The notes under the pieces were generated by a model. The model was not told where the DNA came from and made no database searches. It was given only the letters and a program-made list of their open reading frames with translations. A stretch of DNA of 35,920 nt, taken from Candidatus Latescibacterota bacterium (GTDB lineage: Bacteria; Latescibacterota; UBA2968). Shown here piece after piece: positions 1 through 35,920 of the stretch (position 1 is the stretch's first letter; the number at the start of each line of letters is the position of its first letter). The position numbers were made by a program, and so were the translations under genes. The stretch is from the NCBI GenBank assembly GCA_038279365.1, contig JAYODI010000027.1, forward strand, positions 1 to 35,920. The letters run 5' to 3'.

Positions 1-8
1 AAAATACT

Positions 9-1676
9 ATGGCACAACAGATCTCTCATTCTAATCCAGAGCCTATGTTCTCTGAAAAAAAGCGTGTGACATTTACGCGAAGCATCTTGTTTCGCACAGC
101 GCGCCTTTATACTATTGTCAGCATGCTCACCATTGTCGTGTTTGCACTTGTTGTGATCCCATATCAAGAAGACTTGCTGACCAAACGCTTGGCCTCAACA
201 GCAGAGGTTATTGCCACATCCATAGATCAGGTTGTTGTCACGTCCATTGTGGTCGAAGACTATAGCACAGTCATTGAACACTGTCAAAAAGTGGTTGCCG
301 AACGGCCATCCGTTTCCTTTATCGTCATCACGCGCAAAGACGGATTTTCATTGATCAACTTAGCCAACGCCTGGAAACACGATTCTCTCGACAAAACGTG
401 GTCTGCACCTCAAGATTTGCCAGGGGGCCTCAGCCCCACATTCAAACAGAGTGCATTGGTTCAAAAAGAAGTATTCCACTACACCTACCCATTAGAATAT
501 TCGGGTATTGATTGGGGGTGGATCCATGTGGGATTGGCCACCGAGTCATTCCACAATGACCTCCACGAAATTTATGGGCGTACTCTCATCCTTGCAATTG
601 TTTGTATCAGTATTGGTATATTGTGCTCTATCTTGTTTAGCCGCCGTTTGGTTCACCCCGTTTTAGAACTCAGCACCATTGCACAACATATTGGCTCTGG
701 CAACTTGAACACACGAGCCAGTATCCACTCAGGTGACGAAGTGGAACTGTTGGCCAATAATTTCAACACCATGACAGACGCCCTGCAAAAATCTTATGCA
801 GAATTAGAAGCCCGAGTGAAAGAACGCACCTTAGAATTGAGCCAAGCCAATGCACAGTTGCGCAATGAAATTACTGAACGCATACAGGCAGAACAGGCAA
901 AAAGCCAAGCAGAAGCCGAATTAGAATCGCAAAGAACACGTGCCATGCATTCAGATCGTTTACGTTCTTTGGGTGAAATGGCCGCAGGAATAGCACATGA
1001 GCTCAATCAAACCCTTGTGGGGGTACGTGGGTTTGCAGAGCACATCCTTATTGGCCAACAACTCAACTGGGAACTCACACCCGAAACACTAAAAGAACGC
1101 ATGGAGGATATCATTGAACAGGCCGATCGAATGGTACACATTATTCAACATGTCAGACTCTTTGCCAGAGAAGCAGGCAAACCCACAACAGAGTCCGTAC
1201 ATGTCAACGACATTGTCTCATCATCTCTTGATATGATCGGTGCACAATTCGATTCTCATGGCATAGACTTAGAAACCCAGTTGAGCAACCATCTCTCTCC
1301 CATTATGGCCAACCCCTATTCATTAGAAGAAGTCTTACTCAACTTGCTTAATAATGCCCGCGATGCCGTTGAAACCCATAAAGTAAATGCTTCCGACACT
1401 TATAAACCTAAGGTTTCTATCAAAACACACCCTTCGCCACAAAACCCACAGGATGTGCAAATCGAAATTGTTGACAATGGTGGAGGAATTCCACAGGATA
1501 TCGCACAAAAAATATTCGACCCGTTTTTCACCACCAAAGACCCAGACAAAGGTACGGGGTTGGGGCTATCCATTTCAAAATCAATTGTGGAAGAATTTCA
1601 TGGAACATTGAGTTTTTCAAGCGAAAATGGACATACGACCTTAACCATCACCCTTCCCACTCAGCAAGCATTATAA
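9..1676 (+). CDS. Membrane sensor histidine kinase (2 TM, periplasmic domain, HAMP, HisKA, HATPase_c; NtrB/FixL-like)
   Basis: Two hydrophobic segments; HAMP-like '[15 protein letters not shown]'; H-box '[13 protein letters not shown]'; N-box '[11 protein letters not shown]'; 'DNGGGI', 'FDPFFTTK', 'GTGLGLSIS'. Confidence 0.95.
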
Positions 1677-1689
1677 AGAGGAGCCCAAA

Positions 1690-2076
1690 ATGTCAGACAC
1701 GCCCACCTTAAAAATCCTCATTGTTGATGATGAGCCCGTCATGCATAAGCTACTCAGTTCTTTTATTTTTGAATTGGGACATCAATCAGAATCGACCTAT
1801 AACGGCCCAGAAGCCCTAAAAGCCATTGAAGACCAATCTTTTGATTTGATCTTAACAGATGTACGCATGCCTGGCATGGATGGTTTGGAGTTATTGGAAA
1901 AAATACACCAAAGCCACCCCCAACTCCCCGTGGTTGTCATCACCGGTCATGGCGACCCAACAATGTCTGAAAAAGCCAAAGCTTTAGGGGCCTATGACTT
2001 TATCATCAAACCCGTCAGTTTGGTTAAATTTATGCAGTTGGTAAAAGAAATTGTGGACGCCAAAGCAAATTCTTAA
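1690..2076 (+). CDS. Single-domain response regulator (receiver only)
   Basis: 'ILIVDDE', 'DLILTDVRMPGMDG', 'VITGHG', 'FIIKP'; GAGGAG SD upstream; 13 nt after the kinase. Confidence 0.95.
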   Translation: MSDTPTLKILIVDDEPVMHKLLSSFIFELGHQSESTYNGPEALKAIEDQSFDLILTDVRMPGMDGLELLEKIHQSHPQLPVVVITGHGDPTMSEKAKALGAYDFIIKPVSLVKFMQLVKEIVDAKANS

Positions 2077-2174
2077 GCCTGTAAGACACCCATTCAAAGC
2101 CTCAAAAAAAAAAAATATTATTTTTAATTGAAAAGTGCATCCATACCTGTGTATAGCAAAAGTGATGTCTTTTC

Positions 2175-2203
2175 TTGACATCCATTATAAAATGCTGTAA
2201 CAT
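2175..2203 (+). promoter_or_regulatory. Putative sigma70 promoter for the 2266-2859 unit
   Basis: TTGACA (2175-2180), 17 nt spacer, TAACAT (2198-2203); AT-rich tract upstream. Confidence 0.6.
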
Positions 2204-2265
2204 TTTCGTATTCTATGTTTCACATTTCCATAAATCGTTCCACACCTCGAAAGGAGGCGAATGTG

Positions 2266-2337
2266 ATGAAGTCCACAACGTATACAGTAGGGTACCATAC
2301 CAAGCTCGCCGCCCAAGAGGCACTGACAACGCCATAG
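2266..2337 (+). CDS. Putative 23-aa small ORF / leader peptide MKSTTYTVGYHTKLAAQEALTTP
   Basis: AAGGAGG at 2251-2257, 8 nt before the ATG; downstream of a good promoter; too short for the ORF track. Confidence 0.5.
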   Translation: MKSTTYTVGYHTKLAAQEALTTP

Positions 2338-2404
2338 CATTTTAGATATATTCTTATGCTTGTCAGTAAAATATCCAACAACTGGATGCTTTAGCTCCTC
2401 TGGG

Positions 2405-2437
2405 GCCGCGGATGAGGTATGTCTTGCGGTTTTTTTT
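2405..2437 (+). terminator. Possible intrinsic terminator/attenuator inside the leader
   Basis: Imperfect stem GCCGCGGAT...GTCTTGCGGT with G-U pairs, followed by T8 (2430-2437). Confidence 0.45.
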
Positions 2438-2484
2438 GTGTCTTGCACAAACATATCTTATCCAAAGAGGAGACGCCCCCCAAT

Positions 2485-2859
2485 ATGTATAATCCAGACT
2501 TTTGGGAAGTCCAAGTTGAGCAAACAGACTTAGAAAAAATGTCAAGTGAAGTGGGCCTTTGGTTTGAATCAACCGAAGATCAAGAATTGCGCTACGCGTG
2601 GGAAGACCGTTTGAGACAAATGATTCCCCGCTTAGATACACTCATCAACCGAGGATTAACAAAAAAACAGTTTGAATCTATGATCCTCTATTTCAAATTT
2701 GGCAAAACACAGCAAGAAATCTCCGAAATCTTGGGCATCTCTCGCAGAGTCGTTAGCCAACACTTATTTGGCATTACTCGAAATGGAAAATCAGTAGGTG
2801 GTGCCGTTAAAAAAATTCAAAAACTTTGCCAAGATCACGGTATCGCCATTCAAAATTAA
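2485..2859 (+). CDS. Sigma70 region-4-like helix-turn-helix protein (no region 2)
   Basis: 'LTKKQFESMILYFKFGKTQQEISEILGISRRVVSQHL' matches a sigma70_r4 HTH; start set at ATG 2485 behind GAGGAG. Confidence 0.75.
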   Translation: MYNPDFWEVQVEQTDLEKMSSEVGLWFESTEDQELRYAWEDRLRQMIPRLDTLINRGLTKKQFESMILYFKFGKTQQEISEILGISRRVVSQHLFGITRNGKSVGGAVKKIQKLCQDHGIAIQN

Positions 2860-2878
2860 AGCGATCATATTGCAATAT

Positions 2879-2915
2879 AAAAAGCGCACGGGCGTAAATG
2901 CCCGTGCGCTTTTTT
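2879..2915. terminator. Bidirectional intrinsic terminator
   Basis: A5-GCGCACGGGC-gtaaat-GCCCGTGCGC-T6, perfect 10-bp stem between convergent genes. Confidence 0.9.
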
Positions 2916-3098
2916 ATTAAAACAGACACACCATAAAGTGCATCCGCTCTTGTGTTAACATACCACGCCAACACGTTGGCCGGTTTACTGATGAATCGGT
3001 AATAACCGCATAGAAACATGATCCGGAAATGGCTCTGTGCATTTTTTTGAAAGGAGGTTTGTGATGTTGACTTTAAACCTGGAGGGCATCTCCTAATT

Positions 3099-3512
3099 TT
3101 AGGACGATGACCTCTCAATAAGGGGCCGAAAGCGCACTGGGTTGCTTTCGGCCCTTTTGCTTACCATAACCTCTTCCATTTGCGTGGTGGCCTCTATTTC
3201 TTTACGCGCCATCATACACAAAAGCCCCACAATCAAACTCAATACCAAAATCAACCCTGCTGGCATAAACTTTCGCGAACGTGCAAATCGGCTGATAAAT
3301 ACGCCCGTTAACAGCAAGCCCACCATCGCGCCAATCAACAAGCCCAACATGGGGTCGCTGAGACTCTTCCAAAACCCAATCAAAGAAACAAATCCTGTTA
3401 AACCACCCGCAACCAAAGATGCCGAACTGTTTCCCTTCACCTTCCCCATCATCCCTCCCACAATCATCAAAACACCATAAACAACCAACACACCCTGAGC
3501 CAATTGAACCAT
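3099..3512 (-). CDS. TMEM14-family small membrane protein
   Basis: 'VYGVLMIVGGMMGKVKGNSSASLVAG' and 'RFARSRKFMPAGL' are TMEM14 signatures; start at ATG 3512 behind GAGGG. Confidence 0.85.
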   Translation of the reverse strand: MVQLAQGVLVVYGVLMIVGGMMGKVKGNSSASLVAGGLTGFVSLIGFWKSLSDPMLGLLIGAMVGLLLTGVFISRFARSRKFMPAGLILVLSLIVGLLCMMARKEIEATTQMEEVMVSKRAESNPVRFRPLIERSSS

Positions 3513-3586
3513 AAAAATAACCCTCACATAATTAACGGCCACTTTTCCATCAAAACACGCCACCACATAAATAGGTATCCTTCGCC

Positions 3587-4840
3587 TTACGCTCCCAAAT
3601 AACCTTGTTTTGCCCAAACCTTTTTGGCCAATTTTTTTGCCTCATCAGACGGCTCCAAATGACCCAGTACACTGCTGGGTGGTTGACCTTTTTTCTTTCG
3701 TTTTGGGTCGGGTGACCAATCATCTGTTGCATATTTTTTGCGCACGGCTTCACTGCGAAAATCGGGTACCACCATCGGTGCCGAATCATTGAGAACAGAT
3801 CGCCAAGCCTGAATTCCTGCAATGCTCATATCTATGCCCCGATACACATCCAAATAGGGCGGTTTACCCGTGCGAATGGCTGTGGCAAATTCAAAGCTGG
3901 TAAAAAAATCACCCCCGCCATGTCCGGCTTGTGTTGCGCGATCATGATGCACCGGAAAATCGGGTTTATAAACCGTTTCAACCGGTTCACCTTTGCGTTT
4001 TTCCCACGGTTCTCGCCACACTCGCAACCGGGTCTTGTCACCATGACGACAATTTTCCATCACTCCTTTGTTGCCATGAATGCGCACATAATTGCCATGC
4101 CCACGAAGCGCACCATGTAAAGACTTCACCACCGCATCATTGTCCATGCGACACATAATAACTGCCGCCGTATCGGCACGACCCATATGACGTGTTTTAC
4201 TCTTATCTTCATAATCATAAGGCACCGCAAACCCATTCACCTTCACTGGGCGCGTGTCGGTAATGTACATGACAGGCGCAATTGAGTGGGTGCAATAATA
4301 CGTTGCCGGAATCCAGTTTCGCCAATGGTCTTTGCCACAACTGCGCGCCAACTTCACCTCGGGTGGGTCTGGGTGTACATATTCTCCTTCACCATACTTA
4401 AACGTACCCACATGGCCTTTTTGATACAACCGACGCATCTCTTGGTTAAACACCATATAGGGATAGTTTTCGGCAAACATATATATTTTGCCACTCTTTT
4501 CAAAAGCACGAGCAAGCGCAACTCCTTCACCCAACGTATGACATGCCGCACATTCACTCATCACATGTTTGCCCGCCTCAAGGGCCATAATTGCAAATGG
4601 GGCATGTTCATGGAAATAATTGGCCAACACCACCGCATCCATGTCATGGTCAAGAAACTTTTCATAATCCACATACGTCGCAACACCCAACGCCTTGCCC
4701 TCACGCAACAAACGCTCTTCCCACACATCACAAATAGCCACCAGTTCCATACCCGTTGCTTCTGCCGCACGCATAAATGATCGCCCACGCCCCACGCCCA
4801 CCACGCCCACACGAATGTTTTTTTCTTTTCTATTTGCCAT
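3587..4840 (-). CDS. Gfo/Idh/MocA family NAD(P)-dependent oxidoreductase
   Basis: 'IRVGVVGVGRG', 'LVAICD', 'HEHAPFAIMALEAGKHVMSE', 'YYCTHSIAP', 'GHGGGDF'; GAGG SD before ATG 4840. Confidence 0.9.
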   Translation of the reverse strand: MANRKEKNIRVGVVGVGRGRSFMRAAEATGMELVAICDVWEERLLREGKALGVATYVDYEKFLDHDMDAVVLANYFHEHAPFAIMALEAGKHVMSECAACHTLGEGVALARAFEKSGKIYMFAENYPYMVFNQEMRRLYQKGHVGTFKYGEGEYVHPDPPEVKLARSCGKDHWRNWIPATYYCTHSIAPVMYITDTRPVKVNGFAVPYDYEDKSKTRHMGRADTAAVIMCRMDNDAVVKSLHGALRGHGNYVRIHGNKGVMENCRHGDKTRLRVWREPWEKRKGEPVETVYKPDFPVHHDRATQAGHGGGDFFTSFEFATAIRTGKPPYLDVYRGIDMSIAGIQAWRSVLNDSAPMVVPDFRSEAVRKKYATDDWSPDPKRKKKGQPPSSVLGHLEPSDEAKKLAKKVWAKQGYLGA

Positions 4841-4863
4841 ATCACACAACCTCATATTTTTGA

Positions 4864-6606
4864 TCACAACGTAAACGATTGACCATTCACATCCAAACCA
4901 TCACCGCTTGCAACCACAGAGGGTGCCTTCTCACCAATCTGAAACACCCACCAAATAACCGATGCATTCCAATCCACTTCGGCACACAATGTCAACTGTC
5001 CACGCGACCCGGGCAAACGGTCTACTTGTGCATCTGACAACTTAGCTTGTGGCGAAGACACCCACAATGTGACATCGGGAAAATAAACCTGCGCCCAACC
5101 ATCAGCCACCCACCATGCCGCATCGGGGTGACCATGCCAATAATAGTTTAACCGATCAATTTGTTGGCCCACAAGGTAATCGGCCACCACCACCAAATCA
5201 TTCCCACGCAACCAAACCGTTCTATTCACAACATCCAAAGCCAAATCATTTGCATAACACGCCGTTAAATCCACATCCATCCGACAAACATCACCCACCA
5301 ACGTGTCGCGTCTAACCTGCCGTGCAGATAGTTTATTCACCTGAGCCTGCCCATTAATCACAGGGGCATTGTGCGCCCCAACACCCAGCGTAAATTCGCG
5401 CTCGGTTTTCTTCATATACTGCTGATACCCAGGATCATCAATCAACCACTTTCCACGTGAACCAATCAGCAAGGTACCCGTATCTTTTTGCAAATGCCCC
5501 ATCGGTGAATTGCTCACCGACATGGCAACTGCACAATCTTCGCTTTCCCACCCACTTCGCAGCACAGTTGTATAATGGCCATCCAGCACACCCGCTTTGG
5601 GTGCATCCACAGCCCACCCACCCACCACACCATGCAACACACCCAACGCATCAGCGCGCATCCAATCTCTGCGACACTTTCCCAACAACCATGCTGCACG
5701 TGCATCTTGTGTCAACGCATAGAGTTTGGCATGTGCCGCAAGGTGATACGGCATCTCTTTGGGCTCCACATCGCCAATCTCTGCAACATTGGCCACATCA
5801 CCTGGTGCCCCCAATGCCACCGACTCATCCAACAAATCGCCAAACCGAGAATGATCCAAAATCGGTTTTCGATCACGCTCATCCATCGCCTGCAACCAAT
5901 GCACCACAAAATCCATAATATACCCATCATACCCCACACCCTCCGAATGCCCCACTTGGCGCAAATCTAAAATCGCGCCCATCACCGCATGTAACCGCTG
6001 ATCCAAAACGGAAGCGGCCTCATGTTTGATCGCATGAGCAGCCAGTGCAATGCCCACCGTACCAATTAATGGAATATTATGCAACACACTATGTGGCTCT
6101 TCCAGAGCCAAAATATCATTCTTAGAAGCAAAACGCCCGTGGTGTTCATCTGAATATTTCAGTGCATCATCCACAATACGTGCAAATGCACCTTCAATGT
6201 GTGTGCGTAGCCCATCGCCCAACCAATCCCACTGGGTATACGCCAGCCACAACAGGCGCGCACAATGCCCCAAACTCAAATCGGGCCGTTCATATTGCCG
6301 ATAACACGGCCACTGTGCCAACCCTTCAATATCTCGCTTGACCAAACTCTGGGCATCCAAATCATCAAACCAAGTACCCGCCCACCCCAAGCTGTTCACC
6401 CGCTCCTCAAAATCCCACAACACCCAAATTGACCAGGGATAAATGGCAATGCCCGGAACAGGCATATTGGGCACAATCATTTTTCGCAAAGGCAACGGAT
6501 AAGCCACCTTTCGGCGAATCCGATAATAATCGGCAATCAAATGGGTTTGTGGTTTGTGCCAACTGGCACGCCGTTGTATTTCTTGCTCAATTTCATTTCT
6601 GTTCAT
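4864..6606 (-). CDS. Heparinase II/III-like domain protein
   Basis: 'EGVGYDGY', 'LRSGW', 'GHLQKDTG', 'LIDDPGYQQY', 'AHNAPVING' typical of the Hepar_II_III C-terminal domain; GGAGGTG SD. Confidence 0.75.
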   Translation of the reverse strand: MNRNEIEQEIQRRASWHKPQTHLIADYYRIRRKVAYPLPLRKMIVPNMPVPGIAIYPWSIWVLWDFEERVNSLGWAGTWFDDLDAQSLVKRDIEGLAQWPCYRQYERPDLSLGHCARLLWLAYTQWDWLGDGLRTHIEGAFARIVDDALKYSDEHHGRFASKNDILALEEPHSVLHNIPLIGTVGIALAAHAIKHEAASVLDQRLHAVMGAILDLRQVGHSEGVGYDGYIMDFVVHWLQAMDERDRKPILDHSRFGDLLDESVALGAPGDVANVAEIGDVEPKEMPYHLAAHAKLYALTQDARAAWLLGKCRRDWMRADALGVLHGVVGGWAVDAPKAGVLDGHYTTVLRSGWESEDCAVAMSVSNSPMGHLQKDTGTLLIGSRGKWLIDDPGYQQYMKKTEREFTLGVGAHNAPVINGQAQVNKLSARQVRRDTLVGDVCRMDVDLTACYANDLALDVVNRTVWLRGNDLVVVADYLVGQQIDRLNYYWHGHPDAAWWVADGWAQVYFPDVTLWVSSPQAKLSDAQVDRLPGSRGQLTLCAEVDWNASVIWWVFQIGEKAPSVVASGDGLDVNGQSFTL

Positions 6607-6627
6607 CTCAACACCTCCCCAAACCTG

Positions 6628-7677
6628 TCACTGTTCATCCGCAGAAGGACCAAACCCCCGAGCCTGTTGACGGCGGCTTCGTGCCAATGCACGCAAATCA
6701 ACAGCTTCGTCCAATTCATCCACAATTTCATGACCCAAAATTTCTTCCAAAACATCTTCTAAAGCAATCACCCCCGACAAGCCACCAAACTCATCAATGA
6801 CCATAAAGATGTGCTCTTTTTTTTCTAAAAACAAGCGCAACACCCGATCCAATGGCAAGGTGTCCAACACAAAATCTACGGGCCTCATAAGCTGCATCAA
6901 ATCAACTTGCAACCGTCCCTCACTGATGGCCAACAAAATATCTCGACGCAATACAATACCCACCACATCTTCAGGACTCTCATCTGTAATAGGAATACGA
7001 CTAAATGTGGGAATGCCCACCGTTTTTTGTATGTCGCTAATCGAAAGATATGCACTCAAAGAAAACACCACCATGCGGGGTGTCATCACATCTTTCACAA
7101 ATTTATCTTTGAGTGTTAATACATTTTGAATAATCCCACTTTCATCTTGCCCAACATTGCCCGACTGCAACCCCAAACGCGCCATTGCCTTAATTTCTTC
7201 ACCTGAAACCTGATGTTCAACACGACCACTCGAAATCACCCGTGTCACAAATTGGCACAACCAAACCAATGGCGCCAAGCCCCAAATAAGCCATTGCAAT
7301 GGCCGTGCAATCCAAAGTGCCAATTCTTTGGCATAAACAACCCCAGCCGTTTTGGGAATAATTTCTGAAAACACAAGAACTGCCAACGTAAACACAACAG
7401 AAAAATACCCCAAAGCCTCAGCCCCCAAAACATCTGCGGCTGCTGCACCTGCCATAGCGGCACCAACTGTATGTGCGATGGTGTTCAACGACAAAATGGC
7501 CGCCAACGGCGCATCCACATCTTGCCGAAATTTTTTTAACAACTTGCCAGATATACTCCCAGACTGAGCCAAGTTTTCTACTTGGCTCATAGGTAAAGAA
7601 TACAACACGGCCTCAAGCAACGAACAAATAAAAGAAAAACCAATCGCAAAGCTCATTGCCAAAATCAACTCGGTCAT
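6628..7677 (-). CDS. CNNM (DUF21) + CBS-pair membrane protein (hemolysin/CorB-like)
   Basis: 'SFICSLLEAVL', 'AILSLNTIAHTVGA', 'FSEIIPKT', 'VMTPR', 'FSRIP', 'DEFGG..GVIALEDVLEEILG'. Start uncertain (7677 chosen). Confidence 0.9.
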   Translation of the reverse strand: MTELILAMSFAIGFSFICSLLEAVLYSLPMSQVENLAQSGSISGKLLKKFRQDVDAPLAAILSLNTIAHTVGAAMAGAAAADVLGAEALGYFSVVFTLAVLVFSEIIPKTAGVVYAKELALWIARPLQWLIWGLAPLVWLCQFVTRVISSGRVEHQVSGEEIKAMARLGLQSGNVGQDESGIIQNVLTLKDKFVKDVMTPRMVVFSLSAYLSISDIQKTVGIPTFSRIPITDESPEDVVGIVLRRDILLAISEGRLQVDLMQLMRPVDFVLDTLPLDRVLRLFLEKKEHIFMVIDEFGGLSGVIALEDVLEEILGHEIVDELDEAVDLRALARSRRQQARGFGPSADEQ

Positions 7678-7767
7678 AACAATATGCCCCAACACAAGTG
7701 GTAAAAAGTAATGAACAACGCTCAATATAAAACGAAAGGCGCCGACACAAAACAAATTGTCAACGCC

Positions 7768-8460
7768 TTATTTTCTAAAGCCCCACCACAAAGTCACAAC
7801 CTGAACCAACGTACGCATCAGATGCCGCCACCTAAAAAACTGAGACGAACCATGCTGGCGTTCATAATGACGCACGGGCACATTCACAAACCGAGCCCCA
7901 ATTTGTTCCAACTTAACAACCAGTTCCACACAAATCACACCGCTGGTATGTCTCAATGAAATTCGATCTAAAACAGACTTCCGAATCAACCTAAAATCAC
8001 AATCCACATCCCGCACCCGAAACCCAAACAACAAACGCATGCCCCCTAAATACATTTTTCCAATCAACAAGCGATACCACGCATCCGACCGTGTTACTTT
8101 ATACCCATTTACCACATCCACATCCGCATGGATCTCTGCCAAAAGATTGCGCAATTCCCACACATCATATTGGCCATCTCCATCGGTATAAAACACCCAC
8201 TCTTTTGTGGCCGCCTTAAATCCCGATTGTAACGCACCACCATATCCACGATTTTGATCATGAAAAATCAGCTTTAAATGAGGATAGGTTTCCGCCAAAT
8301 CACGCAAGACCTCTCGGCTGTGATCACGGCTCCCATCGTCAATCACAATAATCTCATAATCATCCGTAAATGCCGCAGCAACCGCATTGGCATTGGCAAC
8401 CAAAGGGGCAATTGAAAAGGCATCGTTATAACACGGAAAAAAACAACTCAATGATGGCAT
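7768..8460 (-). CDS. Glycosyltransferase family 2 (DPM1/GtrB-like)
   Basis: 'FFPCYND', 'IIVIDDGSRD', 'NRGYGGAL', 'YTDGDGQYD', 'DVDCDFRL'. Confidence 0.9.
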   Translation of the reverse strand: MPSLSCFFPCYNDAFSIAPLVANANAVAAAFTDDYEIIVIDDGSRDHSREVLRDLAETYPHLKLIFHDQNRGYGGALQSGFKAATKEWVFYTDGDGQYDVWELRNLLAEIHADVDVVNGYKVTRSDAWYRLLIGKMYLGGMRLLFGFRVRDVDCDFRLIRKSVLDRISLRHTSGVICVELVVKLEQIGARFVNVPVRHYERQHGSSQFFRWRHLMRTLVQVVTLWWGFRK

Positions 8461-8463
8461 AAT

Positions 8464-8487
8464 AAAAAACCCCAGTCAAGCCGGGGT
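8464..8487 (-). terminator. Intrinsic terminator after mqnA
   Basis: On the minus strand ACCCCGG-cttga-CTGGGGT followed by a T run. Confidence 0.65.
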
Positions 8488-8495
8488 ATCTAAAA

Positions 8496-9296
8496 TTAAC
8501 CAAATGGATAAAACTGTATATTGGGAATCCGCTTTATCAAACCAATTTCTGCGCCATATACATAATATTGGCGCAAACCTTCCAGCGCATCTTCATCCAA
8601 ATCATACAAAATATAACGCGTTAAGTAGGTTTGATAAAAGTCGGCTGACAATGTATGGCCAGTGGCATACTTTTCGGCGATAGGGCGCACATCCTTTTGG
8701 CCCAATTTTTTAGCCGCAATCAACTGCGAAACTTGGGCCTCATCTAATGCCCCCGCCCGCCCTGTCCAACACGCATACACAAAAGGCAACCCCGTCATCT
8801 GTGTCCACAACGCACCCAAATCGAGCACCCGATAACGATCCAAATCCAATTCTAAAGCAGGATCACCAATAATCAATGCCGCATCGGCCCCATCAAGCAT
8901 CGCATCCAAATGGGGCGGTTGAACAGACACTGTTGGCCTGCATCCAAATTGTCGGGCCAAAATAATTTGGCTCAAAACCACCGATGTACGCGAGCTGTTG
9001 TCTAAGGCCAATGTCTTGACATCTTTGGGGTCTTTTTTTAACACCACAAAAACACTGCGCACCGCCCCCTTAGAAATAATGCCCACTTGTGGCACAATCA
9101 AATAATCTTCTGTACCACGCCCAATTTCTGCCGCAGGGATCAATGCCACATCCGTTTTGCGCTGATGCAATTTATCGGCACAAACAGATGGCACATCATA
9201 AATCAGTTCAAAATCATGATCCAGTGTTCGTTGCTCCAACGCATCCACAAGTGGTTTGGTATTCAAATACGAAACCACACCCAAACGCACACCCAT
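8496..9296 (-). CDS. mqnA: Chorismate dehydratase (futalosine pathway)
   Basis: 'RLGVVSYLNTKPL', 'SSRTSVVL', 'DAALIIGDPAL', 'DLGALWTQMTGLPFVYACW'; adjacent to mqnC/mqnE. Confidence 0.92.
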   Translation of the reverse strand: MGVRLGVVSYLNTKPLVDALEQRTLDHDFELIYDVPSVCADKLHQRKTDVALIPAAEIGRGTEDYLIVPQVGIISKGAVRSVFVVLKKDPKDVKTLALDNSSRTSVVLSQIILARQFGCRPTVSVQPPHLDAMLDGADAALIIGDPALELDLDRYRVLDLGALWTQMTGLPFVYACWTGRAGALDEAQVSQLIAAKKLGQKDVRPIAEKYATGHTLSADFYQTYLTRYILYDLDEDALEGLRQYYVYGAEIGLIKRIPNIQFYPFG

Positions 9297-9384
9297 CGTT
9301 TTGTCGCTCCTTAACCCCTATTAAACCACAAACCCATCTTGTGATCCTAAACGTATTCCCCATATTCATCTGCGGGCTTGTTTT

Positions 9385-10518
9385 CTAATTCACCAAATCA
9401 TACCGCGTATTGCGCCGAACCGCTCGATAACCCGCATCTTCAATTAAACGCAACATCGTTTGTAACGTCATCGCACCCGTATGGCTTGTACCGGCGGCAC
9501 TCACCACATTTTCTTCCATCATTGTACTGCCAAAATCATTGACCCCATACTTCAAACTGACTTGGGCAATCTTCGCACCTTGCGTCACCCAAGACGCTTG
9601 AAAACTGGGGATATTGTCCAAAAACAAACGCGATATGGCAATGGTGCGCAAATAATCATATCCCGTTGCTTTTTTGCCATTCCATCGGCTCAAATCACCA
9701 CCCAAATCGGTGTAGTCGGGTTGAAAATTCCACGCAATAAAAGCCGTAAACCCACCCGTTTCATCTTGTAAATTCCGAATGTGTTCCAAATGCTGAATGC
9801 GCTGTTCAATGGTTTCCACATGGCCATACATCATGGTTGCCGATGTGTGCATCCCCAACTTATGTGCAATGCGATGCACGGCCAACCACTCATCTACGCG
9901 GTCTTTTCGAAACCCAATAATATCGCGCACGTCATCCGACAAAATCTCGGCACCTGCCCCCGGGATCGAATCCAAACCCGCATCTCTTAATCGGCGAATA
10001 CAATCTTCTAAAGACAATTTTGAAATATGGGCAATATAAATAATCTCTGTGGCAGACAAACAATGTTGATGCACTTGTGGGTATCGTTCTCGAATCGCCG
10101 AAAACAGTTCTTCATAATATTCCACACGCAACTTGGGGTTCAATCCACCTTGCATCAAAATTTCGTTCGACTTGACAACATTGCCCCCTAAAACCACCAT
10201 CTCCTCAATCTTTTCAAAGATCTGTTCGTTTGGCAACACATATCCTTCATCAGACCCTGGTGCACGATAAAACGCACAAAAATCACACTTCACCCAACAC
10301 ACATTGGTGTAGTTGATGTTGCGCCCAATATTATACGAAACCTGATCGGTCGGCCATTTTTTTTGTCTTACAAAATCGGCCAACAACCCCAATTCCGTGA
10401 CATTTGGATGTTCAAAAAGTCGTGCCGCATCAGCACTCGAAATCCGTTCTTCGTTATATATTTTTTTGGCAATATCATCAATCATGGTCTTTTCCATCTT
10501 CCTTTTCAGGATACCCAT
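9385..10518 (-). CDS. mqnC: Cyclic dehypoxanthine futalosine synthase (radical SAM, CofH-like)
   Basis: 'RNINYTNVCWVKCDFCAFYR', 'LMQGGLNP', 'QASWVTQG', 'GVNDFGSTMMEENVVSAAG'. True start may be 10497 or 10485. Confidence 0.93.
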   Translation of the reverse strand: MGILKRKMEKTMIDDIAKKIYNEERISSADAARLFEHPNVTELGLLADFVRQKKWPTDQVSYNIGRNINYTNVCWVKCDFCAFYRAPGSDEGYVLPNEQIFEKIEEMVVLGGNVVKSNEILMQGGLNPKLRVEYYEELFSAIRERYPQVHQHCLSATEIIYIAHISKLSLEDCIRRLRDAGLDSIPGAGAEILSDDVRDIIGFRKDRVDEWLAVHRIAHKLGMHTSATMMYGHVETIEQRIQHLEHIRNLQDETGGFTAFIAWNFQPDYTDLGGDLSRWNGKKATGYDYLRTIAISRLFLDNIPSFQASWVTQGAKIAQVSLKYGVNDFGSTMMEENVVSAAGTSHTGAMTLQTMLRLIEDAGYRAVRRNTRYDLVN

Positions 10519-10526
10519 TTTCCCAT

Positions 10527-11675
10527 TTACGAAATCACTGGAATTTCACCCGGAATACCCACTGGAGCATCTTCGACAATCTCGCGATCTGTTGAAATCA
10601 CACGATATAAATTATCCCGCTCAACAGGGTCACGCCCTGCCTCAACAATGCGTTCCACCAACTGTTTACGGGTCAACACCTGCCGTGTTTCTTCATACGT
10701 TTTGCGTGTAATTTCATACTCTTGAATCGTACCATCCACATCATCAGCACCAAACCACAGTGCCACTTGCGAAATATCGATGGTGTTCATAATCCAAAAT
10801 GTTTTAATATGTGGAAAATTATCCAACATCAATCGCCCCACAGCCACTTCGCGCAAATCCATCACACCCGTTGGCCCCGGTAAATGTTCGAGTTCTGTCC
10901 GTTCGGGATGAAACGAAAGCGGGATGTATGTCAAAAAACCACCCGTTTCATCTTGCAAATCGCGCAAACGCACCAAGTGATTAATGCGCTCTTCAGGGTT
11001 TTCAACATGGCCATATAACATCGTAGCATTGGTATGCAAACCTACTTCATGGGCTGTGCGAGCCACCATCAACCACTCTTCCGAATCGGCCTTGGTCCAA
11101 AACAAATCTTCTTGTACGCGGTCGCTAAACACCTCGGCTCCACCACCTGGCACCGAAGACACACCTGCCTCTTTTAACTCCAGCATCACTTCTTTCAACG
11201 GTTTTTTGGCCACCCGTGCAATTTGTACCCACTCAATGGCCGTAAAAGCTTTTACGGCCACATCGGGTCGCACTTCTTTAACCGCCCGCACAATATCCAA
11301 ATAATAAGAATAGGGCAGCTTGGGATTGATGCCTGCAACCATATGAATTTCTGTAATAGGCACATGCAAATAACGACGCACACGATCCTGTACATCTTCG
11401 GGGTCTAAAACATAACCCCGATCATCTTTGGGCTTCACATAAAAAGAACAAAACTTACACAGTTTGTTGCACACATTGGTATAATTAATATGTTGATTGC
11501 GCACATACCATGCCACATTGCCACACATACGCTCTCGCACAATATTGGCCAAATAACCAACGGCATTCAAATCGGGCGTTGCATAAAGCCGCATGCCATC
11601 TTCAGAAGACAAGCGCTCTTCGGCCAACACCTTTTCTTCTATTGCACGTAAATCATCTGGAATCTTTGGCTTCAC
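10527..11675 (-). CDS. mqnE: Aminofutalosine synthase (radical SAM, CofH-like)
   Basis: 'HINYTNVCNKLCKFCSF', 'VKAFTAIE', 'PGGGAEVF', 'RLMLDNFPHIKTFW', 'FGADDVDGT'; GTG start at 11675 assumed. Confidence 0.9.
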   Translation of the reverse strand: MKPKIPDDLRAIEEKVLAEERLSSEDGMRLYATPDLNAVGYLANIVRERMCGNVAWYVRNQHINYTNVCNKLCKFCSFYVKPKDDRGYVLDPEDVQDRVRRYLHVPITEIHMVAGINPKLPYSYYLDIVRAVKEVRPDVAVKAFTAIEWVQIARVAKKPLKEVMLELKEAGVSSVPGGGAEVFSDRVQEDLFWTKADSEEWLMVARTAHEVGLHTNATMLYGHVENPEERINHLVRLRDLQDETGGFLTYIPLSFHPERTELEHLPGPTGVMDLREVAVGRLMLDNFPHIKTFWIMNTIDISQVALWFGADDVDGTIQEYEITRKTYEETRQVLTRKQLVERIVEAGRDPVERDNLYRVISTDREIVEDAPVGIPGEIPVIS

Positions 11676-11748
11676 AAAAAACCCCTTTTTTAATCCAGCG
11701 CTCAACCACAACCTTGTTTATCACATCACAAATTACGATTTCAAAAAC

Positions 11749-13452
11749 TTATATCTTTTCCGTCAACATTTCCCGAGCATGTTGGCGGGTCAATTCTGAA
11801 ATTTCTTCCCCGCCCATCATCTTGGCCAATTCTTCGGCACGTTCTTCCGTATTTAACCCCACCACCCGCGTCACCGTGCGCTTGTTTCGCGTTTCTTTTC
11901 GCACCGAAAAATGCACATCGGCCATCTTGGCAATTTGGGGCAAATGGGTAATCGAAATGGTTTGATACGATGCCGCCAACGCTTTTAATTTTTTACCCAC
12001 CACCTCCGCAATACGCCCCGAAATTCCAATATCAATTTCATCAAAAATAATTACCTGTACCGAATCGGTATGCACCAACACCGTTTTCATTGCCAACATA
12101 ATACGTGAAATTTCCCCCCCCGAAGCCACTTTTACCAAGGGGCGAGGTGCTTCACCGGCATTGGTAGACAAATAGAATTCACCCTCATCAATGCCTCTAT
12201 AATTGGCATCTGCTTTTTTACCATCAACAACCACCAACCCATTGGGGCTATGGTGTTGTTCTAATTGTACTTCAAACTGCACATCGGGCATACCCAATTC
12301 ACCCAACGTTTCACAAATATGTTTGGCCAACTTTCGGGCAGCCTTTTGTCGGGCCTTAGACAAAGCCACACACTGCTTCGTATACGCAGTCAAAACTTGT
12401 TCAATTTCGCCATCCAATTCATGCAATGCCGCATCCAACTCATCGGTAAGCAACAATTCTTTTTGCGCATTTTGACGATAAGCCAACACACTGTCTAAAT
12501 TGCCACCATACTTTTTCTTTAATACCGCAAGTACTTCCAAGCGTTCATTTACTTCGGCCAATTGCTCAGGGTTGTGTTCTATGCGTTGTCCATAATCATT
12601 TAGAGCACGCGCCAACTCTTCGACACCATACCGAAACCCATTCAATTCTTCAGCACGGGGTTCCAAGCTTTTATCTAACCTAGCGGCTTCGTCCATTAAC
12701 TGCCCAGCCAAGCCCAAACGATCTGCAACAGAATCTTCACCTTCATATAACAATGCTTCTAATGAAACTGCTATTTCTGTTAACCGCTCGGCATGGGCCA
12801 ACAACGACCGCTCTTGATCCAAATCGACATCTTCACCCGCCTTGGGATTGGCCAAATCAATTTCTTGCACTTGATATTCAAGCAACTCTCGGCGTTCGCG
12901 TTGTCGGTGGGCAATGGCCTCTTTTTCTACTTTTCTTTTTTGCAACGTAATCAAAGATGTATAAGAAGCTTCAACTTCTTGCCGCAAAAGGCGCAAATCG
13001 CCAAAACCATCTAAAAAATCCAAATGTTGTTCAACATCCAATAAAGACTGATGGTCGTGCTGGCCATGTAAGTCGACCAATGTGCGCCCCAAATCGTTCA
13101 AGGCGCGCACCGGAATGGCCAATCCATTGATATAACACCGACTTCTGCCTTCGGCCAATACTTCTCGGCGCACAATCAATTCGCCACCATCCACATCAAT
13201 GCCCATTTCTGTAAGCGGAGCCAAGCTTGGGTGTTCTGGATGCAAATCAAAAATGGCCTCAACCGTACATTTTTCTTCACCCGTGCGAATCACATCGGGG
13301 TTGGCACGCATACCAAGCACCAAACCCAAAGCGCCAATCAAAATAGATTTGCCGGCACCTGTTTCACCCGTAATAATATTGAGCCCCGACGCAAACTCGA
13401 TCTCAAGATCGTCGATCAGAGCATAATTCATCACATGCAAACGACTCAGCAC
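11749..13452 (-). CDS. recN: DNA repair protein RecN
   Basis: Walker A 'TGETGAGKS', 'HGQHDHQ', 'VASGGEISRIMLA', Walker B 'IFDEIDIGISG', 'ITHLPQIA'. Confidence 0.97.
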   Translation of the reverse strand: MLSRLHVMNYALIDDLEIEFASGLNIITGETGAGKSILIGALGLVLGMRANPDVIRTGEEKCTVEAIFDLHPEHPSLAPLTEMGIDVDGGELIVRREVLAEGRSRCYINGLAIPVRALNDLGRTLVDLHGQHDHQSLLDVEQHLDFLDGFGDLRLLRQEVEASYTSLITLQKRKVEKEAIAHRQRERRELLEYQVQEIDLANPKAGEDVDLDQERSLLAHAERLTEIAVSLEALLYEGEDSVADRLGLAGQLMDEAARLDKSLEPRAEELNGFRYGVEELARALNDYGQRIEHNPEQLAEVNERLEVLAVLKKKYGGNLDSVLAYRQNAQKELLLTDELDAALHELDGEIEQVLTAYTKQCVALSKARQKAARKLAKHICETLGELGMPDVQFEVQLEQHHSPNGLVVVDGKKADANYRGIDEGEFYLSTNAGEAPRPLVKVASGGEISRIMLAMKTVLVHTDSVQVIIFDEIDIGISGRIAEVVGKKLKALAASYQTISITHLPQIAKMADVHFSVRKETRNKRTVTRVVGLNTEERAEELAKMMGGEEISELTRQHAREMLTEKI

Positions 13453-13463
13453 TGTGCCATCTC

Positions 13464-14318
13464 CTATGTTCTACGGTCCAAACTCCAATCGAGTTTGCGG
13501 CGCAACACATCATAAAAAGATAGACCTTGTAAATTGATCAGCCTGATGGGATGAGATGTTTTTTGAATTAAAACTTGTTCTTCGGGTTTCATTTGGGCCA
13601 CGGTGCGCCCATCCGTTGACAAAACGATATCGGAATGCACCGCCGACACTTGAACCGTTACAGTTTGATCACCCGGCACCACCAATGGTCGCAATGTAAG
13701 TGAATGAGGGCTAATGGGAGTGAGAATGAGGGCATCCATATCGGGATGCACAATGGGCCCCCCACTTGACAAACTGTAACTTGTAGATCCCGTGGGGGTG
13801 GCCAAAATCAACCCATTGCCCCAAAAAGAACTGACAGCCGCATCCCCAATCCACGTTTTTACCTGAACCATACGCGAAGCCACCGCACGCTCTACAACCA
13901 CTTCATTGAGTGCAAAAACACACTGCCCCTGTACCTTTGCCATCAATGCCATGCGAGATTCTACCCGATAATCGCCTGCTAACAAACAATCCAAACCCTC
14001 TTCCAATTCACTGGGTTCGGCACCAGCCAAAAAACCCAATCGACCCAAGTTTACACCCAAAATAGGTGTGTCATAATCTTGTACCACTGCTGCGGCACGT
14101 AAAATTGTACCATCGCCACCCATCGCGATCAGCAAATCTGCTTTGGCAGCCAAGTCTTCTTTGCAACAAAATTGCACCGCATCTAATTTGCAAACAGCTT
14201 GCAAATCGTCAGATATCAAAACAGACGCACCGCGCTCAATCAATCGTTTGGCCAAATGTAAAACAGATTGAGCAATGCCTTCTTGATTGGGATTGGACAA
14301 AATGCCTATGTGATTCAT
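13464..14318 (-). CDS. nadK: NAD(+) kinase
   Basis: 'GGDGTIL', 'GVNLGRLGFL', 'LNEVV', 'TPTGSTSYSLSSGGP'; directly upstream of recN. Confidence 0.95.
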   Translation of the reverse strand: MNHIGILSNPNQEGIAQSVLHLAKRLIERGASVLISDDLQAVCKLDAVQFCCKEDLAAKADLLIAMGGDGTILRAAAVVQDYDTPILGVNLGRLGFLAGAEPSELEEGLDCLLAGDYRVESRMALMAKVQGQCVFALNEVVVERAVASRMVQVKTWIGDAAVSSFWGNGLILATPTGSTSYSLSSGGPIVHPDMDALILTPISPHSLTLRPLVVPGDQTVTVQVSAVHSDIVLSTDGRTVAQMKPEEQVLIQKTSHPIRLINLQGLSFYDVLRRKLDWSLDRRT

Positions 14319-14336
14319 AAGTGCCTCAGTAGCACG

Positions 14337-14591
14337 TTAAACATCATCGTCGTTCTCAATATCCAATGCCTGCAACTCAAATTCTCCGCCATTTTTTTCA
14401 ACCAATACTTCCACGCGCTGACGGGCATCTTCTAATAACGCACGACATATATTGGATGCTTTTAAACCTTCCTCAAATGCCAATAACGCATCTGAAAGAG
14501 GCAAATTGCCTTCCTCAAGTTTGTCAACAGCCAGTTCCAATTTCTCTAACGCATCTTCAAATGAAGGTTCATCTACTTTTTTTTTGGCCAT
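14337..14591 (-). CDS. xseB: Exodeoxyribonuclease VII small subunit
   Basis: 'SFEDALEKLE..VDKLEEGNLPLSDALLAFEEG'; follows xseA. Confidence 0.95.
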   Translation of the reverse strand: MAKKKVDEPSFEDALEKLELAVDKLEEGNLPLSDALLAFEEGLKASNICRALLEDARQRVEVLVEKNGGEFELQALDIENDDDV

Positions 14592-14675
14592 AAAACGCAC
14601 CTATTTTTTCAGTGAAAGACTCAAAAAATGCAACATAATTATTGGCAACCCACACAAGCACGTGTACGCAACGAC

Positions 14676-15878
14676 TCAATTTTCATTTACCACATCTTCG
14701 ACCCGACAAATGGCCTCACCCTTTTCAAATCGTACCCGCAACAAATCGTCTGGGTGCAATATGTTTGCATCTTGAATCACCATACCATCTGCAACACGCT
14801 GGGTTAAACTGTATCCACGCGACAACACAGACAAAGGACTCAAAGATCCTAACTTACCTGTCAAATGGCGATAATCGGCCATGCGTGCATCATATGTCCG
14901 TCGTAAATGTACTTCCAAATCGCGGTGCAAATCATCAACATGTTGCATGTGTTGAAAAACCTGATCGGCCATGCGACGCATACCATAACTTTCGGTATAA
15001 TGTTCGAGCAAATCTTCATTTTCGCGCAACAACCGCAACATAGACTCACGTGCACGCAAAGTCAATCGCGCCACCTGTTCGCGCACACCCAAAGCATCAC
15101 GCACCACAATTTCTGCTGCGGCAGAAGGTGTTGGTGCACGAAAATCGGCGGCCAAATCACAAAGCGATACATCCACCTCATGCCCCACTGCCGAAATAAT
15201 GGGAATTGCAGAAGAGGCAACCGCACGCACCACCCGCTCATCATTAAATGCCGCCAAATCTTCTGCCGAACCACCGCCTCGCCCCACAATCAATACATCA
15301 ACATCCCCATAGGCATTCAAATCGGCAATACCTTGTGCAATATCTTCTGCCGCACCTACGCCTTGTACTAAGGCAGGGCGTAACACCACACGCACCCCAG
15401 CAAAACGCCGTTTTAAAACATGTAAAATATCTCGAAATGCGGCCCCTGTGGCCGAAGTAACAACCCCAATAGCACTTGGAAAAGTGGGCAATGGCCGTTT
15501 TTTATCTTCATCAAAAATACCTTCGGCAGTCAATTTTTGTTTGAGTTGCTCAAACGCCAACTGCTGTTGCCCCATGCCTGCTGGAAACATTTGCAGGGCA
15601 TTGAGTTGATAATCTCCGCGCCGCTCATAAACCGTCAACTCACCCTGTACAAGCACTTCCATACCAGGTTCAGGACGAAATTGCCCCAATGATCGCGACC
15701 GCCACATCACACCTTTTAATTGGCTGTTTTTATCTGACAATGAAAAGTAGCGATGTCCTGAGCTGTGCTGTGTAAAAGAGGTTAATTCACCAACCACCCA
15801 CATCGGTGGAAAAGACTCCAATGTCTGCTTAATGGCCAGTGTTACCTCAGATACCGTCAGCGGCTGATCAGACATCAT
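14676..15878 (-). CDS. xseA: Exodeoxyribonuclease VII large subunit
   Basis: 'SSGHRYFSL', 'VVTSATGAAFRDI', 'VGRGGGSAEDL', 'SAVGHEVD', 'RAPTPSAAAE'. Confidence 0.97.
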   Translation of the reverse strand: MMSDQPLTVSEVTLAIKQTLESFPPMWVVGELTSFTQHSSGHRYFSLSDKNSQLKGVMWRSRSLGQFRPEPGMEVLVQGELTVYERRGDYQLNALQMFPAGMGQQQLAFEQLKQKLTAEGIFDEDKKRPLPTFPSAIGVVTSATGAAFRDILHVLKRRFAGVRVVLRPALVQGVGAAEDIAQGIADLNAYGDVDVLIVGRGGGSAEDLAAFNDERVVRAVASSAIPIISAVGHEVDVSLCDLAADFRAPTPSAAAEIVVRDALGVREQVARLTLRARESMLRLLRENEDLLEHYTESYGMRRMADQVFQHMQHVDDLHRDLEVHLRRTYDARMADYRHLTGKLGSLSPLSVLSRGYSLTQRVADGMVIQDANILHPDDLLRVRFEKGEAICRVEDVVNEN

Positions 15879-16660
15879 TCCTCCAGGTCCAAACGCAAAC
15901 GCTCAATGTGCTGGGCTTTCCCAGTGGTTTCATCAATGTCCATGAGCACACCACACAGTTTCACATCCCCTGAAGCAGGTTCAAACCGAACCGGCATGCG
16001 GTTGACAAACCGCCCCACTGCCGCTTCTTTTTCTGCACCAATCACAGAATCATGAGGGCCAGTCATCCCCGCATCGGTGATATAAGCTGTGCCTTGGGGC
16101 AACACCTGCTCATCTGCTGTTTGCACATGGGTGTGCGTGCCCAAAACCGCACTGACCTTCCCATCCAAAAACCATCCCATGGCTATCTTTTCAGATGTGG
16201 CCTCGGCGTGAAAATCAACCACAATAACAGGTGTTTTTTCGCGCAGTTTTGCAACGATCTTTTCGCCCAATCGAAACGGACAATCCAAATCCAACATATT
16301 GGTTCGGCCTTGCAAACTCACCACCCCTACCAAAATGCCATTGCGCGATTCAAACACACCAGCACCCAAACCGCCCACCTCGTCTGGATAATTGGCGGGG
16401 CGCAACACACGGTCGCCCGATTGAATATAACCGAGCGAATCTTTTTGATCCCACACATGATTACCAGTGGTAATCACATCAGCACCATAGGCATGAAATT
16501 TTTTACCTATTTTTTCCGTAATTCCAAAACCACCTGCAGAATTTTCACCATTGACAATGCAAAAATCTACACCATGAGTTTCCATCAACTGAGGAATAAA
16601 AAATGCGGCTGCTCGTCGTCCAGGTTTGGCATAAACATCACCAACAAACAAAATTTTCAC
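15875..16660 (-). CDS. ymdB: YmdB/TIGR00282 family metallophosphoesterase
   Basis: 'KILFVGDV', 'NGENSAGGFG', 'TGNHVWD', 'DFHAEATSEK', 'GTHTHVQTAD'; downstream of rny. Confidence 0.93.
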   Translation of the reverse strand: MKILFVGDVYAKPGRRAAAFFIPQLMETHGVDFCIVNGENSAGGFGITEKIGKKFHAYGADVITTGNHVWDQKDSLGYIQSGDRVLRPANYPDEVGGLGAGVFESRNGILVGVVSLQGRTNMLDLDCPFRLGEKIVAKLREKTPVIVVDFHAEATSEKIAMGWFLDGKVSAVLGTHTHVQTADEQVLPQGTAYITDAGMTGPHDSVIGAEKEAAVGRFVNRMPVRFEPASGDVKLCGVLMDIDETTGKAQHIERLRLDLEE

Positions 16661-16683
16661 ACGTCCCCCAATCGCCCAAATAC

Positions 16684-16751
16684 AAAGGAGAAAAAAGAAA
16701 GAAGAAAAAAATCACCTTCTTCTTCCACCTCTCTTCTCTCTTCTCTCTTTT
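16684..16751. repeat. Polypurine tract followed by a polypyrimidine tract with (CTCTTCT)n
   Basis: A/G-only run 16684-16711 and near C/T-only run 16715-16751 containing about three CTCTTCT units. Confidence 0.6.
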
Positions 16752-16806
16752 AAAACAAGTCTCATGAATATACTAAACTTTTACCTCATGCCAACTTATA
16801 AAAAAC

Positions 16807-16846
16807 AAAAAAGCAGCAAGCAAGCCCTGCCTGCCTACTGCCTTTT
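16807..16846 (-). terminator. Intrinsic terminator after rny
   Basis: Minus strand GGCAGTAGGCAG-gcaggg-CTTGCTTGCTGCT followed by a T run. Confidence 0.7.
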
Positions 16847-16851
16847 ATGAG

Positions 16852-16934
16852 GTCGCAAGTCTGCAGGTCTACAAGTCACAAGTCAAGAAACTTTCTGGTT
16901 TTGACCTGTGACCTGCAGACTTGTGACTTGCGAC
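16852..16934. repeat. Inverted array of degenerate 7-8-mers (CAAGTC-type / GACTTG-type)
   Basis: GTCGCAAGTCTGCAGGTCTACAAGTCACAAGTC ... GACCTGTGACCTGCAGACTTGTGACTTGCGAC. Confidence 0.8.
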
Positions 16935-16954
16935 TATTTTTATTGTGACTGTCC

Positions 16955-18517
16955 TTATCTTGCAAAATCAACCGCACGAACTTCTCGAATCACGGTCACC
17001 TTCACCTGCCCAGGATACGTCATAGTTTCTTCAAGGCGTTCGGCTATTTTAGCAGCCAATTTCTCGGTATCTTCATCGCTTAAAAGATCGCAATTGGCAA
17101 CCACACGCACCTCTTGACCTGCCTGAATGGCATATACGGCATCTACACCTTCAATATCGGCCGCAATGGTTTCCAATTTTTCTAAGCGCCGAACATAATT
17201 TTCCAACACCTCGCGCCGTGCACCTGGCCGTGCTCTCGAAATGGTTTCTGCGGCATCAACAAGCACAGCAATGGGCGATAAGGGATCGGCATCTTTATGA
17301 TGGGCTTCAATGGCATTAACCACCTGGGCATCTTCACCATATTTACGCGCCAAGTCTGCCCCATTTTCACCATAGGTTCCATCGGCCTCATGAGAGAGGC
17401 CTTTGCCAATGTCGTGCAACAGACCTGCCCGTTTTGCCAACTGGGCATCGAGCCCCAAATGTGTGGCCATCAAACCCGCCAAAAATGCCACCTCTCGGCT
17501 GTGGTTTAATACATTTTGGCCGTAACTGGTGCGATATTTTAAACGACCCAAGCATTCGATCAGCCGCTCATGTAAACCTGGTACACCCACATCAAACGCC
17601 GTCTCTTCGCCAGCTTGACGAATCACGTCCTGCATGTTTTCACGGGCTTTTTCAACCACTTCTTCAATGCGCCCAGGATGAATACGCCCATCGACCACCA
17701 ATTGCTCCAATGCAATTTTGGCAACAGCACGCCGAACGGGATCAAACCCAGATAAAACAACAGCTTCGGGTGTGTCATCTACAATAACATCGACACCTGT
17801 ACACATTTCAAATGCCCTAATATTGCGCCCTTCTCGGCCAATAATACGGCCTTTCATCTCATCCGATGGCAACTTGACCACGGCCACTGTCGATTCAACA
17901 GTATGATCAGCGGCCAAACGCTGAATGGCTGTGGCAATAATTTCTCGGGCTTCATCATTGGCCCGTGAAAGTGCATCTTCTTTAATCTCTTTAATGCGCC
18001 AAGCGGCCTCTCGGTGGGCTTCATTTTCTAAATTTTCCATCAACTCACGTTTGGCCTGTTCCCGTGTCAGTCCGGCAATGTACTCCAATTTTGCCTTTTG
18101 GGCCTCTAATGAGGCGTCCAATTCTTGCGACTTGGCCTCTACTTCTTGTTGTATTTTCTCAATTTGCTGCTCTAACTCACCCACCTGCTTTTCTTTGTCG
18201 TTCAGCAAATCGGCCCGCCGATCCAATTGTCGCGCCGTGCTATTTAACTGTGTTTCCTTGCGTTTGATTTGATTCCAACGGTCTTCAATTTGTTTTTCGT
18301 TTTCCACCCGAGCTTGATGAATTTCATCTTTGGCTTCCAAAATTGCCGTTCGTTTTTCATCTTCTGCTTCGCGTTGGGCATCTTCTAAAATCTTCTCTGC
18401 CGAGGTTTCAGCGCGCAATACTTTGCTGTGCGCACTCTTGCTGCTCATTACCCAGCCAAGAATGACACCCAAAAGCATCAACCCGGTCGACAGCAATACA
18501 ACCGATACTTGATCCAT
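16955..18517 (-). CDS. rny: Ribonuclease Y
   Basis: N-terminal TM, coiled coil, KH 'MKGRIIGREGRNIR', HD 'YRTSYGQNVLNHS...LLHDIGK', 'RPGARRE', 'YPGQVKVTVIRE'; GGAG SD before ATG 18517. Confidence 0.96.
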   Translation of the reverse strand: MDQVSVVLLSTGLMLLGVILGWVMSSKSAHSKVLRAETSAEKILEDAQREAEDEKRTAILEAKDEIHQARVENEKQIEDRWNQIKRKETQLNSTARQLDRRADLLNDKEKQVGELEQQIEKIQQEVEAKSQELDASLEAQKAKLEYIAGLTREQAKRELMENLENEAHREAAWRIKEIKEDALSRANDEAREIIATAIQRLAADHTVESTVAVVKLPSDEMKGRIIGREGRNIRAFEMCTGVDVIVDDTPEAVVLSGFDPVRRAVAKIALEQLVVDGRIHPGRIEEVVEKARENMQDVIRQAGEETAFDVGVPGLHERLIECLGRLKYRTSYGQNVLNHSREVAFLAGLMATHLGLDAQLAKRAGLLHDIGKGLSHEADGTYGENGADLARKYGEDAQVVNAIEAHHKDADPLSPIAVLVDAAETISRARPGARREVLENYVRRLEKLETIAADIEGVDAVYAIQAGQEVRVVANCDLLSDEDTEKLAAKIAERLEETMTYPGQVKVTVIREVRAVDFAR

Positions 18518-18546
18518 GGCCATCTCCATTTTTGAATACCAAAACA

Positions 18547-18615
18547 AAACCCCACCGTTACTTGTCTTGACATGCCAAAGCATTTTGACATACCGAGACA
18601 AACACAGTGGGGTTT
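18547..18615 (-). promoter_or_regulatory. Long imperfect hairpin in the rny 5' leader
   Basis: Three stacked helices on the mRNA: AAACCCCAC/GUGGGGUUU, UUGUCU/AGACAA, UAUGUCAAA/UUUGGCAUG. Confidence 0.6.
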
Positions 18616-18658
18616 CAAACCCAAAACAACATAGACACCATCACATCAGAAAGGTCCG

Positions 18659-18949
18659 TTACTCCCTAATAGGCTGATCTACCGACCGCGCAAGTTTGTT
18701 GGCTTTCTCATTGGCCATTTGCGACATTTGTTGGCCTTCATCCTGTGCCTTAAACAACTCATCTGCCAAATTAACGGCAGTAAGCACAGCAATCTTAGAA
18801 ACCGAGCGCAAAGATAAGTTATTGGCCACTTCACGCATCTTACGGTCTATATAACGCGCCACTTCGCGGGTATGTTCAGCGTCTGTTTGGCTCGCAATCT
18901 GATATTCTGAACCGAATATTTGAACGCGAACAACGGGTGATTCTGACAT
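18659..18949 (-). CDS. zapA: Cell division protein ZapA
   Basis: 'VRVQIFGSEYQI', 'VARYIDRKM', 'KIAVLTAVNLADELF'; upstream of rny. Confidence 0.9.
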   Translation of the reverse strand: MSESPVVRVQIFGSEYQIASQTDAEHTREVARYIDRKMREVANNLSLRSVSKIAVLTAVNLADELFKAQDEGQQMSQMANEKANKLARSVDQPIRE

Positions 18950-18960
18950 AAATTTCCAAC

Positions 18961-19284
18961 TCAATTGTCGGCGTTTGTCTCTTCCTGATTCAAGGCATCG
19001 AGGCGCGATAACATCACCTCAATTTTGTTTTGTATCTCAACTTTATTGTTAATCAATGCCGCATTTTCATCGTAAACTTGTTGCAACCGATCGCGATCAG
19101 ATCGAGAAGCAACAAGTTCGTTTTCTAAACGGGTCACCTCAGACTGTAAAGCTTGACGCTGCTGCGTTAACTCTGCATTGTCACGACGCAATCGCTCAAT
19201 AAGCCCAACTGCACGATCTATTTCAGCGACCAGCCGATCAACCCCTTCATGCACGTCGCCATCCACCTGCGTTTCGGCGTCCAT
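18961..19284 (-). CDS. Coiled-coil protein, ZapB-like
   Basis: Heptad-rich coiled coil ending 'IQNKIEVMLSRLDAL'; immediately upstream of zapA; GAGGAG SD. Confidence 0.7.
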   Translation of the reverse strand: MDAETQVDGDVHEGVDRLVAEIDRAVGLIERLRRDNAELTQQRQALQSEVTRLENELVASRSDRDRLQQVYDENAALINNKVEIQNKIEVMLSRLDALNQEETNADN

Positions 19285-19341
19285 CTTATCTCCTCACAAA
19301 ATATATCTAAACAAGCTTAAAATTGCTTCTTGGTATCAAGC

Positions 19342-19370
19342 AATTTAACATCTTAACCATCGAAAGTCAA
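19342..19370 (-). promoter_or_regulatory. Putative sigma70 promoter of the zapB-like/zapA/rny unit
   Basis: TTGACT, 17 nt spacer, TGnTAAATT extended -10. Confidence 0.6.
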
Positions 19371-19406
19371 GCCCACCCAAAGATGCGTAAATATATAAAA
19401 AAATAA

Positions 19407-19485
19407 CTGCAAGCGTGCAAAGATGCAGAAGGGCAGATGAGAAAACGCCTCACCCTTGCGCCCTTGCGCCCTTGCGCCCTTGCAG
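19407..19485. repeat. Octamer tandem repeat (CCCTTGCG)x3-4 with a degenerate inverted partner
   Basis: CCCTTGCG x3 plus CCCTTGCA at 19453-19484; TGCAAGCG/TGCAAAGA/TGCAGAAGGG upstream. Confidence 0.8.
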
Positions 19486-19548
19486 CTAAAGTTTTTTACT
19501 CAATTTGGGCAGCTAAAACAAAGTGACTGTTGTCACTTGTAACAACAA

Positions 19549-19902
19549 TTAACTGTTTTGTTTGACTTTTTCAGCCAAAACAGCAAATGCATCGGCATCA
19601 GTTACGGCCAAATTGGCGAGAACTTTGCGATTCATTTCAATGCCAGCTTTGTTCAATCCATCCATAAAACAGCTATAAGACAAGCCGTGTAAGCGAGCTG
19701 CTGCATTGATGCGCACAATCCAAAGGGAGCGGAAATTACGCTTCTTTTGGCGACGGTCGCGATAGGCATATGTTAAAGCGCGGTCAACTGCGCTACTGGC
19801 TGTGCGCAAAAGCTTACTACGCCCACCGCGATAGCCTTTGGCTTGTTTTAAAATCTTTTTGCGCCTGCGTTTTGACGCAGGATTATTGGTTGCTCTTGGC
19901 AT
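19549..19902 (-). CDS. rplT: 50S ribosomal protein L20
   Basis: '[15 protein letters not shown]', '[26 protein letters not shown]', 'NRKVLANLA'. Confidence 0.98.
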
Positions 19903-19982
19903 GACAAAATCTCCAAATCATGAAACAAGAATCACCAAACGAAACTTGTTTCGTGATTCTCAAGATATTTTTTACGATTTAA

Positions 19983-20177
19983 TTAAGACGACAGCATCCG
20001 ACTGACACGCCCCATATCGGCAGAACTTACTTCTGCAGCCAGGTGCAAATCACTTTTCCGTTTGCTCGTTTTTTTGGCCAAATTGTGACCAGCGGTGGCT
20101 TGCTTACGTGCAATTTTACCAGAACTGCGCTTTTTAAAACGCTTTTTGGCACCACTGTGTGTTTTCATTTTGGGCAC
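19983..20177 (-). CDS. rpmI: 50S ribosomal protein L35
   Basis: 'MPKMKTHSGAKKRFK'; GTG start with AAGGAG SD. Confidence 0.97.
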   Translation of the reverse strand: MPKMKTHSGAKKRFKKRSSGKIARKQATAGHNLAKKTSKRKSDLHLAAEVSSADMGRVSRMLSS

Positions 20178-20226
20178 GAAATGCTCCTTTCACAACAATA
20201 AACTGCTTTTATCTACACTAAAATAT

Positions 20227-20775
20227 TTAATTTTGAGACTTTGGCGCCACAATAATAAAAATGTTGCGCCCTTCGTCACGAGCAGGTGTTTCTATTTGAC
20301 CCACCTCTTGCAAATCTGTTTCAACACGCTTTAACAAATCGCGGCCCATATCGCGATGTGCGTTTTCACGGCCACGAAACTCAACGGCAATGCGCACTTT
20401 GTGACGCTGGGTTAAGAATTTTTCGGCGTGCCTCATTTTAAACTGATAGTCATGGTCGCTAATGCGCACACGCATCCGAATTTCTTTGAGTTGCGAGGTG
20501 TGCTGCCGCCCTTTTTTGGCTTTTTTGCTTTGCTCATACTGATATTTGCCATAGTCCATAATACGGCAAACAGGGGGCCGCCCATTCGGTGCAACTTCTA
20601 CAAGATCCAATTCGGCGGCTTCTGCCATTTCTATGGCTTTAGACGTTTCAACAACGCCAAGTTGCTCACCTTGTTGATCGATAAGCCGAATTTGAGGAAT
20701 GCGAATTTGGCGGTTGATACGTGGTCCCATTTCCCGCCGAGGAGTACTGGTATTACCTCTTGAACCTCTATTGAT
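20227..20775 (-). CDS. infC: Translation initiation factor IF-3 (probable AUC start at 20775)
   Basis: 'RINRQIRIPQIRLID', 'DLVEVAP', 'PPVCRIMDYGKY', 'FRGRE'; GGAGGTG lies 5 nt before an in-frame ATC. Confidence 0.96.
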   Translation of the reverse strand: MNRGSRGNTSTPRREMGPRINRQIRIPQIRLIDQQGEQLGVVETSKAIEMAEAAELDLVEVAPNGRPPVCRIMDYGKYQYEQSKKAKKGRQHTSQLKEIRMRVRISDHDYQFKMRHAEKFLTQRHKVRIAVEFRGRENAHRDMGRDLLKRVETDLQEVGQIETPARDEGRNIFIIVAPKSQN

Positions 20776-20808
20776 ACGATCACCTCCGAGAGAGATTTTA
20801 AGACGACC

Positions 20809-22752
20809 CTAAATGTGTGGCGTAATAAGGGATAGTTGTTTGTTTTCGACTTCACCTTGAATTCGGGAAATCAAATCAGTTACACGCAAAGCACCCAAAT
20901 CGCCTTCTCCGTGTCGGCGCACCGACACAGTGGCGCTCTCCACTTCCTTACCGCCCACAATCAACATATAGGGCACTTTTTGTACTTCTGCTTCTCGAAT
21001 CTTATAGCCTAATTTTGCGTCTTGATCATCGACTTCGACTCGAATGCCTGCTGCTTTTAAAAGACCAGCCACTTCTTTGGCATAATCGACATAAGGGTCA
21101 GACACTGGCAAGATGGCCACTTGAACAGGGGCCAACCAGACGGGGAAATTACCCGCATAATGCTCGATCAAAACACCAAAAAAGCGTTCCATAGACCCTA
21201 ACAAAGCACGATGCACCATATAGGGGCGATGGTATTTCCCATCTTGTCCGACAAAACTCAAATCAAAACGCTCGGGCAAGTTAAAATCAAACTGAATGGT
21301 TGAACATTGCCACTCTCGGCCTAAAGCATCTTTAATTTTGACATCAATTTTAGGGCCATAAAACGCACCGCCACCGTCATCGACACCATAAGACAAATTT
21401 TGCGCTTCAACAGCTTCGGTCAAAGCGGCAGTGGCCATATCCCAATCTTGTGGATCACCCACATATTTATCAGGACGTGTTGAAATATCAATTTGAAAAT
21501 CTTCAAAACCAAAAGACCGCAAAATAAACAATGTAAAGTCAATTACTTGTTTAATTTCGTGATCCACCTGATCGGGGCGACAAAAGATATGTGCATCATC
21601 TTGCGTAAACCCACGCACACGCATCAAACCGTGCAAAACCCCCGCGCGTTCATAGCGATAAACCGTGCCCATTTCGGCCCATCGAAAAGGCAAATCGCGA
21701 TAACTGCGCAAACTGCTCTTATAAATCATACTGTGAAACGGACAATTCATGGGTTTGGCAAAATATTCTTGCCCATCCACGTCCATCGAAGAATACATAT
21801 TCTCCCGATAGAAATCCAAATGCCCACTTGTTTCCCACAGTGTAGATCGGCCAATATGAGGCGAGCCAACAATATCATAATCACCTTGATAGTGTGTGCG
21901 ACGCCAAAAATCTTCTATTTCTGCCCGAATCCGCATGCCCTTGGGATGCCACAACACCAGCCCAGGACCAACATTTTCGTTTACAGAAAAAAGATCCAAC
22001 TGCGTACCTAATGTGCGATGGTCACGCCGTTTGGCTTCTTCGATCAAGTCTAAGTAGGCTTGTAGTTCTTTTTTGTCGGGAAAAGAGATGCCATAGATGC
22101 GTTGCAACATCTTATTCTTTTCATCACCGCGCCAATAGGCACCCGAAGAACTCAACAACTTGATGGACTTGATACGCCCCGTAGACGGCATATGTGGCCC
22201 ACGACATAAATCGAACCACTTATCGGCATTTTTGTAAATGCTGACCGTTTCATCTTCGGCAATGGCGTCTAAAAGCTCCAACTTATATGACTCGCCCAAG
22301 TCGCCAAACCTTTTGGCCGCTTCATCACGTGAGACTTCTTCACGAACAAAAGGTTGATCTTCATTGGCAATTTCCAACATACGCCCTTCAATTTTTTCTA
22401 ACTCTTCGGGCGTAAAGGGGCGTTCAACATCAAAATCGTAATAAAACCCATTTTCAATGGGAGGACCAATGGTCACTTTGGCACCGGGAAACAAATCTTG
22501 TACTGCTTGTGCCATCACATGCGCGGTACTGTGCCAATACACTTCTTTGCCATCGTCGCTGGAAAAGGTCAAAATTTCCAAAGCGACATCATCTTGGATG
22601 GCATAATTTAAATCGACAGGTTTGCCATTCACTTTACCTGCCAGTGCGGCACGTGCCAAACCCGTGCCAATAGACTCGGCAATTTGGAGCACCGTGGTGC
22701 CAGCATCGACTTCTTTTTGTGATCCGTCGGGCAGTGTAATTTTAATGGACAT
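20809..22752 (-). CDS. thrS: Threonine--tRNA ligase
   Basis: TGS domain 'IKITLPDGS', editing 'HSTAH', 'DLCRGPH', 'RDHRTLG', 'KPMNCP', 'GAFYGPKID', 'HRALLGSMERF'. Confidence 0.99.
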   Translation of the reverse strand: MSIKITLPDGSQKEVDAGTTVLQIAESIGTGLARAALAGKVNGKPVDLNYAIQDDVALEILTFSSDDGKEVYWHSTAHVMAQAVQDLFPGAKVTIGPPIENGFYYDFDVERPFTPEELEKIEGRMLEIANEDQPFVREEVSRDEAAKRFGDLGESYKLELLDAIAEDETVSIYKNADKWFDLCRGPHMPSTGRIKSIKLLSSSGAYWRGDEKNKMLQRIYGISFPDKKELQAYLDLIEEAKRRDHRTLGTQLDLFSVNENVGPGLVLWHPKGMRIRAEIEDFWRRTHYQGDYDIVGSPHIGRSTLWETSGHLDFYRENMYSSMDVDGQEYFAKPMNCPFHSMIYKSSLRSYRDLPFRWAEMGTVYRYERAGVLHGLMRVRGFTQDDAHIFCRPDQVDHEIKQVIDFTLFILRSFGFEDFQIDISTRPDKYVGDPQDWDMATAALTEAVEAQNLSYGVDDGGGAFYGPKIDVKIKDALGREWQCSTIQFDFNLPERFDLSFVGQDGKYHRPYMVHRALLGSMERFFGVLIEHYAGNFPVWLAPVQVAILPVSDPYVDYAKEVAGLLKAAGIRVEVDDQDAKLGYKIREAEVQKVPYMLIVGGKEVESATVSVRRHGEGDLGALRVTDLISRIQGEVENKQLSLITPHI

Positions 22753-22761
22753 AAAAGCAAA

Positions 22762-22785
22762 AACGCGCAAATACGAATGCGCGCT
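22762..22785 (-). promoter_or_regulatory. thrS operator-like hairpin mimicking the tRNA-Thr anticodon arm
   Basis: mRNA AGCGCGCA-UUCGUAUU-UGCGCGUU, CGU in the loop, ending about 10 nt before the thrS AUG. Confidence 0.65.
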
Positions 22786-22881
22786 GGAAAATTAAAAACG
22801 GGAATTTCCTATGATCTTTTTCCCAGCAGGCGCTCCGTCGGCAAATGGGTTTAAATGCAACAAAAACCGTAGAGTCCGATA

Positions 22882-22910
22882 AATCTATAATAGCACCATA
22901 GGGATGTCAA
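22882..22910 (-). promoter_or_regulatory. Putative sigma70 promoter of thrS
   Basis: TTGACA, 17 nt spacer, TAGATT on the minus strand. Confidence 0.65.
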
Positions 22911-22990
22911 GCGAAAACTCTATTTTTCACTTCGCGCAACCTCATGTAAAAAAACAACCTATCGGCAGATAAATCAGGCGATTGTAAACC

Positions 22991-23773
22991 TTAAGCAGAT
23001 AACACATAATAAGACTCTCGTGGTAAAGGAATGGCCTGCATCTGCAAGTGTAAATCATTGGCCAATTGTTCAACAACGCCATCGTAATGCGCGACCATAC
23101 CCTTGTTGTAACCACCAATAGATTGAGAAGGAAAAGAAACCACAATATGTGGCACCCGAAGCGCTTTCAAAATGGCCAAACTGGCTCCTTTTTCCTGTTG
23201 TTCCAAACAAGGCAATGCCTTAAATAAAAAAACCACGTCTGCGTTCCAATTGGGCACAGACACCAACAAATCGCTACAAACAGAAATGCCATTAAATTTC
23301 ATATTTTCAAAGAACTTACCAATACAATTTGCCAATCCCATATCAATATCACAGGCCATATATGCATCAATGGCCCCCATCCAGGGCAATGTAAAGGGAT
23401 TCAGACCACAAGCCAAATCCATCACCCGTTTGGGTTGCCCAGTAACAGACCAAATGGCATCAAAAACGGTTTCCAGATCATCAACACGTTCTGCCGTAGA
23501 AACATGCGTGCGCAATATTTGCTCGCATATCGGTTTGGGGTCTTGGTCATCTACCTGCTCAACCAACGCCAAAATCTGATCCGCATTCACCTGCCCCACA
23601 TAAGCGCCATAAACCTGATGTAACTTCCGTTTGGCCGCTTTGGTCGCCACCTTGAGAGATGAATTTTGCGCCAATGCCCACTGTGCCATGCGCCCCAGTG
23701 TTTCATCACACAAATCGCGATATTTTCGGCTATGCCTCAATTGCGCAATAATTTTGGCTTCGTTCTCTGACAT
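22991..23773 (-). CDS. ArmA/Rmt/Sgm (FmrO) family 16S rRNA (guanine-1405-N7)-methyltransferase homolog
   Basis: 'KRKLHQVYGAY', 'HVSTAER', SAM-binding 'DLACGLNP', 'DID', 'FKALPCLEQQ', 'VVSFPSQSIGG...GM...Y'. Confidence 0.88.
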   Translation of the reverse strand: MSENEAKIIAQLRHSRKYRDLCDETLGRMAQWALAQNSSLKVATKAAKRKLHQVYGAYVGQVNADQILALVEQVDDQDPKPICEQILRTHVSTAERVDDLETVFDAIWSVTGQPKRVMDLACGLNPFTLPWMGAIDAYMACDIDMGLANCIGKFFENMKFNGISVCSDLLVSVPNWNADVVFLFKALPCLEQQEKGASLAILKALRVPHIVVSFPSQSIGGYNKGMVAHYDGVVEQLANDLHLQMQAIPLPRESYYVLSA

Positions 23774-23775
23774 TT

Positions 23776-24879
23776 TTACAACCCCAGAGACCGATTTTCG
23801 GTGCTTTCCAACCTCTGACGACTCAAAATAGACAATTGCGCCATCATTCTGGCATAAAACCGCACGTTGTGAATGGTGGCCAACCGAAAAGCCAATGTGT
23901 CGTTAATTTTAAACAGATGGTGCAAATAGGCGCGGGAATAGTTTTGACAACACAAACAATCACAAGTTGGATCGACTGGTTCCGAATCGCGCCCATGCCG
24001 TTCGTCGTCTACATAAAGATACCGATAAAAATCGGCATCTAAATTCACACGATCAGGGGCATCGTGAAACACATATAATCGCTTTTGTCTGGCATCTCGT
24101 GTGGGAAGCGTACAATCGAAGGTGTCATATCCCAAACGAAAAGCACGCACCACATTTTCTAACTTGCCAATTCCCAACGCATGTTTGGGCACATCATTGG
24201 GCAACAATTCGGCCACCCAAGCAACCGCCTCCACCAAAGCCCCATCATCAGCAATGGGCCAGCCACCAAATCCAAACCCATCAAAACCAATTTCAAGCAT
24301 TTGGGCCACACACTGCTTGCGCAAATCGAAATCCATGCCCCCTTGTATCACACCAAACAACTTTGTTCCATCTCGATTCCTTCTGCGATCAAACTCATCA
24401 CGGCATTGTTGGGCCCACGCCACCGTATGTTTCACACTTAACTGTTGTTCTTCCACACTTGCATTGGGGTGCGTGCAATGATCGAGACAAAACATCACAT
24501 CGGCCCCTATATGAAACTGTTTTTGGATGCACTTTTCTGGTGTCAATGTTTGTTTTTTGCCATTATCCAACCGATAAACAAAACCTTTTTTAGAAATAGA
24601 ACCCGACTTTGGGTTCTCTGCAATCAACGAAAAGACCTGAAAACCACCCGAATCAGACATCACAGGTTTGTGCCACCCCATAAATGCATGAATTCCCCCC
24701 ATTTGTTTCACCACTGTCGTACCAGGATGAGAAGAAAGGTGTAGGGCATTCACCATCATCGCCTCTATGCCACAGGCAGCCACATCACTGGCATCTAAGG
24801 CGCGAATCACACCACGGGTGCCATCAGGTAAAAATGCGGGACATTGCAATGTTCCATGTGCGGTTTGGATCGTTTTCAT
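23776..24879 (-). CDS. tgt: tRNA-guanine transglycosylase family protein (atypical pocket)
   Basis: 'DSGGFQVFSL', 'LDHCT', 'GVIQGG', 'ALGIG', 'FDCTLPTRDAR', Zn site 'CDCLCC...IHN'. Confidence 0.88.
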   Translation of the reverse strand: MKTIQTAHGTLQCPAFLPDGTRGVIRALDASDVAACGIEAMMVNALHLSSHPGTTVVKQMGGIHAFMGWHKPVMSDSGGFQVFSLIAENPKSGSISKKGFVYRLDNGKKQTLTPEKCIQKQFHIGADVMFCLDHCTHPNASVEEQQLSVKHTVAWAQQCRDEFDRRRNRDGTKLFGVIQGGMDFDLRKQCVAQMLEIGFDGFGFGGWPIADDGALVEAVAWVAELLPNDVPKHALGIGKLENVVRAFRLGYDTFDCTLPTRDARQKRLYVFHDAPDRVNLDADFYRYLYVDDERHGRDSEPVDPTCDCLCCQNYSRAYLHHLFKINDTLAFRLATIHNVRFYARMMAQLSILSRQRLESTENRSLGL

Positions 24880-25890
24880 TTACGCTTCATCCAAGCCCAA
24901 ACCAGTCAAATCGGCCATGCGCCCCTCTTGCTCGGCTTCGTATAATCGCCAAATCACACGCAACCCTTGCAAACTTCCTTGCCCATCGGTTAAGGGCTGT
25001 TGGCCAGTTTCAATACAATCTAAAAAATGAGCCATTTCATTTTCGGTGTGTTTGCCCGACTCAGACTCCAACAGCAGTGTTTCTTCACCCCGATGAATAT
25101 GTATCAATTTGCTGCCTGTAATATCGGCCTCTATTAACCCTTCTGTGCAATGCGCATGAATGGCATATCGCAAACGAGACCCTCGAGCGCCCCACGTGCC
25201 AAAATGATACCCCAACCGCCCCTGCTCAAATTCAATGGTCACATTGCTGGTACCTTCACGTTCCATCCACGGTGTGCCCAAATTGGTGCCCATATGAATC
25301 CCTTTAACAGGGCGCCCCAAAAACCACAACAACAAGTCAACATAATGGCACCCATGGCTAAACAATTGCCCGCCGCCCAAACGCTCTTTGCTTGATGCCC
25401 AGTGATCTGAGGGATAACGCGTTAGCTGCTCCGTCCAAATAGACACCTGAAACACATCGCCATATTTTTTTTCATCCAATAATTCCTTCATCTTCACCAC
25501 CAAAGGATGAAACCGCATACAATAAGCAATCATTAACACGCGTTTTTTGGCATTGGCCAACTGAATCAATTCTTTGCAAGCCACTTCATAATTGGCCATA
25601 GGCTTTTCCAACAACACATGTTTGCCCGCTTCCAAACATGCTTGTGCAACCGAAAAATGCAAATGATGTGGCAACACCAACAAAACGGCCTCCACGTCAT
25701 CCAAAACATCATGAAAATCTGTGGCAACTTTAATACCCGGAAATTGCACAGCCACCGATTCGGCCCTTTCAAGCACCACATCGACAGCAGCAACCAACTC
25801 GACCCGATCACTTAGGGTTTGAAAGCGCCGCATGTGTGTGCCTCCCATACCCCCACATCCCACAATTGCCAATTTGACCTTATTACTCAT
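24880..25890 (-). CDS. Gfo/Idh/MocA family NAD(P)-dependent oxidoreductase
   Basis: 'AIVGCGGMG', 'LPHHLH', 'AGKHVLLEKPMA', 'GGGQLFSHGCHYVD'. Confidence 0.92.
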   Translation of the reverse strand: MSNKVKLAIVGCGGMGGTHMRRFQTLSDRVELVAAVDVVLERAESVAVQFPGIKVATDFHDVLDDVEAVLLVLPHHLHFSVAQACLEAGKHVLLEKPMANYEVACKELIQLANAKKRVLMIAYCMRFHPLVVKMKELLDEKKYGDVFQVSIWTEQLTRYPSDHWASSKERLGGGQLFSHGCHYVDLLLWFLGRPVKGIHMGTNLGTPWMEREGTSNVTIEFEQGRLGYHFGTWGARGSRLRYAIHAHCTEGLIEADITGSKLIHIHRGEETLLLESESGKHTENEMAHFLDCIETGQQPLTDGQGSLQGLRVIWRLYEAEQEGRMADLTGLGLDEA

Positions 25891-26000
25891 AAAAAACCCC
25901 TTATGGTTTTTTAAAAAGTCCCATAGATGAACAATGAGACCGTTTTAGACAGATAGACCTGAAAAAGCCAATGAAACTACGACACAAACACAGGCATTTT

Positions 26001-26651
26001 TTACGGCAAATGCAACACCTTGTGGATCCGACACGACAACCGCCAGGTGGGATGACGCGATAAAATTTCCAATGCCTTATGCGTGTATTCTGGGCTGCTG
26101 GACTCGGGTTGTAAAAAAACCACATCGGCACGATCTTCGTCTACCATATCTTCTCGAAACATCTTGCCCACAACATACTTTAATTCGGTAATATACGTCA
26201 ACCCATCAGCAATCTCTTTGCGCTTGGGTGATACCGTCCAATGTTCAATCAAATTATACAGCTCAGGATCGGGGTCCACGGTGCCATTGGTCTCTATATG
26301 CAAATGATATCCCGCCTCATGCAATGCCTCACACAAAGGTGTGATATTTTGCCCCAACGGCTCCCCCCCCGTTAAACACACCCACTGTGCCGAATGGCGT
26401 TGAACTTCTGCAACAACCTGTGCAATGGCCATTTCTTCATAGGTGTCAAACTCTGTATCGCAAAAAAAGCAACGCAAATTGCACTTAGACAACCGCACAA
26501 ATGTGGTCGGTTGCCCCACGCGCAGGCCTTCTCCTTCAAGCGAATAAAAAATCTCATTAACCTGCAAAACAGACCCATCTTCACGCCAAATAGGCAAACG
26601 GTCTTTGGGTGCTGGGGGAATCAGTTGCAAAATATTAAAATCGTCTGACAA
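26001..26651 (-). CDS. queE: 7-carboxy-7-deazaguanine synthase-like radical SAM enzyme
   Basis: 'VNEIFYSLEGEG', 'FVRLSKCNLRCFFCDT', 'LTGGEP', 'IETNG', 'VSPK', 'FLQP', 'WRLS..HK'; TTG start with AGGAG SD. Confidence 0.88.
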   Translation of the reverse strand: MSDDFNILQLIPPAPKDRLPIWREDGSVLQVNEIFYSLEGEGLRVGQPTTFVRLSKCNLRCFFCDTEFDTYEEMAIAQVVAEVQRHSAQWVCLTGGEPLGQNITPLCEALHEAGYHLHIETNGTVDPDPELYNLIEHWTVSPKRKEIADGLTYITELKYVVGKMFREDMVDEDRADVVFLQPESSSPEYTHKALEILSRHPTWRLSCRIHKVLHLP

Positions 26652-26673
26652 TGTTTGCTCCTAAAAAGCGGTA

Positions 26674-26766
26674 AAATGGCAAATGGCAGATGGCAAACGT
26701 GAAGCCACCATCAAATTTGAGAGAAGAACCAACCTTTTGCCGTTTCACATTTGCCGTTTGCCTGCT
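26674..26766. repeat. Inverted heptamer array (AAATGGC)n ... (GCCGTTT)n
   Basis: AAATGGC AAATGGC AGATGGC AAACGTG, a spacer, then GCCGTTT CACATTT GCCGTTT GCCTGCT. Confidence 0.75.
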
Positions 26767-26899
26767 CTATATGCCCCTAATATATCGCTCAAGCCACATC
26801 TTTGCAACCACACACCCAAAGCACTTGACAACTTCTCCAGACATCCAGATCATGACGCTATGTTAAATAGGACCCATTATTTGTTCACAAGGAGTTGCA

Positions 26900-28582
26900 A
26901 TGTACGCTTACGAAGCCATCTTACACAACCAAACAGAACGTGTCAAAGCGGCTTATTCACGCCAAATCTTAGACACACAACACCCCGCATTTGGCGCATT
27001 TCTCTCAGAGCGCAGTGGTGCCCATCCCAATGCCGATCACACGTGCAATGCCTCAGACTTGGCCAGTGCGTGTTATGTTCTTTTAGCCGAAGGATCAACG
27101 CTTGAAAACAATGATGAATTGTTTGAACGCATCCAAAAATCCATTGCCTTTCAAAGAAAGTGGCAACGATCCACAGGCCTCATCGACCTCGTTTCGGTCA
27201 ACTGGGAATCGCCACCCGACACCGGTTTTGTCGTACAATTGTTCTCGCCCATAGTATCTATTGCCCGTCAAAGAGCACAAGCAGGCAACGACCAAGCACA
27301 AGAAATTGCAAATACATTGGGTGAATTTGTACGCAGTGCCGCCAATGGCATGATTGACCGAGGTTTCCATACCCCCAACCACCGTTGGGTTGTTTGCTCC
27401 GGCTTGTCACAAGCCATGGTCTTATATCCCGATCTGCCTGCCCGTGACTATGTCAATCGCATTTTGGCAGAAACCATTGACATCAATACCGACGGTGAAT
27501 TCACCGAACGATCAACGGGTGTTTACAATGCCGTATGTGATCGCTCACTGCGTTTTATGGCCGACAGCCTCAACAAGCCCGAACTGCTCGACGCCGTGCG
27601 CAAAAACCTCGACATTATGGCCCATCTTTTTCACGAAGATGGCACCGTGGTCACCTCCATTTCCAACCGCCAAGACCGTGGGTTGCGCGTCGTACCCGTA
27701 GGCATTGCCGATTCGTTTTACGACATGGCCCAACGCGATCAAAACGGTGTTTGGGCACAAGTGGCCGACAACTTGGCCGCCCAAGGCACCGACCAAGCAC
27801 ACAGCCCGTGGCTGATTCAACCTTTTATGCAAAATCCCAATTACCGCAACGACACATTGGTGCGTCACCCCTTGCCCAACAACTACGCACGTCACTACCC
27901 CATTTCGGGTCTTTGGCGCGTCAAACGCAACAAACTATCGGCCACGGCGGCCACAAACAACCGCACTGCTTTTTCAGTACGCTATGGCAACATCAATTTA
28001 CGTGCCGTCAAATATTCGGGCACCTATATGAACACTTCCAATTTGCAAGCAGACTACATGGAAGCCATTAAAGGCGGTATTCGCCTCACACAAAAAGGCG
28101 CAAACCATCGCACACCTGGTTATGAACTGCCACTCAATAAGGAAGTTCCTCTTGGACAATTTGGCACCGTGCGTAACACACGTGAGCGTTGGACATGTCC
28201 CGAAATAGACCTCACATTGGATATTGTTGAAGTCGAAAAAGGGTTTGATCTCCACTACACCACACAGGGTGGACTGGATCGTGTGCCCATTGAAATAGAA
28301 TGTACGTTTGAAGGCCCAGGCGAATGGGAAACCCAAGACAATGTTTTACAAGTCGACAACGGGCAAAGTGCCATTCTCAAATCGGGTTACGGCACCTTTC
28401 ACTCTGGCACCGAAGGCATTACCATAGGTCCAGGTGCGGGCATTCACAGACATTGGGACATGCGCAACTCTGAACCCGATAAAGAAAGCTTTCGCGTACT
28501 CATTACGCTACAAACGCCCGTTGATCACACCCTCAAAATTCGCTATGGCACGTGGTCACTCTCAGCTCAACAACTGATCTGA
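26900..28582 (+). CDS. Conserved hypothetical protein, probable alpha/alpha-toroid plus beta domain (lyase/heparinase-like architecture)
   Basis: 560-aa ORF with AAGGAG SD; 'SPPDTGF', 'GFHTPNHRWV', 'DGEFTERSTGVYN', 'SNRQD' look like conserved motifs. Fold is inferred. Confidence 0.6.
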   Translation: MYAYEAILHNQTERVKAAYSRQILDTQHPAFGAFLSERSGAHPNADHTCNASDLASACYVLLAEGSTLENNDELFERIQKSIAFQRKWQRSTGLIDLVSVNWESPPDTGFVVQLFSPIVSIARQRAQAGNDQAQEIANTLGEFVRSAANGMIDRGFHTPNHRWVVCSGLSQAMVLYPDLPARDYVNRILAETIDINTDGEFTERSTGVYNAVCDRSLRFMADSLNKPELLDAVRKNLDIMAHLFHEDGTVVTSISNRQDRGLRVVPVGIADSFYDMAQRDQNGVWAQVADNLAAQGTDQAHSPWLIQPFMQNPNYRNDTLVRHPLPNNYARHYPISGLWRVKRNKLSATAATNNRTAFSVRYGNINLRAVKYSGTYMNTSNLQADYMEAIKGGIRLTQKGANHRTPGYELPLNKEVPLGQFGTVRNTRERWTCPEIDLTLDIVEVEKGFDLHYTTQGGLDRVPIEIECTFEGPGEWETQDNVLQVDNGQSAILKSGYGTFHSGTEGITIGPGAGIHRHWDMRNSEPDKESFRVLITLQTPVDHTLKIRYGTWSLSAQQLI

Positions 28583-28601
28583 GAAATTGCAAAACAACGC
28601 T

Positions 28602-28862
28602 GTAATTGCCCGATCAACCGCGCCGGAATAAATTCCAGCGCTACATAAGAAAAGTCCTACGGACTAAAACCGTAGAACCACACCGAATGCTTAAACATGA
28701 TTGTGGTTCATTTTAACGAAGGTAATTGCCCCATCAACCGCACCGGAATAAATGAGCTTCGCTGAACTTGCGTTTCCAGCGCTACATAAGAAAAGTCCTA
28801 CGGACTAAAACCGTAGAACCACACCGAATGCTTAAACATGATTGTGGTTCATTTTAACGAAG
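28602..28862. repeat. Tandem duplication (120 nt + 141 nt) containing a GTAG-type REP-like palindrome
   Basis: 28602-28721 and 28722-28862 are near-identical; copy 2 has a 21-nt insert; minus strand reads GTAGCGCTGGAATTTATTCCGGCGC. Confidence 0.9.
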
Positions 28863-28871
28863 GAGTATGTG

Positions 28872-29663
28872 ATGCATCCATTCAACACACTCAATGTACC
28901 CGAAAACAAAGTGGGCATCCACTGGTTTGGGCAATCTACATTTGCCCTCAAACACCCCAATGGCACGGTTGTGCAAATTGATCCGTATTATCCACGAGAA
29001 AGACCGCCCGAAAGGTTCATGCATGCCGAACCACCTTTAGATGAAAGCACACTTAAAACCGACTTTGTGTTGCTCACCCATAACCATGGGGATCACACCT
29101 GCATCGAATCACTTTTGCGCATTCACCAAGCTTTTCCCCAATGTCGCTACATTGGCCCGCCCGAAAGTGTGGCCAATATGATCGAAAACGGCATTCCGGA
29201 ATCACTCATCAAAGAAATTACCGCACAAGACGTGGCCACACTTGGCCCAATGACCGCACACGTCGTTTGGGCAAAACCGCCACAAGGTGCGCCCGATGAC
29301 GGCATCAAACCACCCGATGTACAACACCTCGGTTTTGTGATTGAAGTGGGCACGGTCCGCGTTTACATCTCAGGCGACCCCATCAACACCTTCTCCAAAT
29401 ACGAACAACTCATTCGCCCCATTGCCGACTTGCAACCCGACATCGGTTTTTTGACCAACCACCCCACCGAAGGTGAATTCCCTTTTTTTGATGGCTCAGT
29501 TGATATGGCCCTTAAACTTGGCCTCAGTGCCGTGGTGCCCACACACTATCAATGTTTTGTAAAACGCAACTACGACCCACAAGAATGGGCCGCTCATTTT
29601 CCCGAAGACGGCCCAGAAACCATTATCATTCCCTACAATGAAGCCATTGTCTACCCTGCTTGA
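28872..29663 (+). CDS. Metallo-beta-lactamase-fold hydrolase (UlaG-like)
   Basis: 'HWFGQSTF', 'IDPY', 'THNHGDH', 'YISGD', 'VPTHY'; AAGGAG SD. Confidence 0.88.
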   Translation: MHPFNTLNVPENKVGIHWFGQSTFALKHPNGTVVQIDPYYPRERPPERFMHAEPPLDESTLKTDFVLLTHNHGDHTCIESLLRIHQAFPQCRYIGPPESVANMIENGIPESLIKEITAQDVATLGPMTAHVVWAKPPQGAPDDGIKPPDVQHLGFVIEVGTVRVYISGDPINTFSKYEQLIRPIADLQPDIGFLTNHPTEGEFPFFDGSVDMALKLGLSAVVPTHYQCFVKRNYDPQEWAAHFPEDGPETIIIPYNEAIVYPA

Positions 29664-30495
29664 TGCGACCAGAAATGCTATTTTGTTCTTTGTGGTTTGT
29701 ATGGGATGCAGTATTCCCACCAACCCACAAAGCCCAAACATCAGCCCGCAGGCAGAAGCCATTGTCTTTTTTAACGACATGGAAAACCCACCCGTGGGTG
29801 TGTACACCATTCGCCAGTTCCTCACCGACTGGAATGGTTCTCCTTGGGAATTGGGTATAGCCAATGGCCATGTAGACATTGTCGAAGGACCAGAAGCCTA
29901 TCGAGGGAAATCACTACGGGTCTTATATCTCAAAGACAAAGCCAACTATGGCAAAAGTGGCGCAAGTTGGCTCATTCCTCTCAAAAAAACCTATGAAGAA
30001 ATATACTGTGCTTATCGCATCAAATTTGCACCTGATTTTGACTTTGCCCAAGGTGGCAAATTGCCTGGACTCATAGGTGGTGCGGGCAACACCAGCGGAC
30101 ACAAACCCACAGGATCAGACGGTTGGAGTGCCCGTATGATCTGGACAGAAAAAGGCAATATTGCCCAACATGTTTATCATCCCGACCAATCGGATTTTTA
30201 CGGTGATGTGTTTCCTTGGCATAGCCCTTTTGCCCCCAACACTTGGCACCAAGTGGAACACCGCATTGTGATGAACACACCCGGCCAAAACAATGGCATT
30301 TTGCAAACGTGGCTTGACGGTATTTTGGCCTTAGATATACACACATTGCGTTATCGCGATGTAGATACTCTGGGCATAGACACTTTTTATTTTACCACCT
30401 TCTTTGGCGACGATGGTCCCTCATTAGGACCATCCAAAAATGAAACCATCACCTTTGACAACCTCATGATCGCCACTGCACCCATTACCCATTAA
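29638..30495 (+). CDS. Polysaccharide lyase family 14-like protein, probable lipoprotein
   Basis: 'FDFAQGGKLPGL', 'GWSARMIW', 'YHPDQ', 'MNTPGQNNG', 'FTTFFG'; hydrophobic N-terminus ending in 'CMGC'. Confidence 0.78.
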   Translation: MKPLSTLLDATRNAILFFVVCMGCSIPTNPQSPNISPQAEAIVFFNDMENPPVGVYTIRQFLTDWNGSPWELGIANGHVDIVEGPEAYRGKSLRVLYLKDKANYGKSGASWLIPLKKTYEEIYCAYRIKFAPDFDFAQGGKLPGLIGGAGNTSGHKPTGSDGWSARMIWTEKGNIAQHVYHPDQSDFYGDVFPWHSPFAPNTWHQVEHRIVMNTPGQNNGILQTWLDGILALDIHTLRYRDVDTLGIDTFYFTTFFGDDGPSLGPSKNETITFDNLMIATAPITH

Positions 30496-30505
30496 GGTTA
30501 TTTTT

Positions 30506-33046
30506 ATGTCTCGTATCTTCATCACACTTTGTCTGTTGTTTTTTCTTTGGAGCAACGCCATGTCACAAACCATCCACATCGGCGCATCATCATTGTTACC
30601 CGACGACCCCACCACCCATTACAGCCGTGCCGTCAACTTTGCGCCTGGAGACGGTGAAATCGTAGACCTCAATCCCCCGCGATTTCGATGGCGATATCAT
30701 CCCACGCAACCTGGCGAGGGCGGTAATTACACATTCTCATTCCAAATTGCAACCGACGCCCACTTCCAAAACCTCATTCACAACATAGACACCCCATTCA
30801 ACTTCTACAACACCCTTGCCTCCTTTGATGGCGCAGGGCCCTATTACTGGCGCATTGGTTACAAAGAAGAAAACGCAGACACAATCGTCCACTGGAGTGA
30901 CAGTCGCACCTTCACCATTTCGCCCGATGCACAAGTATGGGATCGCGCGTCCATGGCCCATCCAGATTTCAGCAATGTGGGTCACCCACGCCTGCTCTTC
31001 ACACAAGAAACGCTGCCCAAACTCCGAGAAATCACCCAAACCAACGAAGACTCAAAAAACATCTTTGCCCGCATGCAACGCGAAGCAGACGAAATCGTTC
31101 AATCCACTTGGTGGCAAAATGGCTTGCCCACAACAGACCACGAGCCTGCGCCTGAAAAATATTATCACATAGCAGGCAAACTCGTTCAGGTTGCATTTGT
31201 CTACACCCTCACACAAGATGAAAAATATAATCGCGTCAAAGAACACGCCCTCACCTTTGCGCGCTATCCCAAAGGGGGTTTGGCTTCCCCCGAAGGCGCA
31301 GGCGGTGAAAAAGACGCCAATGAAGATGCCACACAAGCCACCGAATTCCTCGCCCTCCTTTACGACTGGCTTTATCCCAAACTCACCGAACAAGAACGTG
31401 CCGACTTTGTTCACAGCCTCGACTGGCGCATTGAAAGTTTTGTCTACGACTTTGCGTGGAAACGCAACCACAACGGCACACGCCCCGCTTATGTTCATGG
31501 GAGTTCACTCTCTGTCATAGGGGCCAGTCACGCCTTTGAAGGCTTCTTCGATACCTTTCCCGCAGCATTGGCCATTTATGAACATTCTCAAAATGCCCGA
31601 GAAGCCTTTCACTTGGGCATCAACTTTATGGCCGGTGTCGGATCGGCCCACGGTTTTAGCGAAGGCTGGAATGAAGGCCCCGGTTATGGCAATTCCAAAT
31701 GGGCTTGGCAAGTCAATGCAATGAGCTATCTCGACAGCCTCTTTCCCGAATACGGTGTGGGTCAAAACCCCTGGATTACGCGCACAGGCGCATTCATGCG
31801 TTTGCAAACCCCAGTAGGCATCCAACGTGCACCTTGGGGGCACGGCTCCAACAACACCCGTTATTATGAAAGCGGACATCGCCGTGCCTATCGCAAACTC
31901 GCCTTTCTCACAAACGATGGTCGTTTTTTGGCCAACTGGCAAGCTTATGGATGGACCACAACAGGCTCAATGGATCGCCCCTGGATTGAGTGCACACTGC
32001 CCCTTTGGCGAGAAAAACCCACGCCCATTGTAGAAGAAAATCACGTAAGAGCCTTTCCGCGCTCTGGCTGGGTAATGGCCATGTCTGGGCCACCCAACGA
32101 TCCCAACACCTACCAAAATGGCCTCGGTATCATCTTTGCCGCACGTCCACGCGGAGGCTACAGCCACTCACTGGCCTGTGACAACAGCTTTCACATCTTC
32201 GGCTACGGCCACGACCTGTCTCACGCAGGAGGCGCCACGCCTTATGGAGATGCGTGTTCCTATCACTCGATGAGTCACAACACCATTCTTGTAGATGGCC
32301 TCGGTCAATTTCAAGGTCGCTCAGCCCAATCGGCCCCAGTCATAGCGCGCCTCATTGCCTTTCAACAATCAGACACCGTTACCTACTGGTGTGGAGATGC
32401 CACATTGGCCTATCCACGTACCCCTGGCGAGGTCAAACACTGGTGGGGCGGTTTGGACGATATTTACAAAACACGCGACGTTAGCCACCTCACACGCTTC
32501 AACCGTCACGTGCTCTTTGTGCGTAACAAATACTTTGTGATGCTCGACGACCTCGAAGCCACAAAACCCACCCAATTTACCTGGTTATATCACATTCAGC
32601 CCGAAGGCCCCTTTAATCTCAACGCACACAGTGGGTCTTTTACCTACCAGCTTGACAGCGTGAAGGTAGATGTGGTTCACTTACTCGGCACAGGCCAGCT
32701 TGACATCCACGACATGCAAGGTGCCGATGGCCTTAAAAACCCACTCACCGGTGAAGATTATACCAGCGACTGGAAAAAACGCGAAGGAGACAAACCCTTC
32801 ACGGTCGCGCACAGTCTCTTTGTAACCAACAAAAAACCACAAACCCATTGGCGTTTTCTAAGCGTTATTCTCCCCGCCCCATTGGGAACGTCTACCCAGC
32901 CCAAAATAGAACGCCTAGACGACCTCACCATCAAAGTGACCGCCTTTGGGCAAACCGACATCATCAGCTTTGATCCCAACAACAAACACAATGCCACCAT
33001 CGCCATCGACTTACCCACCATTGCCAAAACGGGGCTTCACAAGTAG
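30506..33046 (+). CDS. Secreted DUF4962/heparinase II/III-like protein (putative lyase)
   Basis: Signal peptide; 'NPPRFRW', 'YYWR', 'HPRLLF', 'WNEGPGYG', 'SHSLACDNSF', 'SHNTILVDG', 'RHVLFV', 'FTWLYH'. Confidence 0.78.
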   Translation: MSRIFITLCLLFFLWSNAMSQTIHIGASSLLPDDPTTHYSRAVNFAPGDGEIVDLNPPRFRWRYHPTQPGEGGNYTFSFQIATDAHFQNLIHNIDTPFNFYNTLASFDGAGPYYWRIGYKEENADTIVHWSDSRTFTISPDAQVWDRASMAHPDFSNVGHPRLLFTQETLPKLREITQTNEDSKNIFARMQREADEIVQSTWWQNGLPTTDHEPAPEKYYHIAGKLVQVAFVYTLTQDEKYNRVKEHALTFARYPKGGLASPEGAGGEKDANEDATQATEFLALLYDWLYPKLTEQERADFVHSLDWRIESFVYDFAWKRNHNGTRPAYVHGSSLSVIGASHAFEGFFDTFPAALAIYEHSQNAREAFHLGINFMAGVGSAHGFSEGWNEGPGYGNSKWAWQVNAMSYLDSLFPEYGVGQNPWITRTGAFMRLQTPVGIQRAPWGHGSNNTRYYESGHRRAYRKLAFLTNDGRFLANWQAYGWTTTGSMDRPWIECTLPLWREKPTPIVEENHVRAFPRSGWVMAMSGPPNDPNTYQNGLGIIFAARPRGGYSHSLACDNSFHIFGYGHDLSHAGGATPYGDACSYHSMSHNTILVDGLGQFQGRSAQSAPVIARLIAFQQSDTVTYWCGDATLAYPRTPGEVKHWWGGLDDIYKTRDVSHLTRFNRHVLFVRNKYFVMLDDLEATKPTQFTWLYHIQPEGPFNLNAHSGSFTYQLDSVKVDVVHLLGTGQLDIHDMQGADGLKNPLTGEDYTSDWKKREGDKPFTVAHSLFVTNKKPQTHWRFLSVILPAPLGTSTQPKIERLDDLTIKVTAFGQTDIISFDPNNKHNATIAIDLPTIAKTGLHK

Positions 33047-33095
33047 CTTTACCCTTTCATAAAGATCTCAATCATCCACACAGAAAGTGAGCATC

Positions 33096-33773
33096 ATGTC
33101 TAAACCTTCATACCATGCCGTCATATTTGACATGGACGGCCTTATTGTTGACACCGAAAATATTTACTACAATGCCTACAACCAAACCCTCAACGACTTA
33201 GGCGTCAACATCCCCCGCGAAGGTTACGTACGCTGTGTGGGCCATCCTGTTGAAGACAACAGTGTAGATGCCGTCAAATTGTATAACCTATCCATTCGCC
33301 CAGAAGACTTTCTCGAATCGTGGATGAAACGGTTTGAAAGCGCCATTGAAGACCCAAAGCAAATTGAACTCATGCCTGGTTTTCTCGACTTGCTTGCCCA
33401 TTTGCGCCACAAAAACTTTAAACTCGGTATCGCCTCATCCACCCCCCGTCACAGAATGCAAACCACCCTTAAAAATGGCGTCTTACCTCACTTAGGAGTC
33501 ACGTCCATTAACGAAATATTTAGCGCTATTTACTCTGGCAGTGATGTCACAAACACCAAACCCGACCCTGAAATCTATCTCAAAGCCGCAGCAAAGTTAG
33601 ACGTCGCCCCCAAACACTGCATGGTTTTTGAAGACAGTGTTGCAGGCATCCAATCGGCAAAAGCTGCTGGCATGACCGCCATTGCCGTGCCCAATTTTTT
33701 TACATCTCATCACGATCATAGTGCAGCGGATCGCATACTCAAATCGCTTGCAGAAGCCATACCATTGTTATAA
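33096..33773 (+). CDS. HAD-superfamily hydrolase (beta-PGM/CbbY-like)
   Basis: 'VIFDMDGLIVDTE', 'IASS', 'KPDPEIY', 'VFEDS..GIQSAKAAGM'. Start 33087 or 33096. Confidence 0.92.
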   Translation: MSKPSYHAVIFDMDGLIVDTENIYYNAYNQTLNDLGVNIPREGYVRCVGHPVEDNSVDAVKLYNLSIRPEDFLESWMKRFESAIEDPKQIELMPGFLDLLAHLRHKNFKLGIASSTPRHRMQTTLKNGVLPHLGVTSINEIFSAIYSGSDVTNTKPDPEIYLKAAAKLDVAPKHCMVFEDSVAGIQSAKAAGMTAIAVPNFFTSHHDHSAADRILKSLAEAIPLL

Positions 33774-33793
33774 GCTCACGGAAGCACACCAAT

Positions 33794-33826
33794 AAAAAAG
33801 CTCTGCTGATACCAGCAGAGCTTTTT
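33794..33826. terminator. Bidirectional intrinsic terminator
   Basis: A6-GCTCTGCTG-atac-CAGCAGAGC-T5 between convergent genes. Confidence 0.9.
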
Positions 33827-33853
33827 GGTTTATGAATCCGTTTCAAAACAATA

Positions 33854-34471
33854 TCAAATCCAAAGATCGAGTGGTGCGTGTTTAATTAAAGCACGCAAAA
33901 TATCGCTTCGAGTAATCATCCCCACAACCAGCTCTTCATCATCTACAATGGGCATACATCCAATGCGCTCTTCAAACAAAACCCGCGCCACTTCCCGAAT
34001 ATTTGTATCGGGCGTAGCAGTAAGAACGCCCTTTGTCATAATATCTGCCACAATACTGGGTTCGAGAGATTCTTGGGTATCATCCATTTGTGACAATGCA
34101 AAGAGGTCGCGATCAGAAACAACGCCCAATATCTTCCCATCTTGCCCCACCACAGGCACATGCCGAAACCGTCGCTCTTTCACAAGTTGCCGTGCCTTAT
34201 TCAAACTTGTATCAGGTTTCACACTGACCACAGGAGAACTCATAATTTGTTCTGCCCGAACAGCCAATTTGGGTTTGCTGGGTTGTTTTTTTTGCTGTTT
34301 ATAGGCCGAAATCGCTTCGGCAGTTTCAAAATCATCTGCCTCAAAATGATTAACAGCTCGTTTAGATGTCTCCATCTGGGTGCGCACATGCACACTGCGT
34401 CGTGTCGGATCTATCGGCTTAACCGAGTTATCACTGCTCATATTGTCCGGATGATAGCGCCAAAATGGCAT
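33854..34471 (-). CDS. CBS-pair domain protein (AcuB-like) with an N-terminal extension
   Basis: 'IMSSPVVSV', 'FRHVPVV', 'GVVSDRD', 'IGCMPIVD', 'GMITRSDIL'; AGGAGG SD. Confidence 0.88.
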   Translation of the reverse strand: MPFWRYHPDNMSSDNSVKPIDPTRRSVHVRTQMETSKRAVNHFEADDFETAEAISAYKQQKKQPSKPKLAVRAEQIMSSPVVSVKPDTSLNKARQLVKERRFRHVPVVGQDGKILGVVSDRDLFALSQMDDTQESLEPSIVADIMTKGVLTATPDTNIREVARVLFEERIGCMPIVDDEELVVGMITRSDILRALIKHAPLDLWI

Positions 34472-34679
34472 GTTAACCTCCTACCCCTTGCAAACAACAG
34501 CTTTGTACTTTCAAAAAATTCAGGTGATTACAAATCACTCAAATTAAAAATACACGATTTTGATCACAATCGCTATGGCACAGAATAACCCATCAGATAT
34601 AAATTTATGTTTTTGTAAACAAAAAAACTGTCCCGAGTACATTCGAATAATAATTACAATAGCCATTACACCCGTCAAC

Positions 34680-34714
34680 AAAAACGGGCAGATCATATAA
34701 TGACCTGCCCGTTT
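34680..34714 (-). terminator. Intrinsic terminator after the enolase-superfamily gene
   Basis: Minus strand AAACGGGCAGGTCA-ttata-TGATCTGCCCGTTTTT. Confidence 0.85.
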
Positions 34715-34720
34715 AATGCC

Positions 34721-35860
34721 CTATAAATACGCCGTCGACCCATCGGGTTTCATCACTGCTTTGCGTTCCCAATGAATATATTCATCTTTGCTAATTGCTT
34801 CTTCGTCTACTTCTACCCCATACCCTATGCGATCTGGGCGCAAATCCAAATAGCCATCCTTTGGAATATACGGATCATCTAACCAATGTCTGCTGCCCTC
34901 GGGCAGGTTGTATTCTAAAATCTCAAAGTTGGCCGTAGCAGCACAAAAATGTACGTTTACTGCCGTGGCCAAAGGCCCCATCGGGTTGTGAGGAGCCACA
35001 TTCACATAATGCGCTTCGGCAATGGCCGCAATCTTGCGCATTTCTAATAAGCCCCCACAGGCGCAAATGTCGGGCTGAATAATGTCTGCCCCATCTTTTG
35101 ACAACAAGTCCAAAAACTCAAAACGTGTGTAAAGAGATTCACCCGTAGCAAGCGGCACCGTCATTTGTGACCGCAACTTAGCCCACGCATCACTGTTCTC
35201 CGGGCGCAACGGTTCTTCGTAAAACAACGGGTCATAAGGTGCAAGCGCATCGGCCAATTGCAATGCCCTTATCGGAGAAAAAATCTTGGCGTGGGGGTCA
35301 AAAGCCACTTCCCAATCGTCGGGGGTATGGGCCCGAAAATCTTCAAAGTATTTGGCGGCTGCCGCACACACACGCCCCCACCGATTGGAATTGGGCTCCA
35401 ACAAAAATGGCGAAGCCTTAAAGGCCGTAAATCCATATTCTTCATTTAACTGCTTGGCTTGCTCTGCGGCCTCTTTGCCATCTTTGCCACGAATAGACCG
35501 ATAAACACGTACTCGATCTCTCACATTGCCCCCCAAAAGCTTATACACGGGCAACCCCGCAGCACGCCCACTTAAATCCCACAAAGCATGATCCAAAGCC
35601 GACATTGCCGCCAAGCCCAAAGCCCCCGGTGGAAAACGCATTTGTTGAAACAACTTCAACATAATGTATTCAATGCGCGTTGGATCATCTCCCTTGATCA
35701 ATTCAAAGATGTAATCAATCACAGGTGGAATGGCCAAATCTGGCCCATGGTTATACACCTCGCCCCACCCATAGACACCTTCATCCGTCTCCACTTTGAG
35801 CAACACACGTGGTCGGTTTCGGTCTCGTGTCATGACAGATTTGAGTCCTATAATTTTCAT
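34721..35860 (-). CDS. Mandelate racemase/muconate lactonizing family enzyme (galactonate dehydratase-like)
   Basis: 'VETDEGVYGWGE', 'SALDHALWDL', 'LPVYKLLGG', metal ligands D/E/E ('FDPH', 'EEP', 'TGE'), 'APHNPMGP'; AAGGAG SD. Confidence 0.9.
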   Translation of the reverse strand: MKIIGLKSVMTRDRNRPRVLLKVETDEGVYGWGEVYNHGPDLAIPPVIDYIFELIKGDDPTRIEYIMLKLFQQMRFPPGALGLAAMSALDHALWDLSGRAAGLPVYKLLGGNVRDRVRVYRSIRGKDGKEAAEQAKQLNEEYGFTAFKASPFLLEPNSNRWGRVCAAAAKYFEDFRAHTPDDWEVAFDPHAKIFSPIRALQLADALAPYDPLFYEEPLRPENSDAWAKLRSQMTVPLATGESLYTRFEFLDLLSKDGADIIQPDICACGGLLEMRKIAAIAEAHYVNVAPHNPMGPLATAVNVHFCAATANFEILEYNLPEGSRHWLDDPYIPKDGYLDLRPDRIGYGVEVDEEAISKDEYIHWERKAVMKPDGSTAYL

Positions 35861-35900
35861 AAGAAGCTCCTTTTATGAATCAGAAAATTGGGAGGGACAA

Positions 35901-35920
35901 CGAAAATGCGAAAATGCGAA
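35901..35920. repeat. Start of an octamer tandem repeat (CGAAAATG)n, cut by the window edge
   Basis: CGAAAATG CGAAAATG CGAA. Confidence 0.6.

Follow-up and report, generated by a model that had tools for sequence, protein, structure and literature searches.

Pairing of a tRNA-guanine transglycosylase paralogue with an Rmt-type methyltransferase: a possible undescribed modification in the ribosomal decoding site

Why does a gene for a paralogue of tRNA-guanine transglycosylase (TGT), here called TGT2, lie directly before a gene for an FmrO/Rmt-type methyltransferase, here called Rmt, and on which RNA might the two enzymes act? The question is raised by one locus in the window (the whole stretch of 35,920 nucleotides that was analysed), the features of which are listed in Table 1. 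An earlier note on this DNA had described four co-oriented genes with tight junctions, and all of its coordinates were reproduced in the open reading frame list. The stop codon of the oxidoreductase gene ends at 24880 and the ATG of TGT2 lies at 24879, so that the genes abut, and 2 nt separate the TGT2 stop codon (ending at 23776) from the Rmt ATG (23773). The note's statement that the 110-nt gap between queE and the oxidoreductase gene (25891-26000) lacks a terminator agreed with our search, which found no terminator-like site there on the minus strand. The Rmt-thrS interval contains a promoter-like site (22910-22882) and, at 22785-22762, a terminator-like hairpin. The families that had been assigned were confirmed by profile scores for FmrO, TGT and GFO/IDH/MocA; the QueE-like protein contains the radical-SAM CxxxCxxC motif (CNLRCFFC) and scores below all QueE cut-offs (best 103 vs 300; full-length match 90 vs 240).

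Table 1. Features of the locus, with positions in the window
Feature	Position	Strand	Product	Role
FmrO/Rmt methyltransferase gene	22991-23773	-	260 aa ORF	core part 2 of module
TGT2 gene, tRNA-guanine transglycosylase paralogue	23776-24879	-	367 aa ORF	core part 1 of module
GFO/IDH/MocA oxidoreductase gene	24880-25890	-	336 aa ORF	passenger, outside module
QueE-like radical-SAM gene	26001-26651	-	216 aa ORF, TTG start	housekeeping neighbour
thrS (threonyl-tRNA synthetase)	20809-22770	-		conserved backbone downstream of TGT2-Rmt pair
infC	20227-20730			next after thrS

A search with the Rmt protein or alignment alone collected 80 loci. In 57 of these, TGT2 lies within 150 bp of the Rmt gene on the same strand, in 7 more within 1 kb and in 3 more within 4 kb; for 11 of the 80 loci the genome has Rmt without TGT2. 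A scan that started from TGT2 found Rmt directly downstream of 8 of 9 Trp-Pro-type TGTs. Among 41 genomes of the order to which the window belongs, 12 have both Rmt and TGT2 and the other 29 have neither; of 301 Chloroflexota genomes sampled, 62 have TGT2, and all 62 have Rmt as well. These counts overstate the evidence because neighbouring genes are gained and lost in single events and kin are not independent. All 11 pair-bearing relatives have TGT2 followed by Rmt between queE and thrS. Among the cases examined, no TGT2 of this class (44-86% identity) was found in a genome without an FmrO gene; in one MAG (G581), TGT2 and the FmrO gene are separated, and the latter runs over two reading frames. 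Confinement of the adjacency to this genome or its close relatives, which the earlier note had named as its refutation, is not what the neighbourhood search returned: loci with TGT2-Rmt carry about 12 phylum labels, taken from the record titles of MAGs. The TGT-Rmt adjacency is far beyond chance, and the functional unit is two genes, TGT2 and Rmt, which are translationally coupled. The note's central proposal, a candidate undescribed guanine-modification system made up of the TGT paralogue and the Rmt-type methyltransferase, is borne out in so far as they form a coupled, conserved pair, as seen in the 80 loci, in the Chloroflexota and in the fusions described below.

Characterised Arm/Rmt enzymes bind to the 30S subunit, where they methylate G1405 of helix 44 at N7. 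The window Rmt is recognisable from its sequence as a homologue of these 16S rRNA m7G1405 enzymes. It scores 155 bits on the FmrO profile PF07091 (residues 15-241 covered) and 223 bits on the NCBIfam generic Rmt equivalog NF000466, below the cut-off of 250; relatives reach 155-226 bits on the latter. It aligns with Sgm over residues 11-258 (219 bits for the Rmt profile against Sgm) and with RmtC over 7-259, and spans the whole FmrO architecture, N-terminal 30S-binding subdomains included, matching Sgm, RmtB and RmtC over full length. According to an extract of bioRxiv 10.1101/712810, the RmtC residues K20, R50, H54 and M245 are critical for binding/activity. The K20 equivalent, K17, is Lys or Arg in 54 of 55 sequences, the R50 equivalent, K48, is basic in 55/55, and H52 (RmtC H54) and M226 (RmtC M245) are each kept in 55/55. 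At the positions of the activity-critical K236 and R241 of RmtC, the window Rmt has Gln217 and Tyr222; across the Rmt family these positions are basic in 35/55 and 48/55 sequences, respectively.

TGT2, for its part, belongs to an old, distinct branch of the tRNA-guanine transglycosylase family. The label 'atypical TGT' given to it earlier holds, as the window TGT2 scores 328 bits on Pfam PF01702 (TGT) vs 544 bits for a second, canonical tgt of the same genome (contig C26), to which it is 35% identical. Its score on the TIGR00430 equivalog is 327.6, above the cut-off of 306.75. A check for queC, queD, queF and queA, which had been suggested along with that for the canonical tgt, found all of them in the genome. 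A canonical tgt is also present in every carrier checked, with the sole exception of G001 (90% complete). In a tree, a single branch (SH-aLRT 100) separates 63 TGT2-type from 20 canonical-type rows, and the split was repeated in a tree with 100 rows.

The structure model of TGT2 (pLDDT 94.5; TM 0.85 to Z. mobilis TGT) has the TGT TIM-barrel fold with a Zn subdomain of three Cys and one His, in which C306, C308, C311 and H337 align with the ligands C318, C320, C323 and H349. Besides these, TGT2 retains equivalents of D102, D156, Q203, G230, D280, R286 and R289. Asp102 belongs to the catalytic set, and Asp156, Gln203 and Gly230 serve base recognition. Asp280 is the catalytic nucleophile of TGT in an extract of PMC3660597. 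TGT2 residues D255, D76, D133 and G206 are invariant in 55 sequences, and Q179 is at least 90% conserved. The dimer-interface aromatics Y314, Y318 and H321 match W326, Y330 and H333, and an insertion of 10-13 aa follows residue ~270.

In Z. mobilis TGT, as described in the same extract (PMC3660597), a peptide switch at Leu231/Ala232 allows, with Glu235, the exit of guanine and the entry of preQ1: a water molecule bridges the A232 amide and guanine N7, and after the flip the carbonyl points at the aminomethyl group of preQ1. This switch is absent from TGT2, which has Trp207-Pro208 in its place. Trp-Pro occurs in 55/55 sequences of the family and Glu at the Glu235 position in only 4/55, and the Pro at the A232 position is without the amide that would face N7. 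The TGT2 pocket is rebuilt around base position 7, with the base-exchange machinery complete. The wider TGT2 clade is not always tied to Rmt. TGT2-side TGTs from five small genomes (0.8-1.4 Mb), each the sole TGT-family gene found in its genome, retain the Pro (GGWPV twice, GGFPI, GARPI twice) where neither an FmrO gene nor rRNA-enzyme neighbours were found, so that the Pro alone is no proof of an rRNA role.

Fusion proteins join the same partners. All four long FmrO-containing proteins found in public protein clusters are TGT+FmrO fusions (P0001, P0002, P0124 and P0125), an RsmI+TGT fusion occurs in two clusters (P0003, with 4 members, and P0004), and the GGWP motif is present in all six. Canonical-type TGTs are fused instead to a PF05430 methyltransferase domain, presumably of the MnmC tRNA-wobble type. 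Among 67 TGT2 loci, 35 encode RsmI (C1402 2'-O) and 11 an RsmF-like enzyme (m5C1407) no more than 300 bp from the module, and one Oscillospiraceae locus has the gene order RsmH-TGT2-FmrO-RsmI. These frequent neighbours, RsmI, RsmF-like and RsmH, all act on 16S nucleotides 1402-1407.

The earlier note had held that Rmt genes are not normally described as coupled to tgt, and this did not stand. An intact TGT2-type gene (45.7-47.4% identity, GGWPL motif) adjoins rmtG, rmtD2 and rmtB2 on clinical plasmids, in the order tgt2 then rmt as in the window, and one clinical plasmid carries rsmH-tgt2-rmtG. Full-length TGT2 was found on 12 of 72,556 plasmid records and truncated TGT2 genes on 4 more; an Rmt match is present on 1595 records, most of them without TGT2. 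The window Rmt is 29-35% identical to the plasmid enzymes RmtB1, RmtD2, RmtF1, RmtC, RmtG and ArmA. For rmtG, a 'putative tRNA ribosyltransferase' immediately upstream is recorded in an extract of a 2014 genome paper (PMC3904158), which places the tgt-like segment between IS91-family and IS26 elements and, in that extract, reads it only as the resistance gene's 'genetic environment'.

That TGT2 and Rmt are paired suggests an as yet undescribed modification in the decoding site of the ribosome, and the context of the module points to 16S rRNA helix 44, not tRNA G34. The data show that the two genes are paired, co-occur and are at times fused, that rRNA enzymes are encoded nearby, and that TGT2 keeps its catalytic residues in an altered pocket; the RNA substrate, the nucleotide, the order of the two steps and the incoming base are inferences from comparative evidence. 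We give a probability of roughly 55% to the reading that TGT2 and Rmt form one pathway on the decoding-centre stretch 1401-1407 of 16S rRNA, in helix 44 of the assembled small subunit. Rmt would methylate G1405, and TGT2 would then exchange a base on the same stretch. In what is likely to be the chemistry, N7-methylated guanine would be the leaving base and would be replaced by another: N7-methylguanine is positively charged and hence labile, and methylation of N7 of G1405 would make the glycosidic bond labile. Against this reading stand the Gln217 and Tyr222 of the window Rmt and its score below the generic Rmt cut-off; Rmt enzymes, moreover, suffice for resistance by themselves, as is established for ArmA and RmtB. 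More tentatively, TGT2 could be the first ribosomal-RNA guanine transglycosylase, performing a methylation-primed base exchange after Rmt at G1405: with a pocket that shows position 7 only a carbonyl and a Trp, it could expel 7-methylguanine and install another base, for example a 7-deazaguanine; this is a possibility to which we give limited credence. If true, many environmental bacteria would have in their decoding site a base never seen in rRNA, and the clinical rmtD, rmtG and rmtB2 would be halves torn off a housekeeping pathway.

Could all four genes belong together instead? The cassette proposed in the earlier note, in which queE, the oxidoreductase, TGT and Rmt would build and install a new 7-substituted guanine, agrees with four co-oriented, tightly spaced genes without a terminator, with queE upstream of the pair in 11/11 pair-bearing relatives, with QueC being commoner in TGT2-bearing Chloroflexota (27/62 vs 23/239 of the others), and with short metatranscriptome contigs on all four genes, one of which spans the oxidoreductase/TGT2 junction. 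However, the queE gene at 26001-26651 is the only candidate found in this genome with its queC, queD, queF, tgt and queA, and queE is single-copy in 40/41 relatives, including 28/28 of two pair-less genera. Four pair-less relatives retain queE-(oxidoreductase)-thrS-infC (thrS was not found in one); as this synteny survives without the pair, the pair has been inserted into, or deleted from, a housekeeping backbone. The oxidoreductase, already suspected to be a passenger, behaves as one: it occurs in only some genera, is absent from 8/11 pair-bearing relatives and adjoins queE in pair-less relatives too. In the loci of the pair, queE was not found outside the queE-thrS synteny group (9/80 loci), and no 7-deazaguanine gene or preQ1 riboswitch accompanying the pair was found outside this lineage. 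The single-copy queE of pair-less relatives and the synteny kept there largely refute the cassette, which we consider very improbable; only synteny places queE and the oxidoreductase next to the pair. It is harder still to credit that TGT2 has no catalytic role and serves Rmt as a docking or chaperone subunit, like QTRT2 for eukaryotic TGT. The fusions and tight coupling do suggest physical association, but Rmt enzymes work alone. Moreover, the equivalents of D280, D102, D156 and the Zn ligands vary little or not at all among the 55 sequences, whereas inactive TGT subunits lose these residues (extract of PMC3660597).

An active TGT2 might still work on tRNA, as a second tRNA-guanine transglycosylase for another tRNA set, position or base that lies beside Rmt, RsmI and RsmF only through co-regulation of genes for modifying the translation apparatus and has no substrate in common with Rmt. 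Its score above the cut-off of TIGR00430, the tRNA G34 Tgt equivalog, would suit such a role, as would the TGT-like fold, catalytic residues, Zn site and dimer-interface aromatics; thrS and infC come after the pair in the window, and for the five small genomes in which a TGT2-side relative is the sole TGT found a tRNA role is simplest. We nevertheless regard a tRNA substrate as unlikely. A canonical tgt accompanies TGT2 in every checked carrier but G001, the peptide switch for guanine-to-preQ1 exchange is lost, and the co-occurrence with Rmt is strict (12/12 and 62/62, counts inflated by kinship as noted above). The fusion partners FmrO and RsmI are 30S-specific, whereas canonical TGTs fuse to the PF05430 domain. 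Alternatively, Rmt and TGT2 could be writer and eraser, with TGT2 swapping m7G1405 back to guanine and the mark being reversible or transient, for example in 30S assembly or as a limit on fitness cost. m7G is a good leaving group, and TGT2 depends on Rmt, not the reverse. In 35/62 Chloroflexota carriers no QueC over the cut-off was found, so that not every carrier cell makes a 7-deazaguanine donor. Guanine is, in addition, a natural substrate of TGT base exchange (extract of PMC3660597). However, nothing would be gained by expressing writer and eraser constitutively from one operon or as a fusion. Clinical isolates carry plasmids on which an intact TGT2 persists next to rmtG, rmtD2 and rmtB2, genes that confer high-level resistance which an efficient eraser would cancel, and we judge erasure quite improbable.

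The proposed 16S rRNA pathway can be set against its closest known systems. Tgt of Z. mobilis and E. coli (PDB 1ozm, 1q2r) shares the fold of TGT2 (TM 0.85) at 31-33% identity, and TGT2 keeps its D280, D102, D156, Q203, G230, R286, R289, Zn site and dimer aromatics. In contrast to Tgt, TGT2 falls in a separate clade, has Trp-Pro for Leu231-Ala232, a Glu235 position that is not conserved and the 10-13 aa insertion, is a second copy beside canonical tgt wherever checked except in G001, and has rRNA enzymes as partners, not queA/yajC, the usual tgt context. With the Arm/Rmt/Sgm enzymes (RmtB 3frh, Sgm 3lcu, RmtC 6pqb/8ghu) the window Rmt has in common its full length, the N-terminal 30S-binding part and the K20/R50/H54/M245 equivalents. 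It differs from them in being chromosomal, in a housekeeping context and of window-typical G+C, in its score (223 vs the cut-off of 250), in having Gln/Tyr at K236/R241 and in being tied to a TGT paralogue. The tgt-like genes of clinical plasmids are of the same TGT2 type and gene order, but have been captured between IS elements. A precedent is DpdA, likewise the product of a tgt paralogue: clustering with other genes had served to predict its new substrate (extract of PMC5699537). That TGT2 is itself a DpdA (DNA-guanine transglycosylase) was rejected, with a score of 30.2 vs a cut-off of 200 on NF041059 and a match to PDB 7ui4 at only E 8.6e-6 over about 100 residues. The neighbours of TGT2 are rRNA enzymes, in contrast to the DNA-metabolism genes around DpdA.

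The genes for TGT2, a paralogue of tRNA-guanine transglycosylase (TGT), and for the adjoining Arm/Rmt (FmrO) methyltransferase, Rmt, lie in the window together with an oxidoreductase gene and queE. The ORFs of the window bear out what the earlier note had described of these four genes: they are co-oriented and have the coordinates tabulated here, the TGT2 start abuts the oxidoreductase stop, 2 nt separate the TGT2 stop from the methyltransferase ATG, and between queE and the oxidoreductase lie 110 nt without a terminator-like site on the minus strand. On the generic Rmt NCBIfam model the window Rmt scored 223 bits (cut-off 250). The window genome (6.03 Mb, 199 contigs, 98.5% complete) has a second, canonical tgt on another contig, which is 35% identical to TGT2 and scored 544 bits, compared to 328 for TGT2, on the same Pfam model. 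Also present are the other genes that the note had proposed to look for, namely queC (two copies), queD, queA and queF (two copies, adjacent on one contig, C127).

Features of the window in and around the TGT2-Rmt pair
Feature	Position	Strand	Remarks
Terminator-like hairpin	22785-22762	minus	just upstream of the thrS start
Promoter-like site	22910-22882	minus	between the Rmt gene and thrS
Rmt ORF	22991-23773	minus	260 aa; FmrO 155 bits (Pfam)
TGT2 ORF	23776-24879	minus	367 aa; TIGR00430 327.6 vs cut-off 306.75 (NCBIfam)
Oxidoreductase ORF	24880-25890	minus	336 aa; GFO/IDH/MocA
queE ORF	26001-26651	minus	216 aa; QueE-like radical-SAM, under every QueE cut-off
560-aa ORF	26900-28582	plus	no Pfam or NCBIfam family
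Other ORF of the same stretch	28842-29663	plus	

The hairpin and the promoter-like site may be a thrS leader or attenuator. In several relatives, an ORF 67-86% identical to the 560-aa one also lies upstream of queE, next to a gene for an MBL-fold hydrolase. At least half of the sampled words of 22991-26651 also occur in nine further DNA runs (X2-X10, studies P1-P6) labelled as estuary, marsh, salt marsh or marine metagenomes. Four metatranscriptome runs (four studies) gave short contigs that lie on Rmt, TGT2, oxidoreductase and queE, and one (24836-25099) spans the oxidoreductase/TGT2 junction with no differences. Since these contigs may include DNA carry-over, they are a weak hint of expression only, and uncovered stretches carry no meaning.

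Two of the four genes belong to a conserved backbone. Of the 41 genomes from the window's order, 40 have a single queE, among them all 28 genomes of the two genera that lack the pair, and a second queE was not found in the window genome. Four pair-less relatives have the gene orders queE-oxidoreductase-thrS-infC (one), queE-thrS-infC (two) and queE-oxidoreductase-infC (one), and of the 11 relatives with the pair, only 3 have the oxidoreductase beside it. Accordingly, queE and the oxidoreductase form a housekeeping backbone in which the TGT-Rmt unit is present or absent. Except at nine loci with queE-thrS synteny, the pair was not found to have queE as a neighbour. Thus, the tight, terminator-free arrangement in the window notwithstanding, the four-gene cassette proposed by the earlier note (22991..26651), read as a 7-deazaguanine system, is unsupported and very unlikely. 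What stands of that interpretation is the coupling of TGT to Rmt, which recurs across phyla and in fusion proteins; the membership of queE and the oxidoreductase does not.

Within the window's order, an Rmt-like gene is found in 12 of 41 genomes and TGT2 (52-86% identity) in exactly those 12; the remaining 29 have canonical tgt only (34-39% identity). The order TGT2 then Rmt is kept in all 11 relatives with the pair. A locus search with the single Rmt protein gave no match, and an alignment of 12 Rmt proteins was used instead. With one genome per species, this search returned at least 573 Rmt relatives, the best 80 of which were analysed. TGT2 (44-83% identical to that of the window) lies within 150 bp and on the same strand in 57 of these best 80 loci, in the order TGT2 then Rmt in 55. 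In 7 further loci it is on the same strand and up to 1 kb away, in 3 the distance is up to 4 kb, and 13 loci are without it. Of the genomes with these 13 loci, 11 have tgt of the canonical type only; one carries TGT2 on a different contig, at its end, and one, of 0.9 Mb, is without any tgt. Going by the record titles of the MAGs, which may be wrong in places, the pair loci belong to Latescibacterota, Gemmatimonadota, Nitrospirota, Armatimonadota, Acidobacteriota/Aminicenantes, Hydrogenedentes, Chloroflexota, Thermomicrobiota, Alphaproteobacteria, Planctomycetota, Spirochaetota, Eisenbacteria and Hebobacteria; Oscillospiraceae were added by a scan starting from TGT2. The carriers include a cultured, harmless bacterium, Dictyobacter aurantiacus S27 (locus L112). 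Among the matches listed in that scan, mostly canonical tgt, nine were clear TGT2 loci, eight of them with Rmt directly downstream. The ninth genome has an FmrO gene elsewhere, reading in two frames.

An even sample of 301 Chloroflexota genomes contained TGT2 (at least 344 bits; canonical tgt at most 248 bits) in 62, and all 62 have an Rmt-like gene. These counts take in genomes flagged as unpublished (G084 among the 62; G216, G219, G312 and G321 among the others). The two genes are adjacent in 56 of the 62 carriers, on different contigs in 4 and 6-7 kb apart in 2. As exceptions, one contig (C209 of genome G183) has in-frame stops in both TGT2 and the Rmt-like gene, so that the pair seems to decay together; there is also one Rmt fragment with a stop only, and one TGT2 fragment only, at a contig end. 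A sample of Alphaproteobacteria contained 2 carriers in 221 genomes, too few for a co-occurrence test. Such counts are limited by the non-independence of kin and by the joint loss of adjacent genes; the case for pairing is carried by its spread over phyla and by an asymmetry, in that Rmt occurs alone and the TGT2 class does not. The adjacency of FmrO and TGT genes is therefore not confined to this genome and its close relatives.

We also searched for proteins longer than 644 aa related to TGT2 and listed the best 120 matches. The two best are TGT+FmrO fusions, P0001 (649 aa; TGT 2-366, Rmt 388-644) and P0002 (663 aa; TGT 5-360, Rmt 381-637), and the next two join an RsmI-type TP_methylase to TGT, P0003 (713 aa; RsmI 5-280, TGT 339-703) and P0004 (710 aa; RsmI 5-282, TGT 339-705; all domains by NCBIfam). 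The RsmI part is above cut-off in both of the latter, and the four members of the P0003 cluster come from separate assemblies. A search starting from Rmt gave four long proteins, all of them TGT+FmrO (P0001, P0002, P0124 and P0125). The GGWP motif is present in all six fusion clusters. A fifth TGT+FmrO fusion, an ORF of 768 aa, occurs only in the unpublished genome G084, and the argument stands without it. Among the matches listed as P0005-P0120, 114 of 116 are PF05430+TGT proteins of the canonical type (33-38% identity). We take the PF05430 methyltransferase domain to be of the MnmC type, acting on tRNA U34; if so, these fusions are the tRNA-side counterpart of the rRNA-side fusions of TGT2. 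Two apparent long ORFs at TGT2 (genomes G073 and G333) were rejected as overlapping-frame artefacts, and a 704-aa ORF at locus L144 has a TGT domain only. A 901-aa ORF in G189, with FmrO at its C-terminus and 640 residues without family, may be a spurious high-G+C extension.

The neighbours of the pair point to 16S rRNA. In ORF clustering of the 80 loci, the commonest neighbour after Rmt and TGT2 was RsmI (TIGR00096, 192.7 vs 167.9), followed by an RsmF-like protein that carries the RsmF N-terminal domain and has as its best model the 16S m5C1407 enzyme RsmF (272.7 vs cut-off 588). A tblastn search placed RsmI no more than 300 bp from the module in 35 of 67 TGT2 loci and the RsmF-like gene in 11 of 67, compared to 1 and 0 of the 13 loci without TGT2. 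An Oscillospiraceae locus has the order RsmH (MraW family, 386 bits)-TGT2-FmrO-RsmI. By NCBIfam model names, RsmH, RsmI (C1402 2'-O), Rmt and RsmF target nucleotides 1402-1407 of 16S rRNA. All four are enzymes of the assembled 30S subunit. In four genomes, no RsmI was found other than the one beside TGT2 (in one under cut-off), and Anaerolineaceae have a second copy. RsmI (TIGR00096) was not found in the window genome (98.5% complete), though it is the commonest module partner elsewhere. Eight Anaerolineae/Chloroflexota loci (L073, L085, L095, L097, L098, L104, L106 and L107) have the module (RsmI)-TGT2-Rmt-Rmt'-RsmF-like, in which Rmt' is an additional FmrO paralogue that has diverged further (26-32% identical to the window Rmt; 155 bits on the generic Rmt model). 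In three of them (L073, L085 and L098) another RsmI copy, closer to the canonical form and sharing 39-40% identity with the first, lies at a distance of 2.4-3 kb.

The window Rmt matches RmtB, Sgm, RmtC and others over its full length and is 29-35% identical to the plasmid-borne clinical families. Passages of a preprint on RmtC name K20, R50, H54, M245, K236 and R241 as critical (bioRxiv 10.1101/712810). Across 55 sequences, the K20 equivalent is K or R in 54, that of R50 is basic in all, and those of H54 and M245 are each conserved in all; the K236 position is basic in 35 and the R241 position in 48. The window Rmt has Gln217 and Tyr222 at these last two positions, and its activity may therefore differ from that of a typical enzyme. 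For the window's genome in particular, these residues weaken a reading in terms of the decoding site.

TGT2 retains the catalytic residues of a transglycosylase, with a changed pocket. Its AlphaFold model, computed from 55 sequences, has a pLDDT of 94.5, with Z. mobilis TGT as best PDB matches (TM 0.85). Alignment to that enzyme and conservation over 55 TGT2 sequences indicate that D102 (D76 in TGT2), D156 (D133), C158 (C135), Q203 (Q179), G230 (G206), D280 (D255), R286 (R261) and R289 (R264) are kept, as are, in TGT2 numbering, the Zn ligands C306, C308, C311 and H337 and the dimer-interface aromatics Y314, Y318 and H321. Near base position 7, L231 is replaced by Trp and A232 by Pro in 55 of 55. 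Position V233 takes Leu, Ile or Val and position E157 varies; Glu remains at E235 in only 4 of 55, Leu stands for M260 in 53 of 55, and 10-13 aa are inserted after residue ~270. The available sections of a study of Z. mobilis TGT (PMC3660597) give D280 as the nucleophile and describe a flip of the Leu231/Ala232 peptide, with the switch amide facing N7 of the leaving guanine via water and the switch carbonyl, with Glu235 as partner, facing the aminomethyl group of incoming preQ1. Because proline lacks this amide, we infer that the TGT2 pocket offers position 7 only a carbonyl and a tryptophan. Such a pocket would suit a cationic or hydrogen-bond-donating 7-substituent (the m7G imidazolium or the preQ1 amine) over plain guanine.

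In a maximum-likelihood tree, one branch (SH-aLRT 100) separates 59 TGT2 and 4 fusion proteins from 16 canonical tgt, taken from carrier and sister genomes, and 4 PF05430 fusions. Five TGTs of genomes of 0.8-1.4 Mb (L149-L153, G582-G586) fall on the TGT2 side of a tree in which 30 canonical rows form one side (SH-aLRT 99). Each is the sole TGT-family gene found in its genome and keeps proline at the Ala232 position (GGWPV in two, GGFPI in one, GARPI in two). An FmrO gene was found in none of these five genomes, and the TGT neighbours are unrelated. Thus, the proline either predates the partnership with Rmt or is independent of it, and it fits a cell's only TGT, which counts against the ribosomal reading of TGT2. 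By pairwise alignment, two of the five (L150 and L151) appear to be without the Zn cysteines.

The family has also reached plasmids. Full-length TGT2-type genes (45.7-47.4% identity) are present in 12 of 72,556 plasmid records (K. pneumoniae, E. hormaechei and P. rettgeri) and 5'-truncated ones in four more; the other 58 matches are canonical tgt (at most 37.4% identity). Three annotated loci read rsmH-tgt2-rmtG, tgt2-metallophosphoesterase-rmtB2 and tgt2-rmtD2. All three tgt2 genes are intact with the GGWPL motif, and each segment is bounded by IS91-family and IS26 elements. The metallophosphoesterase gene lies in P. rettgeri plasmid p12100-NDM (locus L221, 6155-6964); in the other two plasmids no gene intervenes between tgt2 and rmt. 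TGT2 goes under the name 'tRNA guanosine(34) transglycosylase Tgt' in annotation pipelines, so that the family is hidden in plain sight, clinical plasmids included. A 'tRNA ribosyltransferase' ORF was reportedly described beside rmtD in 2008. Excerpts of a 2014 genome paper list a 'putative tRNA ribosyltransferase CDS' immediately upstream of rmtG, uninterpreted (PMC3904158). In its available text, a 2026 review treats m7G1405 solely as an actinomycete and plasmid resistance mark (PMC13602947), and the sections available of a 2016 review of TGT paralogues mention DpdA as the only one (PMC5699537). Searches of full-text literature outside subscription journals found no functional link of TGT to m7G1405, FmrO or rRNA, the line on rmtG being purely descriptive.

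Taken together, TGT2-Rmt is probably a widespread, unannotated two-enzyme module modifying the ribosomal decoding site, the assignment of its substrate being comparative throughout. We put the probability at roughly 0.55 that the two enzymes work in a single pathway at helix 44 of 16S rRNA: Rmt would methylate G1405, and TGT2 would exchange a base within the same stretch. More specifically, the methylation could prime the exchange. The dependence of TGT2 on Rmt, the loss of the amide facing guanine N7 and the chemical lability of m7G fit such a mechanism, which we advance as a doubtful possibility. A writer-eraser pair, with TGT2 undoing the Rmt mark, we consider improbable. That TGT2 is a non-catalytic partner of Rmt would agree with the close pairing and fusions; the catalytic residues, nucleophile included, are kept, and we give this hardly any credence. 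The predicted TGT2-Rmt complex scored 0.00, under the mark, and was counted neither for nor against any reading.

Another reading makes TGT2 a second tRNA transglycosylase, in line with its TIGR00430 score above cut-off and its sole-TGT relatives in small genomes. As to a 7-deazaguanine base, QueC over cut-off is enriched in the TGT2 carriers of the Chloroflexota sample (27 of 62, compared to 23 of 239 non-carriers) and lacking in 35 of the 62. Five carriers (three to four complete chromosomes) all have canonical tgt, the tRNA G34 enzyme, alongside TGT2. Two of these five have a clear QueC and one a partial QueC, and none was found in the other two. Since genomes lacking QueC also have canonical tgt, salvage is possible, and the incoming base may or may not be a 7-deazaguanine. 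In the window and 10 pair loci, Rfam models matched only two tRNAs, both at one locus (L041), and no riboswitch. With canonical tgt present and 16S enzymes as neighbours and fusion partners, we regard a second tRNA enzyme as unlikely.

To our knowledge, base exchange has so far been known only for tRNA (Tgt, ArcTGT) and DNA (DpdA). If the helix 44 pathway is real, base exchange would extend to ribosomal RNA, as a new kind of modification at the decoding centre. The Arm/Rmt methyltransferases, so far seen as stand-alone resistance genes, would then make up half of a housekeeping pathway that is ancient and widespread, and this pathway would be the origin of the Arm/Rmt aminoglycoside-resistance genes.

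Follow-up and report, generated by a model that had tools for sequence, protein, structure and literature searches.

A tRNA-guanine transglycosylase paralog with a Trp-Pro motif in its pocket is the obligate genetic partner of Rmt/FmrO-type methyltransferases

The 35,920-nucleotide stretch of DNA analysed here (the window) encodes a paralog of the tRNA-guanine transglycosylase Tgt, called TGTp below. TGTp belongs to a separate, widespread and large branch of the TGT family and has an Rmt/FmrO-type methyltransferase as its obligate genetic partner. The TGTp gene (23776..24879, minus strand) specifies a protein of 367 amino acids, in which the base-exchange machinery is intact and a Trp-Pro pair replaces the Leu231-Ala232 peptide switch. 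A preliminary description of the window had considered the pocket only, and it thereby missed the strongest clue to TGTp, namely the methyltransferase partner encoded one gene downstream. To our knowledge, the known TGT-family enzymes all act on tRNA, or on DNA in the case of DpdA; if one branch of the family cooperates with a methylase specific for the 30S subunit, rRNA would join the substrates of base exchange, or at the least a new specificity would be revealed.

The TGTp protein matched the Pfam family PF01702 with 327.8 bits and the Tgt equivalog model TIGR00430 with 327.6 bits, which is a narrow pass of the cut-off of 306.75 bits. Because of this narrow pass TGTp is annotated everywhere as ordinary Tgt, and the database records carry the name 'tRNA guanosine(34) transglycosylase Tgt'. 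An AlphaFold2 model was calculated (pLDDT 93, pTM 0.90), and its superposition on structures of the Z. mobilis TGT recovered the canonical fold (TM 0.81-0.87, rmsd 2.7-3.6 Å, 30-33% identity). The Pfam score, the superposition and the aligned CxCxxC...H ligands all revealed a TGT fold with a zinc subdomain, which forms the C-terminal end of the protein; a PUA domain is lacking.

The individual residues were assigned with a phmmer alignment to the Z. mobilis enzyme (chain 1ozm). Asp102 corresponds to D76 of TGTp (in DSGG), Asp156 and Cys158 to D133 and C135 (LDHCT), Gln203 to Q179, Asp280 to D255 (FDC), and the zinc ligands are C306, C308, C311 and H337. The segment G206-W207-P208-I209-A210-D211 (codons 24247..24264, minus strand, translated GWPIAD) was placed exactly at G230-L231-A232-V233-G234-E235, and L235 aligned with Met260. 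Direct translation of the codons 24817..24834 (minus strand) gave FLPDGT, with Asp19 in place of Val45 of the canonical FMPVGT. Thus every residue call that had been made by eye was correct: the catalytic, guanine-face and zinc residues are retained, GWPIAD occupies the 230-235 loop, and both the exchange of Met260 for Leu and that of FMPVGT for FLPDGT are real. The equivalents of Arg286, Arg289 and Lys264 and of the dimer hot-spot residues, which have assigned roles in U35 recognition and in the dimer of canonical Tgt, are also retained according to the alignment.

The altered pocket recurs throughout the relatives of TGTp, which are encoded in at least 551 species genomes. Trp-Pro was found in 118 of the 120 closest relatives and Asp at the Val45 position in 116 of them; the remaining two and four, respectively, had no match to the regular expression used. 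The comparison sample consisted of 116 canonical TGTs, 101 of which matched the expression; none of these 101 has Pro at position 232 and all of them have Glu or Asp at position 235, while Val45 is present in 115 of the 116. In a 29-row alignment (A1) W207 and P208 are invariant and the Glu235 position is variable, and all TGTp motifs seen have Ile, Val or Leu at position 233. The equivalents of the catalytic Asp102 and Asp280, the pair that provides nucleophile and general base, and of the guanine-face residues Asp156, Gln203 and Gly230 are at least 95% conserved in both sets alike. TGTp is set apart by four fixed differences, namely Trp-Pro, the loss of conservation at Glu235, Val45 to Asp and Met260 to Leu, and, in addition, by about 13 inserted residues that follow the PTRDAR strand and contain a conserved F-Y..Y motif. 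As judged from these conservation patterns, the pocket is a family signature and not a product of chance.

TGTp does not stand in for the housekeeping enzyme, of which it is a paralog. The genome of the window contains a canonical TGT (543.9 Pfam bits) in addition to TGTp (328.2 bits), and both were found in all 11 carrier genomes checked. A quick tree, for which the canonical rows alone served as root, separated the 6 canonical rows from 72 TGTp rows with an SH-aLRT value of 99; the row of locus L029, with a branch length of 10, is a wrong crude gene call. TGTp has the TIM-barrel fold with zinc subdomain, a similar length and the above-mentioned key residues in common with canonical Tgt of the Z. 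mobilis and E. coli type (identity of about 32% when the structures are aligned, and of 38-39% in tblastn with enterobacterial Tgt). In contrast to canonical Tgt, it is a second copy with its own clade, a changed pocket, the insertion and an obligate FmrO partner. The suggestion of the preliminary description that TGTp is not an ordinary preQ1-inserting Tgt was supported by the paralogy, the separate clade and the fixed signature, while its proposal of a different inserted base is now one reading among several.

Among the members of the superfamily, bacterial Tgt is the closest to TGTp by sequence. DpdA and the archaeal TgtA, which introduces archaeosine at G15, share their superfamily and the chemistry of base exchange with TGTp, and in the available text of PMC5699537 they are a precedent for TGT paralogs with a changed nucleic-acid substrate. 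TGTp itself is not a TgtA, as the match to TIGR00432 reached 83.7 bits versus a cut-off of 350, covered only residues 112-268, and the C-terminal PUA-type domain is missing. In queuine-inserting TGTs a small residue (Gly) at position 233 admits the cyclopentenediol. An identity as a eukaryote-type, queuine-inserting TGT was rejected on the basis of Ile, Val or Leu at this position and of the scores of 183 bits with QTRT1 chains versus 240-248 bits with bacterial Tgt.

The partner gene (22991..23773, minus strand) begins 2 bases past the stop codon of TGTp, as was read at the junction, and encodes a homolog of the Rmt/FmrO-family 16S rRNA (guanine1405-N7) methyltransferases with 260 amino acids (PF07091, 155.3 bits). 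Enzymes of this family methylate N7 of G1405 in 16S rRNA and confer high-level aminoglycoside resistance. The protein scored 223 bits with the NCBIfam Rmt family model NF000466, which has a cut-off of 250, and 134, 129 and 116 bits with the PDB chains of RmtB, Sgm and RmtC, respectively; it aligned with RmtB, Sgm and RmtA-type chains and is 30-35% identical to the acquired RmtB, RmtD, RmtC, RmtF and ArmA. The residues of RmtC for 30S docking and G1405 positioning are defined in the available text of PMC10054953, and the partners have retained equivalents of RmtC Tyr21, His54, the motif-I and the ribose-binding acidic residues, Lys204 and Met245. Across 30 partners, H52, D119, G123 and M226 were invariant, and Y18, K185, D142 and K224 were at least 90% conserved. 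The partner is thus assigned to the Rmt/FmrO family and is predicted to be a G1405-N7 methyltransferase. With RmtB, RmtC, Sgm and ArmA it has PF07091 and the docking-residue equivalents in common; it differs from them in being chromosomal, paired with TGTp and under the NCBIfam cut-off.

The association of the two genes was quantified in 80 related loci from many phyla, and an FmrO gene adjoined TGTp in 77 of them. Two of the other three genomes have FmrO elsewhere, and none was found in the third. Of 52 crude gene calls, 40 put the two genes at a distance of between -24 and +25 bases. Among 168 genomes of the window's phylum, TGTp and FmrO occurred in exactly the same 20 and neither in the other 148. 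Among 301 Chloroflexota genomes, FmrO was present in all 57 carriers of TGTp, and only four genomes had FmrO without TGTp, two of these being fragments and one lying 517 bases from a contig end. As related genomes are not independent, these counts overstate the support. The identity matrices of TGTp and FmrO, calculated for 57 pairs with the exception of locus L029, had a Pearson correlation of 0.79, which was reached in 0 of 2000 permutations, and the trees of both proteins had the same groupings. These results showed that TGTp is an obligate genetic partner of the Rmt/FmrO-type methyltransferase.

Four protein clusters, with few members each, contain fusions of the TGT, two with FmrO and two with an RsmI-like protein, and all four have the GGWP motif. 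Decoding-centre enzymes also recur in the surroundings of the TGTp-FmrO pair. An RsmI-type gene flanks it in 20 of 67 loci, and in all four carriers tested no other or no better RsmI candidate was found in the genome. RsmH precedes the TGTp pair beside rmtG, and in locus L045 TGTp is preceded directly by an RsmF-type gene. An all-against-all clustering of the ORFs, in which single linkage merged families via spurious ORFs in high-GC loci, found nothing widely common in the loci beyond the TGTp-FmrO pair, and across phyla the conserved unit is the two-gene pair alone.

The same pair is present on clinical plasmids. Intact TGTp genes lie directly upstream of rmtD2 and rmtG, a further copy precedes rmtB2 at a distance of one gene, and rmtE2 is preceded by a 5'-cut remnant. 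The rmtD2-linked protein is 46% identical to the window copy over 359 residues, has the motifs FFPDAT, GGWPL and PTREAR, and in the tree the copies from plasmids fall within the TGTp clade. The tgt ORF upstream of acquired rmtG and rmtD is therefore of the same protein family as the window TGTp, and printed accounts treat it as a neighbour or a tRNA gene: in the available part of PMC3904158, a CDS for a putative tRNA ribosyltransferase sits immediately upstream of the acquired methylase gene, and the available part of the review PMC9311965 has an operon with rsmH, tgt and rsmL, the plasmid gene being called a tRNA modification gene. A literature search, with subscription journals and supplements outside its scope, retrieved no study of the pocket, the distribution or the function of TGTp. 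Unlike the rmtG- and rmtD-linked ORF, the window TGTp is chromosomal, lies in a thrS-infC synteny common to related genomes and has no transposase nearby.

No TGT gene was found within 150 bases of rmtB1, rmtC and armA. Because these three lack an adjacent TGT and the rmtE2 copy is cut, Rmt-type methyltransferases confer resistance without TGTp. In the tree, the acquired RmtB, RmtC, RmtD, RmtE, RmtG and ArmA of pathogens nested among the TGTp-linked partners of environmental bacteria; as, in addition, four acquired methylase genes retain TGTp or a remnant of it, the mobilised unit was the TGTp-FmrO operon. The TGTp family also bears on antibiotic resistance, and in clinical strains the second gene of the mobilised operon may affect the ribosome or fitness.

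What TGTp might do was approached from its pocket and its partner. In the Z. mobilis enzyme Leu231, Ala232 and Glu235 form a peptide switch. With Pro at position 232, the pocket loses the backbone NH for recognition of the guanine N7 or the preQ0 nitrile, and the carbonyl of residue 231, which reads the aminomethyl group of preQ1, remains. Judged by the substitutions, the pocket may be locked in a preQ1-type state, or it may be suited to cationic m7G, and the difference from Tgt may lie in the RNA target or the leaving base rather than in the inserted base. The reading that we favour, with a confidence that is evenly balanced, is that TGTp is an RNA-guanine transglycosylase that acts with the methylase on helix 44 of 16S rRNA, the target, the leaving and the incoming base being deduced from context. 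TGTp would act on the substrate of its partner, the top of helix 44 in the 30S subunit, and would swap either m7G1405, the partner's product, or a neighbouring guanine that precedes a U (G1494 or G1497). As replacement, the queuosine pathway would supply a guanine analogue substituted at position 7, e.g. preQ1.

A more specific version, in which the methylase marks G1405 and TGTp then replaces the m7G by a 7-deazaguanine, is considered to be tentative and, taken by itself, rather unlikely. The methylase would select G1405 on the 30S subunit and produce a cationic m7G as a ready leaving group, TGTp would attack this nucleotide, release 7-methylguanine and install a 7-deazaguanine such as preQ1. 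A pocket without an NH at the N7 side and with an invariant Trp and a new Asp would suit a cation. Action of both enzymes on G1405 would need a hand-off, since a nucleotide cannot occupy two active sites at once. Alternatively, TGTp might take G1494 or G1497, which could become accessible as the methylase opens up helix 44 with a flip of U1495; such a U1495 flip is described for RmtC in the available text of PMC10054953. If true, the marking and replacement of G1405 would be the first base-exchange modification of rRNA, situated in the aminoglycoside-binding site, and it would also run beside rmtD, rmtG and rmtB2 in clinical isolates.

A link to 7-deazaguanine is given by genes of the queuosine pathway. 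In the window, the gene for a Gfo/Idh/MocA-type oxidoreductase of 336 amino acids (24880..25890, minus strand), the stop codon of which abuts the TGTp start, is found in only 3 of the 80 related loci and is thus lineage-specific. Next to it lies a gene for a QueE-like radical-SAM protein of the 7-carboxy-7-deazaguanine synthase type with 216 amino acids (26001..26651, minus strand). This protein is under every QueE cut-off, the best score being 103 versus 300 bits; it is the sole QueE candidate of the genome, as it was the only or best match in searches with the protein and two QueE models. QueE is next to TGTp in only 6 of the 80 loci; QueE, QueD and QueC genes precede the pair in locus L029, and a QueA gene precedes it in locus L031. 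In the window's phylum, each of the 20 carriers has QueC, but so do 150 of the 168 genomes overall, and in Chloroflexota QueC was found in 24 of 57 carriers versus 58 of 244 non-carriers. The presence of QueC thus does not discriminate carriers of TGTp from non-carriers, and five of five QueC-less carriers checked still have a canonical TGT. When the window and 14 loci were scanned with Rfam, no preQ1 or other riboswitch was detected upstream, only a tRNA in locus L017.

Of the alternatives to action on helix 44, the strongest, which we nevertheless regard as unlikely, is that TGTp is still a tRNA enzyme, which modifies G34 in GUN anticodons or some other guanine of a loop and tunes decoding in cells with m7G1405 in their ribosomes or under aminoglycoside exposure; the link to the methylase would then be physiological and not via a shared substrate. 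The score over the Tgt equivalog cut-off, the retained equivalents of Arg286, Arg289, Lys264 and the dimer hot spot, and the dispensability of TGTp for resistance in new hosts are consistent with such a role. Work with Vibrio cholerae reportedly ties tgt to aminoglycoside tolerance, and the review PMC9311965 favours tRNA by its wording in the available part. However, all 11 carriers checked have a canonical TGT as a competitor for this G34, the fusions to the 30S-acting RsmI and FmrO and the operons containing RsmI and RsmH are indicative of rRNA, and TGTp and FmrO co-occur almost perfectly, whichever of the two is taken as the starting point.

A second alternative, which appears improbable, is that TGTp is an m7G eraser or proof-reader that returns the m7G of its partner, on or off target and in rRNA or tRNA, to guanine and thereby limits the cost of the methylase. 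The pocket fits, as it lacks the N7-reading backbone NH and has gained a Trp and an Asp that are both invariant; cationic m7G is bound in a similar way by cap-binding proteins. No added base supply would be required, in agreement with 33 of 57 Chloroflexota carriers without QueC, and TGTp was often lost or cut after mobilisation of the methylase. Against it stands that a writer and an eraser that are co-transcribed, often translationally coupled and even fused would seem futile, that intact TGTp has been retained on plasmids by rmtD2 and rmtG, isolates with which are highly resistant, and that the links to QueE, QueD and QueC are left unexplained.

That TGTp is an ordinary, redundant Tgt isozyme hitch-hiking beside the methylase gene is very improbable. 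The annotation of the records and the canonical fold and catalytic residues are in line with it, but the signature is fixed and unlike that of canonical TGT, the clade is separate, TGT fusions exist, and the co-occurrence persists in the Chloroflexota carriers G265, G337 and G241, where TGTp and FmrO are on different contigs. Moreover, conservation is higher in TGTp (mean identity 52%) than in its partner (35%), which argues for selection on TGTp itself.

Gentamicin and fortimicin clusters may contain, next to a second rRNA methylase (GmrB/FmrB), genes that resemble Tgt and Que genes (GenO/FosA and others). The gene sets of these clusters are named, with families not given, in the available texts of PMC12090562 and PMC6100412. 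A search of the literature for fortimicin together with deazaguanine gave no match, and a search seeded with an actinobacterial TGTp retrieved uncultured sources only. An identity of TGTp as a DpdA-type DNA-guanine transglycosylase, or as part of an aminoglycoside-like or 7-deazapurine natural-product cluster, is hardly credible: it could draw on a weak match to the DpdA model NF041059 (30.2 bits) and on the QueE-like and sugar-type oxidoreductase genes in the operon, but the DpdA cut-off is 200 bits, the neighbours are QueE-like, oxidoreductase, FmrO and thrS genes, the window is devoid of dpd genes, of a 2-deoxy-scyllo-inosose synthase and of aminotransferases, its sole family-2 glycosyltransferase is unrelated and about 15 kb away from the operon, and only the two-gene pair is conserved across phyla. 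DpdA was thus rejected, as was, on gene content, an aminoglycoside or 7-deazapurine biosynthetic cluster for the window.

The flanks of the operon in the window contain thrS, infC, an RNase Y gene and genes for polysaccharide lyases, and a scan of the window for promoters and terminators yielded consensus matches only.

The TGT-like ORF at 23776–24879 on the minus strand, which encodes a protein of 367 amino acids, represents a so far unstudied branch of the TGT family, here called TGTp, which is tied to aminoglycoside-resistance methylases. The gene belongs to a group of four tightly packed minus-strand genes. A QueE-like radical-SAM gene (26001–26651) is followed by a Gfo/Idh/MocA oxidoreductase gene (24880–25890), the stop codon of which abuts the TGTp start, and the gene of an FmrO/Rmt-family methyltransferase (22991–23773), a putative 16S rRNA G1405-N7 methyltransferase, starts 2 bases past the TGTp stop. 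The window is chromosomal, and the nearest relatives of its genome carry the label Candidatus Latescibacterota; thrS and infC lie downstream of the operon, the other genes include RNase Y, recN, NAD kinase, futalosine-pathway genes and polysaccharide lyases, and no transposase was seen in the window. Divergent from the operon is an ORF of 560 amino acids (26900–28582, plus strand), which is strongly conserved in the related locus L003 (995 bits), has no Pfam or NCBIfam family and is neighboured by heparinase-like and PL14 lyase genes.

A phmmer alignment with the Zymomonas mobilis TGT (chain 1ozm) reproduced all residue equivalences that the preliminary description had proposed by eye. The catalytic aspartates are kept (Asp102 in DSGG, Asp280 in FDC), as are Asp156/Cys158 (LDHCT), Gln203 (IQGG) and the zinc ligands. 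The peptide G-W-P-I-A-D occupies residues 230–235 and does not fall outside this loop, Met260 is replaced by Leu (ALGIG), and FLPDGT replaces FMPVGT near the N-terminus. The codons of the GWPIAD and FLPDGT segments were confirmed by translation of the window DNA, and an AlphaFold2 model (pLDDT 93) agrees with the solved structures of TGTs (TM 0.81–0.87). The sequence observation is confirmed. The proposed change of base specificity is partly supported: the protein does represent a separate paralogous branch with a fixed signature, but a different inserted base is not the sole reading.

The genome also encodes a second, canonical TGT with FMPVGT and Glu235, which scored 543.9 bits against Pfam versus 328.2 bits for the window TGTp, and both types were present in all 11 carrier genomes checked, which represent at least five phyla. 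Among the best 120 database relatives (54–100% identity to the window protein), 118 have Trp-Pro and 116 have Asp at the Val45 position; the remaining two and four, respectively, gave no regex match. In a set of 116 canonical TGTs the regex matched 101; none of these had Pro at position 232 and all had Glu or Asp at 235, and Val45 was found in 115 of the 116. When 120 TGTp sequences were set against 122 canonical ones, further fixed differences emerged: the TGTp substitutions Thr101Ser, Met260Leu, Val262Ile and Asp267Asn, and a T-H-P that follows Cys158. The catalytic and zinc residues were common to both sets. A quick maximum-likelihood tree separated 6 canonical from 72 TGTp rows (SH-aLRT 99), with the canonical rows as sole outgroup and one row (L029) derived from a bad gene call. 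Relatives are encoded in at least 551 species genomes. TGTp clears the NCBIfam equivalog threshold for Tgt by 21 bits (327.6 versus 306.75). In public records, plasmid copies included, it goes by "tRNA guanosine(34) transglycosylase Tgt", a name that probably amounts to systematic over-annotation. Six TGTp genes contain one in-frame stop (G067, G046, G004 with locus L092, G331, G388 and G355; five TGA, one TAA), which could be due to decay, recoding or sequencing errors.

The linkage to the methyltransferase is very tight. A search with the window methyltransferase as query located an FmrO-type ORF in 77 of the 80 related loci, in most cases directly downstream of TGTp; by crude ORF calls, 40 of 52 spacings fell between −24 and +25 bases. 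Three loci were devoid of it (L057, which ends 91 bases past the TGT gene, L072 and L012); the genomes of L057 and L072 carry FmrO elsewhere, and none was found in that of L012. Scores of the TGTp profile were bimodal over 168 genomes from the window's phylum: 20 genomes reached 491–648 bits, and no other match exceeded 323 bits. Exactly these 20 genomes carried the FmrO family, and the other 148 lacked it; TGTp and FmrO shared a contig in 19 of the 20. Of 301 evenly sampled Chloroflexota genomes, 57 carried TGTp, each of them with FmrO as well; G213, which is among the 301, is unpublished, and no conclusion depends on it. Such co-occurrence counts express linkage, not a probability, because related genomes are not independent. 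In some Chloroflexota carriers the two genes lie on different contigs or 6–7 kb apart, and FmrO without TGTp was seen in four of the 301 genomes (two fragments, one in which the contig ends 517 bases away from the gene, and an unexplained case). FmrO was absent from all 14 control genomes. Pairwise identities of TGTp and FmrO were correlated (Pearson 0.79, 57 pairs, as high in none of 2000 permutations), and the two trees showed the same groupings. Two tandem FmrO-family genes follow TGTp in many Chloroflexota loci (L034, L035, L044, L053, L076, L080 and others), and a second copy lies upstream in L009, L019, L020, L028 and L030.

Judged by sequence, the partner genuinely belongs to the family of resistance methylases. 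Its identity is 30–35% to the acquired RmtB, RmtD, RmtC, RmtF and ArmA and it matched the structure chains of RmtB, Sgm and RmtC with 134, 129 and 116 bits. Conserved equivalents of the RmtC residues that, according to a report on the RmtC–30S structure, dock on the 30S subunit or hold G1405 (Lys20/Tyr21, Arg50, His54, Tyr60, Asp160, Lys204, Met245; PMC10054953) were found in 30 partner sequences. The methylase tree places the acquired enzymes within the TGTp-linked ones: RmtD2 and RmtG group first, then RmtB; RmtE2 (L100) groups with an Oscillospiraceae partner (SH-aLRT 94, their TGTp genes at 97), RmtC (L093) groups with Ignavibacteriales partners (SH-aLRT 90), and ArmA has no resolved position. 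The RmtC and RmtE2 groupings, which involve L093, L100, L073, L019 and L030 in quick trees with long branches, hint at environmental sources of these genes. The legend to one figure of a preprint refers to uncharacterised methylase homologs from Chloroflexi (10.1101/712810).

TGTp also occurs on clinical plasmids. On a Klebsiella plasmid a Tgt-annotated gene with the same motifs and 46% identity to the window TGTp lies 18 bases upstream of rmtD2, and tblastn with it retrieved 71 plasmid records, of which 12 reached at least 60% identity. In the records inspected, the genes around rmtG run rsmH-tgt-rmtG with a methyltransferase fragment and IS91 behind them, and those around rmtB2 run tgt-metallophosphoesterase-rmtB2, bounded by IS91 and IS26. 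The tgt remnant preceding rmtE2 is cut at its 5′ end immediately after an IS91-family transposase gene (L100:3058–3756, L101:3215–3757) and reads GGFPV, with Phe-Pro in place of Trp-Pro. No TGT gene was found in the 150 bases examined beside rmtB1, rmtC and armA. Two publications record the TGT-like neighbour of acquired methylase genes without a study of it (PMC3904158, PMC9311965).

Among longer relatives there are four fusion clusters, each with few members and each containing GGWP: two combine a TGT with an FmrO domain, and in the other two an RsmI-type domain is joined to TGT. An RsmI-type TP_methylase gene lies directly beside the pair in 20 of 67 loci scanned, and likewise in L029. In the four carriers tested, this RsmI was the only one of the genome (G173, G174) or the best one (G003, G175); the window's genome, 98.5% complete, had no RsmI match (TIGR00096) at E ≤ 1e-10. 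C1402 is modified by RsmI and RsmH, C1407 by RsmF, and G1405 is the FmrO-family site; all three positions are located at the top of helix 44. In two Bacillota loci the pair is followed by an ECF-transporter S component (L038:7973–8611, L039:7889–8614), and a nucleotidyltransferase-domain gene lies ahead of the pair in L038, L039 and L040. An apparently common architecture, distinct from the TGTp fusions, is a canonical TGT fused to an MnmC-like methyltransferase domain (about 116 clusters, P0125–P0240, about 650–700 amino acids; PF05430 in all but a few rows); the one sequence read, P0125, has FMPVGT and GGLAV.

These results characterize TGTp as an intact base-exchange enzyme that forms a branch of its own; its gene is bound to that of a methylase of the m7G1405 type and, in many cases, to genes of enzymes acting on C1402. 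We infer helix 44 of 16S rRNA as its most likely target. There is a real chance that it would be the first rRNA base-exchange enzyme. Structural work on Z. mobilis TGT indicates that the Ala232 NH reads N7 of guanine and the preQ0 nitrile, that the Leu231 carbonyl reads the preQ1 aminomethyl group, and that Glu235 supports the switch from one state to the other. A Pro at 232 lacks this NH and makes Glu235 unnecessary, and therefore the pocket offers only the carbonyl, a new Trp and a new Asp nearby. It would suit a hydrogen-bond-donor or cationic 7-substituent, either preQ1 or m7G itself. As m7G is a far better leaving group than guanine and the N7-directed NH is missing, TGTp may depend on prior methylation, which leads to a "mark and swap" model: the methylase would mark G1405 as m7G, and TGTp would then exchange that base. 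In a variant, TGTp would take G1494 or G1497, each followed by U like G34 of tRNA. RmtC distorts helix 44 and flips U1495, according to the RmtC–30S structural report (PMC10054953).

TGTp may act on a tRNA instead, as both the arginines that bind U35 and the residues of the dimer have been retained. An m7G-to-G eraser also fits the pocket and would make a base supply unnecessary, but it would be odd for genes that are co-translated and even fused with the methylase. That TGTp is a redundant Tgt is unlikely in view of its fixed signature and its co-occurrence with FmrO even where the copies are unlinked. DNA modification and a biosynthetic cluster were rejected on the basis of model scores and gene content.

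For the favoured exchange at helix 44, the evidence on 7-deazaguanine supply is divided. A link is favoured by the operon's QueE-like gene, the sole QueE candidate of the genome (QueC and QueF are encoded elsewhere), by L029, where QueE, QueD and QueC lie directly upstream of RsmI, TGTp and FmrO, and by L031, with QueA upstream of TGTp. It is opposed by the counts: QueE adjoins TGTp in just 6 of 80 loci, and QueC was present in all 20 TGTp carriers of the window's phylum, but also in 150 of the 168 genomes overall, and in Chloroflexota in only 24 of 57 carriers versus 58 of 244 others. All five QueC-less carriers checked have kept the canonical TGT, which implies that they salvage 7-deazaguanine-type bases.
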